Below are positions 1-64,000 of a stretch of 64,000 nt of DNA, one piece after another (positions within the stretch are counted from its first letter, which is position 1; the number at the start of each line of letters is the position of its first letter). Both the position numbers and the translations under genes were made by a program. The stretch is from Pseudomonadota bacterium (lineage in GTDB: Archaea; Thermoplasmatota; SW-10-69-26; JACQPN01; JAJPHT01), in the NCBI GenBank assembly GCA_021325135.1, contig JAJPHT010000013.1:99815-163814 (forward strand). Reading direction: 5' to 3'. The notes under the pieces are model-generated. The model searched no databases. It had not been told where the DNA came from and saw nothing but the letters and a program-made list of their open reading frames with translations.

Positions 1-895
1 CCAGCCACGCGATCATGGCGCCGTTGTCCACGAGAAGGCGCTTCTCGGGGCGGTACGCGACGGCGCCGCGCTCCGCGCACATGCGCTGCGTCATCTGCCA
101 GAGGCGCTCGTTGCACGCGACGCCGCCGCCCAGCACGACCTCGTCCTTCTCGGCGTGGGCCAGCGCGCGCTCCGCGACCTCGACGAGCATCGCGAAGGCC
201 GTCTCCTGGAGCGAGAAGCAGACGTCCTCCAACCGCTCGCCCTTCGCGCGGTGCGCGCGAGCCGCGGTGAGCAGGCCGCTGAACGCCATGTCCATGCCCT
301 TCACGCTGTAGGGCATGTCGAGGAGCTTCGAGCCTCCGCGCGCGAGCCGCTCCACCTCGGGGCCGCCGGGGAACGGGTGCCCCTCCTCGCGGGCGAACTT
401 GTCCAGCATGTTGCCCACGCCGACGTCCAGCGTCTCGCCGAAGACGCGATATCGCCCTCCGGAGAACGCGATCACCTGCGTGTTGCCGCCGGAGGCGTAG
501 AGCAGCACGGGGTCCTTGGCGCCCGTCACGCCGCTGCCGATCTCAAGGTGCGCGACGCAGTGGTTGACGCCCAGCACGGGCTTCCCCGCCGCCAGGGCGA
601 ACGCGCGCGCCAGCGTCGCCGCGGTGCGCAGGCATGGCCCCAGGCCCGGCCCCTGGCTGAAGGCCACGAGGTCGAGGTCGCGGGGCGCGACGCCCGCCTT
701 GGCCAGCGCGCGCTCCAGCACGTCGGGACCCACCTCGGCGTGGTGGTTCGCGGCCTCCCGCGGATGGATGCCCCCCTGCGCGGGCCGCAGCATGTCGCCC
801 TCGCTGGCGAGCACCTCGGGCGTCCCGTCGGCACGGCGGCGCACGACGCCCACGGCCAGCGTGTGGGCGGTCCCTTCGACGCCCAGCACGATCAT
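1..895 (-). CDS. kae1: tRNA N6-threonylcarbamoyltransferase Kae1/TsaD (3' end runs off the window)
   Basis: Read manually, not in the ORF track: MIVLGVEGTAHTLAVGVV, GGIHPREAANHH, GPGLGPCL, VNHCVAHLEIG, LYASGGNTQV, GETLDVGVGNMLDKFAR, DNGAMIAW. Confidence 0.95.
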   Translation of the reverse strand, partial: MIVLGVEGTAHTLAVGVVRRRADGTPEVLASEGDMLRPAQGGIHPREAANHHAEVGPDVLERALAKAGVAPRDLDLVAFSQGPGLGPCLRTAATLARAFALAAGKPVLGVNHCVAHLEIGSGVTGAKDPVLLYASGGNTQVIAFSGGRYRVFGETLDVGVGNMLDKFAREEGHPFPGGPEVERLARGGSKLLDMPYSVKGMDMAFSGLLTAARAHRAKGERLEDVCFSLQETAFAMLVEVAERALAHAEKDEVVLGGGVACNERLWQMTQRMCAERGAVAYRPEKRLLVDNGAMIAWL

Positions 896-926
896 CGCGC
901 GGCCAGGGGGGCGCCCCCACTTGAGC

Positions 927-1403
927 CTAGCTCCGCAGCGGGCGCGCCATGCGCTGGAACGTCCGCGAGGGGTCGCGCGTCCCCGGGTGCGGCGGTCCGT
1001 CCGGGCGGAACCCGGCGCGCTCGTAGAGCCGCACCGCGGGCGCCTGCGCGACGTTGACCCAGAGCGCCAGGGCGGAGGCCCCCTGCGCGCGGGCCCACGA
1101 GGCGGCCTCCTCCAGGAGGGCCAGGCCCACGCCGCGCCCCCGCGCCTCGGGCGCGACCCACATGCCGAAGACCTCCGGCGCGGGCTGGAGCGCGACGCCC
1201 ACGAGGCCCACCCACGCGCCGCCCTCCTCCGCGACGAGGCGCACGGTGCCGGGGCGCGTCATGCGCTCCTGCCACGCCTCGGGCGCCAGGGCCGACTCGG
1301 CCTCCAGCGTCGCGCCGAACGCGGCGGGGTCCTCGCGCAGCGCGCGCAGGCGCAGCGCGCGGAAGCGCTCCCACTCGTGGGGCTCCACGACGCGGACCTT
1401 CAT
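927..1403 (-). CDS. GNAT-family N-acetyltransferase
   Basis: MWVAPEARGRGVGLALL acetyl-CoA motif and N..A..LYERAGF; ATGA overlap with the tiaS stop. Confidence 0.85.
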   Translation of the reverse strand: MKVRVVEPHEWERFRALRLRALREDPAAFGATLEAESALAPEAWQERMTRPGTVRLVAEEGGAWVGLVGVALQPAPEVFGMWVAPEARGRGVGLALLEEAASWARAQGASALALWVNVAQAPAVRLYERAGFRPDGPPHPGTRDPSRTFQRMARPLRS

Positions 1404-2608
1404 GCGACGCCCCGCTTCAGCGGCATCGCCAGGTGCCGGCGCGCGCTGGCGGGCACCTCGTGCCAGCCCAGGCGCAGGCCCGCGTCCTTCGTCAACGGCT
1501 CGGCGGCGCGCGTCCCGCAGGGGCGGCAGCGATATCCGGCTCCGTGGCCCGCGCTCTTCATCGCGCGCCCGCAGGAGGGGCAGGAGGGGTTGCGCGCCTT
1601 GCGCGGCGCGGTCGCGTGGAGGCGCAGCTTCTCGACGCCCAGGGTGAGCCGCCCATCGGGGCCCTCGTGGAGCCCGCCGCACGCGGTGATATCGTCCCCC
1701 GGCACCAAGGCGCGGACGAGCGCGCGGAAGGAGCGCGTGGGCGCGTAGGCGGCGGCGCGCAGGCTCCCACCCTCGTCCTCCATCTCGACCCAGACGTGGC
1801 CGTTGCGCTCCACGGGCCGGGCCGCGACGCGCCCGCGGACGCGGAGGCTCGCGTAGGCCCGCGCGCTGGCGCAGGTCCCGTCGCGCAGGTGGTCGTCGGT
1901 GCCCTGGTTCGTGAGGAAGAGCGTCTCCCGCGCGGGGCGCTCGGGGCCCATCTCCCGCGCGGCGGCCTCGGCCTCCTGGGGATCGTCCCCGCGGAGGCCC
2001 CACAGGACGGGGCAGGGCGAGGCGGGCACGCAGACCACGTCGTCCTCCACCAGGTCATACGTGTCGAAGAGGGAATGATATCGCTCCTCCACGGCGCGGA
2101 CGCGGGCGGGGTCGATGGCGCGGGGCGCGCCGATGCGCGCGGGCTCCCGGTGCGCGATGCGCTCCCACGTCGCGCGCCGGGCGGGCCAGGCCAGCGCGGC
2201 CGCCGCGCCGATGACGCCGCGGCCGCCCCAGGCGAGGGCGCCCGCCTCCGCGACGGCGGCGTCCGCCTCCTCGCGCTCGACGATGCGGGACACCGCGGCG
2301 TCGTAGAGGCCCGCGGGGAGGGGCGCCTCGGAGACGACGAGGCCGGGCGAGGTGCCCTCGGCGCGCTCCGCGTGGCGCTCGACGACGCGCTTGGCCAGGG
2401 CGAGCGCCCGCGGCAGGGGCATCGTGGCGTCGAACGCCAGGGCGACGGCGCCGTTTCCCCGCGTCTTCCAGGGGACGTTGGGGTTGAGGCGCACGAGGCG
2501 CGGCGGCGCGGCGGGGGGGAGCCCCAGCTCGCGCGCAAGAAGGTCGGCGAAGACCGTGGTGCAGCCGCCCAGGCGGCTGTCCGTGTCGTCGACTCCGACA
2601 AGAAGCAT
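1400..2608 (-). CDS. tiaS: tRNA(Ile2) agmatinylcytidine synthetase TiaS
   Basis: VGVDDTDS..GGCTT, LVRLNPNVPWKTRGNGA, PCPVLWGLRG, TNQGTDDH, OB fold, NPSCPSCG..MKSAG...YRC..C zinc ribbon, RRHLAMPL. Confidence 0.95.
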   Translation of the reverse strand: MLLVGVDDTDSRLGGCTTVFADLLARELGLPPAAPPRLVRLNPNVPWKTRGNGAVALAFDATMPLPRALALAKRVVERHAERAEGTSPGLVVSEAPLPAGLYDAAVSRIVEREEADAAVAEAGALAWGGRGVIGAAAALAWPARRATWERIAHREPARIGAPRAIDPARVRAVEERYHSLFDTYDLVEDDVVCVPASPCPVLWGLRGDDPQEAEAAAREMGPERPARETLFLTNQGTDDHLRDGTCASARAYASLRVRGRVAARPVERNGHVWVEMEDEGGSLRAAAYAPTRSFRALVRALVPGDDITACGGLHEGPDGRLTLGVEKLRLHATAPRKARNPSCPSCGRAMKSAGHGAGYRCRPCGTRAAEPLTKDAGLRLGWHEVPASARRHLAMPLKRGVA

Positions 2609-2657
2609 GAAAGGGCCCGCGCCGCCAGAGGCAAACGGGGCGGGCCCGATGAACCTT

Positions 2658-2825
2658 TCAGGCGAAGACGCGGGCCTCGGGGGCCGGGCGGCCGCCGTGC
2701 TGGGCGAAGTACATGTCGAGGGCCTCGCAGAGGGACTCGCTCATGTTCTTGCCCTTGAGGATCTTGAGCGTCTGGAGCTTCATGTGGTAGTGCATCGGGA
2801 GGCGCACTTTGAGGTCCTTGGTCAT
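2658..2825 (-). CDS. Small ribbon-helix-helix-like DNA-binding protein (55 aa)
   Basis: Read manually: MTKDLKVRLPMHYHMKLQTLKILKGKNMSESLCEALDMYFAQHGGRPAPEARVFA. Strand-helix-G-x-x-x-S-helix pattern and clean GC3 codon use. Confidence 0.7.
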   Translation of the reverse strand: MTKDLKVRLPMHYHMKLQTLKILKGKNMSESLCEALDMYFAQHGGRPAPEARVFA

Positions 2826-2850
2826 CTCGGATTCTTGGCTCAGGCAAATC

Positions 2851-2887
2851 CCCCCTAAGGGATCTGTCGCGTTCGTTCCCTAGGGGG
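2851..2887. promoter_or_regulatory. Imperfect inverted repeat upstream of the RHH gene (operator or RBS-sequestering hairpin)
   Basis: CCCCCTAAGGGA ... TCCCTAGGGGG in a divergent intergenic region. Confidence 0.4.
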
Positions 2888-2953
2888 AGCATCTTGGATT
2901 GGTTGTCAGCCCCATCCATACAACTCAAGCGGGCCCGGCGCCCTCCCCGGCGC

Positions 2954-3838
2954 GTGCGCCGCATCGCCGCCCTGCTCCCCCTGGACGCCGCCGAGCGCCG
3001 GCTCCTGCCCGAGGACGCGCCGCTGGAGGAGGCGGAGGTCGCCGTGGTGGAGTCCTTCGCGGACCTGCCCGCCGGGACGTGGGCCCGCGCGCGGCGGCTG
3101 CGCTGGATCGTCTCCCTGGCGGCGGGCGCGGACCACGTCCCCTTCGCGGCGCTGCCCGCGGGGGCTCAGGTCGTCTCGCTCCACGGGCCGGGCGCCGACG
3201 CCATCGCCGAGCACGCGGTGGCGCTCCTCCTCGCGGCGCTCCGGCGCGTCCCGGCCCAGGACCGCGCGCTGCGGGCGGGCCGCTTCGAGCAGGCCCCTTC
3301 GCGGCGGGCGGCGGGCCTCTCGCTCCTGGTCCTGGGCGCGGGCGCCATCGGAGAGCGCATCGCGCGGCGGGGCGAGGCGCTGGGGATGCGCGTGCGCGCG
3401 TGGCGCCGCGGCATGGACCTGGACGCGCTCCTGCCAGAGGCGGACGCCGTGGCCATCGCGCTGCCCCTCACGCGCGAGACCAAGGGGCTCCTCGACGCGC
3501 GGCGGCTGCGCCTGCTGCGCCCCGACGCCGCGCTGGTGAACGTCGCCCGCGGCCGCATCGTGGATCGCGACGCCCTCGCCGCGCTCCTGGAGGAGCGCCC
3601 CGCGCTCACCTACGCGACCGACGTGTGGTGGCGCTACCCCAAGGAGGGGCAGCCCTTCGACGAGCCCCTCGCCCGGCGGGAGAATGTCCTAGGCACGCCG
3701 CACGTCGCCGCGCTGGTGCCGGGGTGGAGAGAAGAGAGGGTGGCCGAGGCGGCGCGGGTGGCGCGCGCCCTGGCCCGCGGCGAGGTCCCCGACGGCTGCC
3801 GCGTCGAGGACCCCGCCGACTACGCCGGCCTCAGATGA
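2954..3838 (+). CDS. D-isomer-specific 2-hydroxyacid dehydrogenase
   Basis: AGADHV, AIAEHAVALLLA, GAGAIG, LPLTRETKGL, LVNVARGRIVD, DVW, TPHVA. Confidence 0.9.
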   Translation: MRRIAALLPLDAAERRLLPEDAPLEEAEVAVVESFADLPAGTWARARRLRWIVSLAAGADHVPFAALPAGAQVVSLHGPGADAIAEHAVALLLAALRRVPAQDRALRAGRFEQAPSRRAAGLSLLVLGAGAIGERIARRGEALGMRVRAWRRGMDLDALLPEADAVAIALPLTRETKGLLDARRLRLLRPDAALVNVARGRIVDRDALAALLEERPALTYATDVWWRYPKEGQPFDEPLARRENVLGTPHVAALVPGWREERVAEAARVARALARGEVPDGCRVEDPADYAGLR

Positions 3839-5423
3839 GGCGCGGTGCCGCGAGGCGCGGCAGCAGGGGGCTCGTCGAGCCGCCCCACGGCAGGGGACCG
3901 ATGGGCGTCGCAGGGTCCCACGTCGTGTTGTTGCCCGTCTCGTTGGCCGTGGCGTTGTCGCCCTCGACGGGGGCGGGCGTGGCGGGAACCAAGGGCGCGT
4001 CCCGCTGGTAGTACGTCACCTTCACCGCGATCCAGCCCTGCGTGAACTGCCACGCCTCGACGACGTGCTCCCCCGAGGCGAAGTTCTCGGGGAACGATGC
4101 CTGGGAGCCCGCGACGTCGCCCAAGCCGGGCGTCTGGACGAGGCTGCTCCACGCCGCGACGGTGCCCTTCTCGTTGCGCACGTCCGCGCCGCCCAGGAGC
4201 GTCGTCGCGTTGTCGCCGTCGAGGGCGACCGCCACGGGGACGTGCTGGAGCGTGAACGTCGTCGACTGGCCCGAGACGCCGGAGGGGTCGGGCGAGAAGC
4301 GGAACTCCTCGTGGCCCAGCGCGAGGTCGCGCGCCTCGCCGGAGCCGCCTTCGGGGAGCGCGTACACGGCAAGGCCGGAGGCGCGCTCGACGTAGGCCAC
4401 GTACTCGCCGGCCATGGGCAGCGAGATCGTGGAGCGGCCGCCGTTGGTGGAGTTGAGCCTGACCTCCTGGAGCAGCTTGTCCTCGGGCGAGTAGACGAGG
4501 ATGCGGTCATCGACGCGCGTGCCGTTGCTCCCCGCCTTGGGGTCGGAGAGCGCGAGGGGCCCAGGCTGCGCCTGGAACGCGTAGGCGTGCCCCTCGCCCA
4601 GGCGCAGCGGCGCGGGAGCGGGGGCGGGCGCGGGCGCCGGGGGCGTCCCGGTCGGGGCCGGCGGCGCGGCGGGCGCGTCCACGACGGGCTCCACCTTCGG
4701 GGGCTGGAGCGAGAGGGCCGCCAGGTAGAGCGTGCCCTGGAAGGACTTCGCGTGCGCGGTCGCCGTGTAGGACGCGCCCTCCACGTTGGCGAACGTGCTC
4801 GCGCGGTGGCCGCTCTGGTCGGTGAAGACCCCAGGAGAGAACGCGCTGCCCGACTCGTCCGCGACGGTGAGCACGCTGCCCTTGAGGCTCGCCACGTCGG
4901 CGTTGAGCCCTTGGACGCTGCCCTCGTAGAGGAGCGTCACGAACATGGGCGGCGCCTTGAACGTGGCCGTCATGGCCTTGTCCAGCGCGGCGGGCTCGTC
5001 GAAGGAGGCGATGGCCACGTCCTCGCGCTGGAGGGGAAGCGGCTGGAGCGCGGGGGTGGGCGCCTTGGCGCTGTTCACCGCGACGTGGAGCGCGCCGTCC
5101 TTCAACGCGTAGACGTAGAGGACGTAGGTGCCCGTCTGGGGCGAGGCGAGGTCCGCCGCCGGGAGCGAGGCGTCCAGCGAGTAGAACCCGACCTTCGCGC
5201 CGAAGGGGTCGTAGAGCGCCAGCGCGGCGCTGCCGTTGCCGTCGTACTTCACCTCAAGGCCCTTCGCGTCGGGCGGGACCTGGAGGCCGTAGGCGTGCCC
5301 GGCGTAGACGTCGCCGGTGTACGCGTGCCAATCCGCCGCGTTGGCGGTGCCGAAGGCGTAGAGCGCGACGCCGCCCGCCATCGCCATGGCGAGGGCCGCG
5401 GCCAGAACGTGGTTGCGTTGCAT
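3831..5423 (-). CDS. Secreted beta-rich surface protein with Pro/Ala linker
   Basis: N-terminal signal peptide; two PPC-like modules (LALYDPFG..GTYVLYV and ILVYSPED..GEYVAYV) separated by a PAPAP linker; several N-x-T sequons. Confidence 0.75.
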   Translation of the reverse strand: MQRNHVLAAALAMAMAGGVALYAFGTANAADWHAYTGDVYAGHAYGLQVPPDAKGLEVKYDGNGSAALALYDPFGAKVGFYSLDASLPAADLASPQTGTYVLYVYALKDGALHVAVNSAKAPTPALQPLPLQREDVAIASFDEPAALDKAMTATFKAPPMFVTLLYEGSVQGLNADVASLKGSVLTVADESGSAFSPGVFTDQSGHRASTFANVEGASYTATAHAKSFQGTLYLAALSLQPPKVEPVVDAPAAPPAPTGTPPAPAPAPAPAPLRLGEGHAYAFQAQPGPLALSDPKAGSNGTRVDDRILVYSPEDKLLQEVRLNSTNGGRSTISLPMAGEYVAYVERASGLAVYALPEGGSGEARDLALGHEEFRFSPDPSGVSGQSTTFTLQHVPVAVALDGDNATTLLGGADVRNEKGTVAAWSSLVQTPGLGDVAGSQASFPENFASGEHVVEAWQFTQGWIAVKVTYYQRDAPLVPATPAPVEGDNATANETGNNTTWDPATPIGPLPWGGSTSPLLPRLAAPRLI

Positions 5424-5480
5424 GGTGGGGCTCACTGGCCCGCGCCACGGACGTGACGACCATGAAGAGGCTGGTCGAGG

Positions 5481-5519
5481 CGTTGAAACGCGCGCCTTGC
5501 CGCGAAGATCGTTTCAACG
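5481..5519. promoter_or_regulatory. Perfect 10-bp inverted repeat, candidate operator between divergent genes
   Basis: CGTTGAAACG (5481-5490), 19-nt spacer, CGTTTCAACG (5510-5519). Confidence 0.55.
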
Positions 5520-5552
5520 ACGCGACCACCGGGATTATCTTCGAGAGGGCCG

Positions 5553-6650
5553 ATGCGCCGCTCCGGAGTGGAGGCCTTGATCCCTCGTGCCCTCGCGGCG
5601 AGCGCGCTCGCCCTCGTCGCCCTCGCGTCGCCCACCGCGCTGGCGTTCGCCCTGGACGCGGACCTCCACGTCGTGGTCCCCGTCTCGCTCCACGAGTCCA
5701 TCCCCGTCGACCTCCCCGTGGCGGGCGTCGTCGAGGCCCCGCCCGCGACCGCGGACCGCATGGTGGATCGCGCCGAGGCCGCGCTCTTCGAGCCCGCCGA
5801 CGCGCAGCAGGACCCGCAGGAGGGCTCACCGGAGGCGGGCGCGCAGCCGCAGGACGCGCCCGCGCCCATCCTGGCGGCGGGCATCCCGCTCCCCCTCGCC
5901 ACCGTGGGCGCCATCCCCGTGCTGCGCGACCTGGGCCAGCCGCTCCCCATGGGGCTCGGCCCGCTGCTGGAGGGCGCGCCCGCCCCCGCCGCGGCGCCCG
6001 CGGCTCCTCCCCCCGCGGCCATCGCCCCCCAGGCCGAGGCCGTGACGCTCGCGCCGCCCCCCTCGCCCGTCTCCGTGGGCGCCTCCCTCGCCGCGGTCGC
6101 CGCCGTGGGCGCCGCCGCCCCCGCCCTCTTCGGCTGGGACCGCCTGAGGCGCTTCCTGCTGCCGCTGGCGCTCTACACGCGCATCGCCAAGGAGCGCCTC
6201 CTGGACCACGGCAGCCGCGAGAAGCTCCTCCTCGCCATCCGCGAGCGGCCGGGCCTCCCCGTCGCCGACCTCGCCTCCGGGACCGGCGTCCCGCGCAACA
6301 CCGCGACGTACCACCTGCGCCGCCTCGAGCGCGAGGGGCTCGTCGTCTCGCAGCGCTCGGGCCGCGTGCGCGTCTGGTTCCTCGTGGGAGGCGACGCGCG
6401 CCGCGACGAGGCCCCCGCCTACGCCGCGCTGCGCCACGGGGTGACCCGCGCCATCGCCATGCAGGTCGCGGCCCAGCCCGGCGTCGACCAGCAGGCCCTC
6501 TGCGCGCGCTTCGGCCTCGCGCCCAGCCTCGCCCATTGGCACGTCGACCGCCTTCTGCAGACGGGCCTCGTGCGCAAGGAGCGCGACGGCCGCCACGTCC
6601 GCTACTACCCCACCGAGGGCCTGCCCCGCGTGGCGGCCCTCACCGGCTGA
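5553..6650 (+). CDS. Membrane-anchored double winged-HTH (ArsR-like) transcription regulator
   Basis: Signal-like N-terminus, Pro/Ala-rich region, one TM helix, then LYTRI..LLDH..R, PG..DL...NTATYHLRRLEREGLV and a second wHTH (PG..Q..L..HWHVDRL..GLVRKERDGR). Confidence 0.85.
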   Translation: MRRSGVEALIPRALAASALALVALASPTALAFALDADLHVVVPVSLHESIPVDLPVAGVVEAPPATADRMVDRAEAALFEPADAQQDPQEGSPEAGAQPQDAPAPILAAGIPLPLATVGAIPVLRDLGQPLPMGLGPLLEGAPAPAAAPAAPPPAAIAPQAEAVTLAPPPSPVSVGASLAAVAAVGAAAPALFGWDRLRRFLLPLALYTRIAKERLLDHGSREKLLLAIRERPGLPVADLASGTGVPRNTATYHLRRLEREGLVVSQRSGRVRVWFLVGGDARRDEAPAYAALRHGVTRAIAMQVAAQPGVDQQALCARFGLAPSLAHWHVDRLLQTGLVRKERDGRHVRYYPTEGLPRVAALTG

Positions 6651-7454
6651 TCAGCGGCCGAACAGGCCGCGCTGCCGCGGCGTGTAGAAGCGCCAGGTGT
6701 AGCGGGGCGCGAAGCCCAGGTCCAGGTAGAAGCCCTCCACGAACCCCTCGGGAGCGACCTGGAGCGTGACGACCTCGGCATCGCGGGCATCCTCCAGCGC
6801 GCGGGCCAGCATCGCGCGGGCGAGCCCCTGCCGCCGGGCCGAGCGCACGGTGCCCACGTTGTAGATGCCCGCGACGCCGTCCAGAACGGCGAGGAGCGTC
6901 GTCGCGACGATCTCGCCGTCGCGCTCCACGACGTAGAGCTTCGCTCCGGCGCGGCGCCACGCCTCGGTCATGTCGAGGAGCGCGGGGTAGAAGCGCCGCG
7001 GCATGCGGAAGACCTCCATGAGGACGTCCGTGAAGGCGGGCACCTCGGAGGGCTCCGCGAGGCGCACGCCGGCGTCGGCGGGCGGCTCCTCCAGGGGTCC
7101 CGGCTCGCGGACGAGCACGTCCAGCGTGCTCGCGCAGGTGAAGCCGCGGGAGACCAGCTCGCCGTGCCAGCGCTGCGTGTCGCGGAACGTGGAGAGCACG
7201 ACGCTCCACGAGCAGTCGCGCTCGGCGAAGAAGGCGGTCGCCTCCTCGGAGACGCGCTGCACGTCCAGGGGGTCCGCGCCCTCGACGACGGCGCGGTTCA
7301 TGGTGGGCGCGTCCAGCCCCGCGACGCCGGTGAGGAACCAGCCGTCGCGCGAGCGCCCGAAGTGACGGCTCGTCGTGCGCGTGAGCGCATAGTACGCCGC
7401 GTCGAGGCGGGACGCCAGCGCGTCCTCGGGCCACGGCTCGCCGCTCTGGAGCAC
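6651..7454 (-). CDS. GNAT-family acetyltransferase
   Basis: AGIYNVGTVRSARRQGLARA, VTLQ, FYLDLGF. Confidence 0.85.
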   Translation of the reverse strand: MLQSGEPWPEDALASRLDAAYYALTRTTSRHFGRSRDGWFLTGVAGLDAPTMNRAVVEGADPLDVQRVSEEATAFFAERDCSWSVVLSTFRDTQRWHGELVSRGFTCASTLDVLVREPGPLEEPPADAGVRLAEPSEVPAFTDVLMEVFRMPRRFYPALLDMTEAWRRAGAKLYVVERDGEIVATTLLAVLDGVAGIYNVGTVRSARRQGLARAMLARALEDARDAEVVTLQVAPEGFVEGFYLDLGFAPRYTWRFYTPRQRGLFGR

Positions 7455-7505
7455 GCCCCACGATAAGCGTCCCCCGCCTTGAAGCCGCGCGCCTCGCGAG
7501 GGCTC

Positions 7506-7841
7506 ATGCACGCGGCCGCCGCTGGCCCGTCCGTGGACCCGCAGCGGCTTGAAGCGGTCGAGGCCGACCTCGTCTCCTGGGGCCTCCTGGAGCGCCAGGA
7601 GGGCCTCCACCCCACGCGGCGCTTCCGGGGCGCCCTCGCCCGCGCCGCCGCGGAGCTGGCCGTCGTGGAGAGGCGCGAAGGGCGCCCCGCGGGCAACCCC
7701 GTGGAGCACATCGTCCTGCGCGCGCTGCGCGACCACCCCCTCCCCCTGGGGGCGAAGGTGGAGCGCGACCACGAGAGGTTCCTCGTCGCGCTGGAGATCG
7801 CGTCGCTGCCGGAGGGCGTGCGGCAGGCGTTGGGCCTCTAA
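7506..7841 (+). CDS. Hypothetical protein
   Basis: Coding-like codon use; fills the gap between neighbours; no family recognised. Confidence 0.6.
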   Translation: MHAAAAGPSVDPQRLEAVEADLVSWGLLERQEGLHPTRRFRGALARAAAELAVVERREGRPAGNPVEHIVLRALRDHPLPLGAKVERDHERFLVALEIASLPEGVRQALGL

Positions 7842-8284
7842 CGCGCGCGGCTGGGCATGGCGCCGCCCGGCTTGGAGGGCGCCGCGCCCGCCTTCTGCCG
7901 GAGGTGGCTCACGATCTGGTCCAGATCGCGGTCGAACGTCTCCGGGTCCATGGCGGTGCCGTTGAGGATCGTGCTCCCTTCGCGCGTGAGCGCCGCCATG
8001 AAGACGGCCTCCTGGATCTCCTGCTCGGTCGCGCCGTGGAGCCGCGCGGCCTCGGTGTGGAAGAGCACGCAGTAGTGGCAGGGGATCTGCGACGCGACGC
8101 CCAGGCCGATGAGCTCCTTCACCTTGCCTGGCAGCGCCGTCGCGTCCGACAGCTGGAAGTCGCGCATCGCGCTCCACCAGAGCTTCGTCTGGGCGGGCTG
8201 GAGGACGCGGGTCATCGCCGGCACGAACCCGAACGTCTCGGTCAATTCCTGTCGCAGGTCGGGGGGAAGGCTGCTTTCAGCCAC
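7838..8284 (-). CDS. Carboxymuconolactone decarboxylase / AhpD-family protein
   Basis: FGFVP, KVKELIGLGVASQIPCHYCVLFHTEAARLHGAT..EI.EA. Confidence 0.9.
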   Translation of the reverse strand: MAESSLPPDLRQELTETFGFVPAMTRVLQPAQTKLWWSAMRDFQLSDATALPGKVKELIGLGVASQIPCHYCVLFHTEAARLHGATEQEIQEAVFMAALTREGSTILNGTAMDPETFDRDLDQIVSHLRQKAGAAPSKPGGAMPSRAR

Positions 8285-8348
8285 GAGGTTGCTCGTGGAA
8301 CCACCGCGCTTCCCACGGCGGCGAAGGAGCATATCCTCGCGGCCAGCC

Positions 8349-8981
8349 CTACGAGCCCAGCAGGTGGCGGAGCACGGGCCGCATGTCTGTCCCCTCGACG
8401 ACGTGGCGCGCGCGGCGGCGGACGACGTCGTCGCTGGGGTTGAACGCGACGCCGAAGCCCGTCTCGCGGAACATGGGCACGTCGTAGGCGCTGTTGCCCA
8501 CCGACGCGGTGCGCTCGCGGGGCACGCCCAGCTTGCGCAGGATCTCCCGCGCCATCTTGCCCTTGTCGTTGATCTCGACCCAGACGATCCCGTCTCCGTG
8601 GACGTGGCCCGTCTCCTTGAGCCGGAGGCCGTTGGCGACGTACATGTCGATGCCCAGGTCCACGCACACGCGCCGCGCGAGGATGTCGAGGCCGCCCGAG
8701 AGGATGCACGTCGCGACGCCCGCGCGCCGCAGGCTGTCCACCACCTCGCGGGCGCCCTCCATGAGGGGCGCGCGGTCCAGCACGCGCTCGATCTCGGAGA
8801 CGTGGACCTCGCGCCCCTTCCAGAGCGCGACGTCGCTGCGGATGAACGCGTGGTCGTCCAGCAGCCCGCGCTGATAGGCCTGCCAGTTGGACTCATTGCT
8901 CACGCCGAAGGCCTCGTGGAGCATCTCCCACGCGCTGCCGTGGACGAGCGTCCCGTCCATGTCGAAGAGGACCAGCTCCAT
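8349..8981 (-). CDS. HAD-superfamily phosphatase, phosphoserine phosphatase-like
   Basis: LFDMDGTL, ILSGG, ANGL, K, VGNSAYD motifs. Confidence 0.85.
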   Translation of the reverse strand: MELVLFDMDGTLVHGSAWEMLHEAFGVSNESNWQAYQRGLLDDHAFIRSDVALWKGREVHVSEIERVLDRAPLMEGAREVVDSLRRAGVATCILSGGLDILARRVCVDLGIDMYVANGLRLKETGHVHGDGIVWVEINDKGKMAREILRKLGVPRERTASVGNSAYDVPMFRETGFGVAFNPSDDVVRRRARHVVEGTDMRPVLRHLLGS

Positions 8982-9201
8982 CCCTTCGCGCCGCCGGTCG
9001 ACGTCCTCCCACGCGCTGGCGTGCCGCGTCGAGACCACCTGGAGCCAGCCATCCGCCAGGGGGATGGGCTCGCGGGCGCTGCGATGCGTGGGCGTGGGCA
9101 TCGGGACTCCCGAGCCCGCCGCTCGCCTTCAGCGTTGCTCAAGGGGCGCCGGGTTGAAGAAAGGGTTAAGAAAGGCCCCCGCGAGTCATCGCGCGTCCTC
9201 C

Positions 9202-9615
9202 ATGCCCCGCGCCCAGAACAAGGCGGCGTCCATCCGCCGGTCCATCCAGGTGGGCGCGGGCCCTGCGAAGGTGTATGACGCCTTCCGCACGGGCGAGGCC
9301 CTCTCCACGTGGTACATGGACGGCACCACGTCGGAGTTCCGCGAGGGCGGCGCCATGTCCTTCGACGGCCCCGAGGGGAGCGTGCGCGCGACCTTCGTCG
9401 AGCTTCGCGAGGACGAGCGCATCGTCATGGAGTACCACGCCCCCTGGTGGGGCACCGTGACGTGGGAGATCGTCGCGACCCCCAAGGGCAGCCGCGTGAC
9501 CCTCACCCACGAAGGCTTCGAAGGCCGCGAGGAGTGGCTCGACCGCTTCACCTGGGGTTGGGAATCCTTTCTGAAGGCCCTGAAAGCGTTTGTCGAAGGC
9601 CGGCCGATCAAGTAG
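9202..9615 (+). CDS. SRPBCC/AHSA1-like ligand-binding protein
   Basis: KVYDAF...LSTW, EFREGG, TVTWEI, SRVTLTHEGF, GWESFLKALK. Confidence 0.9.
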   Translation: MPRAQNKAASIRRSIQVGAGPAKVYDAFRTGEALSTWYMDGTTSEFREGGAMSFDGPEGSVRATFVELREDERIVMEYHAPWWGTVTWEIVATPKGSRVTLTHEGFEGREEWLDRFTWGWESFLKALKAFVEGRPIK

Positions 9616-9786
9616 GCAACGTGCGATGCCTGTCGCCCCCGGAGCCGCGCGAAGCGCGGCGGAGCGGGGCGCGCAGGGCGCATTGCGCCGCTGGTGCGCC
9701 AGCGGTGGCCTGGACCGCTTCACCTGGGGTTGGGAATCCTTTCTGAAGGCCCTGAAGGCGTTTGTCGAGGGCCGGCCGATCAAGTA
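9541..9786 (+). repeat. 74-bp direct repeat (72/74 identical) of the SRPBCC 3' end, bracketing a structured element
   Basis: 9541-9614 vs 9713-9786; mismatches at 9585/9757 and 9597/9769. Confidence 0.95.
9633..9705 (+). mobile_element. Short palindrome-rich repeated element, copy 1 (MITE/REP-like; mobility inferred)
   Basis: TCGCCCCCGGAGC..hairpin..GGAGCGGGGCGCGCAGGGCGCATTGCGCCGCTGGTGCGCCAGCGG; inverted homolog at 12347-12419. Confidence 0.65.
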
Positions 9787-9837
9787 AGAGTCGCAAGGGC
9801 CGCGAACGCTTATCTTGCGCCCACGGGCTGGGCGAGC

Positions 9838-10380
9838 GTGCCCCGCGCGCTCCGTGCCGTGCTCCTGCTGGGCTCCCTTCTCGCGCTGGGCGTCGCCGCG
9901 ATCCTCTGGGGCCCGTTCCTGGTGCGGGACCAGATCGAGGGCGCGGGAGGGCCATTCGGCCAGTGGGTCCGCGCCGCGGGCCTCCTCGCCATCGCGTTGG
10001 CCGCGGTCAGCCTGGGGCGGCGCACGCTCCTGCCGCGGCTGGCGCGGGCCCTCCCGGAGCGGCGCGAGACGCTGCGCCGTCTCGGGCGGACCCTGCAACG
10101 CGACGGTGATATCATCCACCTGACGGCGGGCTTCCTGACGCTGGGCCTCGGGCTCCTCCACGCCTGGTACTCGCCCAGCCTCAATCCGCTCATCTGGGCA
10201 GGCTTCGGCTGCCTCGCCCTCCTCGTCGCCATGGGCGTCGGGCTGCAATGGGGGTTCCTGCCGGTCCTTCTGCGGCGCCCCGTCGCGGCGCGGAACGCCA
10301 AGTGGGCGCTCACCCTCGCGGCCACCGTCCTCATCGTCTGGGGGCACGCGCAGCTGCCGCTCCCGCCGGGCGCTCGCTAG
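9838..10380 (+). CDS. Integral membrane protein, possibly heme-b binding (ferric-reductase-like TM domain)
   Basis: About five TM helices; intramembrane His in IHLTAG...LLHAW and WGH. Confidence 0.6.
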   Translation: MPRALRAVLLLGSLLALGVAAILWGPFLVRDQIEGAGGPFGQWVRAAGLLAIALAAVSLGRRTLLPRLARALPERRETLRRLGRTLQRDGDIIHLTAGFLTLGLGLLHAWYSPSLNPLIWAGFGCLALLVAMGVGLQWGFLPVLLRRPVAARNAKWALTLAATVLIVWGHAQLPLPPGAR

Positions 10381-11198
10381 GGCCTGGCCGTCCACACGCG
10401 CTGCCCGCCGTCGCGGTCTTCCTCCACGCTGCGGAACGCGCCGCGCAGCGCCCGCGTCACGGCCGCCGAGGGCGGCGCCTGCGCCACGTCGGGGAAGAGG
10501 CGCTCCTGCTCCTGCGCGAGGAAGTCCACGAAGGGGTCCACGCCGCGCGGCAGCGGCGCGGGCGCCACGGCGTGCAGCGTGCCCGCGGGTGATAGCACGC
10601 GCGCCCACTCGCGGGCGCAGCGGGCGAGGCTGCGCGCGGGGGGAAGCTCGTTGACGAAGAGGAGGCGCACGTGCGCGTCGCGCAGCGGGACCGCGCTCCA
10701 GGTGCCCTCCAGCGCGACGAGCCCCGCGGGAGGACGCGGCGGCGTCGGCACGCCGGGCGGCAGCACGAGGTAGGTCTGCCGCGGCAGGGCGCGGGCGTAG
10801 GCGCCCAGGATGCGAAGCTCCACCGCGCCGACGCGCGAGCCCGACACCATGGCGACGGGGCCCGCGGGAGGGCGCCACGCGCCGCCGCCCGAGCCGCCGC
10901 GGCGCTGCGAGGCGTGGTACGCGCCCATGAGCCGGTCCAGCGCCTCGCGAAGCTCCTCGCGCAACGCCTCCTCGCCGCGCGCCGCGAGGCGATAGACGCG
11001 CCGCGGCGGGCCCTGCCCCCGGGCCTCGGACGAGGCGAGGAGGCCCGCCTCCTCCAGGCGCGCGAGGCGGCGGTACACCGTCGCGCGGTCCGCGCCCTCG
11101 CCCTCCGCCGCAAGCTGCGCCGCGATCGCGTAGGCGTGGGAGGGCCGAGCCCGCACGAGGCGGAGGATGCGCAGGTCCCGCTGGCTCGTCGCATCCAT
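10377..11198 (-). CDS. PadR-family regulator with C-terminal methyltransferase-like domain
   Basis: PSHAYAI, ATVYRRLARLEEAGLL, GPPRRVYRL..RG; C-terminal VPLRDAHV...REWARVLSPAGTL. Confidence 0.8.
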   Translation of the reverse strand: MDATSQRDLRILRLVRARPSHAYAIAAQLAAEGEGADRATVYRRLARLEEAGLLASSEARGQGPPRRVYRLAARGEEALREELREALDRLMGAYHASQRRGGSGGGAWRPPAGPVAMVSGSRVGAVELRILGAYARALPRQTYLVLPPGVPTPPRPPAGLVALEGTWSAVPLRDAHVRLLFVNELPPARSLARCAREWARVLSPAGTLHAVAPAPLPRGVDPFVDFLAQEQERLFPDVAQAPPSAAVTRALRGAFRSVEEDRDGGQRVWTARP

Positions 11199-11253
11199 GC
11201 GAATAGGTGGAGTCGCATAGATGCCTATAAGCCCCATCGCCGCTGGCCGGCGC

Positions 11254-11706
11254 ATGCGATGGCGCCACGAGGCCCTCGTCCCCGCCAGCCCCGACGCGGT
11301 CTACGCCTGGATGTCCGACTTCCGCGAGGACGACCACGCCCGCGAGGCGTTCCTGCGCGGCTCGGGCGCGAAGCCCGGCGGCGCGGCGTCGCATCGCACC
11401 GTCGTCTCCCGGGAGGGGAACCGCGTGCGGCTCCACGACGCGTGGGGCCGCCGCTCCTTCGACCTGGACGTGGAGCTTGCCCCCGAGGCGCGCGAGGTGC
11501 GCCTCACCGGCGAGTACGGCTACTCCGCCACCTGGCGCGCCGAGCCGGCCGCGGGAGACACCCGCGTCGTCGTCGAGGGCCGCCTGGAGCCCACGGGGAT
11601 CATGCGCCTCCTCGCGCCCCTCTTCTCCCGCGGCATGGCCAAGCAGATGCAGGACGACTTCAACGGCCACGTCGAGGACATGCGCAGCGGCCTCACGAAG
11701 ACGTGA
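11254..11706 (+). CDS. SRPBCC (polyketide cyclase-like) protein
   Basis: VPASPDAVYAWMSDF, TRVVVEG, C-terminal helix; TATAAG about 25 nt upstream suggests a leaderless mRNA. Confidence 0.75.
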   Translation: MRWRHEALVPASPDAVYAWMSDFREDDHAREAFLRGSGAKPGGAASHRTVVSREGNRVRLHDAWGRRSFDLDVELAPEAREVRLTGEYGYSATWRAEPAAGDTRVVVEGRLEPTGIMRLLAPLFSRGMAKQMQDDFNGHVEDMRSGLTKT

Positions 11707-12187
11707 GGAGCGCGCGCACCTTCGCCTCGATGCGCTCGGGGTGGTCGTCCCCAAGCTGGACGTGGCGAAGCTCCCCATCGCGGCCCACGAGGTACAGGGC
11801 GGGCCAGAAGCGGTTCTTGAACGCGTCCCACGCCGCGCTGCGCCCGTCCAGCGCCACGGGGAACGCCACGCCCAGCGCGCGCACGGACGCGCCCACCACG
11901 GCCGCGACGTCCGCGCCGAACGCCGGCTCGTGGACGCCCACCACGGCGAGCCCCAGGGGCCCATACGCGCGATGCATGGCCTCGGCCTCCAGCATCGCGG
12001 ACGCGCAGCGCACGTCGTCGTGCACGAAGAAGACGATGAGCGTCACGCGCCCGCGCAGCGACGCGGGATCGACCGCGCCGCCCACCCAGCCGGTGGCGGA
12101 GCGCAGGGAGAGGAGCGGCCCGTAGAGCGGCGCCGGAGCCGGGGGCTCCAGCCAATCCGCCACCCTCGCGCGCCAGCCCGCGTCCAT
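11693..12187 (-). CDS. Thioredoxin-like redoxin (DipZ-type) lacking the first active-site Cys
   Basis: LRGRVTLIVF, DVRC in place of CxxC, GLAVVGVHEPAF, FPVALD, NRFWPALYLVGRDG. Confidence 0.75.
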   Translation of the reverse strand: MDAGWRARVADWLEPPAPAPLYGPLLSLRSATGWVGGAVDPASLRGRVTLIVFFVHDDVRCASAMLEAEAMHRAYGPLGLAVVGVHEPAFGADVAAVVGASVRALGVAFPVALDGRSAAWDAFKNRFWPALYLVGRDGELRHVQLGDDHPERIEAKVRALLTSS

Positions 12188-12278
12188 GCAGGGCCACCTC
12201 GGCGCCGACCCCTACAAGACGGTTTCCCGATGCGCCCGGGCCAGCAAAGGCTCATCAGGAGGGCGCTCCGGGGCGCTC

Positions 12279-12529
12279 GCCGCCATGATGCTTGGCTTCG
12301 GAATGAGCACCCCCAAACTTCGCGATGACCGAATTTGATTCGACTGCCGCTGGCGCACCAGCGGCGCAATGCGCCCTACGCACCCCGCTCCGCGCCGCAG
12401 GCGGCGCTCCGGGGGCGATAAGCCGGCCGAGGTCATCCAAACGCTCAAGCCAAGCGAGCCGTCCTGGGGCGTGCCGCCATGATGCTTGGCTTCGGAATGA
12501 GCACCCCCAAATTTCGCGATGACCGAATT
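12279..12529 (+). repeat. 57-bp direct repeat (56/57 identical) bracketing element copy 2
   Basis: 12279-12335 vs 12473-12529; one mismatch at 12318/12512. Confidence 0.95.
12347..12419 (-). mobile_element. Short palindrome-rich repeated element, copy 2
   Basis: Reverse complement matches 9633-9705; the first hairpin is kept through compensatory changes. Confidence 0.65.
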
Positions 12530-12546
12530 GGACTTTGCTGAGCGGC
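12473..12546 (+). ncRNA. Putative box C/D-like (K-turn) small RNA
   Basis: GCCGC/GCGGC terminal stem; C-like AUGAUGC, D'-like AUGA, C'-like GCGAUGA, D box CUGA. Confidence 0.4.
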
Positions 12547-12643
12547 TTTCGATCACTGGGGCGGGCCCAAGGGGGAGGGCTTCGTCGCGCGCGCGGCGCG
12601 TGCGCTGGGGGAGTCTGGGCTTGGGGCCACGAAGGGGGCCGTC

Positions 12644-12853
12644 CTACCTGGCCCGGTCGCGGTCGCGCTTGACCTGCCACGCCGTGAGGACCATGCCCAG
12701 GGGGCAGAGGACGGCGGCGACGAAGGGGATCCACGCGTAGCGGCCGTAGCCCCAGAGGGAGAGCGCCAGGACGAGGGCGAAGGGGGCGAGGGCGACGGTC
12801 CAGTGGAGCGCGTCGCGCAGGGCGGTCCGCTGCCGGGGCGTCTCCGGGGCCAC
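12644..12853 (-). CDS. Small two-TM membrane protein
   Basis: Two hydrophobic helices and a basic tail. Confidence 0.6.
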   Translation of the reverse strand: MAPETPRQRTALRDALHWTVALAPFALVLALSLWGYGRYAWIPFVAAVLCPLGMVLTAWQVKRDRDRAR

Positions 12854-12908
12854 GTTCGAGGCAGGCAGCCAGGGGGGATTTGGCGTTTGCGGCGACGCCG
12901 TGCTCGGG

Positions 12909-14405
12909 TCAGGCCTCGGAGAGACGTGTGAGGCGCCGGGCCGCGGCGACGAAGCCCCGCCACTCGCGCAGGCGGCGGTCGCGCTCGTCGGGGGGCATCT
13001 TCGGCGTGAAGCGGCGGTCGAGGCGCCAGGCCTTGGCGAGGTCCGCCCGCGACGCGATGACGCCCGTGCCCAGGGCGGCCAGCGCGGCGGCGCCCAGGGA
13101 GGTGGTCTCGGTCACCTTGGGGCGCTCCACAGGGACGCCCAGGAGGTCGGCCTGGAACTGCATGAGGAACGCGTTGGCGGTGCCGCCCCCGTCGACGCGC
13201 AGCGTGCGCACCTTGACGCCGGAGTCCTCCTCCATGGCCTGGAGCACCTCAGCGGTGCGGTACGCGGTGGCCTCCAGCACGGCGCGGACGAGGTGCGCCT
13301 TGGTGGTGCCGCGGGTGAGGCCCACGAACGCGCCGCGCGCCTCGGCGTCCCAGTGCGGCGCGGCGAGCCCCGCCAGCGCCGGCAGGAAGCGCACGCCGCC
13401 CGCGTCCTTGACCGAGCGCGCGAGCGCCTCCGTCTCGGAGGCCTTCTTCACGAAGCCCAGCTGGTCGCGGAGCCATTGCACGCTGGCGCCCGTGGTGAAG
13501 ATGGAGCCCTCCAGCGCGTACTCCACCTGGCCGTCCAGGTCCCAGGCCACCGTGGCGAGGAGGCGCGACGAGGCGGGGCGCTTTGCCCCCGTGTTCATGA
13601 GGAGGAACGAGCCCGTGCCGTAGGTGTTCTTGGCGTCGCCCGGCGCGTGGCACGCCTGGCCGAAGAGCGCTGCCTGCTGGTCGCCCGCGATGCCCGCCAG
13701 CGGGGCGTCGGCGCCCAGCGCGCTCGCGGTGGCCAGCTCTCCGCTGGAGGGCACGAGAGCGGGAAGGCTCTCCCGCGGCACGCCGAAGAGGCCCAGAAGC
13801 TCGTCGCTCCACGCGCGATGATCCAGGTCGTAGAGCATGGTGCGGCTCGCGTTGGTGGCGTCCGTGACGTGGCTCTCGCCGTTTGATAGCTTGAACGCGA
13901 GCCACGCGTCGATGGTGCCCAGCCGCAGGCGCCCGTCGGCCGCGGCCTTCTGCACCTTGGGCGCGTGCTTCAGGAGCCACTCCATCTTGGTGGCCGAGAA
14001 GTAGGGGTCGGTGACGAGCCCCGTGCGCTCGCGTATCCACGCCTCGCGGCCCTGCTCGCGAAGCTCGTCGCAGCGCGCGGCCGTGCGCCGGTCCTGCCAC
14101 ACGATGGCGCGATGGAGCGGCTTTCCCGTCTTCGCGTCCCACGCCACGACGGTCTCGCGCTGGTTCGTGAGCCCGACGCCCGCGAGGTCGGCGGGCTTCG
14201 TCCTCGACGCGCGGAGCGCCTGCGCCACCACGCGCTGCGTCGTCCGCCAGATCTCCTCCGCGTCGTGCTCGACCCAGCCGGGCCTGGGGAAGTGCTGCGC
14301 GAACTCGCGGTCCGCCGTGGCGAGGGGGCGCAGCCTCGCGTCGTACACCGTCGCCTGCGTCCCGGTGGTGCCCTGGTCGATGGCAAGGATGCGGGGGGCG
14401 GGCAT
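12909..14405 (-). CDS. glpK: Glycerol kinase
   Basis: AIDQGTTG, PGWVEHD, TNQRET, IVWQDRRT, DPYFSATK, TDATNASRT, GDQQAALFG, KNTYGTG, YALEGS, VDGG. Confidence 0.97.
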   Translation of the reverse strand: MPAPRILAIDQGTTGTQATVYDARLRPLATADREFAQHFPRPGWVEHDAEEIWRTTQRVVAQALRASRTKPADLAGVGLTNQRETVVAWDAKTGKPLHRAIVWQDRRTAARCDELREQGREAWIRERTGLVTDPYFSATKMEWLLKHAPKVQKAAADGRLRLGTIDAWLAFKLSNGESHVTDATNASRTMLYDLDHRAWSDELLGLFGVPRESLPALVPSSGELATASALGADAPLAGIAGDQQAALFGQACHAPGDAKNTYGTGSFLLMNTGAKRPASSRLLATVAWDLDGQVEYALEGSIFTTGASVQWLRDQLGFVKKASETEALARSVKDAGGVRFLPALAGLAAPHWDAEARGAFVGLTRGTTKAHLVRAVLEATAYRTAEVLQAMEEDSGVKVRTLRVDGGGTANAFLMQFQADLLGVPVERPKVTETTSLGAAALAALGTGVIASRADLAKAWRLDRRFTPKMPPDERDRRLREWRGFVAAARRLTRLSEA

Positions 14406-14456
14406 CGGGGGCGGATCGCGGCGGCGCGGGAAGAGCGCTTCGCCTCGCCTTCGCTG

Positions 14457-14564
14457 GGGGCTCCGCCCTCTTTCCCCCCGCCAAACCACCGGACCACGGG
14501 ACCCCCGAACCAACGCCGGGGATTCGGCGATTCGGAGATTCGGGGGTTGAAGGGGCGGAGCCCC
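14457..14564. repeat. REP-like inverted repeat pair with internal GATTCGG x3
   Basis: GGGGCTCCGCCC..CCCCCG / CGGGGG..GGGCGGAGCCCC; same family as 46003-46090. Confidence 0.7.
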
Positions 14565-14609
14565 GCTGGCCCGCGAGCGGAGGGGCCTGCCACGAGATCG
14601 CTTCTCGGC

Positions 14610-16586
14610 TCAGCGCGCCGCCGGCAGGCGGATGGTGAAGCGCGCGCCCTGCCCCGGCGCGCTGCGCAGGAGCATCTCGCCGCCGTGCGCCTCGATGATC
14701 CCCTTGGACACCGAGAGGCCCAGGCCCGTGCCTTCGCGCTTGGTGGTGAAGAAGGGCTCGAAGAGGCGCCGCTGCACGTCCTCCGGGATGCCGGGGCCGT
14801 CGTCGGCCACCTCCACGAAGACGTCGCGCCCGTCGCCCCATGCGCGGACCTTGACGTGGCCGCCGCGCTCGCCCAGCGCCTCGCTGGCGTTCTTGACGAG
14901 GTTGAGCACCACCTGGTGAAGCTCCGCGGCGTTGGCCTGCACGCGGGGCATCGCGGGGGCGAGGTCAAGCTCCAGGCTCACGCCGCGGGGCAGGCCGATG
15001 CGGACCACCTGCGCCACGTCCTCCGCGATGGCGCGCACGTCCTCCGGCGCGCGCTCGCCGTTGCCCTGCCGCGCCACGGCCTTGAGCGCGTGCGTGATCT
15101 TGTGGACGCGCTCGACGCCCTCCGAGAGGCGCTGGAGCGAGACGCGCGCGTGGGCCACGTCCATCTCGTCGAGGTCCATGGAGGCAAGCTCCAGCGCGCC
15201 GCGCATGTAGTTGACCGGGTTGTTGATCTCGTGGGCGACGCCCGCGACCAGCGTGCCCAGGGCGGAGAGCTTCTCCTGGCGCGCAAGGGTCTGCTGCTGG
15301 CGGTGGAGCTGCGTCACGTCGCGCACGATGAGGAGCGTGCCCTCGGGAAGCGTCGCGGGGTGGACCTGCACGGTGATCTCCTCGCCGCGCGCGTCCTGGA
15401 TCGTCATCTCCGCGAGGCCGCTGGCGCGCAGGAGGCGCTCGGGCAGCGCGGAGCCCAGGAGCGCCTGCGCCGCGGGGTTCTCGTACTTCACGCGCCCCTC
15501 GGAGACGAGGAGGATGGCGTCGGGCGCGGCGCGCAGCACGGTCTCCAGGCGCTGGAGGGCGCGCGCCTCGCCGATGGCGGCGCCAAGCTGCGCGGCGACG
15601 ATGCGCACGAGCGCCTTCTCCACCTCGGTGATGGTGCTGGCCGCAGGGCGCGGCCGCAGGCGCAGCACGCCGACGCCCGGGATGGGCTCGTCCAGAGGGG
15701 CCGCCCGCTCGTTGGCGCCGGGCCCGAAGGCCTCCGCGATGGCCGGCGCTCCGTCGAGGAGAAGCTCCGCGCGGCCCACGCTGGGGAACACGTCGCCGCA
15801 CGCGGAGAGGATGCGCCGCGACGCGCGCTCCACGTCGCTGGTGCCCACGAGCTCCTTCGCGGCCTCGGCGAGGCGCTTGTGGACCTCCAGCTCGCGGTCC
15901 GCCGCGGCGGAGAGGACGCCGTAGCGGTACGTGAGGAACACGAACGGCATGAGCGCGAGGAGCGTCAGCGGGTGGAGCGACCAGAGCGCCGCCACCGCGA
16001 CGCCGCCGCCCGCGCCCACGGCGCCCGCCAGCAGGCCGGGCCCCACGAAGCGGTCGGCGAAGATGCGCAGGTGCCCCTCCTCGCTGAGGCGGCTGAAGAT
16101 GCCCGCGGTCAGGAAGTTGCTCACCAGGGGGTAGAGGAGCGCGGCGGGGAGCGCGGCGAGGATGGGCGGCGTGCCCAGGCGCGCGACGAGGAGGAACGCC
16201 CCTGCGGCGGCCGCGGAGGCGAGGACGTTCTGGCTGAGGTTGAACGCGGCCTTGAGCCCCTCGCGCTTCATGCGCGCCTGCTCCAGGATGGAGGAGACGG
16301 CGACAAGGAGCGGGAGCGCGGGCGTGGGGATCGCCAGCAGGCCCACGAAGAGGGGCACCTCGTCGAGGACCATGCGGTGCCGGTGGCCGCGCCAGACGAA
16401 CGTGAAGCTCGTCTGCCCCAGGAGGAAGAACGCGGCGACGAAGACCGAGGCGCCCAGCGCGGCGGCCCACCACGCGACGGCGAGGCCTTCGCGAAGCTGG
16501 AGCAGGGTGGCCGCGAACAGGACCGCGACGGCGGCCGCGGCCAGCGCGGTCACGTAGCGCCGCAGCGCGGGGGGGCTCTCGCTCAC
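14610..16586 (-). CDS. Membrane sensor histidine kinase (multi-TM input, GAF-like and PAS regions, HisKA, HATPase)
   Basis: At least six TM helices with KAAFNLSQ; GVAHEINNP H-box; QVVLNLVKNA, DDGPG, FEPFFTTK, GTGLGLS. Confidence 0.95.
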   Translation of the reverse strand: MSESPPALRRYVTALAAAAVAVLFAATLLQLREGLAVAWWAAALGASVFVAAFFLLGQTSFTFVWRGHRHRMVLDEVPLFVGLLAIPTPALPLLVAVSSILEQARMKREGLKAAFNLSQNVLASAAAAGAFLLVARLGTPPILAALPAALLYPLVSNFLTAGIFSRLSEEGHLRIFADRFVGPGLLAGAVGAGGGVAVAALWSLHPLTLLALMPFVFLTYRYGVLSAAADRELEVHKRLAEAAKELVGTSDVERASRRILSACGDVFPSVGRAELLLDGAPAIAEAFGPGANERAAPLDEPIPGVGVLRLRPRPAASTITEVEKALVRIVAAQLGAAIGEARALQRLETVLRAAPDAILLVSEGRVKYENPAAQALLGSALPERLLRASGLAEMTIQDARGEEITVQVHPATLPEGTLLIVRDVTQLHRQQQTLARQEKLSALGTLVAGVAHEINNPVNYMRGALELASMDLDEMDVAHARVSLQRLSEGVERVHKITHALKAVARQGNGERAPEDVRAIAEDVAQVVRIGLPRGVSLELDLAPAMPRVQANAAELHQVVLNLVKNASEALGERGGHVKVRAWGDGRDVFVEVADDGPGIPEDVQRRLFEPFFTTKREGTGLGLSVSKGIIEAHGGEMLLRSAPGQGARFTIRLPAAR

Positions 16587-16622
16587 GCTGGCATGGGCTC
16601 TCCCTGCGGCCCTACATAGCCC

Positions 16623-17360
16623 CTACGCGCGCCGGGCCTGGGCGCCCGAGGCCATGGCCCGGAGCCGCTGCGCGACGCCCGGGTGCGCCTGGAGGTAGGC
16701 CAGGAGGCGCAAGGCCTCCTCCTCGTCCGTGGAGCCGCTGCGCCGCGCGAAGGGGGCCTCCATGTCGCGGTGGCAGTGGGGGCAGGTGGGGCGGGCGCGC
16801 TCGGGGGCGGGAAGGGCCCTCGCGGGCGGGGTCGCCGACGGGACGGGCGTGACCGTGGAGACTGCGGGGGCGTGCGCCGCCGGAGAGGAGGGCCGCCTGC
16901 GGACGGCCGCGAACTCGGCGAACGCGCCCTCGGGGTAGCCGGTGGGCCCCTCGCGCTCGGCCTGCGCGCGCTCCTGGGGGGACATGGCGAGGATCTCGAA
17001 GATGGCGCGGCCGAAGTCGTTCCATTCCCACGGCTTGCGCAGGAGGGCGTGGATGCCCCGCGCGCCAAGCTGCGGAGGCGTCGCCGCGATGTCCAGGTAG
17101 GCCGTCATGAGCGCGCGGGCCGCGTGGGGCGCCACCGCGCGCGTCGCCTCCAGGAAGGCGAGGCCGTCCATCTCCGCCATGTGGTTGTCCGAGAGGACGA
17201 GGTCCACGCGCGGCGCGGCCATGAGCCACGCCAGCGCCTCCTTGGGCCGCGTGAACGCCACGACGCGGACCCCCTCCAGCCTGCGCTGGAGGAAGTCGGG
17301 CGCGATGGCCACCATCTGCTCCATGTCGTCCACCAGCAGGACGACGCGCTCCTCGGCCAC
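16623..17360 (-). CDS. Response regulator with a non-HTH C-terminal extension (CPHC motif)
   Basis: LLVDD, LSDNHMAEMDG, LMTAY, LRKPW; GGAGG RBS directly after the protease stop. Confidence 0.9.
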   Translation of the reverse strand: MAEERVVLLVDDMEQMVAIAPDFLQRRLEGVRVVAFTRPKEALAWLMAAPRVDLVLSDNHMAEMDGLAFLEATRAVAPHAARALMTAYLDIAATPPQLGARGIHALLRKPWEWNDFGRAIFEILAMSPQERAQAEREGPTGYPEGAFAEFAAVRRRPSSPAAHAPAVSTVTPVPSATPPARALPAPERARPTCPHCHRDMEAPFARRSGSTDEEEALRLLAYLQAHPGVAQRLRAMASGAQARRA

Positions 17361-17372
17361 GCTCTTGCCTCC

Positions 17373-18692
17373 TTAGCCCGCCAGCTCCTTCAGGAGCGCC
17401 GCCGCGTCGGGCTCCAGCTCGCCATCCGGCGTGCGCTGCGCGGTGCGCTGGAGCGCGGCGGCGATCTGGCCGGCGCCCAGCGACGGGTGCGCGTCCCACC
17501 CCAGGAGGGCGACGCCGGAGACGAGGGCCGTCGCCTGGCTCGTGCCGGTGCCCAGCGCGTAGCCGTGGCCCTTGTACGGGCCCGCGATGAGCTCACCGGG
17601 CGCCGCGAGGTCGACCCAGCTTCCCGAGCGCGAGAAGCTGGCGTGGTGGCGAGTCATGTCCAGCGCCGTGACGCCGATCACGCCGTCGTAGGCCGCCGGG
17701 TAGGCGGGGCAGTCGCCGCACTTGCCCAGGTTGCCCGCGCTGGCGACGAGGAGGGCCCCCTGGGCCTGCGCGCGCTCGACGGCGCGGCGCACGGCCTTGG
17801 AGTCCTGGTCGGTGCTCAGGCTCATGCTGATGACGTTCGCGCCGTGGTCGGCGCACCAGGCGATGCCCAGGGCGAGGTCGCCCTCGCCGCCGACGCCCTT
17901 GGCGTTGAGCACCTTCACGGCCATGATGCGCGCGTTGACGACGCCCGCCGTGCCCACGCCGTTGCCCACGGAGGCCGCCGCGACGCCCGCGACGTGCGTG
18001 CCGTGGCCCGCGTCGTCCATGGGGTCGTTGGTGCCGGCCACGAAGTTCCAGCCGTGGCTGCCATCCGGCGCGCTCCACATCTGCGACGCGAGGTCGGGGT
18101 GCGTGTAGTCCACGCCCGAGTCCACGACGCAGAGCGTCCGCGTCATGTGGCCCATGTCCAGCGCCCACGCGTCGGGGGCGTTCACGTCCGCGAGGCCCCA
18201 CTGGTACTTCAGCAGGGGGTCGGGCGTCAGGGCCGAGCCGTCCCAGCGGGACGAGTCCCACCGCGAGGAGTCCCACCGGGAGCTGTCCCAGCGGCTGGAG
18301 TCCCAGCGCGACGACTGGATCGTCGCCGAGTCCCACGCCGAGGAGTCCCAGCGGGAGGAGTCCCACCTGGACGAGTCCCAGCCGGCCGAGTCGCCGGCCA
18401 CGCTCTGCGCGCGGACGCCGCCGTCGCGCTCCGCGAACTGGACGGCGGGGTCCGCCGCCAGCGCCGCCAGGGCGCCCCCCACGTCGGGGACGCGCACCTC
18501 GGCGAGACCCAGCGCGGGGTCCGCCGCCAGGAGGGAGCCCGCGGCCCCCGCCGAGGCCGGCACGGGGGCGCCGGGCTCGAAGCCGACCAGGACGACCCCG
18601 GGGTCGTGGGCGCTTGCCAGCGGCGCGAGCCCGCCCGCAAGGAGCAGGACCGCCACGAGAGCGACAGCACGCGAAGTGGAACGGGGGATCAT
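17373..18692 (-). CDS. Secreted S8 subtilase with an internal WDSSR pentapeptide array
   Basis: Signal peptide, propeptide, VVDSGVD, GHGTHVAG, SAGN, GTSQAT; catalytic residues intact. Confidence 0.95.
   Translation of the reverse strand: MIPRSTSRAVALVAVLLLAGGLAPLASAHDPGVVLVGFEPGAPVPASAGAAGSLLAADPALGLAEVRVPDVGGALAALAADPAVQFAERDGGVRAQSVAGDSAGWDSSRWDSSRWDSSAWDSATIQSSRWDSSRWDSSRWDSSRWDSSRWDGSALTPDPLLKYQWGLADVNAPDAWALDMGHMTRTLCVVDSGVDYTHPDLASQMWSAPDGSHGWNFVAGTNDPMDDAGHGTHVAGVAAASVGNGVGTAGVVNARIMAVKVLNAKGVGGEGDLALGIAWCADHGANVISMSLSTDQDSKAVRRAVERAQAQGALLVASAGNLGKCGDCPAYPAAYDGVIGVTALDMTRHHASFSRSGSWVDLAAPGELIAGPYKGHGYALGTGTSQATALVSGVALLGWDAHPSLGAGQIAAALQRTAQRTPDGELEPDAAALLKELAG
18238..18395 (-). repeat. 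15-nt-period coding repeat: nine WDxxx units, six of them exact WDSSR
   Basis: TCCCA recurs every 15 nt from 18241 to 18376, with one degenerate unit at 18316; synonymous codons differ between copies. Confidence 0.95.
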
Positions 18693-18907
18693 TGAGGGGC
18701 ACTTCCCACAGCACGGGCCTGCCGGAGCAGGCGCACAGCCAGGTACCTCTCCTGTCGCGAGCCCTATTTAGTCTGTTTCCGCGCCCATTGAAGAGGCCCT
18801 GGGGCCCGCGTGGACCCCTGTCCCTGGGCGGGCCGAGGGGAGCCCCCGAAGCCCGACCTGGACCCGTCCGCTCCGCCCGCCGGCCCCCGCGTGGGGCGCC
18901 CCGCCGC

Positions 18908-18962
18908 CATGGGGAATCGGCAGGCGCCGAACCACTCCCCGACATGGGGAAATCGTTAATTA
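18908..18962 (+). promoter_or_regulatory. Direct repeat CATGGGGA(A)ATCG abutting an AT-rich TATA-like box
   Basis: Copies at 18908-18919 and 18943-18955, then TTAATTA; lies in the divergent region between the protease and the PEPCK-like gene. Confidence 0.45.
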
Positions 18963-19028
18963 CGACCATCCTCTCCTCGGCCCGTTCCTCGCCCATTGGC
19001 GGGGCATCACTCCCCTGGGTTGACGCTG

Positions 19029-20210
19029 ATGACCACGCGCACGCAGCTGAACAACTACGTCACCGCCTCGCAGGGCCGCGGCCCCTCCAACAAGAACGTC
19101 TCCGTCAAGGAGCTCGACGCCCTCCTGGCGAAGGTCAAGCCCCACCTCACCAAGGACAACACGTACGAGTGGGACGCGAACATCAACGGCATCATCGTCC
19201 GCCTCACCACCAACTCGCTCCACCAGTACGAGTTCTGGATGCAGAACTGGTGGCCCGGCCCCAACAACGACAGCATCCTGCCCCACGGCAAGATCTACAG
19301 CGTCTTCGGCGTGCCCGACCACGAGCCCTACGCCTACTACTGCCCCGACCGCCACACGGCCGTCTTCGTGAACACCGAGTACTACGGCCAGTGCAAGAGC
19401 TGGGCCCTCGGCCTCGCGTGCCACATCCTGGAGCAGAAGTACAACACGCACAGCATCCACGGCGCGTGCGCCGAGATCGACGGCAAGGGCGTCGTCATCA
19501 TCGCGCCCACCGGCACGGGCAAGACCACGCAGGTCAACAAGCTCTTCAAGCACGCCCGCGGCCGCGTCGTGGGCGACGACTGGATCTACATCAAGCACCC
19601 GGACAACATCGACCAGCTCAAGGAGCCCATCCTCGAGGTCACGCAGCCCGAGAAGTCGCTCTACGTGCGCACGGAGAACGCGAAGGAGGAGCAGTGGCTC
19701 CGCCCCATCTTCGACCGCTGCATGCTGGAGAACGTCGTCACGGACGCCAGCAAGTGCGAGCACCCGCCCGGCGAGAAGTGCGCCATCAAGGACGAGGGCG
19801 ACAGCAAGTGCTACTGGGGCTTCGGCAACAGCCGCGCCATGATCCCCCGCGAGTGGATGGCGGGCAAGGAGAAGGTGGGCGACAAGGCCAACCTGCGCCT
19901 CATCGTGCTCCTGCGCCGCGACAAGGAGAGCCCCGCCGAGGTCAGCGTCAACGCCGACGAGGCCATCCGCATCCTCAAGGAGGGCAAGACGCTCATCCGC
20001 CCCGGCGCGGGCCCCCGCGAGAAGTGGGGCACCTACGGCTACGAGCCCTGGTACAACCCGTACCTCCTCTTCGCCGACCACGAGCGCCAGGAGAAGTTCT
20101 TCCGCGACGAGATGCGCGCGGCCCGCGTCGTCATCATCAACACCGGCGCGCCGGGCGAGAGCATCGAGCGGACCTACCAGCGCATCCTGGCCAACCTCGA
20201 GAAGGCGTAG
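19029..20210 (+). CDS. Divergent PEP carboxykinase (ATP-type)/HPr-kinase-fold P-loop protein
   Basis: NTEYYGQCKS, IHGAC, APTGTGKTT, VGDDW, EKSLYVRT, LENVV, NSRA; strong C-ending codon bias. Confidence 0.7.
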   Translation: MTTRTQLNNYVTASQGRGPSNKNVSVKELDALLAKVKPHLTKDNTYEWDANINGIIVRLTTNSLHQYEFWMQNWWPGPNNDSILPHGKIYSVFGVPDHEPYAYYCPDRHTAVFVNTEYYGQCKSWALGLACHILEQKYNTHSIHGACAEIDGKGVVIIAPTGTGKTTQVNKLFKHARGRVVGDDWIYIKHPDNIDQLKEPILEVTQPEKSLYVRTENAKEEQWLRPIFDRCMLENVVTDASKCEHPPGEKCAIKDEGDSKCYWGFGNSRAMIPREWMAGKEKVGDKANLRLIVLLRRDKESPAEVSVNADEAIRILKEGKTLIRPGAGPREKWGTYGYEPWYNPYLLFADHERQEKFFRDEMRAARVVIINTGAPGESIERTYQRILANLEKA

Positions 20211-20216
20211 GCCTCC

Positions 20217-20630
20217 GTGGACCTGTCCCTGCGCCCCATCGGCGTCGTGCGCTCGCCCTACGCCACGCCGCTGGACGCGCCGCGGCAGGGCGAGTTCGCC
20301 CGAAGGGAGAGCGTCGTCGAGATCGAGGAGCGCTATCACGACGGGCTCGCAGGCATCGAGGCGGGCGCGCGCCTGCTGGTCGTCTGGTGGGCCCACCTCG
20401 CGGACCGCCGCGTGCTATCACGGCCCGGGACGGACGGCGTGTTCGCCATGCGCACGCCCCACAGGCCCAACCCCGTCTGCCTCTCTGAGGTGGAGGTCGT
20501 CTCGCGCGAGGGCGGGCGCCTCGTCGTCCTCGGCCTTGAGGCCACGGACGGCACGCCCGTCCTGGACCTCAAGGCGGCGCGCGCGGAGTACGACGGTTGG
20601 TGCGGGCTGCCAGGCGTCGGCACTCTGTAA
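20217..20630 (+). CDS. tsaA: TsaA/TrmO-like tRNA m6t6A37 methyltransferase domain
   Basis: PIGVVRSPY...APRQG, GVFAMRTPHRPNP, GLEATDGTPVLDLK. Confidence 0.85.
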   Translation: MDLSLRPIGVVRSPYATPLDAPRQGEFARRESVVEIEERYHDGLAGIEAGARLLVVWWAHLADRRVLSRPGTDGVFAMRTPHRPNPVCLSEVEVVSREGGRLVVLGLEATDGTPVLDLKAARAEYDGWCGLPGVGTL

Positions 20631-20678
20631 CACCTTACACAATCCTTGAGGCGCAAGGGCGCCGCCGGGACCCGAAAC

Positions 20679-20697
20679 CATTCGTCGAACGAATGGC
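20679..20697. promoter_or_regulatory. Palindrome, candidate operator of the secreted-protein cluster
   Basis: CCATTCGT-CGA-ACGAATGG. Confidence 0.45.
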
Positions 20698-20817
20698 CAG
20701 AACGTCCTTTCTCCCCATTCCGGAACCGGGCCGCGCAGGGGGTCCCCCGACACCCGGAAGCCCGCAAGAGCGGACCGGGGACGGGGGCTGCCCTACGTTT
20801 GCCAAGGGTGACACAAG

Positions 20818-21483
20818 ATGAAGACGCAATATGCATGGAGCTTGCTCCTTGTCGGCGCGGTGCTGGTCGTTCCAGCGATGGCCCTCGCCCAGGGAACCAA
20901 CAACGGGCTTCCCGCCCCGGACTGCATGTCCACGGGCGCGGTGGGGCTTCAGGCGGTCAATGACCTCCATTCCTCGGTCGTCGACGAGACGAGCCGGTCC
21001 CAGAAGGTCGCCGTCACGGACAACGACGTGCTGCTCGCGATCGCGCTGCACAACAACGGCGCCGGGAACGTCAGCTGGGACAAGGTCCGCAGCGTCCAGC
21101 AGGTGGCCAGCCACACCATGAGCGCGAGCCAGACCGCGAAGCTGGACCGCGACGACGTGTTCAGCGCCCTCGCGCTGGGCATCCACGACGCCGTGGGCAG
21201 CCTTGAGGCCCTCGCGTGCGTGAGCGACATCACGACCGCCATGACGCAGACGCAGACGCTGACGCGCAACACGAGCCTCGACCAGAACACGGTCCTGCTC
21301 GCGATCGCGCTGCACAACAGCGCCGGCAGCGGCCTCAACTACGACGACGTGGCGAACTTCGCCGAGTCGCAGCGCACCCAGGTGTCGCACGACCAGGACG
21401 TCACGGTCCCGCGCGACAACACGTTCCTGGCCCTCGCGCTGGGCGCCGGCGGATCGGGTCCCAACGCGACCCCCAGCGGCTGA
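20818..21483 (+). CDS. Secreted protein with an internal duplication (four S/T/Q-rich plus LAIAL/LALG modules)
   Basis: Signal peptide; D.VLLAIALHN x2 and RD..F.ALALG x2; two Cys. Confidence 0.8.
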   Translation: MKTQYAWSLLLVGAVLVVPAMALAQGTNNGLPAPDCMSTGAVGLQAVNDLHSSVVDETSRSQKVAVTDNDVLLAIALHNNGAGNVSWDKVRSVQQVASHTMSASQTAKLDRDDVFSALALGIHDAVGSLEALACVSDITTAMTQTQTLTRNTSLDQNTVLLAIALHNSAGSGLNYDDVANFAESQRTQVSHDQDVTVPRDNTFLALALGAGGSGPNATPSG

Positions 21484-21500
21484 GCCGGCCGGATCCTCTT

Positions 21501-21550
21501 GGGGAGCCTCGGCTCCCCGCCCCCTTTCCTTCCTTTCCTTCTCCCCTTCT
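21501..21550 (+). terminator. Hairpin plus pyrimidine tract
   Basis: GGGGAGCC-TC-GGCTCCCC followed by CTTTCCTTCCTTTCCTT. Confidence 0.6.
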
Positions 21551-21633
21551 TGCGCAGTTCTCCTTGAGGCGTGCGGCCAGCAGCCCCCTTTGGGCCACAA
21601 CTCCGATGGCCGGGCGGCCAGGTGGCTCACCGC

Positions 21634-22473
21634 ATGCGGATGCAACTCCTCTGCCTCGCGCTCGCCGCGGGCGTGCTGCTCGCGCCGGCGGCGCACGCCC
21701 AGGACTCGAACCAGACTCCGGCCACCCCCACGCCGGCCAAGGAGCGTGGCGAGCCCTCGAGCACGAGCTACGACCTCGACTTCTCGACGCCGGGCGCCGC
21801 CACGCTGCGCGTCGAGCAGGTCTGGGACGGGCAGCGGGGGGCCGACTTCCGCCAGAGCCTCGACGCCTACTTCGGCAACGGCGACGGCAAGCTCGCCCCG
21901 GACGAGATCGGGCACATCCAGAGCGCCGCGGTCCACGACATGCAGAACCAGTCGCTCCCCCTCCTCACGGTGGACGGCGCGGCGGCGACGGTGCAGTCGG
22001 CCAACGTCACGCTGGAGGGCGCGGAGGGGAACGTCAGCAGCGCCGACCCGGTGAAGATGACCCACTCGGTCGTGCTCGCGCTCCCGCCGCAGTCGGGCGA
22101 CAGCCGCGCCATCACGTTCCACCCCGTCTGGGACGGGCACGCGGACCTCCATGCGCCCGACGGGCAGGTGTTCGTGCTGCCGGGCACGACGCAGGGCGTG
22201 GCCGCTCCGGGCATCGACGTCACGGCCCAGTCCTCCGTGACGTTCACCATGCGCCCCCAGACGGCGCAGGACCAGACGGGGGCGCCCGCGACGCCCAGCA
22301 GCGGTGGCGGCGGCAGCGCGGCCACGCCCACGAGCAACGGCTCGGGCGGCAACGCGAGCGCGCCGCAGGAGTCGGCGAAGCCGCCTCGCAAGGTGCCGCT
22401 CCCCTCCGTGGCCCTCGTCGTGGGGGCCTGCGCCCTGATCGCCCTCGCCCTCCCGAAGAGACGGCTCCGATGA
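21634..22473 (+). CDS. Cell-surface protein with a C-terminal VPLP-TM-basic sorting/anchor signal
   Basis: Signal peptide, GNGDGKL...E Ca-binding-like loop, G/S/T linker, KVPLPS + TM + KRRLR. Confidence 0.75.
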   Translation: MRMQLLCLALAAGVLLAPAAHAQDSNQTPATPTPAKERGEPSSTSYDLDFSTPGAATLRVEQVWDGQRGADFRQSLDAYFGNGDGKLAPDEIGHIQSAAVHDMQNQSLPLLTVDGAAATVQSANVTLEGAEGNVSSADPVKMTHSVVLALPPQSGDSRAITFHPVWDGHADLHAPDGQVFVLPGTTQGVAAPGIDVTAQSSVTFTMRPQTAQDQTGAPATPSSGGGGSAATPTSNGSGGNASAPQESAKPPRKVPLPSVALVVGACALIALALPKRRLR

Positions 22474-22485
22474 CGAGACCTGACG

Positions 22486-23274
22486 ATGCGTGCGCTGTCG
22501 CTGGTCCTGGCGTTCCTGCTCGCGTCCAGCGCAGCCGCCGGCCTCGTGCCCGTCATCGGCGAGCCCGTGGCGCCGCCCGCGCCCGAGCCGGCGTTCTGCC
22601 CTGAGCGCATCACCGAGGTCACGGGCGCGCCCACGGACTCGGTGTCCGAGGCGCGCCTCGTGGGCCACGACGTCGTCCACAACGTGGAGGCGGACACGAA
22701 CCTGACGCTGGCCATCGTCGCGCTTGCGGCCGCACTGCACGAGCGCCCGGACTTCGCCAACCTCACCAACTTCACCGAGGACACGCGGGACACCTGCATG
22801 CTCAGCCTGCGCGACACGCCGGGCGAGAACCTCTCGCGCCTCGCGCAGCAGCTCCACATCGCGAGGCTCCCCGCCAACGCCTCCGTCTCGCTGGAGCTCT
22901 CGACGCATCACGAGCATCGCGTCTCGCTCGGGACGCAGACCGCGCTGGCCGCCCTCGCCATGGCCGGGGCGGGCATGCCGCCGCGCCTCGACGAGGTGCT
23001 CAGCGTCGAGGACCACTCGTGGACCAACCTCACGCGCAGCCAGGTCGTCCAGCTGGACGACGACGCGCCCGCGCCGGAGCCCGCCCCCGTGGAGCCCCTT
23101 CCCGCGACGCCCGCGCCCGTGGCGCCCCACCCGCTGCCGGTCCCGACGCCGCCCACCCCTCCGCCACCACCCCCGAAGAGGGCGACCGCGCCGACGCCCC
23201 CCGCCGCGGCGGAGCCCACGCCGGCCACGCCGACGAACGACAACGGCCTCGCGTCCCTGCTGGGCGGGATCTAG
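22486..23274 (+). CDS. Secreted protein, distant paralog of 20818-21483, with a Pro-rich tail
   Basis: Signal peptide; LALAMAGAG...EVLSV...SQVVQLD resembles LAIALHNNGAG...KVRSV...SQTAKLD. Confidence 0.7.
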   Translation: MRALSLVLAFLLASSAAAGLVPVIGEPVAPPAPEPAFCPERITEVTGAPTDSVSEARLVGHDVVHNVEADTNLTLAIVALAAALHERPDFANLTNFTEDTRDTCMLSLRDTPGENLSRLAQQLHIARLPANASVSLELSTHHEHRVSLGTQTALAALAMAGAGMPPRLDEVLSVEDHSWTNLTRSQVVQLDDDAPAPEPAPVEPLPATPAPVAPHPLPVPTPPTPPPPPPKRATAPTPPAAAEPTPATPTNDNGLASLLGGI

Positions 23275-23441
23275 GCCCGCGGCCGGAGCCGGCGGCCCAG
23301 GATGGCGGCGCGGAGGGCCGCCTGGCGGACCTGCCACTCGGCCACGCGCTCGGAGAGGAACAGCCCCCGGCGCGCGGCGCGGCCCAGCTCCGCGTGGACC
23401 CGAAGCACTTCCGCGACGTCGGCCGGGATGCGGCGGGGCAC
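23271..23441 (-). CDS. Possible small basic protein (56 aa)
   Basis: GTG-start ORF MPRRIPADVAEVLRVHAELG..., with a CTAG stop overlap like other convergent pairs here. Confidence 0.3.
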   Translation of the reverse strand: MPRRIPADVAEVLRVHAELGRAARRGLFLSERVAEWQVRQAALRAAILGRRLRPRA

Positions 23442-23508
23442 GCGGGGGGCTCAGGCCTGCGGAGGCAAGAGCCTTCCCCCGCTGCGGAATCAGGACCAAA
23501 TGGACAAA

Positions 23509-23718
23509 TCAAAGGGCTTTCCCGCCGCCCCGACTGAAGTAGAACCCAACTACCGCCATCATGAGTCCAACGAGAATCATGGACACGGACTGGACATCCG
23601 GGAGCCGGAGAACCCATCCAATACAGATGATCGTCAAGCATCCGCCTATGACCAAGAAGGCAAGGTGAGAGCGCGTCCGCTCGGGGTCGCGTCCCTTCGA
23701 TTCCTCGGGGTCGCCCAT
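23509..23718 (-). CDS. Small two-TM membrane protein in a low-GC islet
   Basis: LAFLVIGGCLTIICIGWVL and MILVGLMMAVVGFYFSR. Confidence 0.55.
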   Translation of the reverse strand: MGDPEESKGRDPERTRSHLAFLVIGGCLTIICIGWVLRLPDVQSVSMILVGLMMAVVGFYFSRGGGKAL

Positions 23719-24116
23719 CGCCAAGCAGAACCACCTCAATCTTGGTTGTTTCCGAGCTTTGTCACCCGTCCCGCTCAAACTTCGGATCGAACGGATCGGT
23801 TGAGCCGGCTGGATGACACGAGGCGTTCTATATGAACCAGCAGGCCCCAACCCCCCCGGACTTCACCAAATCCACTAGATATGCCTCCGCCAGCATGGCG
23901 ATGGAAGCGTTCACGCGGGGATTACATATCTCTACGTGACTTAGGATGCCACTACGCACCAACAAGTGAGATTACAGTTTCTTTAAGTAGTGAAAAACGG
24001 CGCCTCGTGCCATGTGCGAGGGAGGCGTTCAATCCACCTTCGGCGCGGAGGCGGTAGCGAACCGGCTTACACCGATCTCCAAATCGTTATCCCCTGATAG
24101 TGGGGTGGGTAGGCCA

Positions 24117-24479
24117 ATGCTGATCCGAATCTTTCTTGTTGCGTCGGCCTTTGTGCTCCTTTCCTGCCTCGTCCCATATTCCAGCGCCACATGTGTAGGC
24201 AACGTCTGCGCGATGTGCTACCCTCCCGCCTACTGCTACGCGTACGATTACTCCCTCGCAACGAACGTGAATGGTGGCGTCGGCTCCTCCAACTATTGTC
24301 GCGACGGGTTCGGCAATTACGGGCCCTGCACCTACGAAGGGGCAGGAATCGATACAATCAGTGTCGGAGTAGTGGAGTTTGTCACAGCCGGGTTAGGGGG
24401 CGTGAACGTCGCGATCTGCCCTTACAACAGCATCGTCACCAACGTGTACCCGTGCACGTACGCCGGCCAAACCCTGTAG
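24117..24479 (+). CDS. Secreted Cys/Tyr/Gly-rich small protein (8 Cys in the mature part)
   Basis: Signal peptide ending SSA; atypical, lower-GC codon use. Confidence 0.65.
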   Translation: MLIRIFLVASAFVLLSCLVPYSSATCVGNVCAMCYPPAYCYAYDYSLATNVNGGVGSSNYCRDGFGNYGPCTYEGAGIDTISVGVVEFVTAGLGGVNVAICPYNSIVTNVYPCTYAGQTL

Positions 24480-24757
24480 TCCCACGCGCCGTTTAAGGCG
24501 ACAGTGGTGGGTGGCATTCTCCGGTTCACCGGCTTTGGGGGGCTGAATCGTGGCCGATCCGCATTTGGCTCAGCCCCGCAGGTTTCGGGTGGTCAAGGGT
24601 CGGGGTCAAGCTGAGAGGAGCAGAGGAGCAGAAACGCTCAAATACCCGAATCACAGCCTCGCGCTTGTCTCGGAAAGATGATTGATTTGCCCCCAGCGGC
24701 TCCGCTGGGCTGGTTTTTCGCGAAGGAATTTTCCGCAGCGCGGCCGCTGGCCCGCCC

Positions 24758-25459
24758 ATGCCGACCTCGCCCCAGGTCCTTGCCGCCGACCGGCCGGTCT
24801 ACCTGTACGTCGAGTCCGACGGCATGGTCTACCTGGTCCGGCGCGAGGGGAGGCTGGCCTTCCCCAGGGAGGGGGAGGTGGACCTGGAATTGGAGTTCAA
24901 GGGCGAGATGGACTTCCCCGAGGGGAAAGTCCTCTTCGCCGTCCCCAGCCTGGAGGCGTGGCCCCGCGACTGGACGTTCAAGGACGACGTGCCGGGGCGC
25001 ACCGACGTGGAGCCCATCGTCCAGCGCGCCATCAACGCGAGCCTCGTGCGCGAGGTCGTGGGGGCCCTGGTCTTCCACCCCGACCAGGAGCGCATCCTCC
25101 TCGTGAAGGCCAGCCGCGGCTTCACCAAGGGGATGTGGAACATCCCGGGCGGCTTCGTGACCTACGGCGAGCCCCCCGAGGCCTCCATGCACCGCGAGAT
25201 GGAGGAGGAGACGGGCCTCACGATCCGGCTGGAGAAGCTCCTGGGCGTGTTCACGCAGAAGTTCGGCAGCCCCTACTACATGCGGGGGCACATGTTCCTC
25301 GCGCGGGCCCTCACCACCGAATTGACCCTCCAGGCCGACGAGATCGCGGCCGCGCAGTGGTTCCCCGTGGCCGAGGCTCGCAAGCTGGTGATGAACCCCT
25401 TCGCCCGCCGCGCGCTGGACGCGCACGAGAAGGGGCGGGGCCTCCCGCTCGACGGGTGA
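24758..25459 (+). CDS. NUDIX hydrolase
   Basis: WNIPGGFVTYGEPPEASMHREMEEETGL Nudix box. Confidence 0.92.
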   Translation: MPTSPQVLAADRPVYLYVESDGMVYLVRREGRLAFPREGEVDLELEFKGEMDFPEGKVLFAVPSLEAWPRDWTFKDDVPGRTDVEPIVQRAINASLVREVVGALVFHPDQERILLVKASRGFTKGMWNIPGGFVTYGEPPEASMHREMEEETGLTIRLEKLLGVFTQKFGSPYYMRGHMFLARALTTELTLQADEIAAAQWFPVAEARKLVMNPFARRALDAHEKGRGLPLDG

Positions 25460-25476
25460 CCCGGACAAACCCTGAA

Positions 25477-25881
25477 ATGCCCCTTCCGCGGAGAGCAGGG
25501 GCCGTGCAGCGCGGGTTCCGGTTCCTTGCGGGGGTGTTCGCCCTCCTGCTCGCCATGCCCGCCCTGGGGCTCGTGGCGGTGGGCGCGCGGGGCGTCGCCC
25601 GGCTGAAGGCGGCCGACCTCGCCCTGGCCGGCATCCTGCTCACGGCCGCGTTCGTGATCGCCTCCGCCCTCTCCTCGCGCAGCCGCAGCGGCATCCTCGC
25701 CTCCGCGGCCTTCGTCATCAGCACCTCGCTGGTCGCGTTCGCCATGGTCCCCGTCGCCGGCCCCGGCTGGCCCCAGAACGCGGCGCTGGGCGGCTTCCTC
25801 GCGGCGGGCGGCCTGGCCCTCGCCCTGTCGGCCCCGGCGAAGCCGGCACAACGTTCTTCCATGCGCGCGGCCGACTCGTGA
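25477..25881 (+). CDS. Four-TM membrane protein
   Basis: Four hydrophobic helices; start codon uncertain. Confidence 0.55.
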   Translation: MPLPRRAGAVQRGFRFLAGVFALLLAMPALGLVAVGARGVARLKAADLALAGILLTAAFVIASALSSRSRSGILASAAFVISTSLVAFAMVPVAGPGWPQNAALGGFLAAGGLALALSAPAKPAQRSSMRAADS

Positions 25882-25884
25882 GGC

Positions 25885-27177
25885 ATGCCCTACCGCGACC
25901 GGACGCACGCGGGCCAGGTCCTTGCGCGCTCGCTTGACCGCCACCGCGGCGCGGACGTGGTCGTCCTGGGCCTCCCGCGAGGCGGCGTCCCCGTCGCGGC
26001 CGAGATCGCCCGCGCCTTGGGCGCCCCTTTGGACGTGATGGTCGCGCGCAAGGTGGGCGCCCCGGGCAACCCCGAGTTCGGAGTCGGCGCCGTGGCGCCC
26101 GGCGGCGTGCGCATCGTGGACGCGCGTTCTCTCCTCATGCTGGGCCTCCCCGAGAGCGCGCTGGACCAGACGATCCACGACGAGACGCAAGAGATGGAGC
26201 GCCGCCTCCTGCTCTACCGCGGCGACCCGCGGCCCCCGGACGTCGCGGGGAAGACCGTCATCCTGGTGGACGACGGCCTGGCCACCGGCGTCACGGCGCA
26301 CGCGGCCATCGACTCGCTGCGCCAGCAGGGCCCCGCCCGCATCGTGCTCGCCGTGCCCGTGGGCGCGCCCGACGTCGTCGCGCGCCTCGCGGACCTCGTG
26401 GACGAGGTGGTCGTCCCCGAGCAGCCCGAGGACCTGCGCGCCGTGGGCCTCTGGTACGACGACTTCCGCCAGACGACCGACGCGGAGGTGATATCGCTCC
26501 TCGGGCCGCGGACGCGCAAGGTCCGCATCCCCGTGGACGGGGGCGAGATGCTCGGCGACCTCACGCTCCCCAACGGCGCCCAGGGGCTCGTCGTGTTCGC
26601 CCACGGCAGCGGCAGCGGGCGCCTCAGCCCGCGCAACCGCGCCGTCGCGCGTCGCCTCAACGAGGCGGGGCTGGGCACGCTCCTCCTGGACCTCCTCACG
26701 GAGGACGAGGAGCGCGCGAAGGACCTCCGTTTTGATATCCCCCTCCTCGCGGGCCGCGTCGGGGCGGCGCTGGCATGGGCGCGCGCGCAGCCCGACACGC
26801 AGGGCCTCGCCTTCGGCCTCTTCGGCGCGAGCACCGGCGCGGCCGCGGCCCTGGTCGCCGCGGCGGAGCGCCCCGCCGACGCGGCGGCCGTCGTCTCGCG
26901 CGGCGGACGGCCCGACCTCGCGGGCTCCGCGCTGCGCCGCGCCTACGCCCCCACGCTGCTCATCGTGGGCGGCGCCGACGGCGAGGTGGTGGACCTCAAC
27001 GAGGAGGCCTTCGAGCAGCTTCCCGGCGAGAAGCGCCTGGAGATCGTCCCCGGCGCCACGCACCTCTTCGAGGAGCTCGGCGCGCTGGAGCGGGTCGCCG
27101 ACCTCGCGGCGGCGTGGTTCTCGGATCACCTGGCGGGCCGCGAGCGCGTGACGCGCTCCTCCTCCACGAAGCGGTAG
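25885..27177 (+). CDS. Phosphoribosyltransferase fused to an alpha/beta hydrolase (dienelactone hydrolase-like)
   Basis: LGLPRGGVPVA, VILVDDGLATG; FAHGSGSGRLSPRN, GASTG, VSRGGRPD, GATHLFEE. Confidence 0.92.
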   Translation: MPYRDRTHAGQVLARSLDRHRGADVVVLGLPRGGVPVAAEIARALGAPLDVMVARKVGAPGNPEFGVGAVAPGGVRIVDARSLLMLGLPESALDQTIHDETQEMERRLLLYRGDPRPPDVAGKTVILVDDGLATGVTAHAAIDSLRQQGPARIVLAVPVGAPDVVARLADLVDEVVVPEQPEDLRAVGLWYDDFRQTTDAEVISLLGPRTRKVRIPVDGGEMLGDLTLPNGAQGLVVFAHGSGSGRLSPRNRAVARRLNEAGLGTLLLDLLTEDEERAKDLRFDIPLLAGRVGAALAWARAQPDTQGLAFGLFGASTGAAAALVAAAERPADAAAVVSRGGRPDLAGSALRRAYAPTLLIVGGADGEVVDLNEEAFEQLPGEKRLEIVPGATHLFEELGALERVADLAAAWFSDHLAGRERVTRSSSTKR

Positions 27178-28172
27178 TTCACGAGGTCGCGCTCGGTGGC
27201 GCCCGCCTCCGCGGCCATCCTCCGCGCACGCGCCAGGTGGAGCATCTCCCACGCGCTGTGGCCATCGCTGCCGAGGCTGAGCCGGCAGCCCATCTCCAGC
27301 GCGCGCTTGGCGAGGCGCACCGGCAGGTCGAGGCGGCCCGGGTTGCCGTTGACCTCCATGGCGACGCCGCGCTCTGCGGCCTTCTCGAAGATGGCGTCGA
27401 AGTCGAGGCTCGCTGCCGGCCGGCGGCCCGGCACCGCGGTCGTGGGGTGGCCCAGCGCGGTGAGGCGCGGGTCGTCCAGCGCGGCCAGCACGCGCGCCGT
27501 CTGCTCCTCCTTGGGCAGGCGAAGGCGCGAGTGCAGCGAGCCGATCACGTAGTCGAACCCCGCCAGGACGTCCGGGTCGTGATCGAGCCGGCCATCGCGC
27601 AGGATGTCGCACTCGGTCCCGCGCAGGATGCGGATGCGCGGGTGCGCCTCCTGCACGCGCTCGATGTCTGCCCACTGCATGAGCACCTCCTGGCGCGAGA
27701 GGCCGCGCGCGACGCGGAGGCTCCCCGAGTGGTCGCTGATGCCGATGGCCTTGGCGCCCAGGCGCTCCGCGAAGGCGACCACCTCGTCCAGCGTCATGGT
27801 GCCGTCGCTCCAGGTCGTGTGGCAGTGGAGGTCGGGCGCGTCGGGGAAGGGCGCGTCCACGGCCCAGCGCGGGATCGTCTTGACCTCGCTCTCGCCCGGC
27901 TGCGCCTCGGGCTCCTGCGCGAGCCACGCGGGGCGCTCGCCGGTGCGCGCGAACTCCTGGATCGTCCGCTCGATGGAGGGCCCGATGCCGGGGATGTCGC
28001 GCAGCCGGCCGCGGCGCAGCAGGTCCTCGAAGTCCTCCGTCCGCGCCACCTGGTTGGCCGCCCGCATGTACGCCCGCGAGCGGCCCAGGTCCCCGCGGCG
28101 CTTCCACGCGAGCCCCATCTGCGTGAGCAGGTCCACGGTGGCCTGGCGGACGAGATTCCCTCCGGTGGGCAT
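27126..28172 (-). CDS. PolX-like N-terminal HhH domain fused directly to a PHP phosphoesterase
   Basis: RAY.RAA, IPGIGPSI...I.EF..TG; DLHCHTTWSDG, ISDHS, GTECDI, SLHS, GHPT, EVNG, GSDGH. Confidence 0.88.
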   Translation of the reverse strand: MPTGGNLVRQATVDLLTQMGLAWKRRGDLGRSRAYMRAANQVARTEDFEDLLRRGRLRDIPGIGPSIERTIQEFARTGERPAWLAQEPEAQPGESEVKTIPRWAVDAPFPDAPDLHCHTTWSDGTMTLDEVVAFAERLGAKAIGISDHSGSLRVARGLSRQEVLMQWADIERVQEAHPRIRILRGTECDILRDGRLDHDPDVLAGFDYVIGSLHSRLRLPKEEQTARVLAALDDPRLTALGHPTTAVPGRRPAASLDFDAIFEKAAERGVAMEVNGNPGRLDLPVRLAKRALEMGCRLSLGSDGHSAWEMLHLARARRMAAEAGATERDLVNYRFVEEERVTRSRPAR

Positions 28173-28273
28173 CGTCCTTCCCTCGCCCCGCCCCTTCATG
28201 CGGCCTCTCGCCCCGGCGTCGATGCGGTTGCTGGAACGCGCGCCGTTATGCTCCCCCAGCGCGATTCCGGCCC

Positions 28274-29572
28274 GTGAGCCCGGACGACGCCCGCGCCCAG
28301 ACGCTTGCCCTCCTTGACGAGCTGCTCGGACCCTCCCCCCCGGAAGGCATCCGCGTCCGCCTCTGGGACGGGACCCTCTGGCCCGACGAGACGCCGGGCT
28401 TCGCGACGATCGCGCTGAAGCACCCGGGCGCCCTGCGCCGCATGCTCCTCCCGCCCACGCAGCTTGGCCTCGCCCAGGCGTACCTCCGCGACGACTTCGA
28501 CATGGAGGGGGACGTCGAGCGGCTGCTGGAGGCGGCCCTGGGCGCCGTGGGCTCGCTGGACAAGCCCTCCGTGCGCGCCCGCGCCGCGTGGCGCCTCGTC
28601 CGCCTGCCCGCCGCGCGCGCGTCGGGGCCGCAGCCCACCGTGCGCGCGCGCCTCCGCGGCCGGCGGCACTCCATCGAGCGCGACCGCCAGGCCATCCGCC
28701 ACCACTACGACGTGTCCAACGAGTTCTACCGCCTCTTCCTGGGCGAGCGCATGGTCTACTCGTGCGCGTACTTCGCGCGCCCCGGCATGACGCTGGACGA
28801 GGCGCAGGAGGCGAAACTCGACCTCGTGTGCCGCAAGCTGCGCCTCAAGCCCGGCCAGAAGCTCCTCGACGTGGGGTGCGGCTGGGGCGGCCTCGTCATC
28901 CACGCCGCGCAGCGCTACGGCGTGGACGCGACGGGCATCACCCTCTCGGAGCGCCAGGCGCAGGAGGCGCGCGAGCGCATCGCCAAGGCCGGCCTGGAGG
29001 GGCGCGCCCGCGTCCTCGTCAAGGACTACCGCGAGGTGGACGAGCCCGAGGCCTACGACGCCATCGCCAGCGTCGGCATGTTCGAGCACGTGGGCGAGTC
29101 GATGCTGCCCGCCTACTTCGCGCAGGCGTGCCGCCTGCTGAAGCCCCGCGGCGCGTTCCTCAACCACGGCATCGCGGTCCCGGGGGGCAAGTTCGGCGGC
29201 GACGCGCGCTCGTTCATCGAGCAGTACGTCTTCCCCGACGGCGAGCTGGTGCCCATCGACGCGACGCTGCGCGCCGCGGCGGGCGCCGGCTTCGAGGTGC
29301 GCGACGTGGAGAGCCTCCGCGAGCACTACGCCATCACGCTGCGCCACTGGGTCCGCAACCTGGAGGCGCGCCGCGCCGAGGCGCTCGCGCACGTGGACGA
29401 GGCGCGCTATCGCGTCTGGCGCCTCTACATGGCGGGCTCCGCCGGGAGCTTCGCCGCGGGGCGCATCAGCGTGTTCCAGACCCTGCTCTCAAAGCCAGAC
29501 TCCGAGGGCCGCTCCGGGCTCCCCATGACGCGCGAGGACTGGTACGCTCAGTCCCACTCGATGACCTCGTAG
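28274..29572 (+). CDS. cfa: Cyclopropane-fatty-acyl-phospholipid synthase-family SAM methyltransferase
   Basis: HHYDVSNEFY, MVYSCAYF, LDVGCGWGG, SVGMFEHVG, YVFPDG, HYAITLRHW, RVWRLYM. Confidence 0.9.
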   Translation: MSPDDARAQTLALLDELLGPSPPEGIRVRLWDGTLWPDETPGFATIALKHPGALRRMLLPPTQLGLAQAYLRDDFDMEGDVERLLEAALGAVGSLDKPSVRARAAWRLVRLPAARASGPQPTVRARLRGRRHSIERDRQAIRHHYDVSNEFYRLFLGERMVYSCAYFARPGMTLDEAQEAKLDLVCRKLRLKPGQKLLDVGCGWGGLVIHAAQRYGVDATGITLSERQAQEARERIAKAGLEGRARVLVKDYREVDEPEAYDAIASVGMFEHVGESMLPAYFAQACRLLKPRGAFLNHGIAVPGGKFGGDARSFIEQYVFPDGELVPIDATLRAAAGAGFEVRDVESLREHYAITLRHWVRNLEARRAEALAHVDEARYRVWRLYMAGSAGSFAAGRISVFQTLLSKPDSEGRSGLPMTREDWYAQSHSMTS

Positions 29573-29832
29573 AGCATGTGGTAGCGCCGCGTCTCGGGGT
29601 CCTGGCGCCCTCCCTGGATGCCCGTGTCCACGCCCGCGTTGTCGTGGAGCATGAACTGGATCTCGCTGAAGTCCTGGTCGATGCACTGGCCTTCGGGCAT
29701 GGCGCGGTCGGGGAAGGAGAGCGTGAAGCGGCCGGGCGCCTCGTAGGCCTCCAGCACGACGCGCTCGTCGGGGCGGCGGCCCAGGTTGAGGCGCGCCACC
29801 TCGTCCTCCAGGGTCTTGCGCTCCAGGGGCAT
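29548..29832 (-). CDS. Hypothetical protein (94 aa)
   Basis: GAGGTGA RBS upstream; coding-like codon use. Confidence 0.7.
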   Translation of the reverse strand: MPLERKTLEDEVARLNLGRRPDERVVLEAYEAPGRFTLSFPDRAMPEGQCIDQDFSEIQFMLHDNAGVDTGIQGGRQDPETRRYHMLYEVIEWD

Positions 29833-29841
29833 GATCTCACC

Positions 29842-30564
29842 TCACCGCGGCGCCGAGGGGATGGCGAAGGGGAACTTGACGTTCGTGCGCAGCGAGGACT
29901 TGTGCCGGTAGCTGGGCTCGTGCTGCGTGCGGTACCCCTTGTGGCGCCGCCAGAACTTCTTGTCCGTCCGCGCCTTGAGCCTTCGCAGCCGCTCGGCGTC
30001 CACGAGGAAGCCCAGGACGCCCACGGGCATGTAGACCGTGTAGTCGCGCTTGGGGTGCAGGCGGCCGTAGTTGTCCAGCGTGCGGTAGAGGCGCGCCATC
30101 ATGCGGTCCGTCTCCTTCTGCGCGAAGACGAACGCCTCGCCGCTCTGGAGCCGGTTGCGGGGGCACCACTCGTCCACCTCCACCACGACGCCGTAGGCGC
30201 GGCAGATCGCCGGGCGGAACGGGTAGATGGTGCAGCCGTCCTCGAAGAACGCGCACATGTGGTCGCCGACGCTCTCGTCCCACGTCCAGGACTCGTCCTC
30301 CAGCGCGTGCTCCAGCCGCTCGACCACGGCCTCCAGCCCGTCGGGGTCGCCCTCGTAGGTGGCCAGGACGTGCCGCGCGACGTTCTCGCACTCCATGACG
30401 TGCAGCTGGAGGCCGACCTTGCAGCAGTGCCCGCTGCGCTGGCAGCCGTAGGGCGTGGCGTTGTGGACGTCCTGCACTTCGGTGAGGTCGCCGTAGGAGG
30501 CCTCCAGCAGGCGGAAGAGCTCCTCGCGGCGACGGGCGAGGAACGCCTGGCGGGACTCGGGCAC
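29842..30564 (-). CDS. YkgJ/CxxCxxCC-family Fe-S or Zn cluster protein
   Basis: CQRSGHCC, CAFF..GCTIYPFRPAICRAY. Confidence 0.85.
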   Translation of the reverse strand: MPESRQAFLARRREELFRLLEASYGDLTEVQDVHNATPYGCQRSGHCCKVGLQLHVMECENVARHVLATYEGDPDGLEAVVERLEHALEDESWTWDESVGDHMCAFFEDGCTIYPFRPAICRAYGVVVEVDEWCPRNRLQSGEAFVFAQKETDRMMARLYRTLDNYGRLHPKRDYTVYMPVGVLGFLVDAERLRRLKARTDKKFWRRHKGYRTQHEPSYRHKSSLRTNVKFPFAIPSAPR

Positions 30565-30602
30565 GGCGGCGCGAGAAGAGGCTTGCGCCTTGAGGTTTGG
30601 GG

Positions 30603-31238
30603 CTAGGGCGGAGGCGGGGCGGAGGCCGCATCCTTCTCCGCCTTCTTCGCCATCCGGTAGCGGTAGACGCCGATGGCGACGACGAACACGGCGAGGAGGA
30701 GCACCAGCGAGCCGCGGCCCAGGGCGCGCTCCACCTGGCGGTATGAGCGGCCGAAGAGGACGCCGGCTCCGATGAGCACGGTGCACCAGAGGACGCAGCC
30801 CAGGAGCTCCCAGAAGAGGAAGCGCCACCACTGGACGCGCGAGGCGCCTGCAAGGGGCGGCGCGAGGGCGCGGGCGGGGCCGAGGAACTTGCCCAGCGTC
30901 ATGGTCTTCCCGATGTGCTCGGCGAGGCCCTCGCTCACGGCCTCCGCGCGGCTGGCGAACTGCTTGGGAAGCCGCTTGAGCAGGCGCAGCCCGTAGCGGC
31001 GGCCCAGCGCGAAGGCGACGACGTCGGCGGTGAAGAGCGACGCGATCGCGACGACGAGGAGCCACGAGACGTGAAGCTCCCGCTGCGCCGCGAGGAAGCC
31101 CGCGCCCAGGAGGAAGAGCTGCGCCGGGATGAGGGCGCCCACCACGGGCACGGCCTCGAAGAGGAGCACGAGGCTCACGATGAGGTAGGCCCACCGGCCC
31201 GACTCGGAGAGGACCTGGTCCGGGGGCGGCATCGCCAT
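30603..31238 (-). CDS. DedA-family membrane protein
   Basis: E...VGALIP, D...F.LGRRYG, GKFLGPARALAPPLAG...WWRF. Confidence 0.9.
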   Translation of the reverse strand: MAMPPPDQVLSESGRWAYLIVSLVLLFEAVPVVGALIPAQLFLLGAGFLAAQRELHVSWLLVVAIASLFTADVVAFALGRRYGLRLLKRLPKQFASRAEAVSEGLAEHIGKTMTLGKFLGPARALAPPLAGASRVQWWRFLFWELLGCVLWCTVLIGAGVLFGRSYRQVERALGRGSLVLLLAVFVVAIGVYRYRMAKKAEKDAASAPPPP

Positions 31239-31247
31239 GGCGCCACC

Positions 31248-31820
31248 TCACTTCCGGCAGGCCTGGATGAAGTTGCGGAAGATGCGCTCGCCGTGCTGCG
31301 TGTGCTCGACCTCAGGGTGGAACTGGAGGCCGAAGCGCGGAAGGACCTCGTGCTCGATCGCCTGGACGGGGCACGAGGCGGAGTGCGCGGTCACGCGGAA
31401 CCCCTTGGGGACCTCGACGACCTCGTCGTTGTGCGACTCCCAGACGATGCTGCGCTCGGGGAGCCCCGCGAGGATGCGGCCGCCGGTGGGGTCGTCCAGG
31501 ATCATCTCCATCTTGCCGAACTCGGGGACCTTGCCAGGCGCGCAGCGGCCGCCGTAGTGCGTGGCCATGAACTGCTCGCCCGCGCAGATGCCCAGGATGG
31601 GGTAGGGCGCGCGGTCGAGGAACGTCGCGCAGTTGCCCAGCGCGTGCTGAAGGCCGACGCGCGGCGCGCCGCCCGAGAGCACCAGGCCGTCGAGGTCCTG
31701 GAGCTTCTCCCAGGGGGTGTCGTTGGGGACGATCTCCGACTCCACGTCGAGGTACTTCAGGACGCGCCACTCGCGGTGGGTCCATTGGCCGCCGTTGTCC
31801 ACGACGTAGATGCGAACCAT
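31248..31820 (-). CDS. guaAA: GMP synthase glutamine amidotransferase subunit A, copy 1
   Basis: VVDNGGQWTHREWRVL, LSGG, PILGICAG, WESHNDEV, QFHPEVEHT..G..IFRNF. Confidence 0.93.
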   Translation of the reverse strand: MVRIYVVDNGGQWTHREWRVLKYLDVESEIVPNDTPWEKLQDLDGLVLSGGAPRVGLQHALGNCATFLDRAPYPILGICAGEQFMATHYGGRCAPGKVPEFGKMEMILDDPTGGRILAGLPERSIVWESHNDEVVEVPKGFRVTAHSASCPVQAIEHEVLPRFGLQFHPEVEHTQHGERIFRNFIQACRK

Positions 31821-31891
31821 GGGGAGCCGCCTCGGCGCGCGTCCATTCGGCCCCCTGCCTTAAAGGCTTCCGAGGCGGGCGAGGGCGAGCC

Positions 31892-32464
31892 TTACATCCG
31901 GCACGCCGCGATGAAGTTCCGGAACACCGTCTCGCCGTGCTCCGTGTGCTCGACCTCGGGGTGGAACTGCACCGCGAAGCGCGGCTGCGTCTCGTGCTCC
32001 ATGGCCTGCATGGCGCAGTTGTCGCTGCGCGCGAGGAGGCGGAACCCGCGGGGCACGACGGAGACCTCGTCGTTGTGCGACTCCCACACCGTGCTCACCT
32101 TCGGGAAGCCCGCGAGGATGCGGCCCCCCGTCTCGTCCACGAGGGAAAGCCTGGCCTTGCCGAACTCGGGCGCCTTGGCCGGGGCGAGCGTGCCGCCGTA
32201 GTGCAGGCCCATGACCTGCGCGCCGGCGCAGATGCCCAGGATGGGGCAGGAGAGCTTGGCCAGGTAGGTGGGGTTCTCGCCCATGGTCTCCAGGGTGACG
32301 CCGCTGGGCGCGCCGCCGGAGAGCACGAGGCCGTCCACGTCCGCGAGCTTCTCCCACGGGGTTTCGCGGGGCACGATCTCGGTGTCCACGCCGAGGTACT
32401 TCAGCACGCGCCACTCGCGGTGGGTCCACTGGCCGCCGTTGTCGACGACGAGGATGCGGACCAT
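31892..32464 (-). CDS. guaAA: GMP synthase glutamine amidotransferase subunit A, copy 2
   Basis: Same motifs and length as copy 1; own TATA-like box (GTTTAAAC) about 25 nt upstream. Confidence 0.93.
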   Translation of the reverse strand: MVRILVVDNGGQWTHREWRVLKYLGVDTEIVPRETPWEKLADVDGLVLSGGAPSGVTLETMGENPTYLAKLSCPILGICAGAQVMGLHYGGTLAPAKAPEFGKARLSLVDETGGRILAGFPKVSTVWESHNDEVSVVPRGFRLLARSDNCAMQAMEHETQPRFAVQFHPEVEHTEHGETVFRNFIAACRM

Positions 32465-32547
32465 CGCTCGCCAATGCGGGCGTCCGCGTTTAAACATGCC
32501 CCGCCGAAGCCGACAGCCTCATGCCCGCTTCCCGCCGAGCCCCGAGC

Positions 32548-32889
32548 ATGGCCATGAGCCTGAGGCCGTTGGGCTGGATGGCCACGCTGTTCCTCTGCCT
32601 GGCCGTGATGGACCTCGCCTACGTCGACCCCGGGCTGGGGCGCATGGTGGGGATCGTGCTGGCGGTGGCGGCGCTCGCCGCGCTCTGGCTCCTCGTGCTG
32701 CTGGACGTGCTCCAGCGCCGCGACCTCGCCGCGGGGCAGAAGCTCCTCTGGGGCCTGCTGGGGCTCCTCTCTCCCGTGGGGCCTGGCGTCTACTACGTCG
32801 TGCGCCGCCGCCTCGCGCGCCCCGCGCCTCCTCCCCGGGAGCGGCCGCCCAGCGCGTACCGAGTGCACGACCCGTTCCACCGCCACTGA
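32548..32889 (+). CDS. Membrane protein with a PLDc_N-like domain
   Basis: LW...LDVLQR.D.....KLLW.......PVG...YY pattern. Confidence 0.7.
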   Translation: MAMSLRPLGWMATLFLCLAVMDLAYVDPGLGRMVGIVLAVAALAALWLLVLLDVLQRRDLAAGQKLLWGLLGLLSPVGPGVYYVVRRRLARPAPPPRERPPSAYRVHDPFHRH

Positions 32890-33008
32890 TCCGTTTGCGG
32901 GGCAAACACTCGCTCCGTGATGCCTTCCGGCGACGTGGGAGAGCGCGGCGCTCGCCGTGCTCGCGGTCGCGGCCCTCGGCTTCGCGGCGCCGCCTCGAAC
33001 GCCTCCGC

Positions 33009-33821
33009 CTAGGGCGGCATGGCGCGCAGGAGGTTGCGCGCCATGTTCACGTTCGAGAACTCGCCCGCCGAGATCCACGTGATCGTCTGCTCGCGCCCGA
33101 GCAGCTCGCGCGCGATCCGGTGGGCGGTCCACCCTTTCTCCTTCAGCGCGTGCGCCCGGCGCCGCAGGCCGTCGAAGTGGTCCGCCGTCTCCATGAGGCG
33201 CTTGCGCGGCCGCTCCACGATGGGCCCGTGCGCGGGGTAGAGCACCACGGGGTCGATCTCCGCCATGCGGCGCAAGCTATCAATCTCCGTGGCGACGTCC
33301 TCCGCGAGCCGCGCCGCGCGGAACTTCCCCATGTACGCGTCGCCCGAGAAAAGCGCGCCCGTCGACTCGTCGAGGTACGCGACGTGGTCCGCGCTGTGGC
33401 CCGGCGTGGGGACGACGCGGAACGAGCGCCCTCCGGCGCGGATCGTCCCCTGCGCGGGCCTCGCGCCCATGCCCTTCTCCCTGGGGTAGCCCCAGAAGAC
33501 CTGGCGGTACGCGGGGAAGGGCGGCGTGCCCTCGGCGAGGAAGCGCGTGGCCAGGGGCGGCGCGAACGTCTCCACCTCGGGGCCCAGGAGCGCGTGGTTG
33601 CCCACGTGGTCCTCGTGCTCGTGGGTGGTGAGGCACGCGCGCACGGGGCGCGACGCGAGGAAGCGCGCGACCTCGCGGCGGGCGCGCGACATGCCGGAGT
33701 CCACGAGCACGTCGCCCGCGCGGTAGACGCTCACCCAGACCTTGAGCGCGCCGGGGACCGCGAGCGCCGCGTGGTGGCGCTCCACGTCGCCGTGCCGCTC
33801 CAGCCGCTCCGCGATGGGCAC
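33009..33821 (-). CDS. Metallo-beta-lactamase-fold hydrolase
   Basis: LVDSG, THEHEDHVG, TPGHSADH, FSGD, PAHG. Confidence 0.9.
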   Translation of the reverse strand: MPIAERLERHGDVERHHAALAVPGALKVWVSVYRAGDVLVDSGMSRARREVARFLASRPVRACLTTHEHEDHVGNHALLGPEVETFAPPLATRFLAEGTPPFPAYRQVFWGYPREKGMGARPAQGTIRAGGRSFRVVPTPGHSADHVAYLDESTGALFSGDAYMGKFRAARLAEDVATEIDSLRRMAEIDPVVLYPAHGPIVERPRKRLMETADHFDGLRRRAHALKEKGWTAHRIARELLGREQTITWISAGEFSNVNMARNLLRAMPP

Positions 33822-33867
33822 GCCCAGGCATCCGCCGCCCGGGGCCATGGGTCTTTTCCCTTCGCCG

Positions 33868-34440
33868 CTACCGGTCCTGCGGGGCCCGGCGGTTCGCCAG
33901 CGCGTGGCGGATGAGCGCGCCGTAGCGCTGCGCGAGGTCGGCCGAGAGCACGGCGATGGCGAGCACGTAGAGCCACGGGTTGAGGCCCCAGAGGATGCCG
34001 TAGAAGGTCACGACGACGCCCACGGTGCCCGACGTGCGCGAGAGCCGGTTGTGGACGCCCAGGGCGCCCAGCGCGCGCTGCGAGAGGAAGTTCGCCGAGA
34101 CGTAGAGCACGGCGAAGGCGAGGATGATGGGCAGGTTCGCCATCACGAGGTCGGGCCGGAAGAGCCACGTCCAGACGGGCAGGCTCGCGTAGAAGACGAG
34201 GTCCGCCGCGCTGTCCACGTTGGCGCCGAAGCGCGACGCGGTGCCGAGATATCGCGCCAGCGGCCCGTCGAGCACGTCGGTGAGGACGGCGAGGAGGACG
34301 AGGATGGCGAACTGCGGCGCGTCGCGGCGCCAGGCGGCGCCGTAGGTCAGCCCCACGAACGCGACGCGGAGGAAGGAGAGCGCGTGCGGCAGGTAGCCGA
34401 CCAGCCGGGGGCGCGCCGCGCCGACTCTGCTCGTCTCCAC
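33868..34440 (-). CDS. CDP-alcohol phosphatidyltransferase family
   Basis: P..LS..R, TDVLDGPLAR.....SRFGANVDSAAD signature. Confidence 0.9.
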   Translation of the reverse strand: METSRVGAARPRLVGYLPHALSFLRVAFVGLTYGAAWRRDAPQFAILVLLAVLTDVLDGPLARYLGTASRFGANVDSAADLVFYASLPVWTWLFRPDLVMANLPIILAFAVLYVSANFLSQRALGALGVHNRLSRTSGTVGVVVTFYGILWGLNPWLYVLAIAVLSADLAQRYGALIRHALANRRAPQDR

Positions 34441-34495
34441 GCTCACGGGAGGAAAGGGTCCGCTACTTAACCGCTGCTGGACATCGCGCGATGCG

Positions 34496-35653
34496 TCACG
34501 GCTCCAGCGTGTAGCCCTCGCGGATCTCGAAGGGCGCCCCCATGCGGCCGGCAAAGCGGGCGGGGTCGAACGCGCTGATATCAACCCGTGGCTGGCGGCG
34601 CAGGAGAAGGGCCGCCAGCGCCTCGCCCGCCGCGGGCGCGCGCATGAAGCCGTGGCCGTTGCCGCCCGCGAGGAGCCAGAGGCCTGGAGCGTCCGGGTGC
34701 GGGCCCGCCAGCAGCAGGCGGTCCGGCGTGGCCGCGTCGACCCCCGCCCACCCCTCGGTGGGGCGCGCGGCGGCGAGGCCCGGCAGGCGGTGGGCGAGGC
34801 GGTGGCGCGAGGCGGAGAGGAACGCCTCGTCCGCGTCCTGCCGGTAGCGGTCCGGGTCCTCGGGCATCGTCGTCGTGCCGTCCCCCACGAGGAGCTGGCC
34901 GGGCCACGCGGGACGCAGGTAGAACCCCTGCGTCTCGTCGTGGAGGATGGGCACCTCGTGGGCGCCCGGCGCGGCGAAGCGCTGCGCCTGCGTGCGGTAG
35001 GGCAGGAGCGGCGCGTCGAGGCCCGCCTGCCGCAGGAGGCCGCGCGTCCACACGCCCGCCGCGAGCACGACGGCGTCGGCGTCCACGACCTTCCCTCCGG
35101 CGCGCAGCGCGATGCGGTCGCCCTCGCGCGCGAGGCTCGCGGGCGCGGAGACGACCTCGCCGCCCATGGCCTCCACCTGGAACGCGCGGGCCTCGCAGAG
35201 CATCCGCGGGAGCGCCCACCCGTCGCGCGGGTAGTGGATGCCCAAGGCCACGTCGTCCAGCCGGAGGCCCGCGTGGCGGGGCAGCTTCCGCAGCGCGTCG
35301 GGGTCCATCACCTGGGCGTCCGCGCCGTGCCGTCGCTGAAAGGCCGCGATGCGCTCCGCGGCGTCGGCCTGCGACGCGGTGACCAGCGTCGTGCTGCCCA
35401 CGGGGTACCAGCGGAAGGGCCACCCCTCCTCCTCCCCTTGCTTGGTCAGGGCGTCCAGCATCTCCATGGTGCGCCGGACCAGGGCCAGGCTCGTCTCGTG
35501 CCACATGCCTTCGCAGACGAGGCCCGCGCCGCGGCTGCTGGTGCCGCCCCCGATGGGGCCCCCCTCGACGAGGACGACCTCCGCGCCCGCCTCCAGCAGG
35601 TGGTACGCCGCCGAGGCCCCCAGGACCCCGCTCCCCACCACCGCGACGCGCAT
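34496..35653 (-). CDS. FAD-dependent amine/amino-acid oxidoreductase (DAO/sarcosine oxidase-like)
   Basis: VVGSGVLG, GTSSRGAG, LAAGVW, WAG..ATPD, GHGFMRAPA.G. Confidence 0.9.
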   Translation of the reverse strand: MRVAVVGSGVLGASAAYHLLEAGAEVVLVEGGPIGGGTSSRGAGLVCEGMWHETSLALVRRTMEMLDALTKQGEEEGWPFRWYPVGSTTLVTASQADAAERIAAFQRRHGADAQVMDPDALRKLPRHAGLRLDDVALGIHYPRDGWALPRMLCEARAFQVEAMGGEVVSAPASLAREGDRIALRAGGKVVDADAVVLAAGVWTRGLLRQAGLDAPLLPYRTQAQRFAAPGAHEVPILHDETQGFYLRPAWPGQLLVGDGTTTMPEDPDRYRQDADEAFLSASRHRLAHRLPGLAAARPTEGWAGVDAATPDRLLLAGPHPDAPGLWLLAGGNGHGFMRAPAAGEALAALLLRRQPRVDISAFDPARFAGRMGAPFEIREGYTLEP

Positions 35654-35704
35654 GGCGCCCGGAAGCGCGCGGGGCCGGTTTAAGCCCCTTCGGCCCGCGG
35701 GCGC

Positions 35705-35763
35705 GGGCGATCGTCCAAAGGGGTACCAACTTCGTTATACCAGCCTGGAGGGACCGCTGGCCC
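35705..35763 (+). ncRNA. Putative small RNA 1 (hairpin)
   Basis: TTTAAG about 26 nt upstream; ends pair (GGGC..GUCC / GGAC..GCCC); 5' motif shared with RNA 2. Confidence 0.4.
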
Positions 35764-35798
35764 AGAGAGCGCACGGGGTGACGCCCCGCCGCTCCACC

Positions 35799-35846
35799 CC
35801 CCGGACGGGGCGCCTCCCACCGCCTCCCGAAGCGCCCCGTCCGGGG
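35799..35846. terminator. Perfect 15-bp inverted repeat hairpin
   Basis: CCCCGGACGGGGCGC / GCGCCCCGTCCGGGG, followed by CCTCCCTTTT. Confidence 0.55.
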
Positions 35847-35880
35847 ACCTCCCTTTTAAAGACCCCTCCTCTCCCCTGGC

Positions 35881-36025
35881 GGAGCCCGGCATCGTCCAAA
35901 GGGGTTCAACTGAGGATATCCCCCCTCGGGGCAAGGTTGGCTCAGCAGCCGCGGCGGGCGCGAAGGCGCCTGCCCTGAGCCGTTGCCTGGGTTGCCCCCC
36001 TCCGGGTCGGACTTGCCGGTCCTCC
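35881..36025 (+). ncRNA. Putative structured RNA 2 (~145 nt)
   Basis: TTTTAAA about 26 nt upstream; stems CCGGCA..GUCC/GGAC..UGCCGG, GGGGCAA/UUGCCCC, GGCUCAG/CUGAGCC and GCGGGCGC-GAAG-GCGCCUGC. Confidence 0.5.
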
Positions 36026-36034
36026 CGCATCCCC

Positions 36035-36060
36035 GCCCGGTCCGTTGCCGCGGACCGGGC
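36035..36060. terminator. Perfect 10-bp hairpin
   Basis: GCCCGGTCCG / CGGACCGGGC, between RNA 2 and the convergent GATase stop. Confidence 0.55.
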
Positions 36061-36067
36061 CTCCTTC

Positions 36068-36766
36068 TCACGCGCGAAGGCGCGTCCACCCTTCGACGAC
36101 GCGGCGGGCCGCCCGCGCCGTCTCGGCCTCGCGCTCCCGCGCCTCGCGAAGGATCTCCTCCACCTGGACGCCCGCGGCCTCCAGGTCCTTCCGCTCCCCC
36201 TCCAGGATGCGCTCCAGCGCGGCGGGCTCGAAGTCCAGGTGGAACTGGAGCGCGTAGGTCGCCGGCCCGAGGCGGAACGCCTGCTCCGCGTAGAGCCGCG
36301 ACGAGGCCAGGCGCGTCGCCCCGGGCGGAGGCGCGTAGGTGTCGTGGTGCAGGTGCATGGCGCGCGGGGGGAGCCCGCCCACCACGGAATCGCGCGCCGC
36401 CTCGGGCGCCCAGCGCAGGTCGTGGAACCCCACCTCGGGCCCCGCGCCGCCGGGCATCGCGCGGCCCCCCAGCGCGTGCGCGACCAGCTGCGCGCCGAGG
36501 CACACGCCCAGGATGGGCACGCGGCCGTGGGACGCGCGGAGCAGGTCCATGACGCGCGCCATCCACGGCCCCGTGGTGATATCATAGACCGAGGGCGCGC
36601 CGCCCAGGACGATGACGCCCTCGAACCCCTCGGGCGTCGCGGGCACCGCCTCGCCCGCCCACGCCTGCACGACGCGCGCCTCGACGCCGGCCTCCGCCAG
36701 GGGCGCCGCGAAGAGGCCCAGCCCCTCCAGGGGCGCGTTCTGGACGACCAGCGCGCGCCGCGTCAC
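36068..36766 (-). CDS. Class I glutamine amidotransferase-like protein
   Basis: VIVLGG, PILGVCLGAQLVAHALGG, HHD, ALQFHLD. Confidence 0.88.
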   Translation of the reverse strand: MTRRALVVQNAPLEGLGLFAAPLAEAGVEARVVQAWAGEAVPATPEGFEGVIVLGGAPSVYDITTGPWMARVMDLLRASHGRVPILGVCLGAQLVAHALGGRAMPGGAGPEVGFHDLRWAPEAARDSVVGGLPPRAMHLHHDTYAPPPGATRLASSRLYAEQAFRLGPATYALQFHLDFEPAALERILEGERKDLEAAGVQVEEILREAREREAETARAARRVVEGWTRLRA

Positions 36767-37149
36767 GTCCGCACCGCCCAGACGCCCGTGGCGCGCGCGA
36801 GCACCTCGCCCGACTCGCCGACGATCTCGCCCGAGGGGAACGCCGCGAGCTTGCCGCGCCGGTCCACGCGCGCCCGCGCGACGAGGCGCTCTCCGGGCTT
36901 CCCGGGCCGCAGGAAGTCGGTGGTCAACGACTGCGTGGCGCACCACTCCCCCTCCTCCAGCGTCGCGACGACGGCCGCGCCCAGGGCGAAGTCCAGGAGC
37001 CCAGCGGTGACGCCGCCGTGGATCCAGCCGCCCATGTTGGCGTGCCGCTTCGCCGTGGGGAGCCGCACCTCGACGCCCTGGTCCGTGATCCTGAACTCCT
37101 CGATGCCCAGGAGGTCGGAGTACGATTCGATGGAGTCGAGGGTTTCCAC
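36763..37149 (-). CDS. PaaI-family thioesterase
   Basis: N..GWIHGGVTAGLLD, FLRPG, RRGK. Confidence 0.9.
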   Translation of the reverse strand: METLDSIESYSDLLGIEEFRITDQGVEVRLPTAKRHANMGGWIHGGVTAGLLDFALGAAVVATLEEGEWCATQSLTTDFLRPGKPGERLVARARVDRRGKLAAFPSGEIVGESGEVLARATGVWAVRT

Positions 37150-37212
37150 GAGGGCGCGAGGGGCAGGCGCGACAAAAGCCCTTGGGCGGGCCCGCGTCTT
37201 CTGGCGCCGCCG

Positions 37213-37398
37213 TCACGCCTTGCGGACGCGGCGCTTGGCCTCGCGCAGCCGCGCGGCGGTGGCGCGCAGCGCGGCCTCGCCGGCCTCGCGCTCCTCCCGC
37301 GTGCGGGCGCGACGCAGGCGCTCCCAGGCGGCGTCGTGCTCGGCCTGGGCGGTCGCCATCTCCTCGGCGCCTGGATCGTCGGCCCCCGCGCTTGCCAC
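37213..37398 (-). CDS. Small helical-hairpin protein
   Basis: EEMATAQAEHDAAWERLRRA...AALRATAARLREAKRRV. Confidence 0.5.
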   Translation of the reverse strand: MASAGADDPGAEEMATAQAEHDAAWERLRRARTREEREAGEAALRATAARLREAKRRVRKA

Positions 37399-37496
37399 GC
37401 CGCGACCTTGGACGGGGGCCCGTCTTGTGCGTGCTGGACGGGGAGAAGCGTCACTCTGGACGTGGGCGGGGGTGGCGCATGGCCACGCGCGGCGGC

Positions 37497-37811
37497 TCAG
37501 GGTGGCGAGCGGCCACCCAGGCGGACCTCGCGCAGGGCGCGGCCCGCCTCGTGCAACGCGTCCTTGGCCCGGGCGAGCACCTCGAAGGCGGCCGGCTTCT
37601 CCTCCTCGGCGGCGCTGGCCACGCGCGCCGCGGCGTCGTCGTAGGCGGCCTGCGCCTCCTGGAGCCGGCGGCGGGCCGTCTCTTCGGGCGTGGGCCCGAC
37701 GGAGAATAGGGCGTCGGGGGCCTTGGGCGGGACGGCGAGGAAGACGCTCACGCTGGGCAGAGGGAGGGTGCCACGCAGCTTGGTCTTGAGGCTCTTGGGC
37801 ACGCGATTCAC
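37497..37811 (-). CDS. Small helical-hairpin protein
   Basis: ARRRLQEAQAAYDDAAARV...LARAKDALHEAGRALREV. Confidence 0.5.
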   Translation of the reverse strand: MNRVPKSLKTKLRGTLPLPSVSVFLAVPPKAPDALFSVGPTPEETARRRLQEAQAAYDDAAARVASAAEEEKPAAFEVLARAKDALHEAGRALREVRLGGRSPP

Positions 37812-37986
37812 GTCCTGTCGTGGCGCGGGGCTGGCCCGATCCGCGGGCTCCAAGGCGTGGAGCGGGCTTGAAGGGGGCGCTTGGCGGCGAAAGCGGAGAA
37901 CCCCCGCGCCCCGCCAGCGGCCCATCCCTGTCTCGCGGGCCTTCGGGGAGCGCGCCACAAGCGGAAACCCGCGTCCTTGATGGCCC

Positions 37987-38391
37987 ATGCGAACCCAGCC
38001 GTGGGCCAAGGGGCAGCCGTTGGACCTTCTGCTGGCGGACGACGACGAGGACACGCGCTTCATCGTCAAGCGCGCGCTGGCGAAGCTGGGCGCCGCGGTC
38101 CACGTCCACGAGGCCGCCAACGGGGAGGAGGCGTTGACGCTCCTGCGCGAGCGCCGCGTGGACGCGATCCTTACCGACTACCGCATGCCCCTCGCCACGG
38201 GCGTCGAGGTGCTCTGCTTCGCGCGCCACGCGCAGCCCCACGCGAAGCGCATCCTCATGAGCGGCACGCTGGAGGAGGCGGTCCTCCGCGAGGCCGCGCT
38301 GCCGGCGTGCCTGGACTTCTGCTTCGAGAAGCCGATGCAGCGCGAGGAGTGGATGAAGCTCCTCCGCCTGGGCCTGGAGATCGAGACCTAA
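37987..38391 (+). CDS. Single-domain response regulator (receiver only)
   Basis: LLADDD, ILTDYRMP..TG, LMSG, EKP. Confidence 0.9.
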   Translation: MRTQPWAKGQPLDLLLADDDEDTRFIVKRALAKLGAAVHVHEAANGEEALTLLRERRVDAILTDYRMPLATGVEVLCFARHAQPHAKRILMSGTLEEAVLREAALPACLDFCFEKPMQREEWMKLLRLGLEIET

Positions 38392-38523
38392 GTCCAGCGC
38401 GGGCGCGCCGGCATTCTTCGGGGCCGGCTGGTCAAACTATATTGCGATCAAACGCAAGCCGGGGCTCCATGACCGACCCCGAGACGCAGGCTGCCCTGGA
38501 CGCGCACGCGCACCTCTGATCCC

Positions 38524-38829
38524 ATGGCGCGGATCGACCTCCCCTTCCAGCCCCGCTGGCGCCCCGCGGTGCTTTCCGGAGAGAAGACCACCACCGTGCG
38601 GACGCGCCGCTTCGGCGCCGAGGGCGACTCGTTCACGGTGGAGGGCATCGCGTTCCGCCTGACGCTCGTGGAGGCGATGCCCCTCGCCAAGGCGCGCGAC
38701 CTCGTCTGGCGCGAGGAGGGCATGCGGAGCCCCGAGGAGTTCGAGGCCGTCTGGGCGGAGAACCATCCGACGCGCGGCTTCCGCGGCGCGGACTCCGTGT
38801 GGGTGCATCGCTTCGTGCGCGAGAGCTAA
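38524..38829 (+). CDS. ASCH-domain protein
   Basis: F...W..AVLSGEKTTTVR, EG..S..EF...W, VWVHRF. Confidence 0.88.
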   Translation: MARIDLPFQPRWRPAVLSGEKTTTVRTRRFGAEGDSFTVEGIAFRLTLVEAMPLAKARDLVWREEGMRSPEEFEAVWAENHPTRGFRGADSVWVHRFVRES

Positions 38830-39707
38830 TGGGCCATGCCTGCTCGCCGCGCCACGCGCACCACGCGGCGCGCCTGCTCCAGGAGCGGCTCGTCGATCAT
38901 GCGGCCCTCGAAGCGGAACGCGCCGTGCGTCTCCTTCTGCGCGGCGGCCAGGAGGCGCAGCGCGTGGTCGACCTCCGCCTGCGTGGGCGTGAAGGCGCGG
39001 TGGATGGGCGCGATCTGGTCGGGGTGGATCGCCATCTTGCCGGTGTAGCCCAGCGTGCGCGCCTGGCGCGCCTCCTGCTCCAGCCCCGCGGGGTCCTGGA
39101 AGTTGGCGTACACCTGGTCGATGCACGGCACGTCCAGCGCGGCGGCGGCGAGGGCGACGTGGCTGCGCGCGTAGAGGACCTCCACGCTGCTGGGCGTGCG
39201 CACGAGGCCCGCGTCGGCGGCCAGGTCCTCGGCGCCGAAGAGGAGCCCCGCGAGGCGCTGGCCCACCGCGATGCCCGCGTCCAGCGCGCGCAGGACGCCC
39301 AGCGCGGTCTCCACGATGAGGTAGAGCCGCGTGGAGCCCGGGTGCAGGCCCACGCGCGCCTCCTCCTCGGCCAATTCCTGCGAGAGGCGCGCGAGGGTCA
39401 CGGGGTCGTCGGCCTTGGGGATCATGAGGGCCGGAGGACGCGCGTCCATGACGACGGCGAGGTCGCTGCGCCACTCGTCGCTGGAGAGCGCGTTGATCCG
39501 CACGCAGCGGTCGGGGCCTCCGGGGACGGGCGGGTTCGCGTCGAGCACCTGCCTCACGAGCTGGCGGGCGGCCTCCTTCCCCTCGGGCGCGACGGCGTCC
39601 TCCAGGTCGAAGCAGACCATGTCGGCGGGCAGGGTGAGCGCCTTGAGCATGCGCTTCTCCTGGTCGCCCGGCGTGAAGAGGACGGAGCGGCGGATCTCGA
39701 CGGGCAC
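38826..39707 (-). CDS. CitE/HpcH-family (citryl/malyl-CoA lyase-like) protein
   Basis: RSVLFTPG, FDLEDAV, VRIN, IPK, IVETALG, FGAEDL, GK.AIHP.QI, GRMIDEP. Confidence 0.92.
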   Translation of the reverse strand: MPVEIRRSVLFTPGDQEKRMLKALTLPADMVCFDLEDAVAPEGKEAARQLVRQVLDANPPVPGGPDRCVRINALSSDEWRSDLAVVMDARPPALMIPKADDPVTLARLSQELAEEEARVGLHPGSTRLYLIVETALGVLRALDAGIAVGQRLAGLLFGAEDLAADAGLVRTPSSVEVLYARSHVALAAAALDVPCIDQVYANFQDPAGLEQEARQARTLGYTGKMAIHPDQIAPIHRAFTPTQAEVDHALRLLAAAQKETHGAFRFEGRMIDEPLLEQARRVVRVARRAGMAH

Positions 39708-39806
39708 GCGGAGGCTATCGCGGGCACCCGGGCAAGAGCTTTGCGCGAGGTCGCGGAGAGGCGGCCGGGCGACGCGAGGATGCCGGAGGCCGCCCAGAGC
39801 GGGAGC

Positions 39807-40085
39807 ATGTCGAGCCCCGTCCTCCCCGAAGACGACATCCGGCGCATGGCGCGGGCGCGCGTGGGCTTCCGCTGGCACCTCGCCTCCTACGTCGTCGTGA
39901 ACCTCTTCCTGGCCCTGGTCTGGTTCCTCACCACCGGGCCGGGCTCCTACTACTGGCCCGTGTGGGTCCACATGGGGTGGGGCATCGGGCTCATCTTCAA
40001 CGCCCTCGGGGCCTACGTCCCCCAGGCGCGCATGCTCGCGGCGGAGGAGCAGCGGCTTCGCCGGCGCTACGGCCGAGAACCCTGA
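39807..40085 (+). CDS. 2TM-domain protein
   Basis: GFRWHLASYVVVNLFL, YWPVW..GWGIGL. Confidence 0.85.
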   Translation: MSSPVLPEDDIRRMARARVGFRWHLASYVVVNLFLALVWFLTTGPGSYYWPVWVHMGWGIGLIFNALGAYVPQARMLAAEEQRLRRRYGREP

Positions 40086-40111
40086 AAAGGGAGGATCGCT
40101 TCCCGAGGGCC

Positions 40112-40786
40112 GTGGCCGAGCCCGTCGTGGAAGCCCGCCAAGTGACGCGCGTCTACGGCTCGGGCGACGCGGCGGCGGCCGCGCTGCGCGGCGTGGACCT
40201 CCAGGTGGCCGAGGGCGAGATGGTCGCCATCATGGGCGCCTCCGGCTGCGGGAAGACGACGCTCCTCAACTGCCTCTCGGGGCTCGACCGCCCGACCTCG
40301 GGCCAGGTGATCCTCGCGGGCCGCGACCTCACCGCGCTGCGCGAGCCCGCCCTCACGCGCCACCGCGCGCGCGTCGCGGGGTTCGTCTTCCAGTCGTACA
40401 ACCTCATCCCCGTGCTCACCTCCGAAGAGAACGTGCTGCTGCCGCTCCTCACGCGGGGCGACGAGCAGGGCGCGGCGCGGCAGAGGGCGCGCGGCGCGCT
40501 GGCGGGCCTGGGCCTCGCGGGCAAGGAGCGGCGCCTGCCCAACGAGCTTTCGGGCGGCGAGCAGCAGCGCGTCGCCATCGCCCGCGCGCTGGCGCCCGAG
40601 CCGCGCGTCGTCTTCGCGGACGAGCCCACGGGCAACCTCGACGCGGAGCGCGCGAAGGACGTGCTGGACCTCCTCGTCTCGGCCAACCGCGAGCGCGGGC
40701 AGACGCTCGTCGTCGTCACGCACGACCCCCGCGTCGCGGAGCGGTGCACGCGCGTCGTCCGCATGGAATCCGGGCGCGTGGTCTAG
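40112..40786 (+). CDS. ABC transporter ATP-binding protein (LolD/MacB type)
   Basis: GASGCGKTT, LSGGEQQRVAIARAL, ADEPTGNLD, VVTHD. Confidence 0.95.
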   Translation: MAEPVVEARQVTRVYGSGDAAAAALRGVDLQVAEGEMVAIMGASGCGKTTLLNCLSGLDRPTSGQVILAGRDLTALREPALTRHRARVAGFVFQSYNLIPVLTSEENVLLPLLTRGDEQGAARQRARGALAGLGLAGKERRLPNELSGGEQQRVAIARALAPEPRVVFADEPTGNLDAERAKDVLDLLVSANRERGQTLVVVTHDPRVAERCTRVVRMESGRVV

Positions 40787-43534
40787 ATGGCGTCGCGCGC
40801 GGGCTTCCTGGCCGTCACGGCGTGGCGCTACGCGCTGCGGCACAAGGGGCAGACGGCCCGCGCCGTCACCGGGCTCCTCGTCGCGACCACCGTGCTCGTC
40901 GCGGGCCTGGGCATGGCGGACACCATCACCGCGGCCGTGGAGCGCGGCGCCGTCGCGCAGTTCGGCGGCATCGACGTGGTCGTGACCGGCGTCCTGCCGT
41001 TCAACGCGAGCCTGGGCGACGAGCTTGCGGCGCTCCCCTCTGCTCAGGCGCACCACGCGCGCTTCGTGCCCACCCTGGGCGTGCCCGGCAGCGTGACCGC
41101 GCGCAATGGCACGCTCGCGCAGTCCAACGTCATCGTGCGCGGCGTCGACCCCTCCGAGCCCGCCCTTCTGGGGCCGCTGCGCACGGCGGAGGGCGCGCCG
41201 GTCGCGGAGCCTCGTGCGGGCGAGGTCGTGCTCTCCCAGGGACTCGCCGACGCGCTGGGCGTCAAGCCGGGCGACTCCGTGACCCTCCGCGTGCCCACGC
41301 TGCGCAGCCTCGCGTTGGGGCAGCTCCGCATCGCGCAGCTCCAGGCGCGCGTCTCCGGCATCGCAGTGCAGGAAGGGCGCAGCGGCTACGTGGGCACCGC
41401 CACCGCCCTCGTGCCGCTGGAGGCCATCGGCAACGCGACGGGCGCGCCGGGCCAAGCGACGCAGCTCCTCTTCACGCTGGAGGGCGGCGCGCTGGAGGTC
41501 GCCCCGCAGATGGGTGATCACCTGCGCGCGGGCGGCGATCGCACCTACACCGCGCGGGCCGACAAGGCGCGCATCCTGGAGGAGACGACGTCGAGCCAGA
41601 ACGTCGTCGTGGGCTTCATCCTGGGCATGACGAGCTTCACGCTCATCGCCGCGGTGCTGCTGGCCTTCGCGCTCCTCTCCGCCCTCGTGGAGGAGCGGCG
41701 CGTGGAGCTTGGCACCATGCGCGCGCTGGGGCTCACGCGCGGCGAGGTCGCGCTGGCCATGACGCTGGAGGGCGTCTACTACACCGTCGCCGCCGCGCTG
41801 GCGGGGCTGGCGCTGGGGATCGCCGCGCTCGTGGGGGCGGTCGCCCTCCTGGAGCAGCGCGTCCCCGCGCAGTTCCGGCGCTACGTCGCCACCACCGTCT
41901 CGCCCCCCACCATGGCGCTGGCCATGGCGGTGGGCATCGCGGTGCCGCTCCTCACCATCGCCGTGGGCTCGCTGCGCTTCGCGCGCCTCGACCCCTCGCG
42001 CGCCATCCGCGGCGTCGCGGACGATCCTCGGGGCGAGCGCCGCGTCGGCTTCGCGGGCGCCGCCGCGCTCGCGCTGGTGGGGCTCCTCCTGCTGCTGCTC
42101 CCCTTCGGCCACCTCGCCGCGTGGCCCCTGGTGCTGGCGGGCGGCTCCGTCGCGCTCTCCGCAATGGGGCGCCGCCGGCTCGCCCTTCTCCCCCTCGCCG
42201 CGGGCGCGGGCGTCATCGTCTACACGCTCTTCACGTTCGACTTCCCCAGCGGGAGCGCGGCCTACGATCCCGCGTACACGCTGGGGCGCGGCCTGCTGCT
42301 CGCGTTCGGCCTCGTCGCGCTGGCGGTCGCCTCGCCCCGCCCCTACGACGCGCTGGCGCGCGGCACGCGCGGGCGAAGCTCGCTCCTCGTCGCGGTGCGA
42401 TATCTCATCGCGCGCCGCCGCGCCGCCGGCCTCACCATGGCGATGATCGCCATCGTCGTCATGGTCGTGACCGTCATGGGCACGCTCTTCTCCCTCTTCG
42501 CGTTCAACGCGCCCGACGACCTCGGGGGATATCAGGTGGAGGGCACCTCGCCCTTGCCCTTCGATCGGCTCGACCCCGCGCTCCCCGCCAACCTGAGCCA
42601 CGACGTGGCCGACGCGCAGCTTCTTCCGCGGCTGGGCCGCGCGGGGCTCAACGTCACGGCGAACGGGAACGACCTGGGCGGCTTCGGCGGCGTCTGGGGC
42701 ATCACCCCCGGGTTCGCGGCCAACGCGACGCTCAACTTCTCCTCCCTGGCCCCGCGATATCACGACTCCCGCGAGGCGTGGGACGCGGTGGCGCGCGGCG
42801 AGGCCGTGGCGGCGCCCGACTTCGGGCGGCCCAACCCCGCGCGCCTCTGGGGCGCCAACCCCGGCGCCGAGGTGACGCTGCGCGCCTCGGGCGGCGCCAC
42901 CCGGACGTACGTACTCGCGGGCTTCGTCCGCGCGGACAACCTGGGCCTCATGATATCGTCCTCCGACGCGGACTCGCTGGGCCTGCGCACGACGCGCGTC
43001 GTCCTCGTGCGGGCCGCGCCCGGCGTCGACGCGGACGACCTCGCGGGGCGGCTCACCGCCGTCTACCAGGACCAGGGCCTCTCGTTCCAGAGCTTCCGCG
43101 CGCAGAACGAGCAGCGTCTCCAGGCCGCTCAACCGCTCCTTCTCGTGCTGGAGGCGTTCCTGGGCGTGGGCCTCCTCGTGGGCCTCTCCTCGACGGGCAT
43201 CCTCGCCAGCCGCGCGGTCCACGAGCGGCGCCGCGAGATCGGCACGCTGCGCGCGCTGGGCTTCGAGGAGCGCGACGTGCGCTGGGCCTTCCTCGTAGAG
43301 TCGACGCTCACGACGCTCCTGGGGCTCCTCATCGGGCTGGGCGTCGGCCTCCTCGTCGCGGCCGGCGTGTGGTGGCGCACGGAGGACCGCGCCGCGGTGG
43401 CGTTCTCCCCGCCGTGGCTCACGATCGCGCTCTTCGGGGCCGCGCTCCTCGCCCTCTCCGCGCTCGCGGCGCTGGGCCCCGCCATCCGCGCCTCGCGGCT
43501 CCCGCCCGCCATCGCGGTGCGGCACGTCGAGTGA
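40787..43534 (+). CDS. FtsX-like ABC permease (duplicated)
   Basis: EERRVELGTMRALG and ERRREIGTLRALG; PAIRASRLPPA.A.R. Confidence 0.92.
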   Translation: MASRAGFLAVTAWRYALRHKGQTARAVTGLLVATTVLVAGLGMADTITAAVERGAVAQFGGIDVVVTGVLPFNASLGDELAALPSAQAHHARFVPTLGVPGSVTARNGTLAQSNVIVRGVDPSEPALLGPLRTAEGAPVAEPRAGEVVLSQGLADALGVKPGDSVTLRVPTLRSLALGQLRIAQLQARVSGIAVQEGRSGYVGTATALVPLEAIGNATGAPGQATQLLFTLEGGALEVAPQMGDHLRAGGDRTYTARADKARILEETTSSQNVVVGFILGMTSFTLIAAVLLAFALLSALVEERRVELGTMRALGLTRGEVALAMTLEGVYYTVAAALAGLALGIAALVGAVALLEQRVPAQFRRYVATTVSPPTMALAMAVGIAVPLLTIAVGSLRFARLDPSRAIRGVADDPRGERRVGFAGAAALALVGLLLLLLPFGHLAAWPLVLAGGSVALSAMGRRRLALLPLAAGAGVIVYTLFTFDFPSGSAAYDPAYTLGRGLLLAFGLVALAVASPRPYDALARGTRGRSSLLVAVRYLIARRRAAGLTMAMIAIVVMVVTVMGTLFSLFAFNAPDDLGGYQVEGTSPLPFDRLDPALPANLSHDVADAQLLPRLGRAGLNVTANGNDLGGFGGVWGITPGFAANATLNFSSLAPRYHDSREAWDAVARGEAVAAPDFGRPNPARLWGANPGAEVTLRASGGATRTYVLAGFVRADNLGLMISSSDADSLGLRTTRVVLVRAAPGVDADDLAGRLTAVYQDQGLSFQSFRAQNEQRLQAAQPLLLVLEAFLGVGLLVGLSSTGILASRAVHERRREIGTLRALGFEERDVRWAFLVESTLTTLLGLLIGLGVGLLVAAGVWWRTEDRAAVAFSPPWLTIALFGAALLALSALAALGPAIRASRLPPAIAVRHVE

Positions 43535-43606
43535 CGCGGCTCGACCGGCAGTCTGGCCGCCGACTTACAGATGCACGCCGCAGCCGCAACAGAGCATGGC
43601 CGACAG

Positions 43607-46030
43607 ATGGGTGACGTCCGGTACCAGGAGCCCTACTCCAGGATCCTCAAGGCCTCCGACAGGGCGGCCGCGCTCCAGCGGATGAAGGACGACGAGATCA
43701 TCGCGGCCATCGCCGCCACGGCCCGCAAGGAGGACACCTACCTCGCGAACGTCCTGGCCACCGAGGCGATCAACCGCACGCAGCGGACGCGGGCCATCGT
43801 GCGCGCCACGGGAGAGGGCATGCTTGCCATCGACCAGGCCCACGCGATCAGCTTCATGAACCCGGCTGCCGAGCGGCTCCTGCGCGTCCCGTTCGAGGCC
43901 GCATGCAGGCTGGGTCTCCTCGGCGTGCTCGCGGTCGAAGGGCCCGGCGGCGCGCCCGCGCCCCTGGAGGAGCACCCGCTTCTCGTGGCGCTGGAGCGGG
44001 GCGAGACGTGCGAGGAGAGGGCGAGGCGCTTCCTGCGCGCGGACGGCACGGCGTTCCCCGCGTCGTGCGTCGCGACGCCGGTGCGCGTCGAGGGGGAGCC
44101 GCGCGGCGCCGTCATGGTGCTCCGCGACGAGACGGAGAGCCTCGCGGTCCAGGAGGCGCTGCGCGAGAGCGAGGTGCGCCTCCGGACGCTGGTCACGGGC
44201 GCGCCGGTCATCCTCTTCGCCCTCGGGAAGGATGGGCGGTTCACGCTGGCGCAGGGCAAGGGGCTGGAGGACATCGGAGGGACCTCCGACCAGATCGTGG
44301 GCCTCTCCGCCTTCGAGCTGGAGCGGTACGGGCTGGACATCGACGAAGCGGCCCGGCGCGCCCTCGCGGGCGAGGAGGTGGAGCGCGTCATCTCGGCGGG
44401 CGGCTTCTCGTTCCAGACGCGCTGGGCGCCCATCGTCGAGGGGGGCGGCGAGGTGAAGGGCGCCATCGGCGTCGCGACGAACATCACGCAGCTCAAGCGC
44501 GCGCAGGACGACATGCAGCGCGCGCTCTCGCTCCTGGAGGCGACGCTGGAGGCGGCCCAGGACGGCATCCTCGTGGTCGACCGCGCGGGGAAGGTCATGC
44601 GTTGCAACGAGAAGTTCCTCCAGATGTGGCGCCTCCCAGAGCCCGTCGAAGGGGACCTCGACGCCGCGCTGGCGGACGCGATCCAGGAGCTTCGCCGCCC
44701 CGAGGCGTTCCGCGCGCGCCTCGGGGTCCTCGACGAGAGCCCGTGGCTGGAGAGCGCGGACGTGCTGGAGTTCAAGGACGGGCGCGTCTTCGAGCGCTAC
44801 TCGAAGCCCCAGCACATGGGCGCCGAGATCGTCGGCCGCGTGTGGAGCTTCCGCGACGTGACCGAGCGGCGCAGGACGGAGACGCTCCTCCTGGAGAGCG
44901 AGCAGCGCTACCGCTCCTTCTTCGACAACAACCTGGACGGCGTCGCGACGGTGAGCCTGGACGGATTCATCACCGACGTGAACCCGGCGTACTGCGACAT
45001 CGTGGGCTACACGCGCGACGAGCTCATCGGCCGCCGCGCGTCCGACCTCATCGACCCGGAGCGGCGGGCGCAGGACGTGGCGGTGGCGCGCGCGAGCCTC
45101 GCGGGGCCGCCCAGGACGCTGGAGACGCGCCTCGTCCACAAGGACGGGCACCTCGTCGACGTCCGCGGCACGGCGCGCCCCATCGTCGTGGGCGGCGTCA
45201 CGGTGGGCTCCTTCGGCGTCGCGCGCGACGTCACGCAGCGCAAGCGCGCCGAGGAGGCCCTGCGCCGCAGCCGCAAGAGGCTGGCGCAGATCCTGGAGGC
45301 GGCCTCGGTGGGGCTCTGCCTCCAGGACGCCGGCGGGAGCATCGTCATGGCGAACGCCGCGGCGGAGGAGGTCCTGGGCCGCCCGCGGGAGGAGTTGGTG
45401 GGCCGCCCCTTCGGCGACGCCGCGTGGAAGGTGACGACGCCCGAGGGCGCGCCCGTGGAGGCGGAGGACCTCCCCGCCAAGCGCGTGCGCGCGACGGGCC
45501 GGCCGCTGCGCGGCTTCCTCTGCGCGTTCACGCGCGGCGACGGCGCGAGGCGCGTCCTCTCGGTGAGCGCCGCGCCCCTGGCCGACGACGGCGGGGGAGG
45601 CGGGACCATCGTCATGTCGTTCACGGACGTCACGGAGCCCTACGAGACGCGGCGCCAGCTTCGGGAGGCCGAGCAGCGATATCGTTCCGTCTTCGACCTC
45701 GTGCCCGACGGCCTGGGGACGGCGGACCCTGACGGCCGGATCCTCTCGGCGAACCGCGCGCTGGCGAGGCTGCTGGGCCGCGACGTGGGCGAGATCGTCG
45801 GGACCTCCTACGAGTCGTTCGTGGCGCCCGGGGACGTCGAGCGCGTGCGGGCCATCTTCGCGGCCGCGCTGGGCGGGACCACGGCGACGGCCGGGGTCCG
45901 CCTCCTGGGCGCCGACGGCCGGCCCGTCCGCGTCCGCGCGACCGCCGTGCCCATCGTCGTGGACGGGCGCCTCGTGGGCGTGCACGGCGTCGTGCGGCCC
46001 GAGGGGGGTTCGGGGGGCGCAGCCCCCTGA
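43607..46030 (+). CDS. Six-PAS-domain protein with no output domain
   Basis: Six PAS starts (EGML, PVIL, DGIL, DGVA, VGLC, DGLG) with D(V/I)T-type linkers; no H-box, GGDEF or HTH. Confidence 0.88.
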   Translation: MGDVRYQEPYSRILKASDRAAALQRMKDDEIIAAIAATARKEDTYLANVLATEAINRTQRTRAIVRATGEGMLAIDQAHAISFMNPAAERLLRVPFEAACRLGLLGVLAVEGPGGAPAPLEEHPLLVALERGETCEERARRFLRADGTAFPASCVATPVRVEGEPRGAVMVLRDETESLAVQEALRESEVRLRTLVTGAPVILFALGKDGRFTLAQGKGLEDIGGTSDQIVGLSAFELERYGLDIDEAARRALAGEEVERVISAGGFSFQTRWAPIVEGGGEVKGAIGVATNITQLKRAQDDMQRALSLLEATLEAAQDGILVVDRAGKVMRCNEKFLQMWRLPEPVEGDLDAALADAIQELRRPEAFRARLGVLDESPWLESADVLEFKDGRVFERYSKPQHMGAEIVGRVWSFRDVTERRRTETLLLESEQRYRSFFDNNLDGVATVSLDGFITDVNPAYCDIVGYTRDELIGRRASDLIDPERRAQDVAVARASLAGPPRTLETRLVHKDGHLVDVRGTARPIVVGGVTVGSFGVARDVTQRKRAEEALRRSRKRLAQILEAASVGLCLQDAGGSIVMANAAAEEVLGRPREELVGRPFGDAAWKVTTPEGAPVEAEDLPAKRVRATGRPLRGFLCAFTRGDGARRVLSVSAAPLADDGGGGGTIVMSFTDVTEPYETRRQLREAEQRYRSVFDLVPDGLGTADPDGRILSANRALARLLGRDVGEIVGTSYESFVAPGDVERVRAIFAAALGGTTATAGVRLLGADGRPVRVRATAVPIVVDGRLVGVHGVVRPEGGSGGAAP

Positions 46031-46090
46031 CGTCTTGATCGTCGGCTGGGCTTTCTCCTACGTCAGGGGGCCGCGCCCCCCGAACCCCCC
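46003..46090. repeat. 31-bp REP-like inverted repeat (30/31 identical) containing the stop codons of both convergent genes
   Basis: GGGGGGTTCGGGGGGCGC(A/G)GCCCCCTGACGT at 46003-46033 and, inverted, at 46060-46090. Confidence 0.9.
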
Positions 46091-46533
46091 GCTTTTGTCC
46101 GCAGCAGCGCGCGCCGCTTGTACGTGAGGACCTCGGTGCCGTCCTGCTTCGTGACGACGTGGCGGATCTCCACGAGCCCCTGGCCCGGCTTGCTGGTGGG
46201 GCGCTTGGAGACGACCTCGCTTCGCACGCGGATGGTGTCGCCGTGGAAGACGGGCTTCGTGTGCTCGACGTCGTAGTAGCCCAGGTTCGCCACCAGCGTC
46301 CCCGCGGTGAGGTCGCCGACGCTCATGCCCACCGAGAGCGAGAGGGTGAGGAGCCCGTTCACGACGCGCTGGCCGAACTGCGTCGTCTTGGCGTATTCCG
46401 CGTCCAGGTGCAGCGGCTGGTCGTTCATGGTCAGCGCGCAGAAGAGGACGTTGTCCGCCTCGGTGATGGTGCGCCCCTTGTCGTGGTGGATCACCTGGCC
46501 CACCTCCAGGTCCTCGAACCACTTGCCCGGCAT
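46063..46533 (-). CDS. MaoC-family dehydratase
   Basis: WFEDLEVG, RTITEADN..F..LT....PLHLD, FGQRVVNG, PVFHGDTI. Confidence 0.92.
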   Translation of the reverse strand: MPGKWFEDLEVGQVIHHDKGRTITEADNVLFCALTMNDQPLHLDAEYAKTTQFGQRVVNGLLTLSLSVGMSVGDLTAGTLVANLGYYDVEHTKPVFHGDTIRVRSEVVSKRPTSKPGQGLVEIRHVVTKQDGTEVLTYKRRALLRTKAGGSGGAAP

Positions 46534-46591
46534 CGCGCCGGCACGCCCCAAGGGGGGCAAGGGCTTTGTGGGGCGCCTCGGCTGCCGCCGC

Positions 46592-46804
46592 GTGCGCGCG
46601 GAGACCCGGGAGACCCTCGCCCTGGCGGGGAAGACGATCCTCTTCAGCCTGGGGGGCCTCCTTGTCGTCGCCGCGCTGGTGGACCTCGTCGTGGGCGGCC
46701 TGAGCTGGACCGCAGCGGGCGTCCTGGCGACGGGCCTCGTCCTCGCCGGGCTGCCCCTGGGCTTCGCGCTGCGCGACGCGCTGCGGCACGCGCAGAAGCG
46801 TTGA
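46592..46804 (+). CDS. Small two-TM membrane protein
   Basis: Hydrophobic helices; GTG start is a guess. Confidence 0.5.
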   Translation: MRAETRETLALAGKTILFSLGGLLVVAALVDLVVGGLSWTAAGVLATGLVLAGLPLGFALRDALRHAQKR

Positions 46805-46830
46805 AGGCGGGGCCGCGCGTGGGCCCCCTC

Positions 46831-46944
46831 GTGGCCCGCTCCTCCCGCCGCCTCACGCGCCGCGACTGGATCGTCCGCCTGATCGCCATCGTCTTGGCGC
46901 TCTCCTTCCTCGCGGGCCTCGTGTCGGTGGTCCTCCAGCGCTGA
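46831..46944 (+). CDS. Possible single-TM microprotein (37 aa)
   Basis: MARSSRRLTRRDWIVRLIAIVLALSFLAGLVSVVLQR. Confidence 0.45.
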   Translation: MARSSRRLTRRDWIVRLIAIVLALSFLAGLVSVVLQR

Positions 46945-47012
46945 GCGGCGGTTTTTCACCTACCGGCAAGGCTTTGTCCGCTCCCCCGTGCAACGCCCCC
47001 TGGGTGTGCCGC

Positions 47013-47300
47013 ATGCGAGACCAGGTTCCCCGCCCGACCGGAATCGAGACCGCCCAGCGGATCGTCGAGGAGAGCTTCGCCTCGCTGCCCTTCCCCATCG
47101 ACAAGGAGCGGGCCATCGCCCAGGTGGGCGACCGCGCGCTCCCCTGGGACGACACGTTCACCCTGGGGGACATCCTCCGCGGCCTCCCCGACAAGGCGTT
47201 CCGCGACCCCTTCCACGCGGCGCGGGCCGCCGACGAGCGCCTCGCCAGCTTCGTGCGCGCGCTGGAGGCGGTCAAGGCGGCGGAGAGGAGAGGGCGCTGA
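47013..47300 (+). CDS. DUF2795-like small protein
   Basis: LPFPIDK...IAQVGD....TLGDILRGLP...F pattern. Confidence 0.6.
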   Translation: MRDQVPRPTGIETAQRIVEESFASLPFPIDKERAIAQVGDRALPWDDTFTLGDILRGLPDKAFRDPFHAARAADERLASFVRALEAVKAAERRGR

Positions 47301-47736
47301 GCCCCCGGCGCCGGCTCCACACCGTGGGCCCCCGGAACCCGCCCTCCACGTAGCCCATCATCCAGCGGATCTCCTCGCTGTTGTCGTCCCCGTTGTCGTG
47401 CACGAGGTTGGACATGGCGATGGCGACGTCCAGGAGCGCCAGCGCGGCGGGGTCCTTCTCGCGCACGGAGACGAGGAAGCGCTTCGCGTCGGGGCAGCGG
47501 TCGTGGAGGATCACGCGGTCGCGCATGGGGATGAGCGGGTACGTCTTGCAGCGCACGGGGCGCATGGGGCCCAGCTGGCACCCCTTCTCCGGCGTGAGGA
47601 AGTAGCAGGCGCCGCAGCAGCGCTCGTGGCATTGCCGCTCGCCCGCGGCCAGGTGCTCCGCGCAGCGCCACTCGTACTGCTCGGCGAGGGCCGGCTGGAG
47701 CCACCCGGGAGCGACGCGCACGGGCACGCGGGTCAT
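47272..47736 (-). CDS. YkgJ-like Cys-cluster protein
   Basis: CHERCCGACYFL...GCQL...RPVRCKTYP...CP. Confidence 0.75.
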   Translation of the reverse strand: MTRVPVRVAPGWLQPALAEQYEWRCAEHLAAGERQCHERCCGACYFLTPEKGCQLGPMRPVRCKTYPLIPMRDRVILHDRCPDAKRFLVSVREKDPAALALLDVAIAMSNLVHDNGDDNSEEIRWMMGYVEGGFRGPTVWSRRRGLSALSSPPP

Positions 47737-47789
47737 GCGCGCGCAGCGCGCTCCGCAGACATGAAGCCGCGCCGGGGCTCTGGCGCCGC

Positions 47790-48125
47790 GTGCCGAGCCT
47801 GCCTCGCGTCCTGCTTCATGCCGAAGGCGCCGCGGTCCTTGCCCTCTCCGTCTGGCTGTACGCGCGTGGCGGCGCGTCCTGGGGCCTCTTCGCCCTGCTG
47901 ATCCTCGCGCCCGACCTCTCGATGCTGGGCTACCTCGCGGGCCCGCGCGCCGGGGCAGCGACCTACGACCTGGCGCACGCCTACGTCTGGCCCATCGCCC
48001 TCTATGCGCTGGGGCAGGCTCCGCTGGCGCTCATCTGGGCCGCGCACATCGGCGCGGACCGCATGCTGGGCTTCGGCCTGAAGTACCCCACGGGGTTCTG
48101 CGACACGCACCTGGCGCGCGTGTGA
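47790..48125 (+). CDS. DUF4260-family membrane protein
   Basis: LL..EG, LAPDLSMLGYLAG...GA..Y...H, HIGADRMLGFGLKY...F..THL. Confidence 0.85.
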   Translation: MPSLPRVLLHAEGAAVLALSVWLYARGGASWGLFALLILAPDLSMLGYLAGPRAGAATYDLAHAYVWPIALYALGQAPLALIWAAHIGADRMLGFGLKYPTGFCDTHLARV

Positions 48126-48129
48126 GGGC

Positions 48130-49020
48130 TCAGTAGAGGTCCGCCATCAGCGCGGTGCGCTGCTCGGCGGTGACGCCCAGCTTGCGCTTCACGGGGTTCC
48201 CGACCTGGTAGGCGCGCTCGCCCTCCTCGTAGGTGGGCTTCTGCGTCTGGTAGAAGATGCCCACGGGCACCTTGTCCTCGGGGCCCACGGTGGGCCACTC
48301 GATGGCGCGCTGCACCGCCGCGGAGAAGTCCTCCTTGTCGTGGCCCTTCTCCTGGAGGTTGTAGACGCGCTCGCGGAACCAGTCGTAGGTGTTGAGCTTG
48401 TTGTACGTGACGCAGGGGCTCTGCACGTCGATGAACGAGAAGCCCTTGTGCTCGACGCCCTTCTGGATGAGCTCCGCGAGCCCCTTGGCGTCGCCGGAGA
48501 AGCCGCGCGCGACGAACGAGGCGCCCGCCATGAGCGCGAGGCCCACGGGGTTGATCGGGTTCTCGATGTTGCCGAAGGGCGTGGACTTCGTCTTGTGGCC
48601 GATGAGCGAGGTGGGCGAGGTCTGGCCCGTGGTCAGGCCGTAGATCTCGTTGTTCATCACGACGTAGGTGATGTCGAGGTTGCGGCGCATGGCGTGGAGG
48701 AAGTGCCCGACGCCGATGCCGTACCCGTCTCCGTCGCCGCCGGTCGCGATGACGGTGAGGTCCGGGTTCGCGAGCTTGATGCCGGTGGCGACCGGGAGCG
48801 CGCGGCCGTGGAGCGAGTGGATGCCGTAGGCCTTGAGGAAGTGCGGCAGGTTGCTGCTGCACCCGATGCCGGAGACGACGGCGACGTCCTCGGGCTTCTT
48901 GCCCGCGCCGACGAGGGCGCGCGTGACGCCCGTGAGCACCGCGTAGTCGCCGCAGCCGGGGCACCAGGTGGGCTTCGTGTTGACCTTGTAGTCCGCGAGC
49001 TGGACCGTGATGGCAGACAT
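48130..49020 (-). CDS. korB: 2-oxoacid:ferredoxin oxidoreductase, beta subunit
   Basis: WCPGCGD, SGIGCSS, HGRALP.ATG, GGDGD, NNEIYGLTTGQTSPT, SPCVTYN. Confidence 0.95.
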   Translation of the reverse strand: MSAITVQLADYKVNTKPTWCPGCGDYAVLTGVTRALVGAGKKPEDVAVVSGIGCSSNLPHFLKAYGIHSLHGRALPVATGIKLANPDLTVIATGGDGDGYGIGVGHFLHAMRRNLDITYVVMNNEIYGLTTGQTSPTSLIGHKTKSTPFGNIENPINPVGLALMAGASFVARGFSGDAKGLAELIQKGVEHKGFSFIDVQSPCVTYNKLNTYDWFRERVYNLQEKGHDKEDFSAAVQRAIEWPTVGPEDKVPVGIFYQTQKPTYEEGERAYQVGNPVKRKLGVTAEQRTALMADLY

Positions 49021-50795
49021 TAGTGGACCACCTCCTTCTTGGGGGCCATCTTGAGGACGGCGTGCACCTTGGCGACGATGTCCTCGGGCCAGAAGGGCTC
49101 GCCGTCGTACTTGTGGAGCGTGTCGGAGGGGAACCAGCCCGTCTCGGCGCGCAGGAGGCGCTCCAGCTGGCCGGTGTAGTTGCCCTCGATCATGAGGGTG
49201 AAACGCTCCTTCTGGAGCATCTCCTTGAGCTTGCCCCAGTCCAGGGGGTAGAGGTCGGTGAACTCGATGCTGGCGACCTCGACGCCCTCCTTCTTGAGCG
49301 TCGCCATGGCCTCGCGCACGGCGCCGTGGGTGGAACCCCAGGAGACGAGCGTGACCGGGGCGTTGGCGGGGCCCACGCGCTCGGGCATGTGGAGGTCCTT
49401 CTTCGCGCCTTCGAGCTTGTGCATGCGCTTGTCCATCTGCTTCTTGCGCACCTCGATGGCGTCGGGCAGGCCCGCTCGCACGTCGGAGACGAGGGTGCTG
49501 TCCTCGTCGTGCTCGTCGGAGCCGGCGATGAAGGCGCCGTTGGCGGTGCCGGGGATGATGCGGGGGCTCACGCCGCTGGGGGTGAGCTTGTAGCGCAGGC
49601 CGGGGCCGTTGCCGTCCCACCAGACGCCGCGCTCCAGCGTGGCGCGCTCCATGGGGAACTCTTCGCTCGTCTCGAAGTGCTCGGAGAGGAGCAGGTCGCT
49701 GAGCACGAGCACGGGCGTCTGCCACTTCTCCGCGAGGTTGAGCGCGCGGATGGTGGCCTCGTAGGCCTCGGGCACGGTGCGCGGCGCGATCACGATGCGG
49801 GGGTAGTCGCCCTGGCCCGCGCCCATGACCATGTTGAGGTCGCCCTGCTCGGTCTTGGTGGGCAGGCCCGTGGAGGGGCCGCTCCTCTGGGAGACCATGA
49901 CGACGAGGGGCGTCTCGGTGATGCCCGCCATGCCCATGGCCTCCACCATGAGGGCGAAGCCGCCGCCGGAGGTGGCGCACATGGCGCGCGTGCCGGCGTA
50001 GCCCGCGCCGATGGCCATGTTGATGACCGCGATCTCGTCCTCGCACTGCTTGACGACGATGCCCATGTCGGGGCCGTGATCCGCGAGGAACTGGCCCACG
50101 CTGGTGGCGGGCGTCATGGGGTAGAAGGAGTAGAAGTGGCAGCCGCCCGCCATGGCGCCCAGGGCGATGGCCTGGTTGCCGGTGAGGAAGATGCGCTTCT
50201 TGTCGGCGTAGGGAAGCCCGAAGTCCATGGGGCCCCACTTCTCGGTGGCGTAGTTGATGCCCGCCTGCGCGGCCTTGAGGTTCGCGTCGACGACGTCCGC
50301 CTTCTTGTGGCCGAACTGGTCCTCCAGGACGCTCTTGAACTTCTCCACGGGCGCCTTGATGAAGGACATGGCAGCGCCCACCGCGACGGTGTTGGCCATG
50401 ATGGGGTTCGGGCTGAACTCCTTGGCCAGCTCGTAGAGCGGCATGGGGCAGAGGATGACGCCCTTGGGCACGTCGGCCTCGGTGACCTTGACCTTGGAGG
50501 GGTCGAAGATGATGCGTCCGCCCGCCGTGAGCAGGGGCGCGTGGACGTCGACGGTCTGCTTGTTGAGCGCGATGAGGATGTCCGCGTGCTGGCCCACGTA
50601 GAGGACGGGGTCCTTGCCGCCGCGGATCTGGAACCAGACGTGGCCGCCGCGGATGACGGACTGGTAGGAGTTGTAGGCGTAGACGTGCTGCCCGGAGCGG
50701 GAGAGCGTCTTGCCGAAGATCTCGCCGGTCGACGCGACGCCGTCGCCGGCCGCGCCGCCGATGCGGATGCTCACTTCGGTGCGGACCATGGACAT
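49020..50795 (-). CDS. korA: 2-oxoacid:ferredoxin oxidoreductase, alpha subunit (gamma-fused)
   Basis: IGGAAGDG, IRGGH, GNQAIALG, YPMTPAT, EDEIA, TSGGGFALM, QRSGPSTGLPTKTEQGD. Confidence 0.95.
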   Translation of the reverse strand: MSMVRTEVSIRIGGAAGDGVASTGEIFGKTLSRSGQHVYAYNSYQSVIRGGHVWFQIRGGKDPVLYVGQHADILIALNKQTVDVHAPLLTAGGRIIFDPSKVKVTEADVPKGVILCPMPLYELAKEFSPNPIMANTVAVGAAMSFIKAPVEKFKSVLEDQFGHKKADVVDANLKAAQAGINYATEKWGPMDFGLPYADKKRIFLTGNQAIALGAMAGGCHFYSFYPMTPATSVGQFLADHGPDMGIVVKQCEDEIAVINMAIGAGYAGTRAMCATSGGGFALMVEAMGMAGITETPLVVMVSQRSGPSTGLPTKTEQGDLNMVMGAGQGDYPRIVIAPRTVPEAYEATIRALNLAEKWQTPVLVLSDLLLSEHFETSEEFPMERATLERGVWWDGNGPGLRYKLTPSGVSPRIIPGTANGAFIAGSDEHDEDSTLVSDVRAGLPDAIEVRKKQMDKRMHKLEGAKKDLHMPERVGPANAPVTLVSWGSTHGAVREAMATLKKEGVEVASIEFTDLYPLDWGKLKEMLQKERFTLMIEGNYTGQLERLLRAETGWFPSDTLHKYDGEPFWPEDIVAKVHAVLKMAPKKEVVH

Positions 50796-50939
50796 TCACC
50801 GGGTTTCGGGATTGAGGCGACAGACCCTGGTTTCCAGTTTAAGGGTTTGGGCCGGCGCGCCTCTGGAGAAGGCCCCTTGCGCGGCCCATCGAGGGGTGGG
50901 CCAGAGGTGGAATCGCGCAGCCCCCGCCTGCCCCGCTCC

Positions 50940-51302
50940 ATGCCCGACGAGGATGCCCCCGGCGGCGCGCGCGCCACGACCGCGACGGCCCCGCTCCCCC
51001 CCTCCGCGCAGGCCGCGATGGAGGCGGAGCCCCTGGCCCCGCCCGAGCGCCCGCCCTACGACGTGGTCCCGCCCGACGACCTGGTGGGCCTGCGCGCCGT
51101 GCGCGTGATGCTGGCCGACCTCCCCTTCCCGGCGACCCTGCGGCAGCTCGTGGAGCGCGTGGGCGCGTGGCGCGTCCCCATCACGGGCGTCCACTTCCAC
51201 CCCATGCGGCAGTTCCTGGAGGGCATGCCCAACCGGAAGTACCGGAGCCCGAGGGCCGTGCTGCGGGCCATGGCGCGGGCGCACCCGGACCTGCGGCCCT
51301 GA
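50940..51302 (+). CDS. DUF2795-like protein (paralog of 47013-47300)
   Basis: LADLPFPAT..QLVERVG....FLEGMP...Y.S. Confidence 0.6.
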   Translation: MPDEDAPGGARATTATAPLPPSAQAAMEAEPLAPPERPPYDVVPPDDLVGLRAVRVMLADLPFPATLRQLVERVGAWRVPITGVHFHPMRQFLEGMPNRKYRSPRAVLRAMARAHPDLRP

Positions 51303-51695
51303 TCAGCCCGTGGCGCTGGAGGCCCCGCCGCTGCGCCCCGCGTTGACGCGCGCCTCGGCGATGGCCCGCTTGGCGGCGCGGACGGCATGCTCGGCCGCCT
51401 CGATGGAAAGGTGCGCGTGGTCGAGGACCTCGACCAGCTCGACGCGGCCCGTCGCAGCCATGTCGTCGATGGCGAAGGAGGCCTGCGCGGCGTCGAGGGA
51501 GGCCTTGGACGCGGCGAAGGTGTGCTCGGCGGAGTGGTGCGCCTCAAGCGCGCGGGCGAGGTTCGCGGCCTCGGAGGCCAGCGAGGTCGCGCAGTGCGAC
51601 AGCTCCCGCGCGGCGCGGACCGCCTTCCGGGCAAGCTCGTCGTCGCCGTGCACGCCTCCCGGAGCCGAGCCTGGTCGGTTGAAGTTTTGGTCCAT
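51303..51695 (-). CDS. Ala-rich helical hypothetical protein
   Basis: GGAG RBS upstream; amphipathic helices. Confidence 0.55.
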   Translation of the reverse strand: MDQNFNRPGSAPGGVHGDDELARKAVRAARELSHCATSLASEAANLARALEAHHSAEHTFAASKASLDAAQASFAIDDMAATGRVELVEVLDHAHLSIEAAEHAVRAAKRAIAEARVNAGRSGGASSATG

Positions 51696-51696
51696 G

Positions 51697-51945
51697 TCAA
51701 CGTCTCCTTCGGCGCCTCTCCTCGATCCGCTGCTTCGCCGCGGCAAGCTCCCGCTCGGCCTCCTCCAGCGCCCGCCGCGCCGCCTCCACGTCCAGCGTGC
51801 CCCCGCGCATCGCGGCGCGCAGGCGGTCCAGGGCGGCTTCGAGGCGGCGCGTCGCCTGGTCGAGGCCCCGTTCGTCCTCGGGCGAGCCTTCGCGACTCAA
51901 GGCGCTCCTCCGGGCCGCGCCAGCGGCCGATGCCAGATCAGCCAC
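51697..51945 (-). CDS. Small helical-hairpin protein
   Basis: LEAALDRLRAAMRGG...ARRALEEAERELAAA. Confidence 0.55.
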   Translation of the reverse strand: MADLASAAGAARRSALSREGSPEDERGLDQATRRLEAALDRLRAAMRGGTLDVEAARRALEEAERELAAAKQRIEERRRRRR

Positions 51946-51991
51946 TGATCATGAAAATGGTGAGCGGCGGGCACGCTGGGGCCGCCGAAGC

Positions 51992-52189
51992 CTACGAGCG
52001 CGCTTCACGGTTCCGCTGCCGCGCGCGCTCCAGGGCTTCCTGCGCGCGCAGGAGGGCCGCCTCCGCGCGCTCGATCCGACGGGCGAGGTCGGGCGAGCCT
52101 TCGCGCATGGCGGCGAGGAGCGAGGCGCACGCCTGGTCGAACGCCAGGAGCGCCTCGCGAAGCTCCTCTTCGGCCGGCGCGATGTCCAT
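51992..52189 (-). CDS. Small helical-hairpin protein
   Basis: LLAFDQACASLLAAMREG...IERAEAALLRAQEAL; GGAG RBS. Confidence 0.6.
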   Translation of the reverse strand: MDIAPAEEELREALLAFDQACASLLAAMREGSPDLARRIERAEAALLRAQEALERARQRNREARS

Positions 52190-52265
52190 GGCCCGCTTGC
52201 TCCGCCCGCACCCGATGAAAACCTTGCGCGTGCGGTGGTGCGCCAGGGAGGCGAGCCGTCGCCTG

Positions 52266-53030
52266 CTAGGCCAGCGCGTTCAGGAGGCTCCGCAGCGCGT
52301 CGGAGGCGGAGGCCGAGTGCGGGCCCGCGAGGGACGGGATGGGCGCGAGGCGGAAGCGGAACGGGGGCCGCGTCGGGGCCTCCGCGCGGGGCTGGCGCAG
52401 CAGCGGCGTCCCGGGGGGCCACCGCTCCAGCCAGGCGGCCTCGGGGGAGCGCGCGAGGTCGAGGAGGTCGCGCTGCCCGATGGCCTGCCCCAGCGTCGCC
52501 AGGGCGTCGGGACCTACCGCGATGACGGCCTGCGGGCGCAGGAGGGCGAGGAGACCCAGCACGTGCTTCGCCGCCTCCTCGCGCACGGCGGGCGCGGGCT
52601 CCGCGTCGAAGGGAATCGCGTGCCCGAGGTGCGCGACGCCGAAGAGGGCGGGCAGGGGGGCGTCCCCGGCGGCGCGCCAGAACGCCGCGCCCGCGGGGCT
52701 CGCCGCGTCGCCCGCGACGACGTCGAGCCCCAGCCGCTCGCGCGCCTCCCGCGGGCCCGTGAACGGGATGCCCGTGAGGCGCGAGCCCTCGTCGGGCGCG
52801 CCTGCGAGGACGAGGACGCCCGCGCGCGTCAGGCCGCGGGCGTAGAGCTGGAGGTGGTCGTGGAGCGCGGGCCACTGGTCCGCGACGCTGGTCCGGAGGC
52901 GCTTCCCCTCGCGCGCCAGCGACTCTGCGAGACGCGCCTCGGCGGGGAAGAGGGCGCGGTACGCGAGGAGCAGGTCCTCCACGACGTCCGCCTCCTGCGC
53001 GACCAGGTCCACGCCCACGCCGCCGGGCAC
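52266..53030 (-). CDS. Divergent uracil-DNA-glycosylase-superfamily protein
   Basis: LVLAGAP..GSRLTGIPFT and LRPQAVIAVG..A; the usual C-terminal HPS motif is absent. Confidence 0.5.
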   Translation of the reverse strand: MPGGVGVDLVAQEADVVEDLLLAYRALFPAEARLAESLAREGKRLRTSVADQWPALHDHLQLYARGLTRAGVLVLAGAPDEGSRLTGIPFTGPREARERLGLDVVAGDAASPAGAAFWRAAGDAPLPALFGVAHLGHAIPFDAEPAPAVREEAAKHVLGLLALLRPQAVIAVGPDALATLGQAIGQRDLLDLARSPEAAWLERWPPGTPLLRQPRAEAPTRPPFRFRLAPIPSLAGPHSASASDALRSLLNALA

Positions 53031-53100
53031 GTCCAGGCCTCACGATAACGCTTCTCATTCGGACGCGCTTCTGCGCTCCATATGCTCTCGCGAAGGACGC

Positions 53101-53241
53101 TCACTTCTGGCGTCTGCGCTGCGCGAGCGCCTTGAACTCCGCGGGCCGCCCGCAGCGCGGGCACCACGGGTTCGCGTGCGCGTCCAGCGTGGGCTCGGTG
53201 CCCTCCCAGCCGCAGCCCAGGCAGACGAAGTCGAAGGGCAT
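53101..53241 (-). CDS. CPxCG-type zinc-finger microprotein (46 aa)
   Basis: Read manually: MPFDFVCLGCGWEGTEPTLDAHANPWCPRCGRPAEFKALAQRRRQK. Confidence 0.7.
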   Translation of the reverse strand: MPFDFVCLGCGWEGTEPTLDAHANPWCPRCGRPAEFKALAQRRRQK

Positions 53242-53324
53242 GCGATCGGCAGCGCGTCCCGGACCATGAAGCCGCGCGACGGGGCGGAAGAGCCAAGCGG
53301 CATCGGGCGGGTGAAGGGGCCAGC

Positions 53325-53615
53325 ATGCCCCTGCGATCGCGGCTCCAGGACAGGCGGGAGGACCTCCTGCGTCTCGCCCGACGGCACGGCGTGGCGACGA
53401 TCCGCCTCTTCGGATCGGCGGCGCGAGGGGAGGACACCGCCGAGAGCGACCTCGACCTCCTCGTGAAGATGGAGCCGGGGCGAAGCCTCCTGGACCTCAT
53501 CGAGTTCGAGCAGGACTGCGAGGACCTCCTCGGCGTGCCGGTGGACGTCCTCACCGAGGGCAGCCTGCACCCGCTCCTGCGCGACACCGTCCTCTCGGAG
53601 GCTGTGCCCGTCTGA
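53325..53615 (+). CDS. MNT (minimal nucleotidyltransferase) antitoxin
   Basis: LFGSAARGED...SDLDLLV, LLG.PVDV. Confidence 0.92.
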   Translation: MPLRSRLQDRREDLLRLARRHGVATIRLFGSAARGEDTAESDLDLLVKMEPGRSLLDLIEFEQDCEDLLGVPVDVLTEGSLHPLLRDTVLSEAVPV

Positions 53616-53956
53616 AGCCCGAGAGCGAAGACCGGGACCGGGTCTATCTGGCGGACATGCTCGCGGCTGCGCTGGCCGCCCTCGATTATGCGCAGGGCGA
53701 CCGGGAGGCGTTCCACGAGGACAAGATGCGGCGCGACGCCATCCTGCGGAATCTGGAGATTCTCGGGGAGGCCGCGAAGCGCGTCTCATCTGCCACCAAG
53801 CTCGCCCATCCGCACGTCCCCCGGCGGGCGATCGCGGGGATGCGGGACAAGCTCATCCACGACTACGGCAACGTCGATGCCGACCTCGTCTGGCGGATCA
53901 TCGAGGACCGGCTTCCCGGTCTTGTGGCCAGCTTGAGGGCCATGACTTCGGCGTGA
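53612..53956 (+). CDS. HEPN (DUF86/HepT-like) RNase toxin
   Basis: D..YLADML, DAILRNLEILGEAAK, GMRDKLIHDY (RX4HXY); start uncertain (CTG overlap, or ATG at 53657). Confidence 0.9.
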   Translation: MKPESEDRDRVYLADMLAAALAALDYAQGDREAFHEDKMRRDAILRNLEILGEAAKRVSSATKLAHPHVPRRAIAGMRDKLIHDYGNVDADLVWRIIEDRLPGLVASLRAMTSA

Positions 53957-54012
53957 CCCGCGTCCCGCCATCAACGTTCGGTTCATGTGCCCGCCCCTCG
54001 TTGGCCTCCCCG

Positions 54013-55368
54013 ATGGCGGACGAGCGCTCCCTCAAGCCGACGCTGGGCCTCCTGAGCGCCACGCTGCTCATCGTGGGCTCCTCCATCGGGAGCGGCATCT
54101 TCCGGCTGCCCAGCAGCATGGCCGCGCAGGTGGGGACCCCCTGGCTCCTCGTGGGCGTGTGGGTGCTCTGCGGCCTGCTCTCGCTGGCGGGCGCGCTGAC
54201 CTTTGCGGAGATGGGCGCCATGTTCCCGCGCGCGGGCGGGCAGTACGTCTTCCTGCGGCAGGCCTACGGCGACCGCGTGGCGTTCCTCTACGGGTGGACC
54301 TTCTTCTGGGTGATCCAGACGGGCATCATCGCGGCGGTGGCGACGGCGTTCGCGGGCTTCTTCGCCGTGCTCGTGCCGCTCTCGGGCCTCCAGGTGAAGC
54401 TCGTCGCCATGGGCGTCATCGCCCTGCTCTCGGCGGTCAACTACGTGGGCGTGAAGTACGGCGGCCTCGTGAGCAACGTGTTCACGGGCCTCAAGCTCAT
54501 CGCCCTCGCGGCGCTGGTCGTGGCGGGCTTCGTCCTCGTGAAGGGCGCGGGCAACTACGCGATGCCCGTGGTGAGCCCGAGCACGCCCAACGTCGTGGGC
54601 GCGGTGGGCCTCGCCATGGCGGCGGCGTTCTTCGCCTACGACGGCTGGAACCAGAGCGCGTTCGTCGCCTCGGAGATCAAGGAGCCGCAGCGCAACGTGC
54701 CCCTCTCCATGCTCCTGGGCACGCTGGGCGTGATGCTGGTCTACGTGCTGGCGAACCTGGTGTACGTCCACGTGCTCCCGTTCGACCAGGTGAGCCACAC
54801 GGCGACGCTGGCCTCCGACGTGGCGAAGGTCCTCTTCGGGCCCGTGGGCGCGACGCTCATCACCATCGCCGTCCTCGTCTCCACCTTCGGCACCGTGAAC
54901 GCCTACGTGCTCTCGGGGCCGCGCGTCTACTACGCCATGGCGAAGGATGGGCTCTCGTACCCGGGCCTCGCGGGCGTGAGCAGGCGCTTCTCGACGCCCG
55001 ACTTCGCCATCCTCGTGCAGGCCGAGTGGGCGATGCTCCTCGTGCTCACGGGGAGCTACGACTCGCTGGTGAACTTCAGCGTGCTGGGCATCTGGCTCTT
55101 CTACGGCGTCGCGGGCGTGGGGCTCTTCCTGCTGCGGCGCAGGATGCCCCACGCGGAGCGGCCCTACCGGACGACGCTCTACCCCGTGGTGCCCATCCTG
55201 TTCATCGCGACGAGCCTCTTCATCGTCGTGAACGGCCTGCTCAACGACACGCGCAACGCGCTCATCGGCCTCGGCCTCATCCTCACGGGCGTCCCCGCGC
55301 TGGCGTTCCTGGAGTGGCGCAAGCGGAGGGCCGCGAGCGTCGGCGTCGAGGAGCCCGCCTCAGCGTAG
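54013..55368 (+). CDS. APC-family amino acid permease
   Basis: IGSGIF, AEMGAMFPRAGG.Y, FAYDGW, EIKEP.RNVP, R..YAMAKDG, RPYR. Confidence 0.95.
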   Translation: MADERSLKPTLGLLSATLLIVGSSIGSGIFRLPSSMAAQVGTPWLLVGVWVLCGLLSLAGALTFAEMGAMFPRAGGQYVFLRQAYGDRVAFLYGWTFFWVIQTGIIAAVATAFAGFFAVLVPLSGLQVKLVAMGVIALLSAVNYVGVKYGGLVSNVFTGLKLIALAALVVAGFVLVKGAGNYAMPVVSPSTPNVVGAVGLAMAAAFFAYDGWNQSAFVASEIKEPQRNVPLSMLLGTLGVMLVYVLANLVYVHVLPFDQVSHTATLASDVAKVLFGPVGATLITIAVLVSTFGTVNAYVLSGPRVYYAMAKDGLSYPGLAGVSRRFSTPDFAILVQAEWAMLLVLTGSYDSLVNFSVLGIWLFYGVAGVGLFLLRRRMPHAERPYRTTLYPVVPILFIATSLFIVVNGLLNDTRNALIGLGLILTGVPALAFLEWRKRRAASVGVEEPASA

Positions 55369-56154
55369 CAGGAGGACGCTCGTCGCCACGTGGCGCGCCA
55401 CGTCCTCGGTGAAGCTGTGCCCCAGCACGAGGCGGTGGAGAAGCCCCACGGGCCGCGCGCGGGCGACGACGAGCCAGTAGCGGCCCGAGTTCGCCTCGTC
55501 GAGGATCTCGCTCTCCACGAGCCCCTCGCGGAAGCGCGCCTCCACCTCGACGCCGCGCTGCCGGAGCGCCTCCGCGTTGCGCTGGATCGCCGGGTCCTCC
55601 AACGTGGCCTGCGCGGCCTGCCCCGCGCTCGCCTGGAAGTGCCCCATGCCGAAGACCTGCTCGTCCTCCGCGGGCCGCACGTGGACGAGGGTCACGGGCG
55701 AGCCGACGGCCTTGGCCAAGGTGGCCGTGACGTCCAGCATCCTTGGGCTGGGGCGCCCGCCGGCCAGGAGGATGCGGCGGCCCACGGGCGAGGCGTCGCC
55801 GCGCAGCGCCAGCACGGGCCGGTCGCACGACTCGACGACCTTCTCGACGGTGTCGCCGAACACGCGGCGCAGGAGGCCCGGGTGGCGGTCGTGCGCGCGC
55901 ACGACGACGAGGTCGGCCTTCTCGCCGCGCGCCCGCTCCAGGATCGCCTTCGCGGGGTCGCCCGAGGCCATGACCAGCGTCACGCTGGCGCCCGCCTCGC
56001 GCAGGCGCTCAAGCGCCTCCTGCACGGCGGGGGGCGGGGCAGCCGCGTCGCCCACGTGGAGGAGCGTGACGTCGCCCCCGGCGGCGAGGCGGCCGACGGC
56101 GTCCAGCGTGGCGGGGGCGTAGGGCTTGGAGGAGACGGCGACGAGGAGCTTCAC
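55360..56154 (-). CDS. Tandem universal stress protein
   Basis: GDPAKAIL, ADLVVV, FGDTVEKVV...RPVL; second domain LGHSFTEDV. Confidence 0.88.
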   Translation of the reverse strand: MKLLVAVSSKPYAPATLDAVGRLAAGGDVTLLHVGDAAAPPPAVQEALERLREAGASVTLVMASGDPAKAILERARGEKADLVVVRAHDRHPGLLRRVFGDTVEKVVESCDRPVLALRGDASPVGRRILLAGGRPSPRMLDVTATLAKAVGSPVTLVHVRPAEDEQVFGMGHFQASAGQAAQATLEDPAIQRNAEALRQRGVEVEARFREGLVESEILDEANSGRYWLVVARARPVGLLHRLVLGHSFTEDVARHVATSVLLLR

Positions 56155-57248
56155 GACCTCACCTTCCTGCGGCGTCCGCGCGCGGGGGGCTCGGGGGGCT
56201 GCACGTCCTCGGTGATGGCCGCGAGGGCGGCGCCCGCGTCCGCGTCGAGCCGCGCGTAGTAGCGCGCTTCCAGGATGCCGCGCACCAGCGCGCGGAGGAT
56301 GACCAGCGAGATGAACAGGGCTGCGCCCACGAGGAGGATGACCGAGGCCTGGCTGGCGTGCGGCACGCCCAGGCGGCCCCCCACCTCCTTGATGGTGAGC
56401 GCGATGGCGGGCAGCAGCACGGAGAGGCCGAAGTAGAGGCGGATGCGGAGCCCCTTCACGAACTGCGTCGCGAGGGCGCCCACCTGCGCGCCCAGGGCCG
56501 CGCCCACGAGCATGACGGCCGCGACCGCGACGATGGTCCGGCCCGCCAGCGAGTAGAGGAACGCGCCGATGCCCGCGCTGAAGATGATCTCAAAAAGGTC
56601 GGTCCCCACCGCGATCTTCGTGGGCACGCCCAGGAGGTACACGAGCGAGGGCATGCGGATGAAGCCCGCCCCCACGCCCAGAAGGCCCGACGCGACGCCC
56701 GTGACGAGGGCGAGGAGGAAGGGGACCCACGCGCTGATGCGCGGGATGCCCGAGGCGGGGAGCGACAGGTAGGGCGGGAGCTTGAGGGCCTGCACCTTCT
56801 CGTAGAGGCGCACCTTGCCGGCCCCCCGCGGCGCGCGCGTCACGGCGGCGCGGCGGTAGTCCCACAGGACGTAGCCCGAGATGAAGAACAGGATGAGGAT
56901 GTAGAGGATGCGCACGACGCTGTCCGCGTTGCCCGCGCGCTCCAGCGCGAGGAGCGCCGTCTCGCCGATCTTCAGGCCGATGGCGGTGCCCACGATCATG
57001 AACGCGCCCAGGCGCACGTCCACGTGGCCGAAGCGGCGGTGCTTGATGGTCGCGACGATGCTCTTGCCCATGGTGTGCAGCAGGTCCGTGCCGACGGCGA
57101 ACGCGATGGGCAGGCCCAGGAGGTTGAGGCCGGGCGTCACGATCCACGTGCCGCCGACCCCGAAGAAGCCGCCCAGGACGCCCACGACGAAGCCCAGGAG
57201 GACGAGCAGCAGGACGCTGATGCCCGCCACCGCGGGAATCGCGATCAT
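56151..57248 (-). CDS. TauE/SafE sulfite-exporter-family membrane protein
   Basis: GFFGVGG....P, AVGTDL, GLLGVGAGFI..P...Y.LG...AVGTDLF. Confidence 0.92.
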   Translation of the reverse strand: MIAIPAVAGISVLLLVLLGFVVGVLGGFFGVGGTWIVTPGLNLLGLPIAFAVGTDLLHTMGKSIVATIKHRRFGHVDVRLGAFMIVGTAIGLKIGETALLALERAGNADSVVRILYILILFFISGYVLWDYRRAAVTRAPRGAGKVRLYEKVQALKLPPYLSLPASGIPRISAWVPFLLALVTGVASGLLGVGAGFIRMPSLVYLLGVPTKIAVGTDLFEIIFSAGIGAFLYSLAGRTIVAVAAVMLVGAALGAQVGALATQFVKGLRIRLYFGLSVLLPAIALTIKEVGGRLGVPHASQASVILLVGAALFISLVILRALVRGILEARYYARLDADAGAALAAITEDVQPPEPPARGRRRKVRS

Positions 57249-57373
57249 TCGCCGAGGTCCCCCGGCCGCTCGGGGTGCCATCGCCTCAGGATGAGGTCGG
57301 CGAGGTAGCCCAGGATCAGGCCCTCCGCGGCGATGCCGGCGACGACCGCGGCCGCGAGCAGCCAGCCTTGCAC
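57245..57373 (-). CDS. Single-TM microprotein (42 aa) translationally coupled to the TauE gene
   Basis: GGAG RBS, GTG start, MQGWLLAAAVVAGIAAEGLILGYLADLILRRWHPERPGDLGE, ATGA overlap. Confidence 0.6.
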   Translation of the reverse strand: MQGWLLAAAVVAGIAAEGLILGYLADLILRRWHPERPGDLGE

Positions 57374-57478
57374 GGCTCCTGCCCGCGTCGCGGGAGGCCA
57401 TGACCGTTGTCGCTAGATCGCCGATGCGGCAACCGGCCTCCGGCAAAGGGTAAGCACCTCGCCCCCCGTGGCGGGGCC

Positions 57479-58081
57479 GTGACAGCGACCTTCCACGCGG
57501 GGAGCCGCGAGCTTCAGGACCGCTTCGGGACGCGCCGCATCGCGGACCGCATCGACGAGCTGCTCGTGCGCGACGCGCTGGGGGAGGAGGAGCGCGCCAC
57601 CGTCGAGGCCGCGGACATGTTCTTCCTCGCGACGGCCGACGAGGAGGGGAAGCCCACGTGCTCCTACAAGGGCGGCGACCCGGGCTTCGTCAAGGTCGTG
57701 GACCCGAAGACGATCGCATGGCCCAACCACGACGGGAACGGCATGTACCTCAGCACGGGGAACCTTTCCCGGAACCCGCACGTCGGGCTGCTGTTCGTGA
57801 ATTTTGAGGACCCCGACCGCCTGCGCATCCAGGGGGAGGCCTCGATCCGTATGGACGATCCCCTGCTATCAGAATGGCCCGAGGCGCAGTTCGTCGTCCG
57901 CGTCGCGGTGCGGCAGGTCTTCCCCAACTGCCCGCGCTACGTCCACCGGATGAAGCTCGTGGAGCGAAGCGCGTTCGTGCCCCGGGAGGGGTGCGCGACG
58001 CCGGTCCCCGGCTGGAAGCGCGCGCCGTGGGCCAACCCGTACCTGCCCGAGGGCGATCCCGCGCGTCAGCGCAGCGGATAG
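57479..58081 (+). CDS. Pyridoxamine 5'-phosphate oxidase-family FMN-binding protein
   Basis: FFLAT, CSYKGG.PGFV, DGNGMY.S.GN...NPHVGLLF, FPNCPRY. Confidence 0.9.
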   Translation: MTATFHAGSRELQDRFGTRRIADRIDELLVRDALGEEERATVEAADMFFLATADEEGKPTCSYKGGDPGFVKVVDPKTIAWPNHDGNGMYLSTGNLSRNPHVGLLFVNFEDPDRLRIQGEASIRMDDPLLSEWPEAQFVVRVAVRQVFPNCPRYVHRMKLVERSAFVPREGCATPVPGWKRAPWANPYLPEGDPARQRSG

Positions 58082-59193
58082 CGGCGCCCCTTCCACACCG
58101 CGCCGCGGCCCGTGAGGCGGTCGAACGCGCTGGCCACGAGCACCGCGCCGAAGAACGCGAACCCCAGGGGGTGCAGCAGCGCATCGGGCCAGCCGGGGCC
58201 GTCCGTCGTCTCCTGCGCCTTGCGGACGCGCCACGAGACGAGGAGCCACGCCGAGGCCAGAAGCAGCGCGGCGATCCACTCGCGCTGCGCCAGGGCGAGG
58301 AGCGCCAGCGGCGCCGCGAAGAGGCCCGCGGCGAAGCTCGCGGCGGTGAGCGCGAAGGCGGGCGCGGGCGTGTGCGCGGCGCCGGTCGCGACGTTCTTGC
58401 GCCAGCCGCGGAACATCTCGCGGCCTCCGCGGTACATGCGCACGCGCACGGAGTCCGAGAGGTCCCAGAACGAGGCGCGGACGCCGGAGAGCGCCGCCAG
58501 CCGCGCGAGGGCCAGGTCCTCGACGACGCTCCCCTTCACGGCCTCGTGCCCGCCAAGCCTGTCGTAGGCGCTGGCGCGGAAGAGGAGGTACTGCCCGTTG
58601 CCGATGGCGTGCTCGGGATCGCGGATCGCCTCGTCGCCCGCGCCGCGCGCCGCCGCGTGGATGAGCGTGAAGGTGGCGGGCATCGCGACGCGCTCCGCGG
58701 CGCTGCCAAGCTCCTGCCGCGTGAGGCCCGTGAGGAGGTCCGCGTCCTGCGCGGCCGCCAGCGCGCGGGCCAGGCTCTGCGGCGCGTGCGCGGTGTCCGC
58801 GTCGGTGAAGAGGAGCCACTCGCCCGTCGCGGCCTGGCGGCCGTTCCAGCACGCCCAGCACTTGCCGACCCAGCCGGGAGGCAGCGGCGGCTCGTCGAGC
58901 ACGCGCAGGCGCGGGTCCTCGCGGGCCATGAGGAGCGCCAGCTCGCGCGAGCCGTCGGTGCTTCCGCCGTCCACGACGAGGACCTCCACGTCGACGCCCT
59001 CCAGCGCAAGGAGGCTCGCGAGGCAGCGCGTCAGGTTGCGCGCCTCGTCGCGCGACGGGACGATGACGCTGACGCGCGCGCCCAGCCTCGATGGGCGGCC
59101 GGGGAGGCGCGGCGGCGGGGGCTCGCGCAGCAGCAGCGCGCCCGCCAGCGCGCAGGCCAGCAGCACGATCGCCAGCGCCAGGAGCCACGCCAC
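58066..59193 (-). CDS. GT2 glycosyltransferase (CrtQ/HpnB-like)
   Basis: VSVIVPSRDE, VVDGGSTD, PPGWVGK, FTDAD, NGQYLL, VEDLALA, RMY. Confidence 0.9.
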   Translation of the reverse strand: MAWLLALAIVLLACALAGALLLREPPPPRLPGRPSRLGARVSVIVPSRDEARNLTRCLASLLALEGVDVEVLVVDGGSTDGSRELALLMAREDPRLRVLDEPPLPPGWVGKCWACWNGRQAATGEWLLFTDADTAHAPQSLARALAAAQDADLLTGLTRQELGSAAERVAMPATFTLIHAAARGAGDEAIRDPEHAIGNGQYLLFRASAYDRLGGHEAVKGSVVEDLALARLAALSGVRASFWDLSDSVRVRMYRGGREMFRGWRKNVATGAAHTPAPAFALTAASFAAGLFAAPLALLALAQREWIAALLLASAWLLVSWRVRKAQETTDGPGWPDALLHPLGFAFFGAVLVASAFDRLTGRGAVWKGRRYPLR

Positions 59194-59251
59194 GCGCCGC
59201 GACTCGGCGCGTCGGGCATAAGCCTAAGCGACGGGTCGCAGGTGCCCGCGC

Positions 59252-59692
59252 GTGGGCCACGACGTGCGCCGCATCTCGGCGGCCGAGACGCACCCGCTGA
59301 GGCAGGCCATCCTCCGCCCCCACCAGGACGAGGGGGCCGTGCGCTGGCCGGGCGACGACGCGGCGGACACGGTCCACTTCGGCGCGTTCGCCGGGGGCCG
59401 GCTCGTCGGCGTGGGCACGCTGCTGCGCGAGGCGCCCAAGGGCTCCTCCGACCCGCGCGCATGGCGCCTGCGCGGCATGGCGACGCACCCCGACGTGCGC
59501 GGCCAGGGGCACGGCGCCGCCATCGTGCGCGCCGCGCTGGAGCACGCCCGCGCCCAGGGCGCCACGCGGATGTGGTTCAACGCGCGCACCAGCGCGGTCC
59601 CCTTCTACGAGAAGCTGGGCTTCGTCCGCTCGGGCCACGAGTTCTTCGTCCCCGACGCGGGCCCGCACTACTACATGGACGTGCGGCTTTAG
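59252..59692 (+). CDS. GNAT acetyltransferase
   Basis: LRQAILRP, LRGMAT...RGQGHG, WFNAR..A..FYEKLGF. Confidence 0.92.
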   Translation: MGHDVRRISAAETHPLRQAILRPHQDEGAVRWPGDDAADTVHFGAFAGGRLVGVGTLLREAPKGSSDPRAWRLRGMATHPDVRGQGHGAAIVRAALEHARAQGATRMWFNARTSAVPFYEKLGFVRSGHEFFVPDAGPHYYMDVRL

Positions 59693-61173
59693 CTCCGCGG
59701 CGGGCACGCCGAGCCGCACGTCAATTCGTAGACGTACATCTCGTCGCCCGGCGACAGGCTGCCCACGTGGTCGAGCAATTGATAGCGCGAGTCCCCCGTG
59801 GGCACGCTCATCACGAGGACGACGTGGTCGTAGCCCGCGCCGCGGGAGGCGTTCTCCAGCTTCCACCCGACGTCTCCGGGATGGTGGAACGTCTCGTCGT
59901 CCTGCACGGTCCAGCGCACGTAGGAGCGCGTCTCCATGGTCTGGAGGAAGAGGGCCTGCGGCGCGTCCTTCCCCAGCGGCGCGAGGAGAGGGGGCGCGAT
60001 GAAGTCGGGGAACACGCCCACGAGCGTGCGGTTTCCCACGAGGCCGTGCTCCTTGAGGTACGCCGCGGCGCCGGGGCCGCCGGAGAAGGGCTGGGCCGCG
60101 TCGGCGCGCACCGCGACCGCCGTCGCCGCGACCTGCGCGACGAGGAGGAGCGCGAGCGCCACGGCCGCGACGGGGCGGCCCCGGGGGCGCGGCCCCTCGA
60201 CGCGGGCGATCCACACGCAGAGGAGGAACGCGACGAACAGCATGCCGTGGTGCCGCATCTGGCCCGCCACCAGGGAGCGCGTGTAGTAGAGCGCGACGAG
60301 GGCGCCGGAGAGGCCCAGCCACAGGAGAAGGACGCGCGGCTGGCGGCGGAACGGCAGGAGGGAGAGGGCCCACGCGGCGAGGCCGAGAAGGACGAGCGGC
60401 GCGCCGCCCAGGAGCGGATCGAGGAGGTTGGCGTTCCAGCGCCACGCGGTCCACGAGCCCAGCGGGAAGAACGCATGCAGCACGCCGCGCGCCGCGTCCA
60501 CGAGGGCGTAGCGGTCGGGCCGGAGGACCCACTCGAAGCGCCACGGGGCGACGTCGGGGGCGGGGATCATCTGCCACCACGCGAGGAGGACGCCCAGCGC
60601 CGCGGGCGCCGCGACGAGGAGGGCCCGGCGCCGCGCGCGCTCCGAGAGCGCCTCCGCGCCGTAGGCGGCCCCCAGGACGAGGGCCATGAGCATGCCAAGG
60701 CCCGTGGTGTTGGCCAGGGCGAGCAGCAGGAGCCCATGCCGGAGCGGATGCTCGCGCCGGGCCGGGTGCGCCGCGGCGAGGGCGAAGACGAGGAGCACGC
60801 CCAGCACGTAGCTGCGCGCGATGGCGTCGTACTCGTAGGCGAGGAAGTAGCTGCCCGCCAGGAGCCACTGCTCCAGCCGCGAGAAGGGGCCCGCGAGGAC
60901 GAGGACGCCCATCGCCGCGACCGCGAGGACGAGGTGCAGCACGCGCTCCGCCAGGAAGGGAGCGCCCATCTTCGCCAGCGGCCACAGGAGGAGGTACCAC
61001 AGGGCGGGCGAGCCCTCCGAGTCCATGTCGCGGAAGAGGTTCGCGCTGTCGCGGGCGATCATCCACGGCTGCGCCTCGTCGCGCCACGGCTCGTGGATCC
61101 ACAGGTAGGCCAGCGAGAGAAGGGCGAACGCCGGCAGGGGGGAGAGCAGGAGCTTCCTCGCGCGCTCGTGCAT
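59689..61173 (-). CDS. Polytopic membrane protein, GT-C-type glycosyltransferase-like
   Basis: HEPWRDEAQ.W..AR, EG.P.LW, YEY..IARSY, many TM helices. Confidence 0.7.
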   Translation of the reverse strand: MHERARKLLLSPLPAFALLSLAYLWIHEPWRDEAQPWMIARDSANLFRDMDSEGSPALWYLLLWPLAKMGAPFLAERVLHLVLAVAAMGVLVLAGPFSRLEQWLLAGSYFLAYEYDAIARSYVLGVLLVFALAAAHPARREHPLRHGLLLLALANTTGLGMLMALVLGAAYGAEALSERARRRALLVAAPAALGVLLAWWQMIPAPDVAPWRFEWVLRPDRYALVDAARGVLHAFFPLGSWTAWRWNANLLDPLLGGAPLVLLGLAAWALSLLPFRRQPRVLLLWLGLSGALVALYYTRSLVAGQMRHHGMLFVAFLLCVWIARVEGPRPRGRPVAAVALALLLVAQVAATAVAVRADAAQPFSGGPGAAAYLKEHGLVGNRTLVGVFPDFIAPPLLAPLGKDAPQALFLQTMETRSYVRWTVQDDETFHHPGDVGWKLENASRGAGYDHVVLVMSVPTGDSRYQLLDHVGSLSPGDEMYVYELTCGSACPPRS

Positions 61174-61252
61174 CGCCAGCCGGAACGCGCGGACCCCGCT
61201 TGACCGTGCCTCTCCCCGAAACCTTCATCGCCAGGCCACGAATCGTCGCCCG

Positions 61253-63076
61253 ATGGCCGAGCCCCGCGCGCTCGTCGGCGCCGATCAGGTCAGCTTCGCG
61301 TTCGGCGGGCACCACGTCTTCTCCGGCGCCTCGTGGGTGATCCGCGAAGGCGAGCGCGTGGCGCTGGTGGGGCCCAACGGCGCGGGCAAGACGACGTTCA
61401 TCAAGCTCCTCCTGGGGAAGCTCAAGCCCGACCTGGGCGAGGTCGAGATGGAGCCCGGCCTGCGCTACGGCTACCTCACGCAGCAGTTCGAGTTCGCGCC
61501 CGACGCCACCGTGGGCGGCCTCCTCACCGAGCTTCCGCCGCAGGCGCTTGCGATCCAGGAGGAGATGGCCGGCATCGAGGCGCGCATGGCGGAGGCCGCC
61601 TTCTACGAGGAGCCCGGCTACGAGGACGTGCTGAAGCACTACGGCGAATTGCAGCGCGAGTTCCAGGTGCTCAGCAGCAAGGGCGACGCCAACGCGGCGC
61701 TCTCGTTCCTCCAGGAGCTTGGCCTGCCCGACATCACGCTGGAGACGAGGATGCGCACGCTTTCGGGCGGGCAGAAGACGCGCGTCCTCCTCGCCAAGGC
61801 GCTGGCCAACTGGAAGGACATGGACCTCCTCATCCTCGACGAGCCCACGAACCACCTCGACATCGAGACCGTCGAGTGGCTGGAGGACTTCCTCGTCAAC
61901 AAGTACGGCAACGCGCTCCTGCTCGTGGCCCACGACCAATACCTCATGGACAACCTCGCCACCAAGGTGCTGGAGATCGAGGAGCGGAAGGTCTGGGAGT
62001 GGGAGGGCAACTACACCGCCTACCTGGAGCAGAAGGCCGCCGTGCAGGCCGCCCTCGAAGCGCGGCGCCGGCGCGAGATGGAGGAGTACAAGCGGCAGCT
62101 CCAGATCATCGAGGAGATCAAGCGCCGCAACCGCTTCGACCACCAGGCCGCGAGCAAGGCGACGCGCCTGGAGAAGTTCCAGAAGACCATGGCCGCCGGG
62201 GCCGCCTCCGCGCAGCGCGCCAACTTCCGCCTCAACCTCAAGAGCGTCCAGAAGTCCAGCAACGACGTGCTCTACGCCGAGGGGCTGACGAAGCGCTTCG
62301 GCTCCAACGCGCTGCTGGAGGGCGCCGCGTTCAGCATCGCCAAGGGGGACAAGGTCGGCCTCATCGGGCCCAACGGCGCGGGCAAGACCACGCTGCTGCG
62401 CATGATCATGGGCCTGGAGAAGCCGACCTCCGGCGCGCTGGAGGTTTCCCCCGGCGTCAAGATCGGCTTCTTCGACCAGGAGCACGCGGGCCTCCAGCCC
62501 GGCCGCACCCTCATCGACGAGGTGCGCGCCACGAGGAAGATGGGCGAGGAGGAGGCGCGCGGCCTCCTGGGGCGCTTCAACTTCAAGGGCGACGACGCGT
62601 TCAAGAGCGTCGAAAAGCTGTCGGGCGGCGAGAAGGCGCGCATGGCGCTCCTCAAGTTCACCATCGGCGACACGAACATGCTCGTGCTCGACGAGCCCAC
62701 GAACCACCTGGACTTGGGCAGCCAGAAGGTCGTCGAGGAGGCCATCAAGAAGTACGACGGCACCGTGCTCGTCGTCTCCCACGACCGCCACTTCCTCGAC
62801 GCCGTGGTCAACAAGATCGCCGTGGTCGCGAACCGCAAGGTGGGCGTCTTCCCCGGCAACTTCTCCGAGACGCGCACGCTCACCAAGCTCAACGAGTTCA
62901 TGGGCGCGGGCGAGGCGCAGCGCTTCGTCGTGCGCCAGGCGTTCCACGACTACGACCAGGACCGCCACTACTCCACGGGCGAGACCGTGCTGGTCACCGG
63001 CGGCGAGACGCAGACGACGAAACGCCTCTTCCGGCTGGCCATTGAGCGCGGGTGGCTGGAGCCGCGCGACGTCTAG
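61253..63076 (+). CDS. ABC-F family ribosome-associated ATPase
   Basis: Two NBDs (GPNGAGKTT, LSGG, LDEPTNHLD, HD), GNY linker, no TM domain. Confidence 0.95.
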   Translation: MAEPRALVGADQVSFAFGGHHVFSGASWVIREGERVALVGPNGAGKTTFIKLLLGKLKPDLGEVEMEPGLRYGYLTQQFEFAPDATVGGLLTELPPQALAIQEEMAGIEARMAEAAFYEEPGYEDVLKHYGELQREFQVLSSKGDANAALSFLQELGLPDITLETRMRTLSGGQKTRVLLAKALANWKDMDLLILDEPTNHLDIETVEWLEDFLVNKYGNALLLVAHDQYLMDNLATKVLEIEERKVWEWEGNYTAYLEQKAAVQAALEARRRREMEEYKRQLQIIEEIKRRNRFDHQAASKATRLEKFQKTMAAGAASAQRANFRLNLKSVQKSSNDVLYAEGLTKRFGSNALLEGAAFSIAKGDKVGLIGPNGAGKTTLLRMIMGLEKPTSGALEVSPGVKIGFFDQEHAGLQPGRTLIDEVRATRKMGEEEARGLLGRFNFKGDDAFKSVEKLSGGEKARMALLKFTIGDTNMLVLDEPTNHLDLGSQKVVEEAIKKYDGTVLVVSHDRHFLDAVVNKIAVVANRKVGVFPGNFSETRTLTKLNEFMGAGEAQRFVVRQAFHDYDQDRHYSTGETVLVTGGETQTTKRLFRLAIERGWLEPRDV

Positions 63077-63510
63077 AGAGCCTGCAATGCGCTCGCGCGC
63101 AGGGCCCGATCGGGTCCAAGCACGCGGACCGCCACCTGATGCAAGGCCCGATCCTCGGTCAGCAGGACCGAGCTCTCGTCGGCCGCTGCGAGCGCGAGGT
63201 AGGAGGCGTCGTAGAAGCTCATGCGGTGGGCGTCGACGAGCCGCGCCGCCGCTTGCAAGCGCTCCTCGTCCGGGGGGACCAGCGTCACGGCGCCCAGCGC
63301 GGCCGCCAGCGCCGCGTCCCGCTCGTCGGGCGTCGCTCCGTACCCTGCAGGGTGCTTGCGATGGATGACGTGCCCAAGCTCGAAGGGAAGAAGGGTGGGC
63401 GCCGCGAGGTCGTGCGTCTCGGACAGGGTCACGAGGTTCTGGCGCGCCGCTACGCCTCCCGGCTCCAGCGCCGCGAGGAGCGCGCTTGCGTCAACGACCG
63501 CGACGGGCAA
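63073..63510 (-). CDS. VapC/PIN-domain toxin
   Basis: VVDASAL, AP.LL..E, SFYDASYLALA, LLTEDR.L. Confidence 0.9.
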   Translation of the reverse strand: MPVAVVDASALLAALEPGGVAARQNLVTLSETHDLAAPTLLPFELGHVIHRKHPAGYGATPDERDAALAAALGAVTLVPPDEERLQAAARLVDAHRMSFYDASYLALAAADESSVLLTEDRALHQVAVRVLGPDRALRASALQAL

Positions 63511-63730
63511 GGTCGCGCCTCGCTTCGCGGACCGCGCTGGCGGGCTTGCCGCGCTTGGAGGGGTCGCCTCGCCGGCTCGCGGCCTCCAGCCGGCGCGCGG
63601 CCTCCTCCGCCACGAGCTTCGCGTAGGCGCGGTCGAACGCGGCGCGCGCGAACTCGTTGGGCCGGATGCCGGCGCGGCGCAGGCGCTCCAGCTTGTCCTC
63701 GTCCTCGCGGAACTGGACGACCTCGCCCAT
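63491..63730 (-). CDS. VapB-like antitoxin
   Basis: Small RHH-like protein overlapping the PIN gene; ends SAVREARR. Confidence 0.75.
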   Translation of the reverse strand: MGEVVQFREDEDKLERLRRAGIRPNEFARAAFDRAYAKLVAEEAARRLEAASRRGDPSKRGKPASAVREARRDLARRGR

Positions 63731-63762
63731 GCTCAAGTGTATACTATGTTGTATACATGAGC
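63731..63762. promoter_or_regulatory. Palindromic TA operator/promoter
   Basis: GCTCA..TGTATAC-N6-GTATACA-TGAGC directly upstream of the antitoxin. Confidence 0.65.
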
Positions 63763-63778
63763 GTTCCGACTCGGTGGC

Positions 63779-64000
63779 CTACGCCTTCGCCGCCCCGCAG
63801 ACGCCCTTCACAAGCTCCGGGTTCACCACGGTGGGCGCCTCCCTGCGGTGGCTCGCCTGCTCGTAGGCGTACGCGAAGCCCAGGAGCTTCGCCTCGCTCC
63901 ACGCGGGGCCGAAGAAGCTGACGCCCTCGGGGTTGTGGCCGTTGTAGCCCGCGGGCACGATGACGGTGGGATAGCCCGCCTCGGCGCCCATCTGGTAGTA
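63779..64000 (-). CDS. Amidase, C-terminal fragment (5' end outside the window)
   Basis: AGYPTVIVPAG...P.GVSF.GPAWSEAKLL..AYAYEQA...R..P. Confidence 0.85.
   Translation of the reverse strand, partial: YYQMGAEAGYPTVIVPAGYNGHNPEGVSFFGPAWSEAKLLGFAYAYEQASHRREAPTVVNPELVKGVCGAAKA

Follow-up and report, generated by a model that had tools for sequence, protein, structure and literature searches.

The window, a 64,000-nt stretch of DNA, is part of a Thermoplasmata MAG of 3.77 Mb and 71.6% GC that represents a soil archaeon. It contains two copies of a structured element, designated E, each of which lies in a unit where a stretch of local sequence (X) is followed by a spacer (S), the E core, a short tail, and a second copy of the local sequence (X'). 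Locus 1 (9538-9787, + strand) is situated at the 3' end of an SRPBCC/AHSA1-like gene, the ORF of which ends at 9615 with the stop codon TAG (9613-9615). Locus 2 (12279-12529, - strand) is situated at the 5' end of a + strand gene, whose protein begins MTELDFAER from an ATG at 12519-12521 (+), a start that is conserved in congeners. The individual features are listed in Table 1.

Table 1. Features of the two E-containing loci in the window.
Feature	Position	Strand	Description
X, locus 1	9541..9614	+	last 24 codons of the SRPBCC/AHSA1-like gene; functional copy, contiguous with the gene
S, locus 1	9616..9632	+	5'-variable element part; matches an internal stretch of long-form E (CGTGCGATGCCT), by alignment
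E core, locus 1	9633..9705	+	outer stem, apical hairpin, mini-hairpin, terminal hairpin at 9688-9705
Tail, locus 1	9706..9712	+	TGGCCTG
X', locus 1	9713..9787	+	orphan second copy of the gene end, same 24 residues
X, locus 2	12473..12529	-	5' UTR and first codons of the + strand gene; functional copy, contiguous with the gene body
S, locus 2	12420..12472	-	diverged homologue of the native upstream (promoter-side) flank, by alignment
E core, locus 2	12347..12419	-	apical hairpin GCGCCGC-CTG-GCGGCGC, terminal hairpin 12347-12364
Tail, locus 2	12336..12346	-	CAGTCGAATCA on the minus strand
X', locus 2	12279..12335	-	orphan copy (56/57), then native flank towards a thioredoxin-like gene (11693-12187)

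The positions and opposite orientations of the two E copies had been proposed in an earlier, sequence-only reading, and they were borne out by arms at 9654-9705 and 12347-12398 that are 92% complementary. The order [X]-spacer-[E]-[X'] described there was recovered at both loci, as were the duplications themselves. Direct repeats at locus 1 (9538-9614 and 9710-9786) extend over 77 nt with 96% identity and include the reported 74-nt core with 72/74 matches, while those at locus 2 (12279-12335 and 12473-12529) match at 56/57 positions, also as reported. Local alignment of X with X' gave scores of 68 (locus 1) and 54 (locus 2) against a shuffle maximum of 15, and since the same layout recurs at 17 loci overall, the duplications are not due to chance. 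Two of the earlier statements did not survive. The duplications were thought to leave a gap before the 5' end of E, whereas a longer, diverged homology in fact runs from X through the spacer to that end, and a loose likeness perceived between the two X sequences is unsupported because these are unrelated gene ends.

The E core of locus 1 has an MFE of -61.9 kcal/mol (z = -2.1). Its apical hairpin, GCCGCGC-GAA-GCGCGGC, has GGA/GGA on its flanks, and its mini-hairpin consists of GGCGC-ATT-GCGCC. Covariation had been claimed for the first hairpin; the apical arms swap accordingly, and compensatory swaps are present in the terminal stem (C-G to G-C, 8 versus 13 rows) and the outer stem (A-U to G-C, 16 versus 5 rows) as well. 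Rfam covariance models yielded no match at an E-value <= 1 in positions 9400-12700 of the window.

The 3' side of E exhibits a fixed junction. As first observed, the terminal CCGCTGG-TGCG-CCAGCGG hairpin is separated from X' by 7 nt at locus 1 and by 11 nt at locus 2. Directly after this last hairpin are 3-4 target-derived bases, followed by a G-rich substitution of 2-3 nt; the junction is located 4-7 nt past the hairpin. The target origin of the tail bases is supported by a permutation test over 16 loci (P < 2e-4). The first 4 nt of the locus 1 tail, TGGC, copy the target bases immediately 5' of X, and CTG occupies the place of the native TC. X and X' are immediately preceded by different bases. 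Microhomology at the extreme 3' end of the tail was rejected as a joining principle, the matching bases being internal.

A family of units with polymorphic sites

Within one genus of soil Thermoplasmata, ORF-less units of this kind form a family whose conserved, structured core is E. A genome-wide search in which adjacent local duplications were scored identified 13-14 copies in the window genome (G000; 12 terminal-module copies, with one or two added by profile search), and 9 of these are accompanied by a duplication. Another 11 copies are found in a congeneric species (G002) and 2 in a third species (G004). Duplications accompany 6 of the 11 matches in G002 (10 loci examined), one copy in G004, and the copies on two metagenome contigs; the 17 loci with the X-S-E-X' layout are counted as 9 in G000 and 8 in the two congeners and two metagenome contigs. 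A GTDB-wide pattern scan for E found matches in the congener only, and a metagenome scan provided two informative contigs. The whole E-containing unit measures 64-190 nt and is devoid of ORFs and cargo. X' copies 18-124 nt of the DNA upstream of E at the 17 loci, and at eight loci X and X' are 100% identical.

E types group by genome (G002, for example, has the TTCA-loop type), and among the cores several are identical; both observations indicate recent spread. One of the long-form copies is shared by the two species as an orthologue, and the family is therefore also vertically inherited. The long form is ~107-137 nt in length; the other copies have a constant 3' end and variable 5' truncation. 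The four long-form copies were also considered as parts of a longer, autonomous master element; this was rejected, because homology stops after ~107-137 nt and no gene is attached.

The search for empty sites in relatives was informative. Four sites filled in G002 (L012, L023, L016, and L021) are cleanly empty in G000, where the target is single-copy and contiguous, and orthologues of the locus 1 gene in 4 congeners have the same stop position and lack the element. No filled duplicated site is common to G000 and G002, which implies that units come and go. At tRNA-Gln, a tandem X-E-X-E-X array in L048 corresponds to a single unit in G004, and the L021 duplication stops 24 nt into an older E.

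Gene ends as targets and their silent recoding

The X sequences consist of the 3' end of a protein gene with its stop codon, the 3' part of a tRNA gene, or the 5' end of a gene on the opposite strand. Five targets are tRNA genes, in which X starts in the T loop or anticodon loop and the intact tRNA is located on the X side (ARAGORN); the other twelve are protein genes or intergenic sites. The T loop and anticodon loop are classic sublocations of integrase att sites. The 5'-end, opposite-strand layout occurs at locus 2, L012, L023, and C12:16063. The 5' junctions are located within -4 to +6 nt of stop codons or tRNA ends, and a stop codon is recreated at once.

Differences between the copies are overwhelmingly silent. 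Among 157 codons compared there were 26 synonymous changes, 5 stop-for-stop swaps, and 1 conservative D/E change, with 31/36 changed bases at third positions; the differences between X and X' are of all kinds and are not adenine-specific. At locus 1, they include AAA/AAG and GAA/GAG codon pairs and a TAA stop in X' versus TAG in X. S, the segment from X to E, is homologous to the native flank and preserves its function despite strong divergence (about 40%). At L016, it encodes the same YSTESPL-stop with 6/7 codons different, and the two copies correspond to two allele types, each of which occurs in the genus. At L012, S supplies a new Shine-Dalgarno sequence, GGAGGTGATCTG-ATG, to the opposite-strand gene, while S of locus 2 has CTTGAGCGTTT in common with the orthologous site of a congener. 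At four loci (C40, L046, L1, and C30), X is 100% identical and divergence begins abruptly 1-4 nt from the stop codon. No in-genome paralogues were found by blastn-short as a source of the diverged copy. Judged from these comparisons, the silent recoding of the element-proximal copy is the pattern of a putative element-borne replacement gene end, as in integrative elements.

Candidate enzymes and competing explanations

Partner genes for E had been suggested among RAYT, TnpB, IS110, and RT families, none of which tracks the element. RT (PF00078) and Y1/RAYT (PF01797) are absent from the window genome, TnpB (PF07282) is found in 0/5 genomes of the genus, and IS110 (PF01548) is confined, among these five, to the E-free genome G003. 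A search for serine recombinases, GIY-YIG proteins, and tyrosine integrases likewise gave no candidate that tracks E. The genomes carry different integrase sets, G002 and G004 have no members of the non-Xer family of G000, and GIY-YIG and resolvase domains are widespread, E-free genomes included. Those domains aside, a XerA-like gene is the sole candidate recombinase seen in both G000 and G002, and chromosomal XerA or host homologous recombination are the only candidates that all E-bearing genomes would share.

Integrative elements that replace the 3' end of a gene include tRNA-targeting islands, and e14 and phage 21 in icd. CIMEs are att-flanked elements that lack an integrase (PMC5704250). 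The E units resemble both in that the apparently element-borne end completes an intact gene and the displaced native end lies beyond the element, and the resemblance extends to gene-end direct repeats (attL/attR-like) with an intact gene on one side at 17 loci, and to the empty target sites (four G002 sites in G000, and locus 1 in 4 congeners). As in tRNA-targeting elements, the identity block begins in the tRNA T or anticodon loop; silent differences in the element-borne end and tandem accretion are shared with integrative elements, and the lack of an internal recombinase gene with CIMEs. Unlike these systems, the units are far smaller, have one hairpin core throughout, and have a G-rich junction substitution. 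No related integrase occurs wherever E is present, and the E family has at least 17 targets, gene 5' ends included, where one att specificity would be expected.

With somewhat less than even confidence, we favor a model of ORF-less miniature integrative units. Each unit would combine E with an arm homologous to one chromosomal target, a gene end. Recombination within that arm would allow Campbell-type entry, probably from a small circular or tandem-derived intermediate, such that the gene would be finished by the unit's own version of its end (X + S) and the resident end (X' + native flank) would be moved beyond E. X would represent the strand-exchange zone, held identical by repeated crossover, while S and the substituted bases would remain linked to E. 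The terminal module (two TGCGCC/GCTGG-type repeats, N3-4, YGGA) may be the recognition site for a trans-acting recombinase or nuclease, and units may spread from strain to strain on transferred chromosomal DNA.

Several observations count against this model. No recombinase co-varies with E, and for a single family to have at least 17 different arms, some route of arm acquisition would be needed. Within a genome the E cores hardly vary, in contrast to the strong divergence of the S arms, and this requires concerted evolution of E or fast turnover. Abrupt divergence by the stop codon, at the four loci named above, also fits an insertion-made junction, and the substitution beside X' (e.g., T-loop AA to GG) corresponds to no natural allele and is unpredicted by a circle model.

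The sequence-only reading had proposed a non-autonomous element whose insertion duplicates its flank. The lack of an ORF, the polymorphism with clean empty sites, and the association of the duplication with the insertion broadly uphold this idea, but the duplications are not simple fresh target-site duplications, as the element-proximal part is diverged and function-preserving. In a rival explanation, E would be a transposon-like (MITE/SINE-like) element that is copied by target priming from its fixed 3' end: a nick in the gene would prime copying of E, variable stops would create the 5' ends, a staggered break would generate the 18-150 nt duplication, and silent differences would arise from later recombination with other alleles. 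SINE/LINE target-primed insertion indeed resembles E in its fixed 3' end, 5' truncation (here relative to the ~107-137 nt long form), duplications of variable and sometimes great length, and extra or substituted junction bases. The eight loci with 100% identical X, the near-identical E cores within a genome, and the L021 duplication that ends inside an older E, as copy-then-switch expects, also fit. Yet this explanation is somewhat unlikely: the genome contains neither an RT nor a Y1 transposase and the genus no TnpB, fresh duplication fails to explain a function-preserving S with ~40% divergence beside an identical X and, unlike in SINEs and LINEs, the duplicated copies are silently recoded, and junctions placed so precisely at stop codons and tRNA ends are not what untargeted insertion and later selection would produce. 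REP/BIME sequences and MITEs are similar to E as GC-rich, hairpin-forming, ORF-less intergenic repeats of ~75-140 nt, with a dozen copies just past stop codons and compensatory changes. REPs are moved by RAYT with no duplication, and MITEs make short duplications of fixed length, in contrast to the long duplications of E, which has no RAYT or IS partner in its genome. Simple backward replication slippage was rejected, since it predicts two E copies and native junction bases, neither of which was seen.

Selection rather than mobility might instead have shaped the layout. E would then act as RNA in a 3' UTR or trailer, and the gene end would be retained in duplicate for the same 3' processing or termination context, as in functional RNA modules like the tRNA-linked repeats (TLRs) of E. 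coli, which were reportedly described by Egan and Landy in 1978. [quoted passage not shown] E units are built likewise: they are short, non-coding, and single or tandem, and they terminate with a repeat of the upstream gene's 3' end. At most loci, E is co-oriented with the upstream gene and lies between its stop codon and a native T-rich terminator; compensatory changes maintain its structure, and one copy is orthologous in two species. Placement behind a tRNA gene applies to 5 E loci, with the other twelve at protein genes or intergenic sites. TLRs differ, however, in repeating 18-19 bp and in being known only from stable-RNA genes, while E repeats are 18-124 nt, are mostly protein-gene ends, and include gene starts; E sites are also polymorphic between species, and their host is archaeal. 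The explanation is quite improbable, because the same layout at the 5' ends of opposite-strand genes defies 3' processing logic, every duplicated site differs in presence or absence between the two congeners, and the silent-only divergence of the orphan copy is left unexplained. A BHB intron at the tRNA loci was rejected, as the junctions are, by inspection, direct repeats and not complementary; the tRNA-Ser junction is at the canonical 37/38.

A guide- or template-RNA system (omega-RNA, bridge-RNA, or DGR/retron-like), in which E would serve as the scaffold and X' as the guide or template, is very improbable, and the earlier suggestion of such a cassette aimed at its neighbor found no support. 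In its favor, the structured element lies at a fixed distance before a sequence that matches a neighboring target, and the different bases ahead of X and X' are what a PAM/TAM-type mark of self versus non-self would produce. The cognate enzyme of IS200/IS605-TnpB omega RNA (guide of ~14-20 nt) or IS110 bridge RNA is nonetheless lacking from E-bearing genomes, X' lengths of 18-124 nt are unlike known guides, and a guide identical to an intact upstream X would target its own genome. A diversity-generating retroelement or retron was rejected, as RT is absent from the window genome and the differences are silent, third-position changes that are not adenine-specific. Serial joining of co-assembled strain variants is hardly credible. 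In its favor, the assemblies are MAGs, the differences of X from X' resemble those of alleles, and both units coincide with breaks in a Logan contig of the region. Against it, the 17 loci, spread over three MAGs and two independent metagenome contigs, have the same junction geometry with consistent micro-anatomy, and no k-mer common to the E tail and X' could have joined them.

A further, unlikely reading is that the units constitute a new class of programmable archaeal mobile elements with an enzyme acting in trans, in which a ~30-nt hairpin module and a homology arm direct insertion. The module would be recognized by a host or other recombinase or nuclease, and the arm, a silently recoded gene-end copy of 30-150 nt, would direct insertion by homology. 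Targeting by the homology arm would allow the same core to be retargeted to any gene terminus with the gene unharmed. Even on a conservative reading, the tRNA-linked repeat layout, known from E. coli since 1978, is extended to protein genes and to archaea. If homology-arm integration beside a small hairpin module is true, the E units would be the smallest known integrative elements and a natural case of retargetable, gene-sparing insertion in archaea, with a bearing on archaeal allele exchange and possibly on insertion tools.

Unit anatomy at the two window loci

The window (C12:99815-163814) belongs to a metagenome-assembled genome (MAG) of 3.77 Mb and 71.6% GC, here G000, and all genomes compared are MAGs, including the congener G002, which is labelled Thermoplasmata archaeon. 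Direct re-examination of the window DNA bore out the sequence-only reading's description of both loci, a structured element (E) accompanied by a long duplicate of neighboring DNA. Each unit runs from a gene end (X) through a variable stretch (S) to E, a short tail and a second copy of X (X'), and locus 2 is the mirror image of locus 1.

Components of the two units, in window coordinates
Feature	Position	Strand	Description
Locus 1 gene	ends 9615	+	SRPBCC/AHSA1-like; stop TAG
Locus 1 S	between gene stop (9615) and E	+	17 nt, variable
Locus 1 E core	9633-9705	+	73 nt
Locus 1 tail	3' of E, before X'	+	7 nt
Locus 1 X'	3' of tail	+	74-nt copy of the gene's last 24 codons; stop TAA
Locus 2 X	12473-12529	-
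Locus 2 S and E	12347-12472	-
Locus 2 tail	12336-12346	-
Locus 2 X'	12279-12335	-

An independent 2.6-kb assembly of window positions ~9800-12300, a Logan contig from SRR5581483, ends at both units, suggesting that short-read assembly is interrupted by the repeats at these points. The membrane-protein ORF 3' of the locus 1 X' (9787-10380, +) has no counterpart at that position in any congener, so gene content beside the unit varies; in G002, the AHSA1-like gene is directly followed there by a convergent PadR-like gene. Near locus 2, the start and upstream region of an ORF opening with MTELDFAER (12519-12740, +) are conserved across the four congeners, where the AHSA1-like gene is invariably nearby; past the first ~10 codons, the frame of this ORF in G000 looks arginine/glycine-rich and may have decayed.

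The E family and its targets

The terminal module of E was found in 12 copies in G000 by regular expression, and a profile search added those on contigs C22 and C30. Among 41 related genomes, E is confined to the genus (G000; G002, 11 copies; and G004, two copies), a pattern search across 185,579 species genomes matched G002 only, and E has no match in Rfam. E folds into a nested stem-loop and a terminal hairpin, and several of its base pairs are altered on both sides, which indicates conservation of the DNA or RNA structure. Its 5' end is variable, its subtypes group by genome, and identical cores occur among several copies. A long form of ~107-137 nt has an additional 5' hairpin and no attached gene; one such copy lies 3' of the same lysine-rich gene in both G000 and G002 and is therefore old and inherited. 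Two long-form copies in G000 (C12:91884-91919, C20:19734-19769), each directly adjoining a convergent gene's stop codon, bear a second, tandem terminal hairpin, CCGCTGG-TCCG-CCAGCGG.

The order X-S-E-tail-X', between flanking DNA, recurs in nine copies in G000, six in G002, one in G004 and on two metagenome contigs, with an X of 18-124 nt across duplicated loci. X is a protein gene end including the stop codon (locus 1, C33, C40 [PAC2 tail], C42 [thiolase], C30, L016, L021 [biotin carrier], L046), the 3' part of a tRNA beginning in the T loop or anticodon loop (five loci: Ser, Thr, Leu, Gln and an unidentified tRNA on C6), or, for a gene on the opposite strand, its 5' end or the region upstream of it (locus 2, L012, L023, C12:16063). 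The tRNA-Gln unit, single in G004, forms an X-E-X-E-X array on metagenome contig Ga0247719_1004712 (L048 1-260), whose two E copies differ by one base. At the biotin-carrier gene of G002 (C111, around 1390-1710), the duplicated segment takes in 24 nt from the start of an E, implying that this unit entered a site already holding E or a remnant of it.

Divergence of the duplicated ends and the 3' junction

Over 157 codons, the two copies differ by 26 synonymous codons, five stop-for-stop swaps and one D/E change, with 31 of 36 changed bases at third positions. Past X, homology falls to about 60% within S, which still serves the function of the native flank. The S of L016 specifies the same seven C-terminal residues and stop through a sequence in which six codons differ (TCG/AGC among them), and the two versions match allele types of different congeners; that of L012 supplies a strong Shine-Dalgarno sequence to the opposite gene; and that of locus 2 is homologous to the promoter-side flank and nearer to the G002 version than the native-position copy is. 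No paralogue that could be the source of the diverged copy was found in the genome. With the silent recoding and the diverged, function-preserving S, the copies do not amount to a plain duplication.

At the 3' junction, the first 3-4 bases after the last hairpin equal target bases 1-3 nt upstream of X (match sum 46 vs. 30.2 ± 2.8 in permuted pairings; none of 5000 permutations scored as high). The next 2-3 bases (GG, CTG, CGG, CT, TCT) stand for native AA, AGA, TC, GC and others, giving YGGA or CTGA in most loci (13/17, read by eye), while the functional copy keeps the native bases, e.g., AA in the T loop. The substituted bases may belong to a recognition site consisting of CCAG, a 5-7-nt spacer and a CTGG-like sequence.

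Candidate mechanism and its rivals

Unit anatomy is best accounted for by an ORF-less integrative unit, consisting of E and a target-homology arm, which would enter by recombination within the arm. The main rival, target-primed copying from the fixed 3' end of E combined with a long staggered break, accounts for 5' truncation of E and for identical X copies but leaves the silent recoding without explanation. An RNA module akin to the tRNA-linked repeats of E. coli fits the tRNA loci but neither the gene-start loci nor the polymorphism of sites: four loci filled in G002 (L012, L016, L021, L023) are single-copy and contiguous in G000, the locus 1 site is empty in all four congeners, and G000 and G002 have no duplicated site in common. 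The empty sites lend support to mobility of the units. The guide-RNA idea, which the sequence-only reading had offered beside a mobile element, and an assembly artefact are both poorly supported.

None of the enzymes searched tracks E. Reverse transcriptase and Y1/RAYT are absent from G000 and TnpB from the genus, IS110 occurs only in the E-free congener G003, and all five genomes, E-free ones included, contain GIY-YIG and resolvase domains. Besides a XerA-like gene, G000 has two paralogous integrase modules (C19:31481-32608 and C26:13885-15051; L037, L038; 57% identity), each encoding a 380-389-aa tyrosine integrase preceded by a 247-280-aa protein with an N-terminus that is ribbon-helix-helix-like by eye; the modules are probably two related integrated elements. 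This integrase family is also found in G003 and is missing from G002 and G004, which carry other integrases.

Under the integrative-unit model, X would be the zone of exchange, S and the substituted bases would stay linked to E, and the displaced native end would become X'. Integrative elements in tRNA genes, like those in icd, supply a gene end of their own, and by this analogy the divergence between copies is the apparent signature of an element that does likewise.
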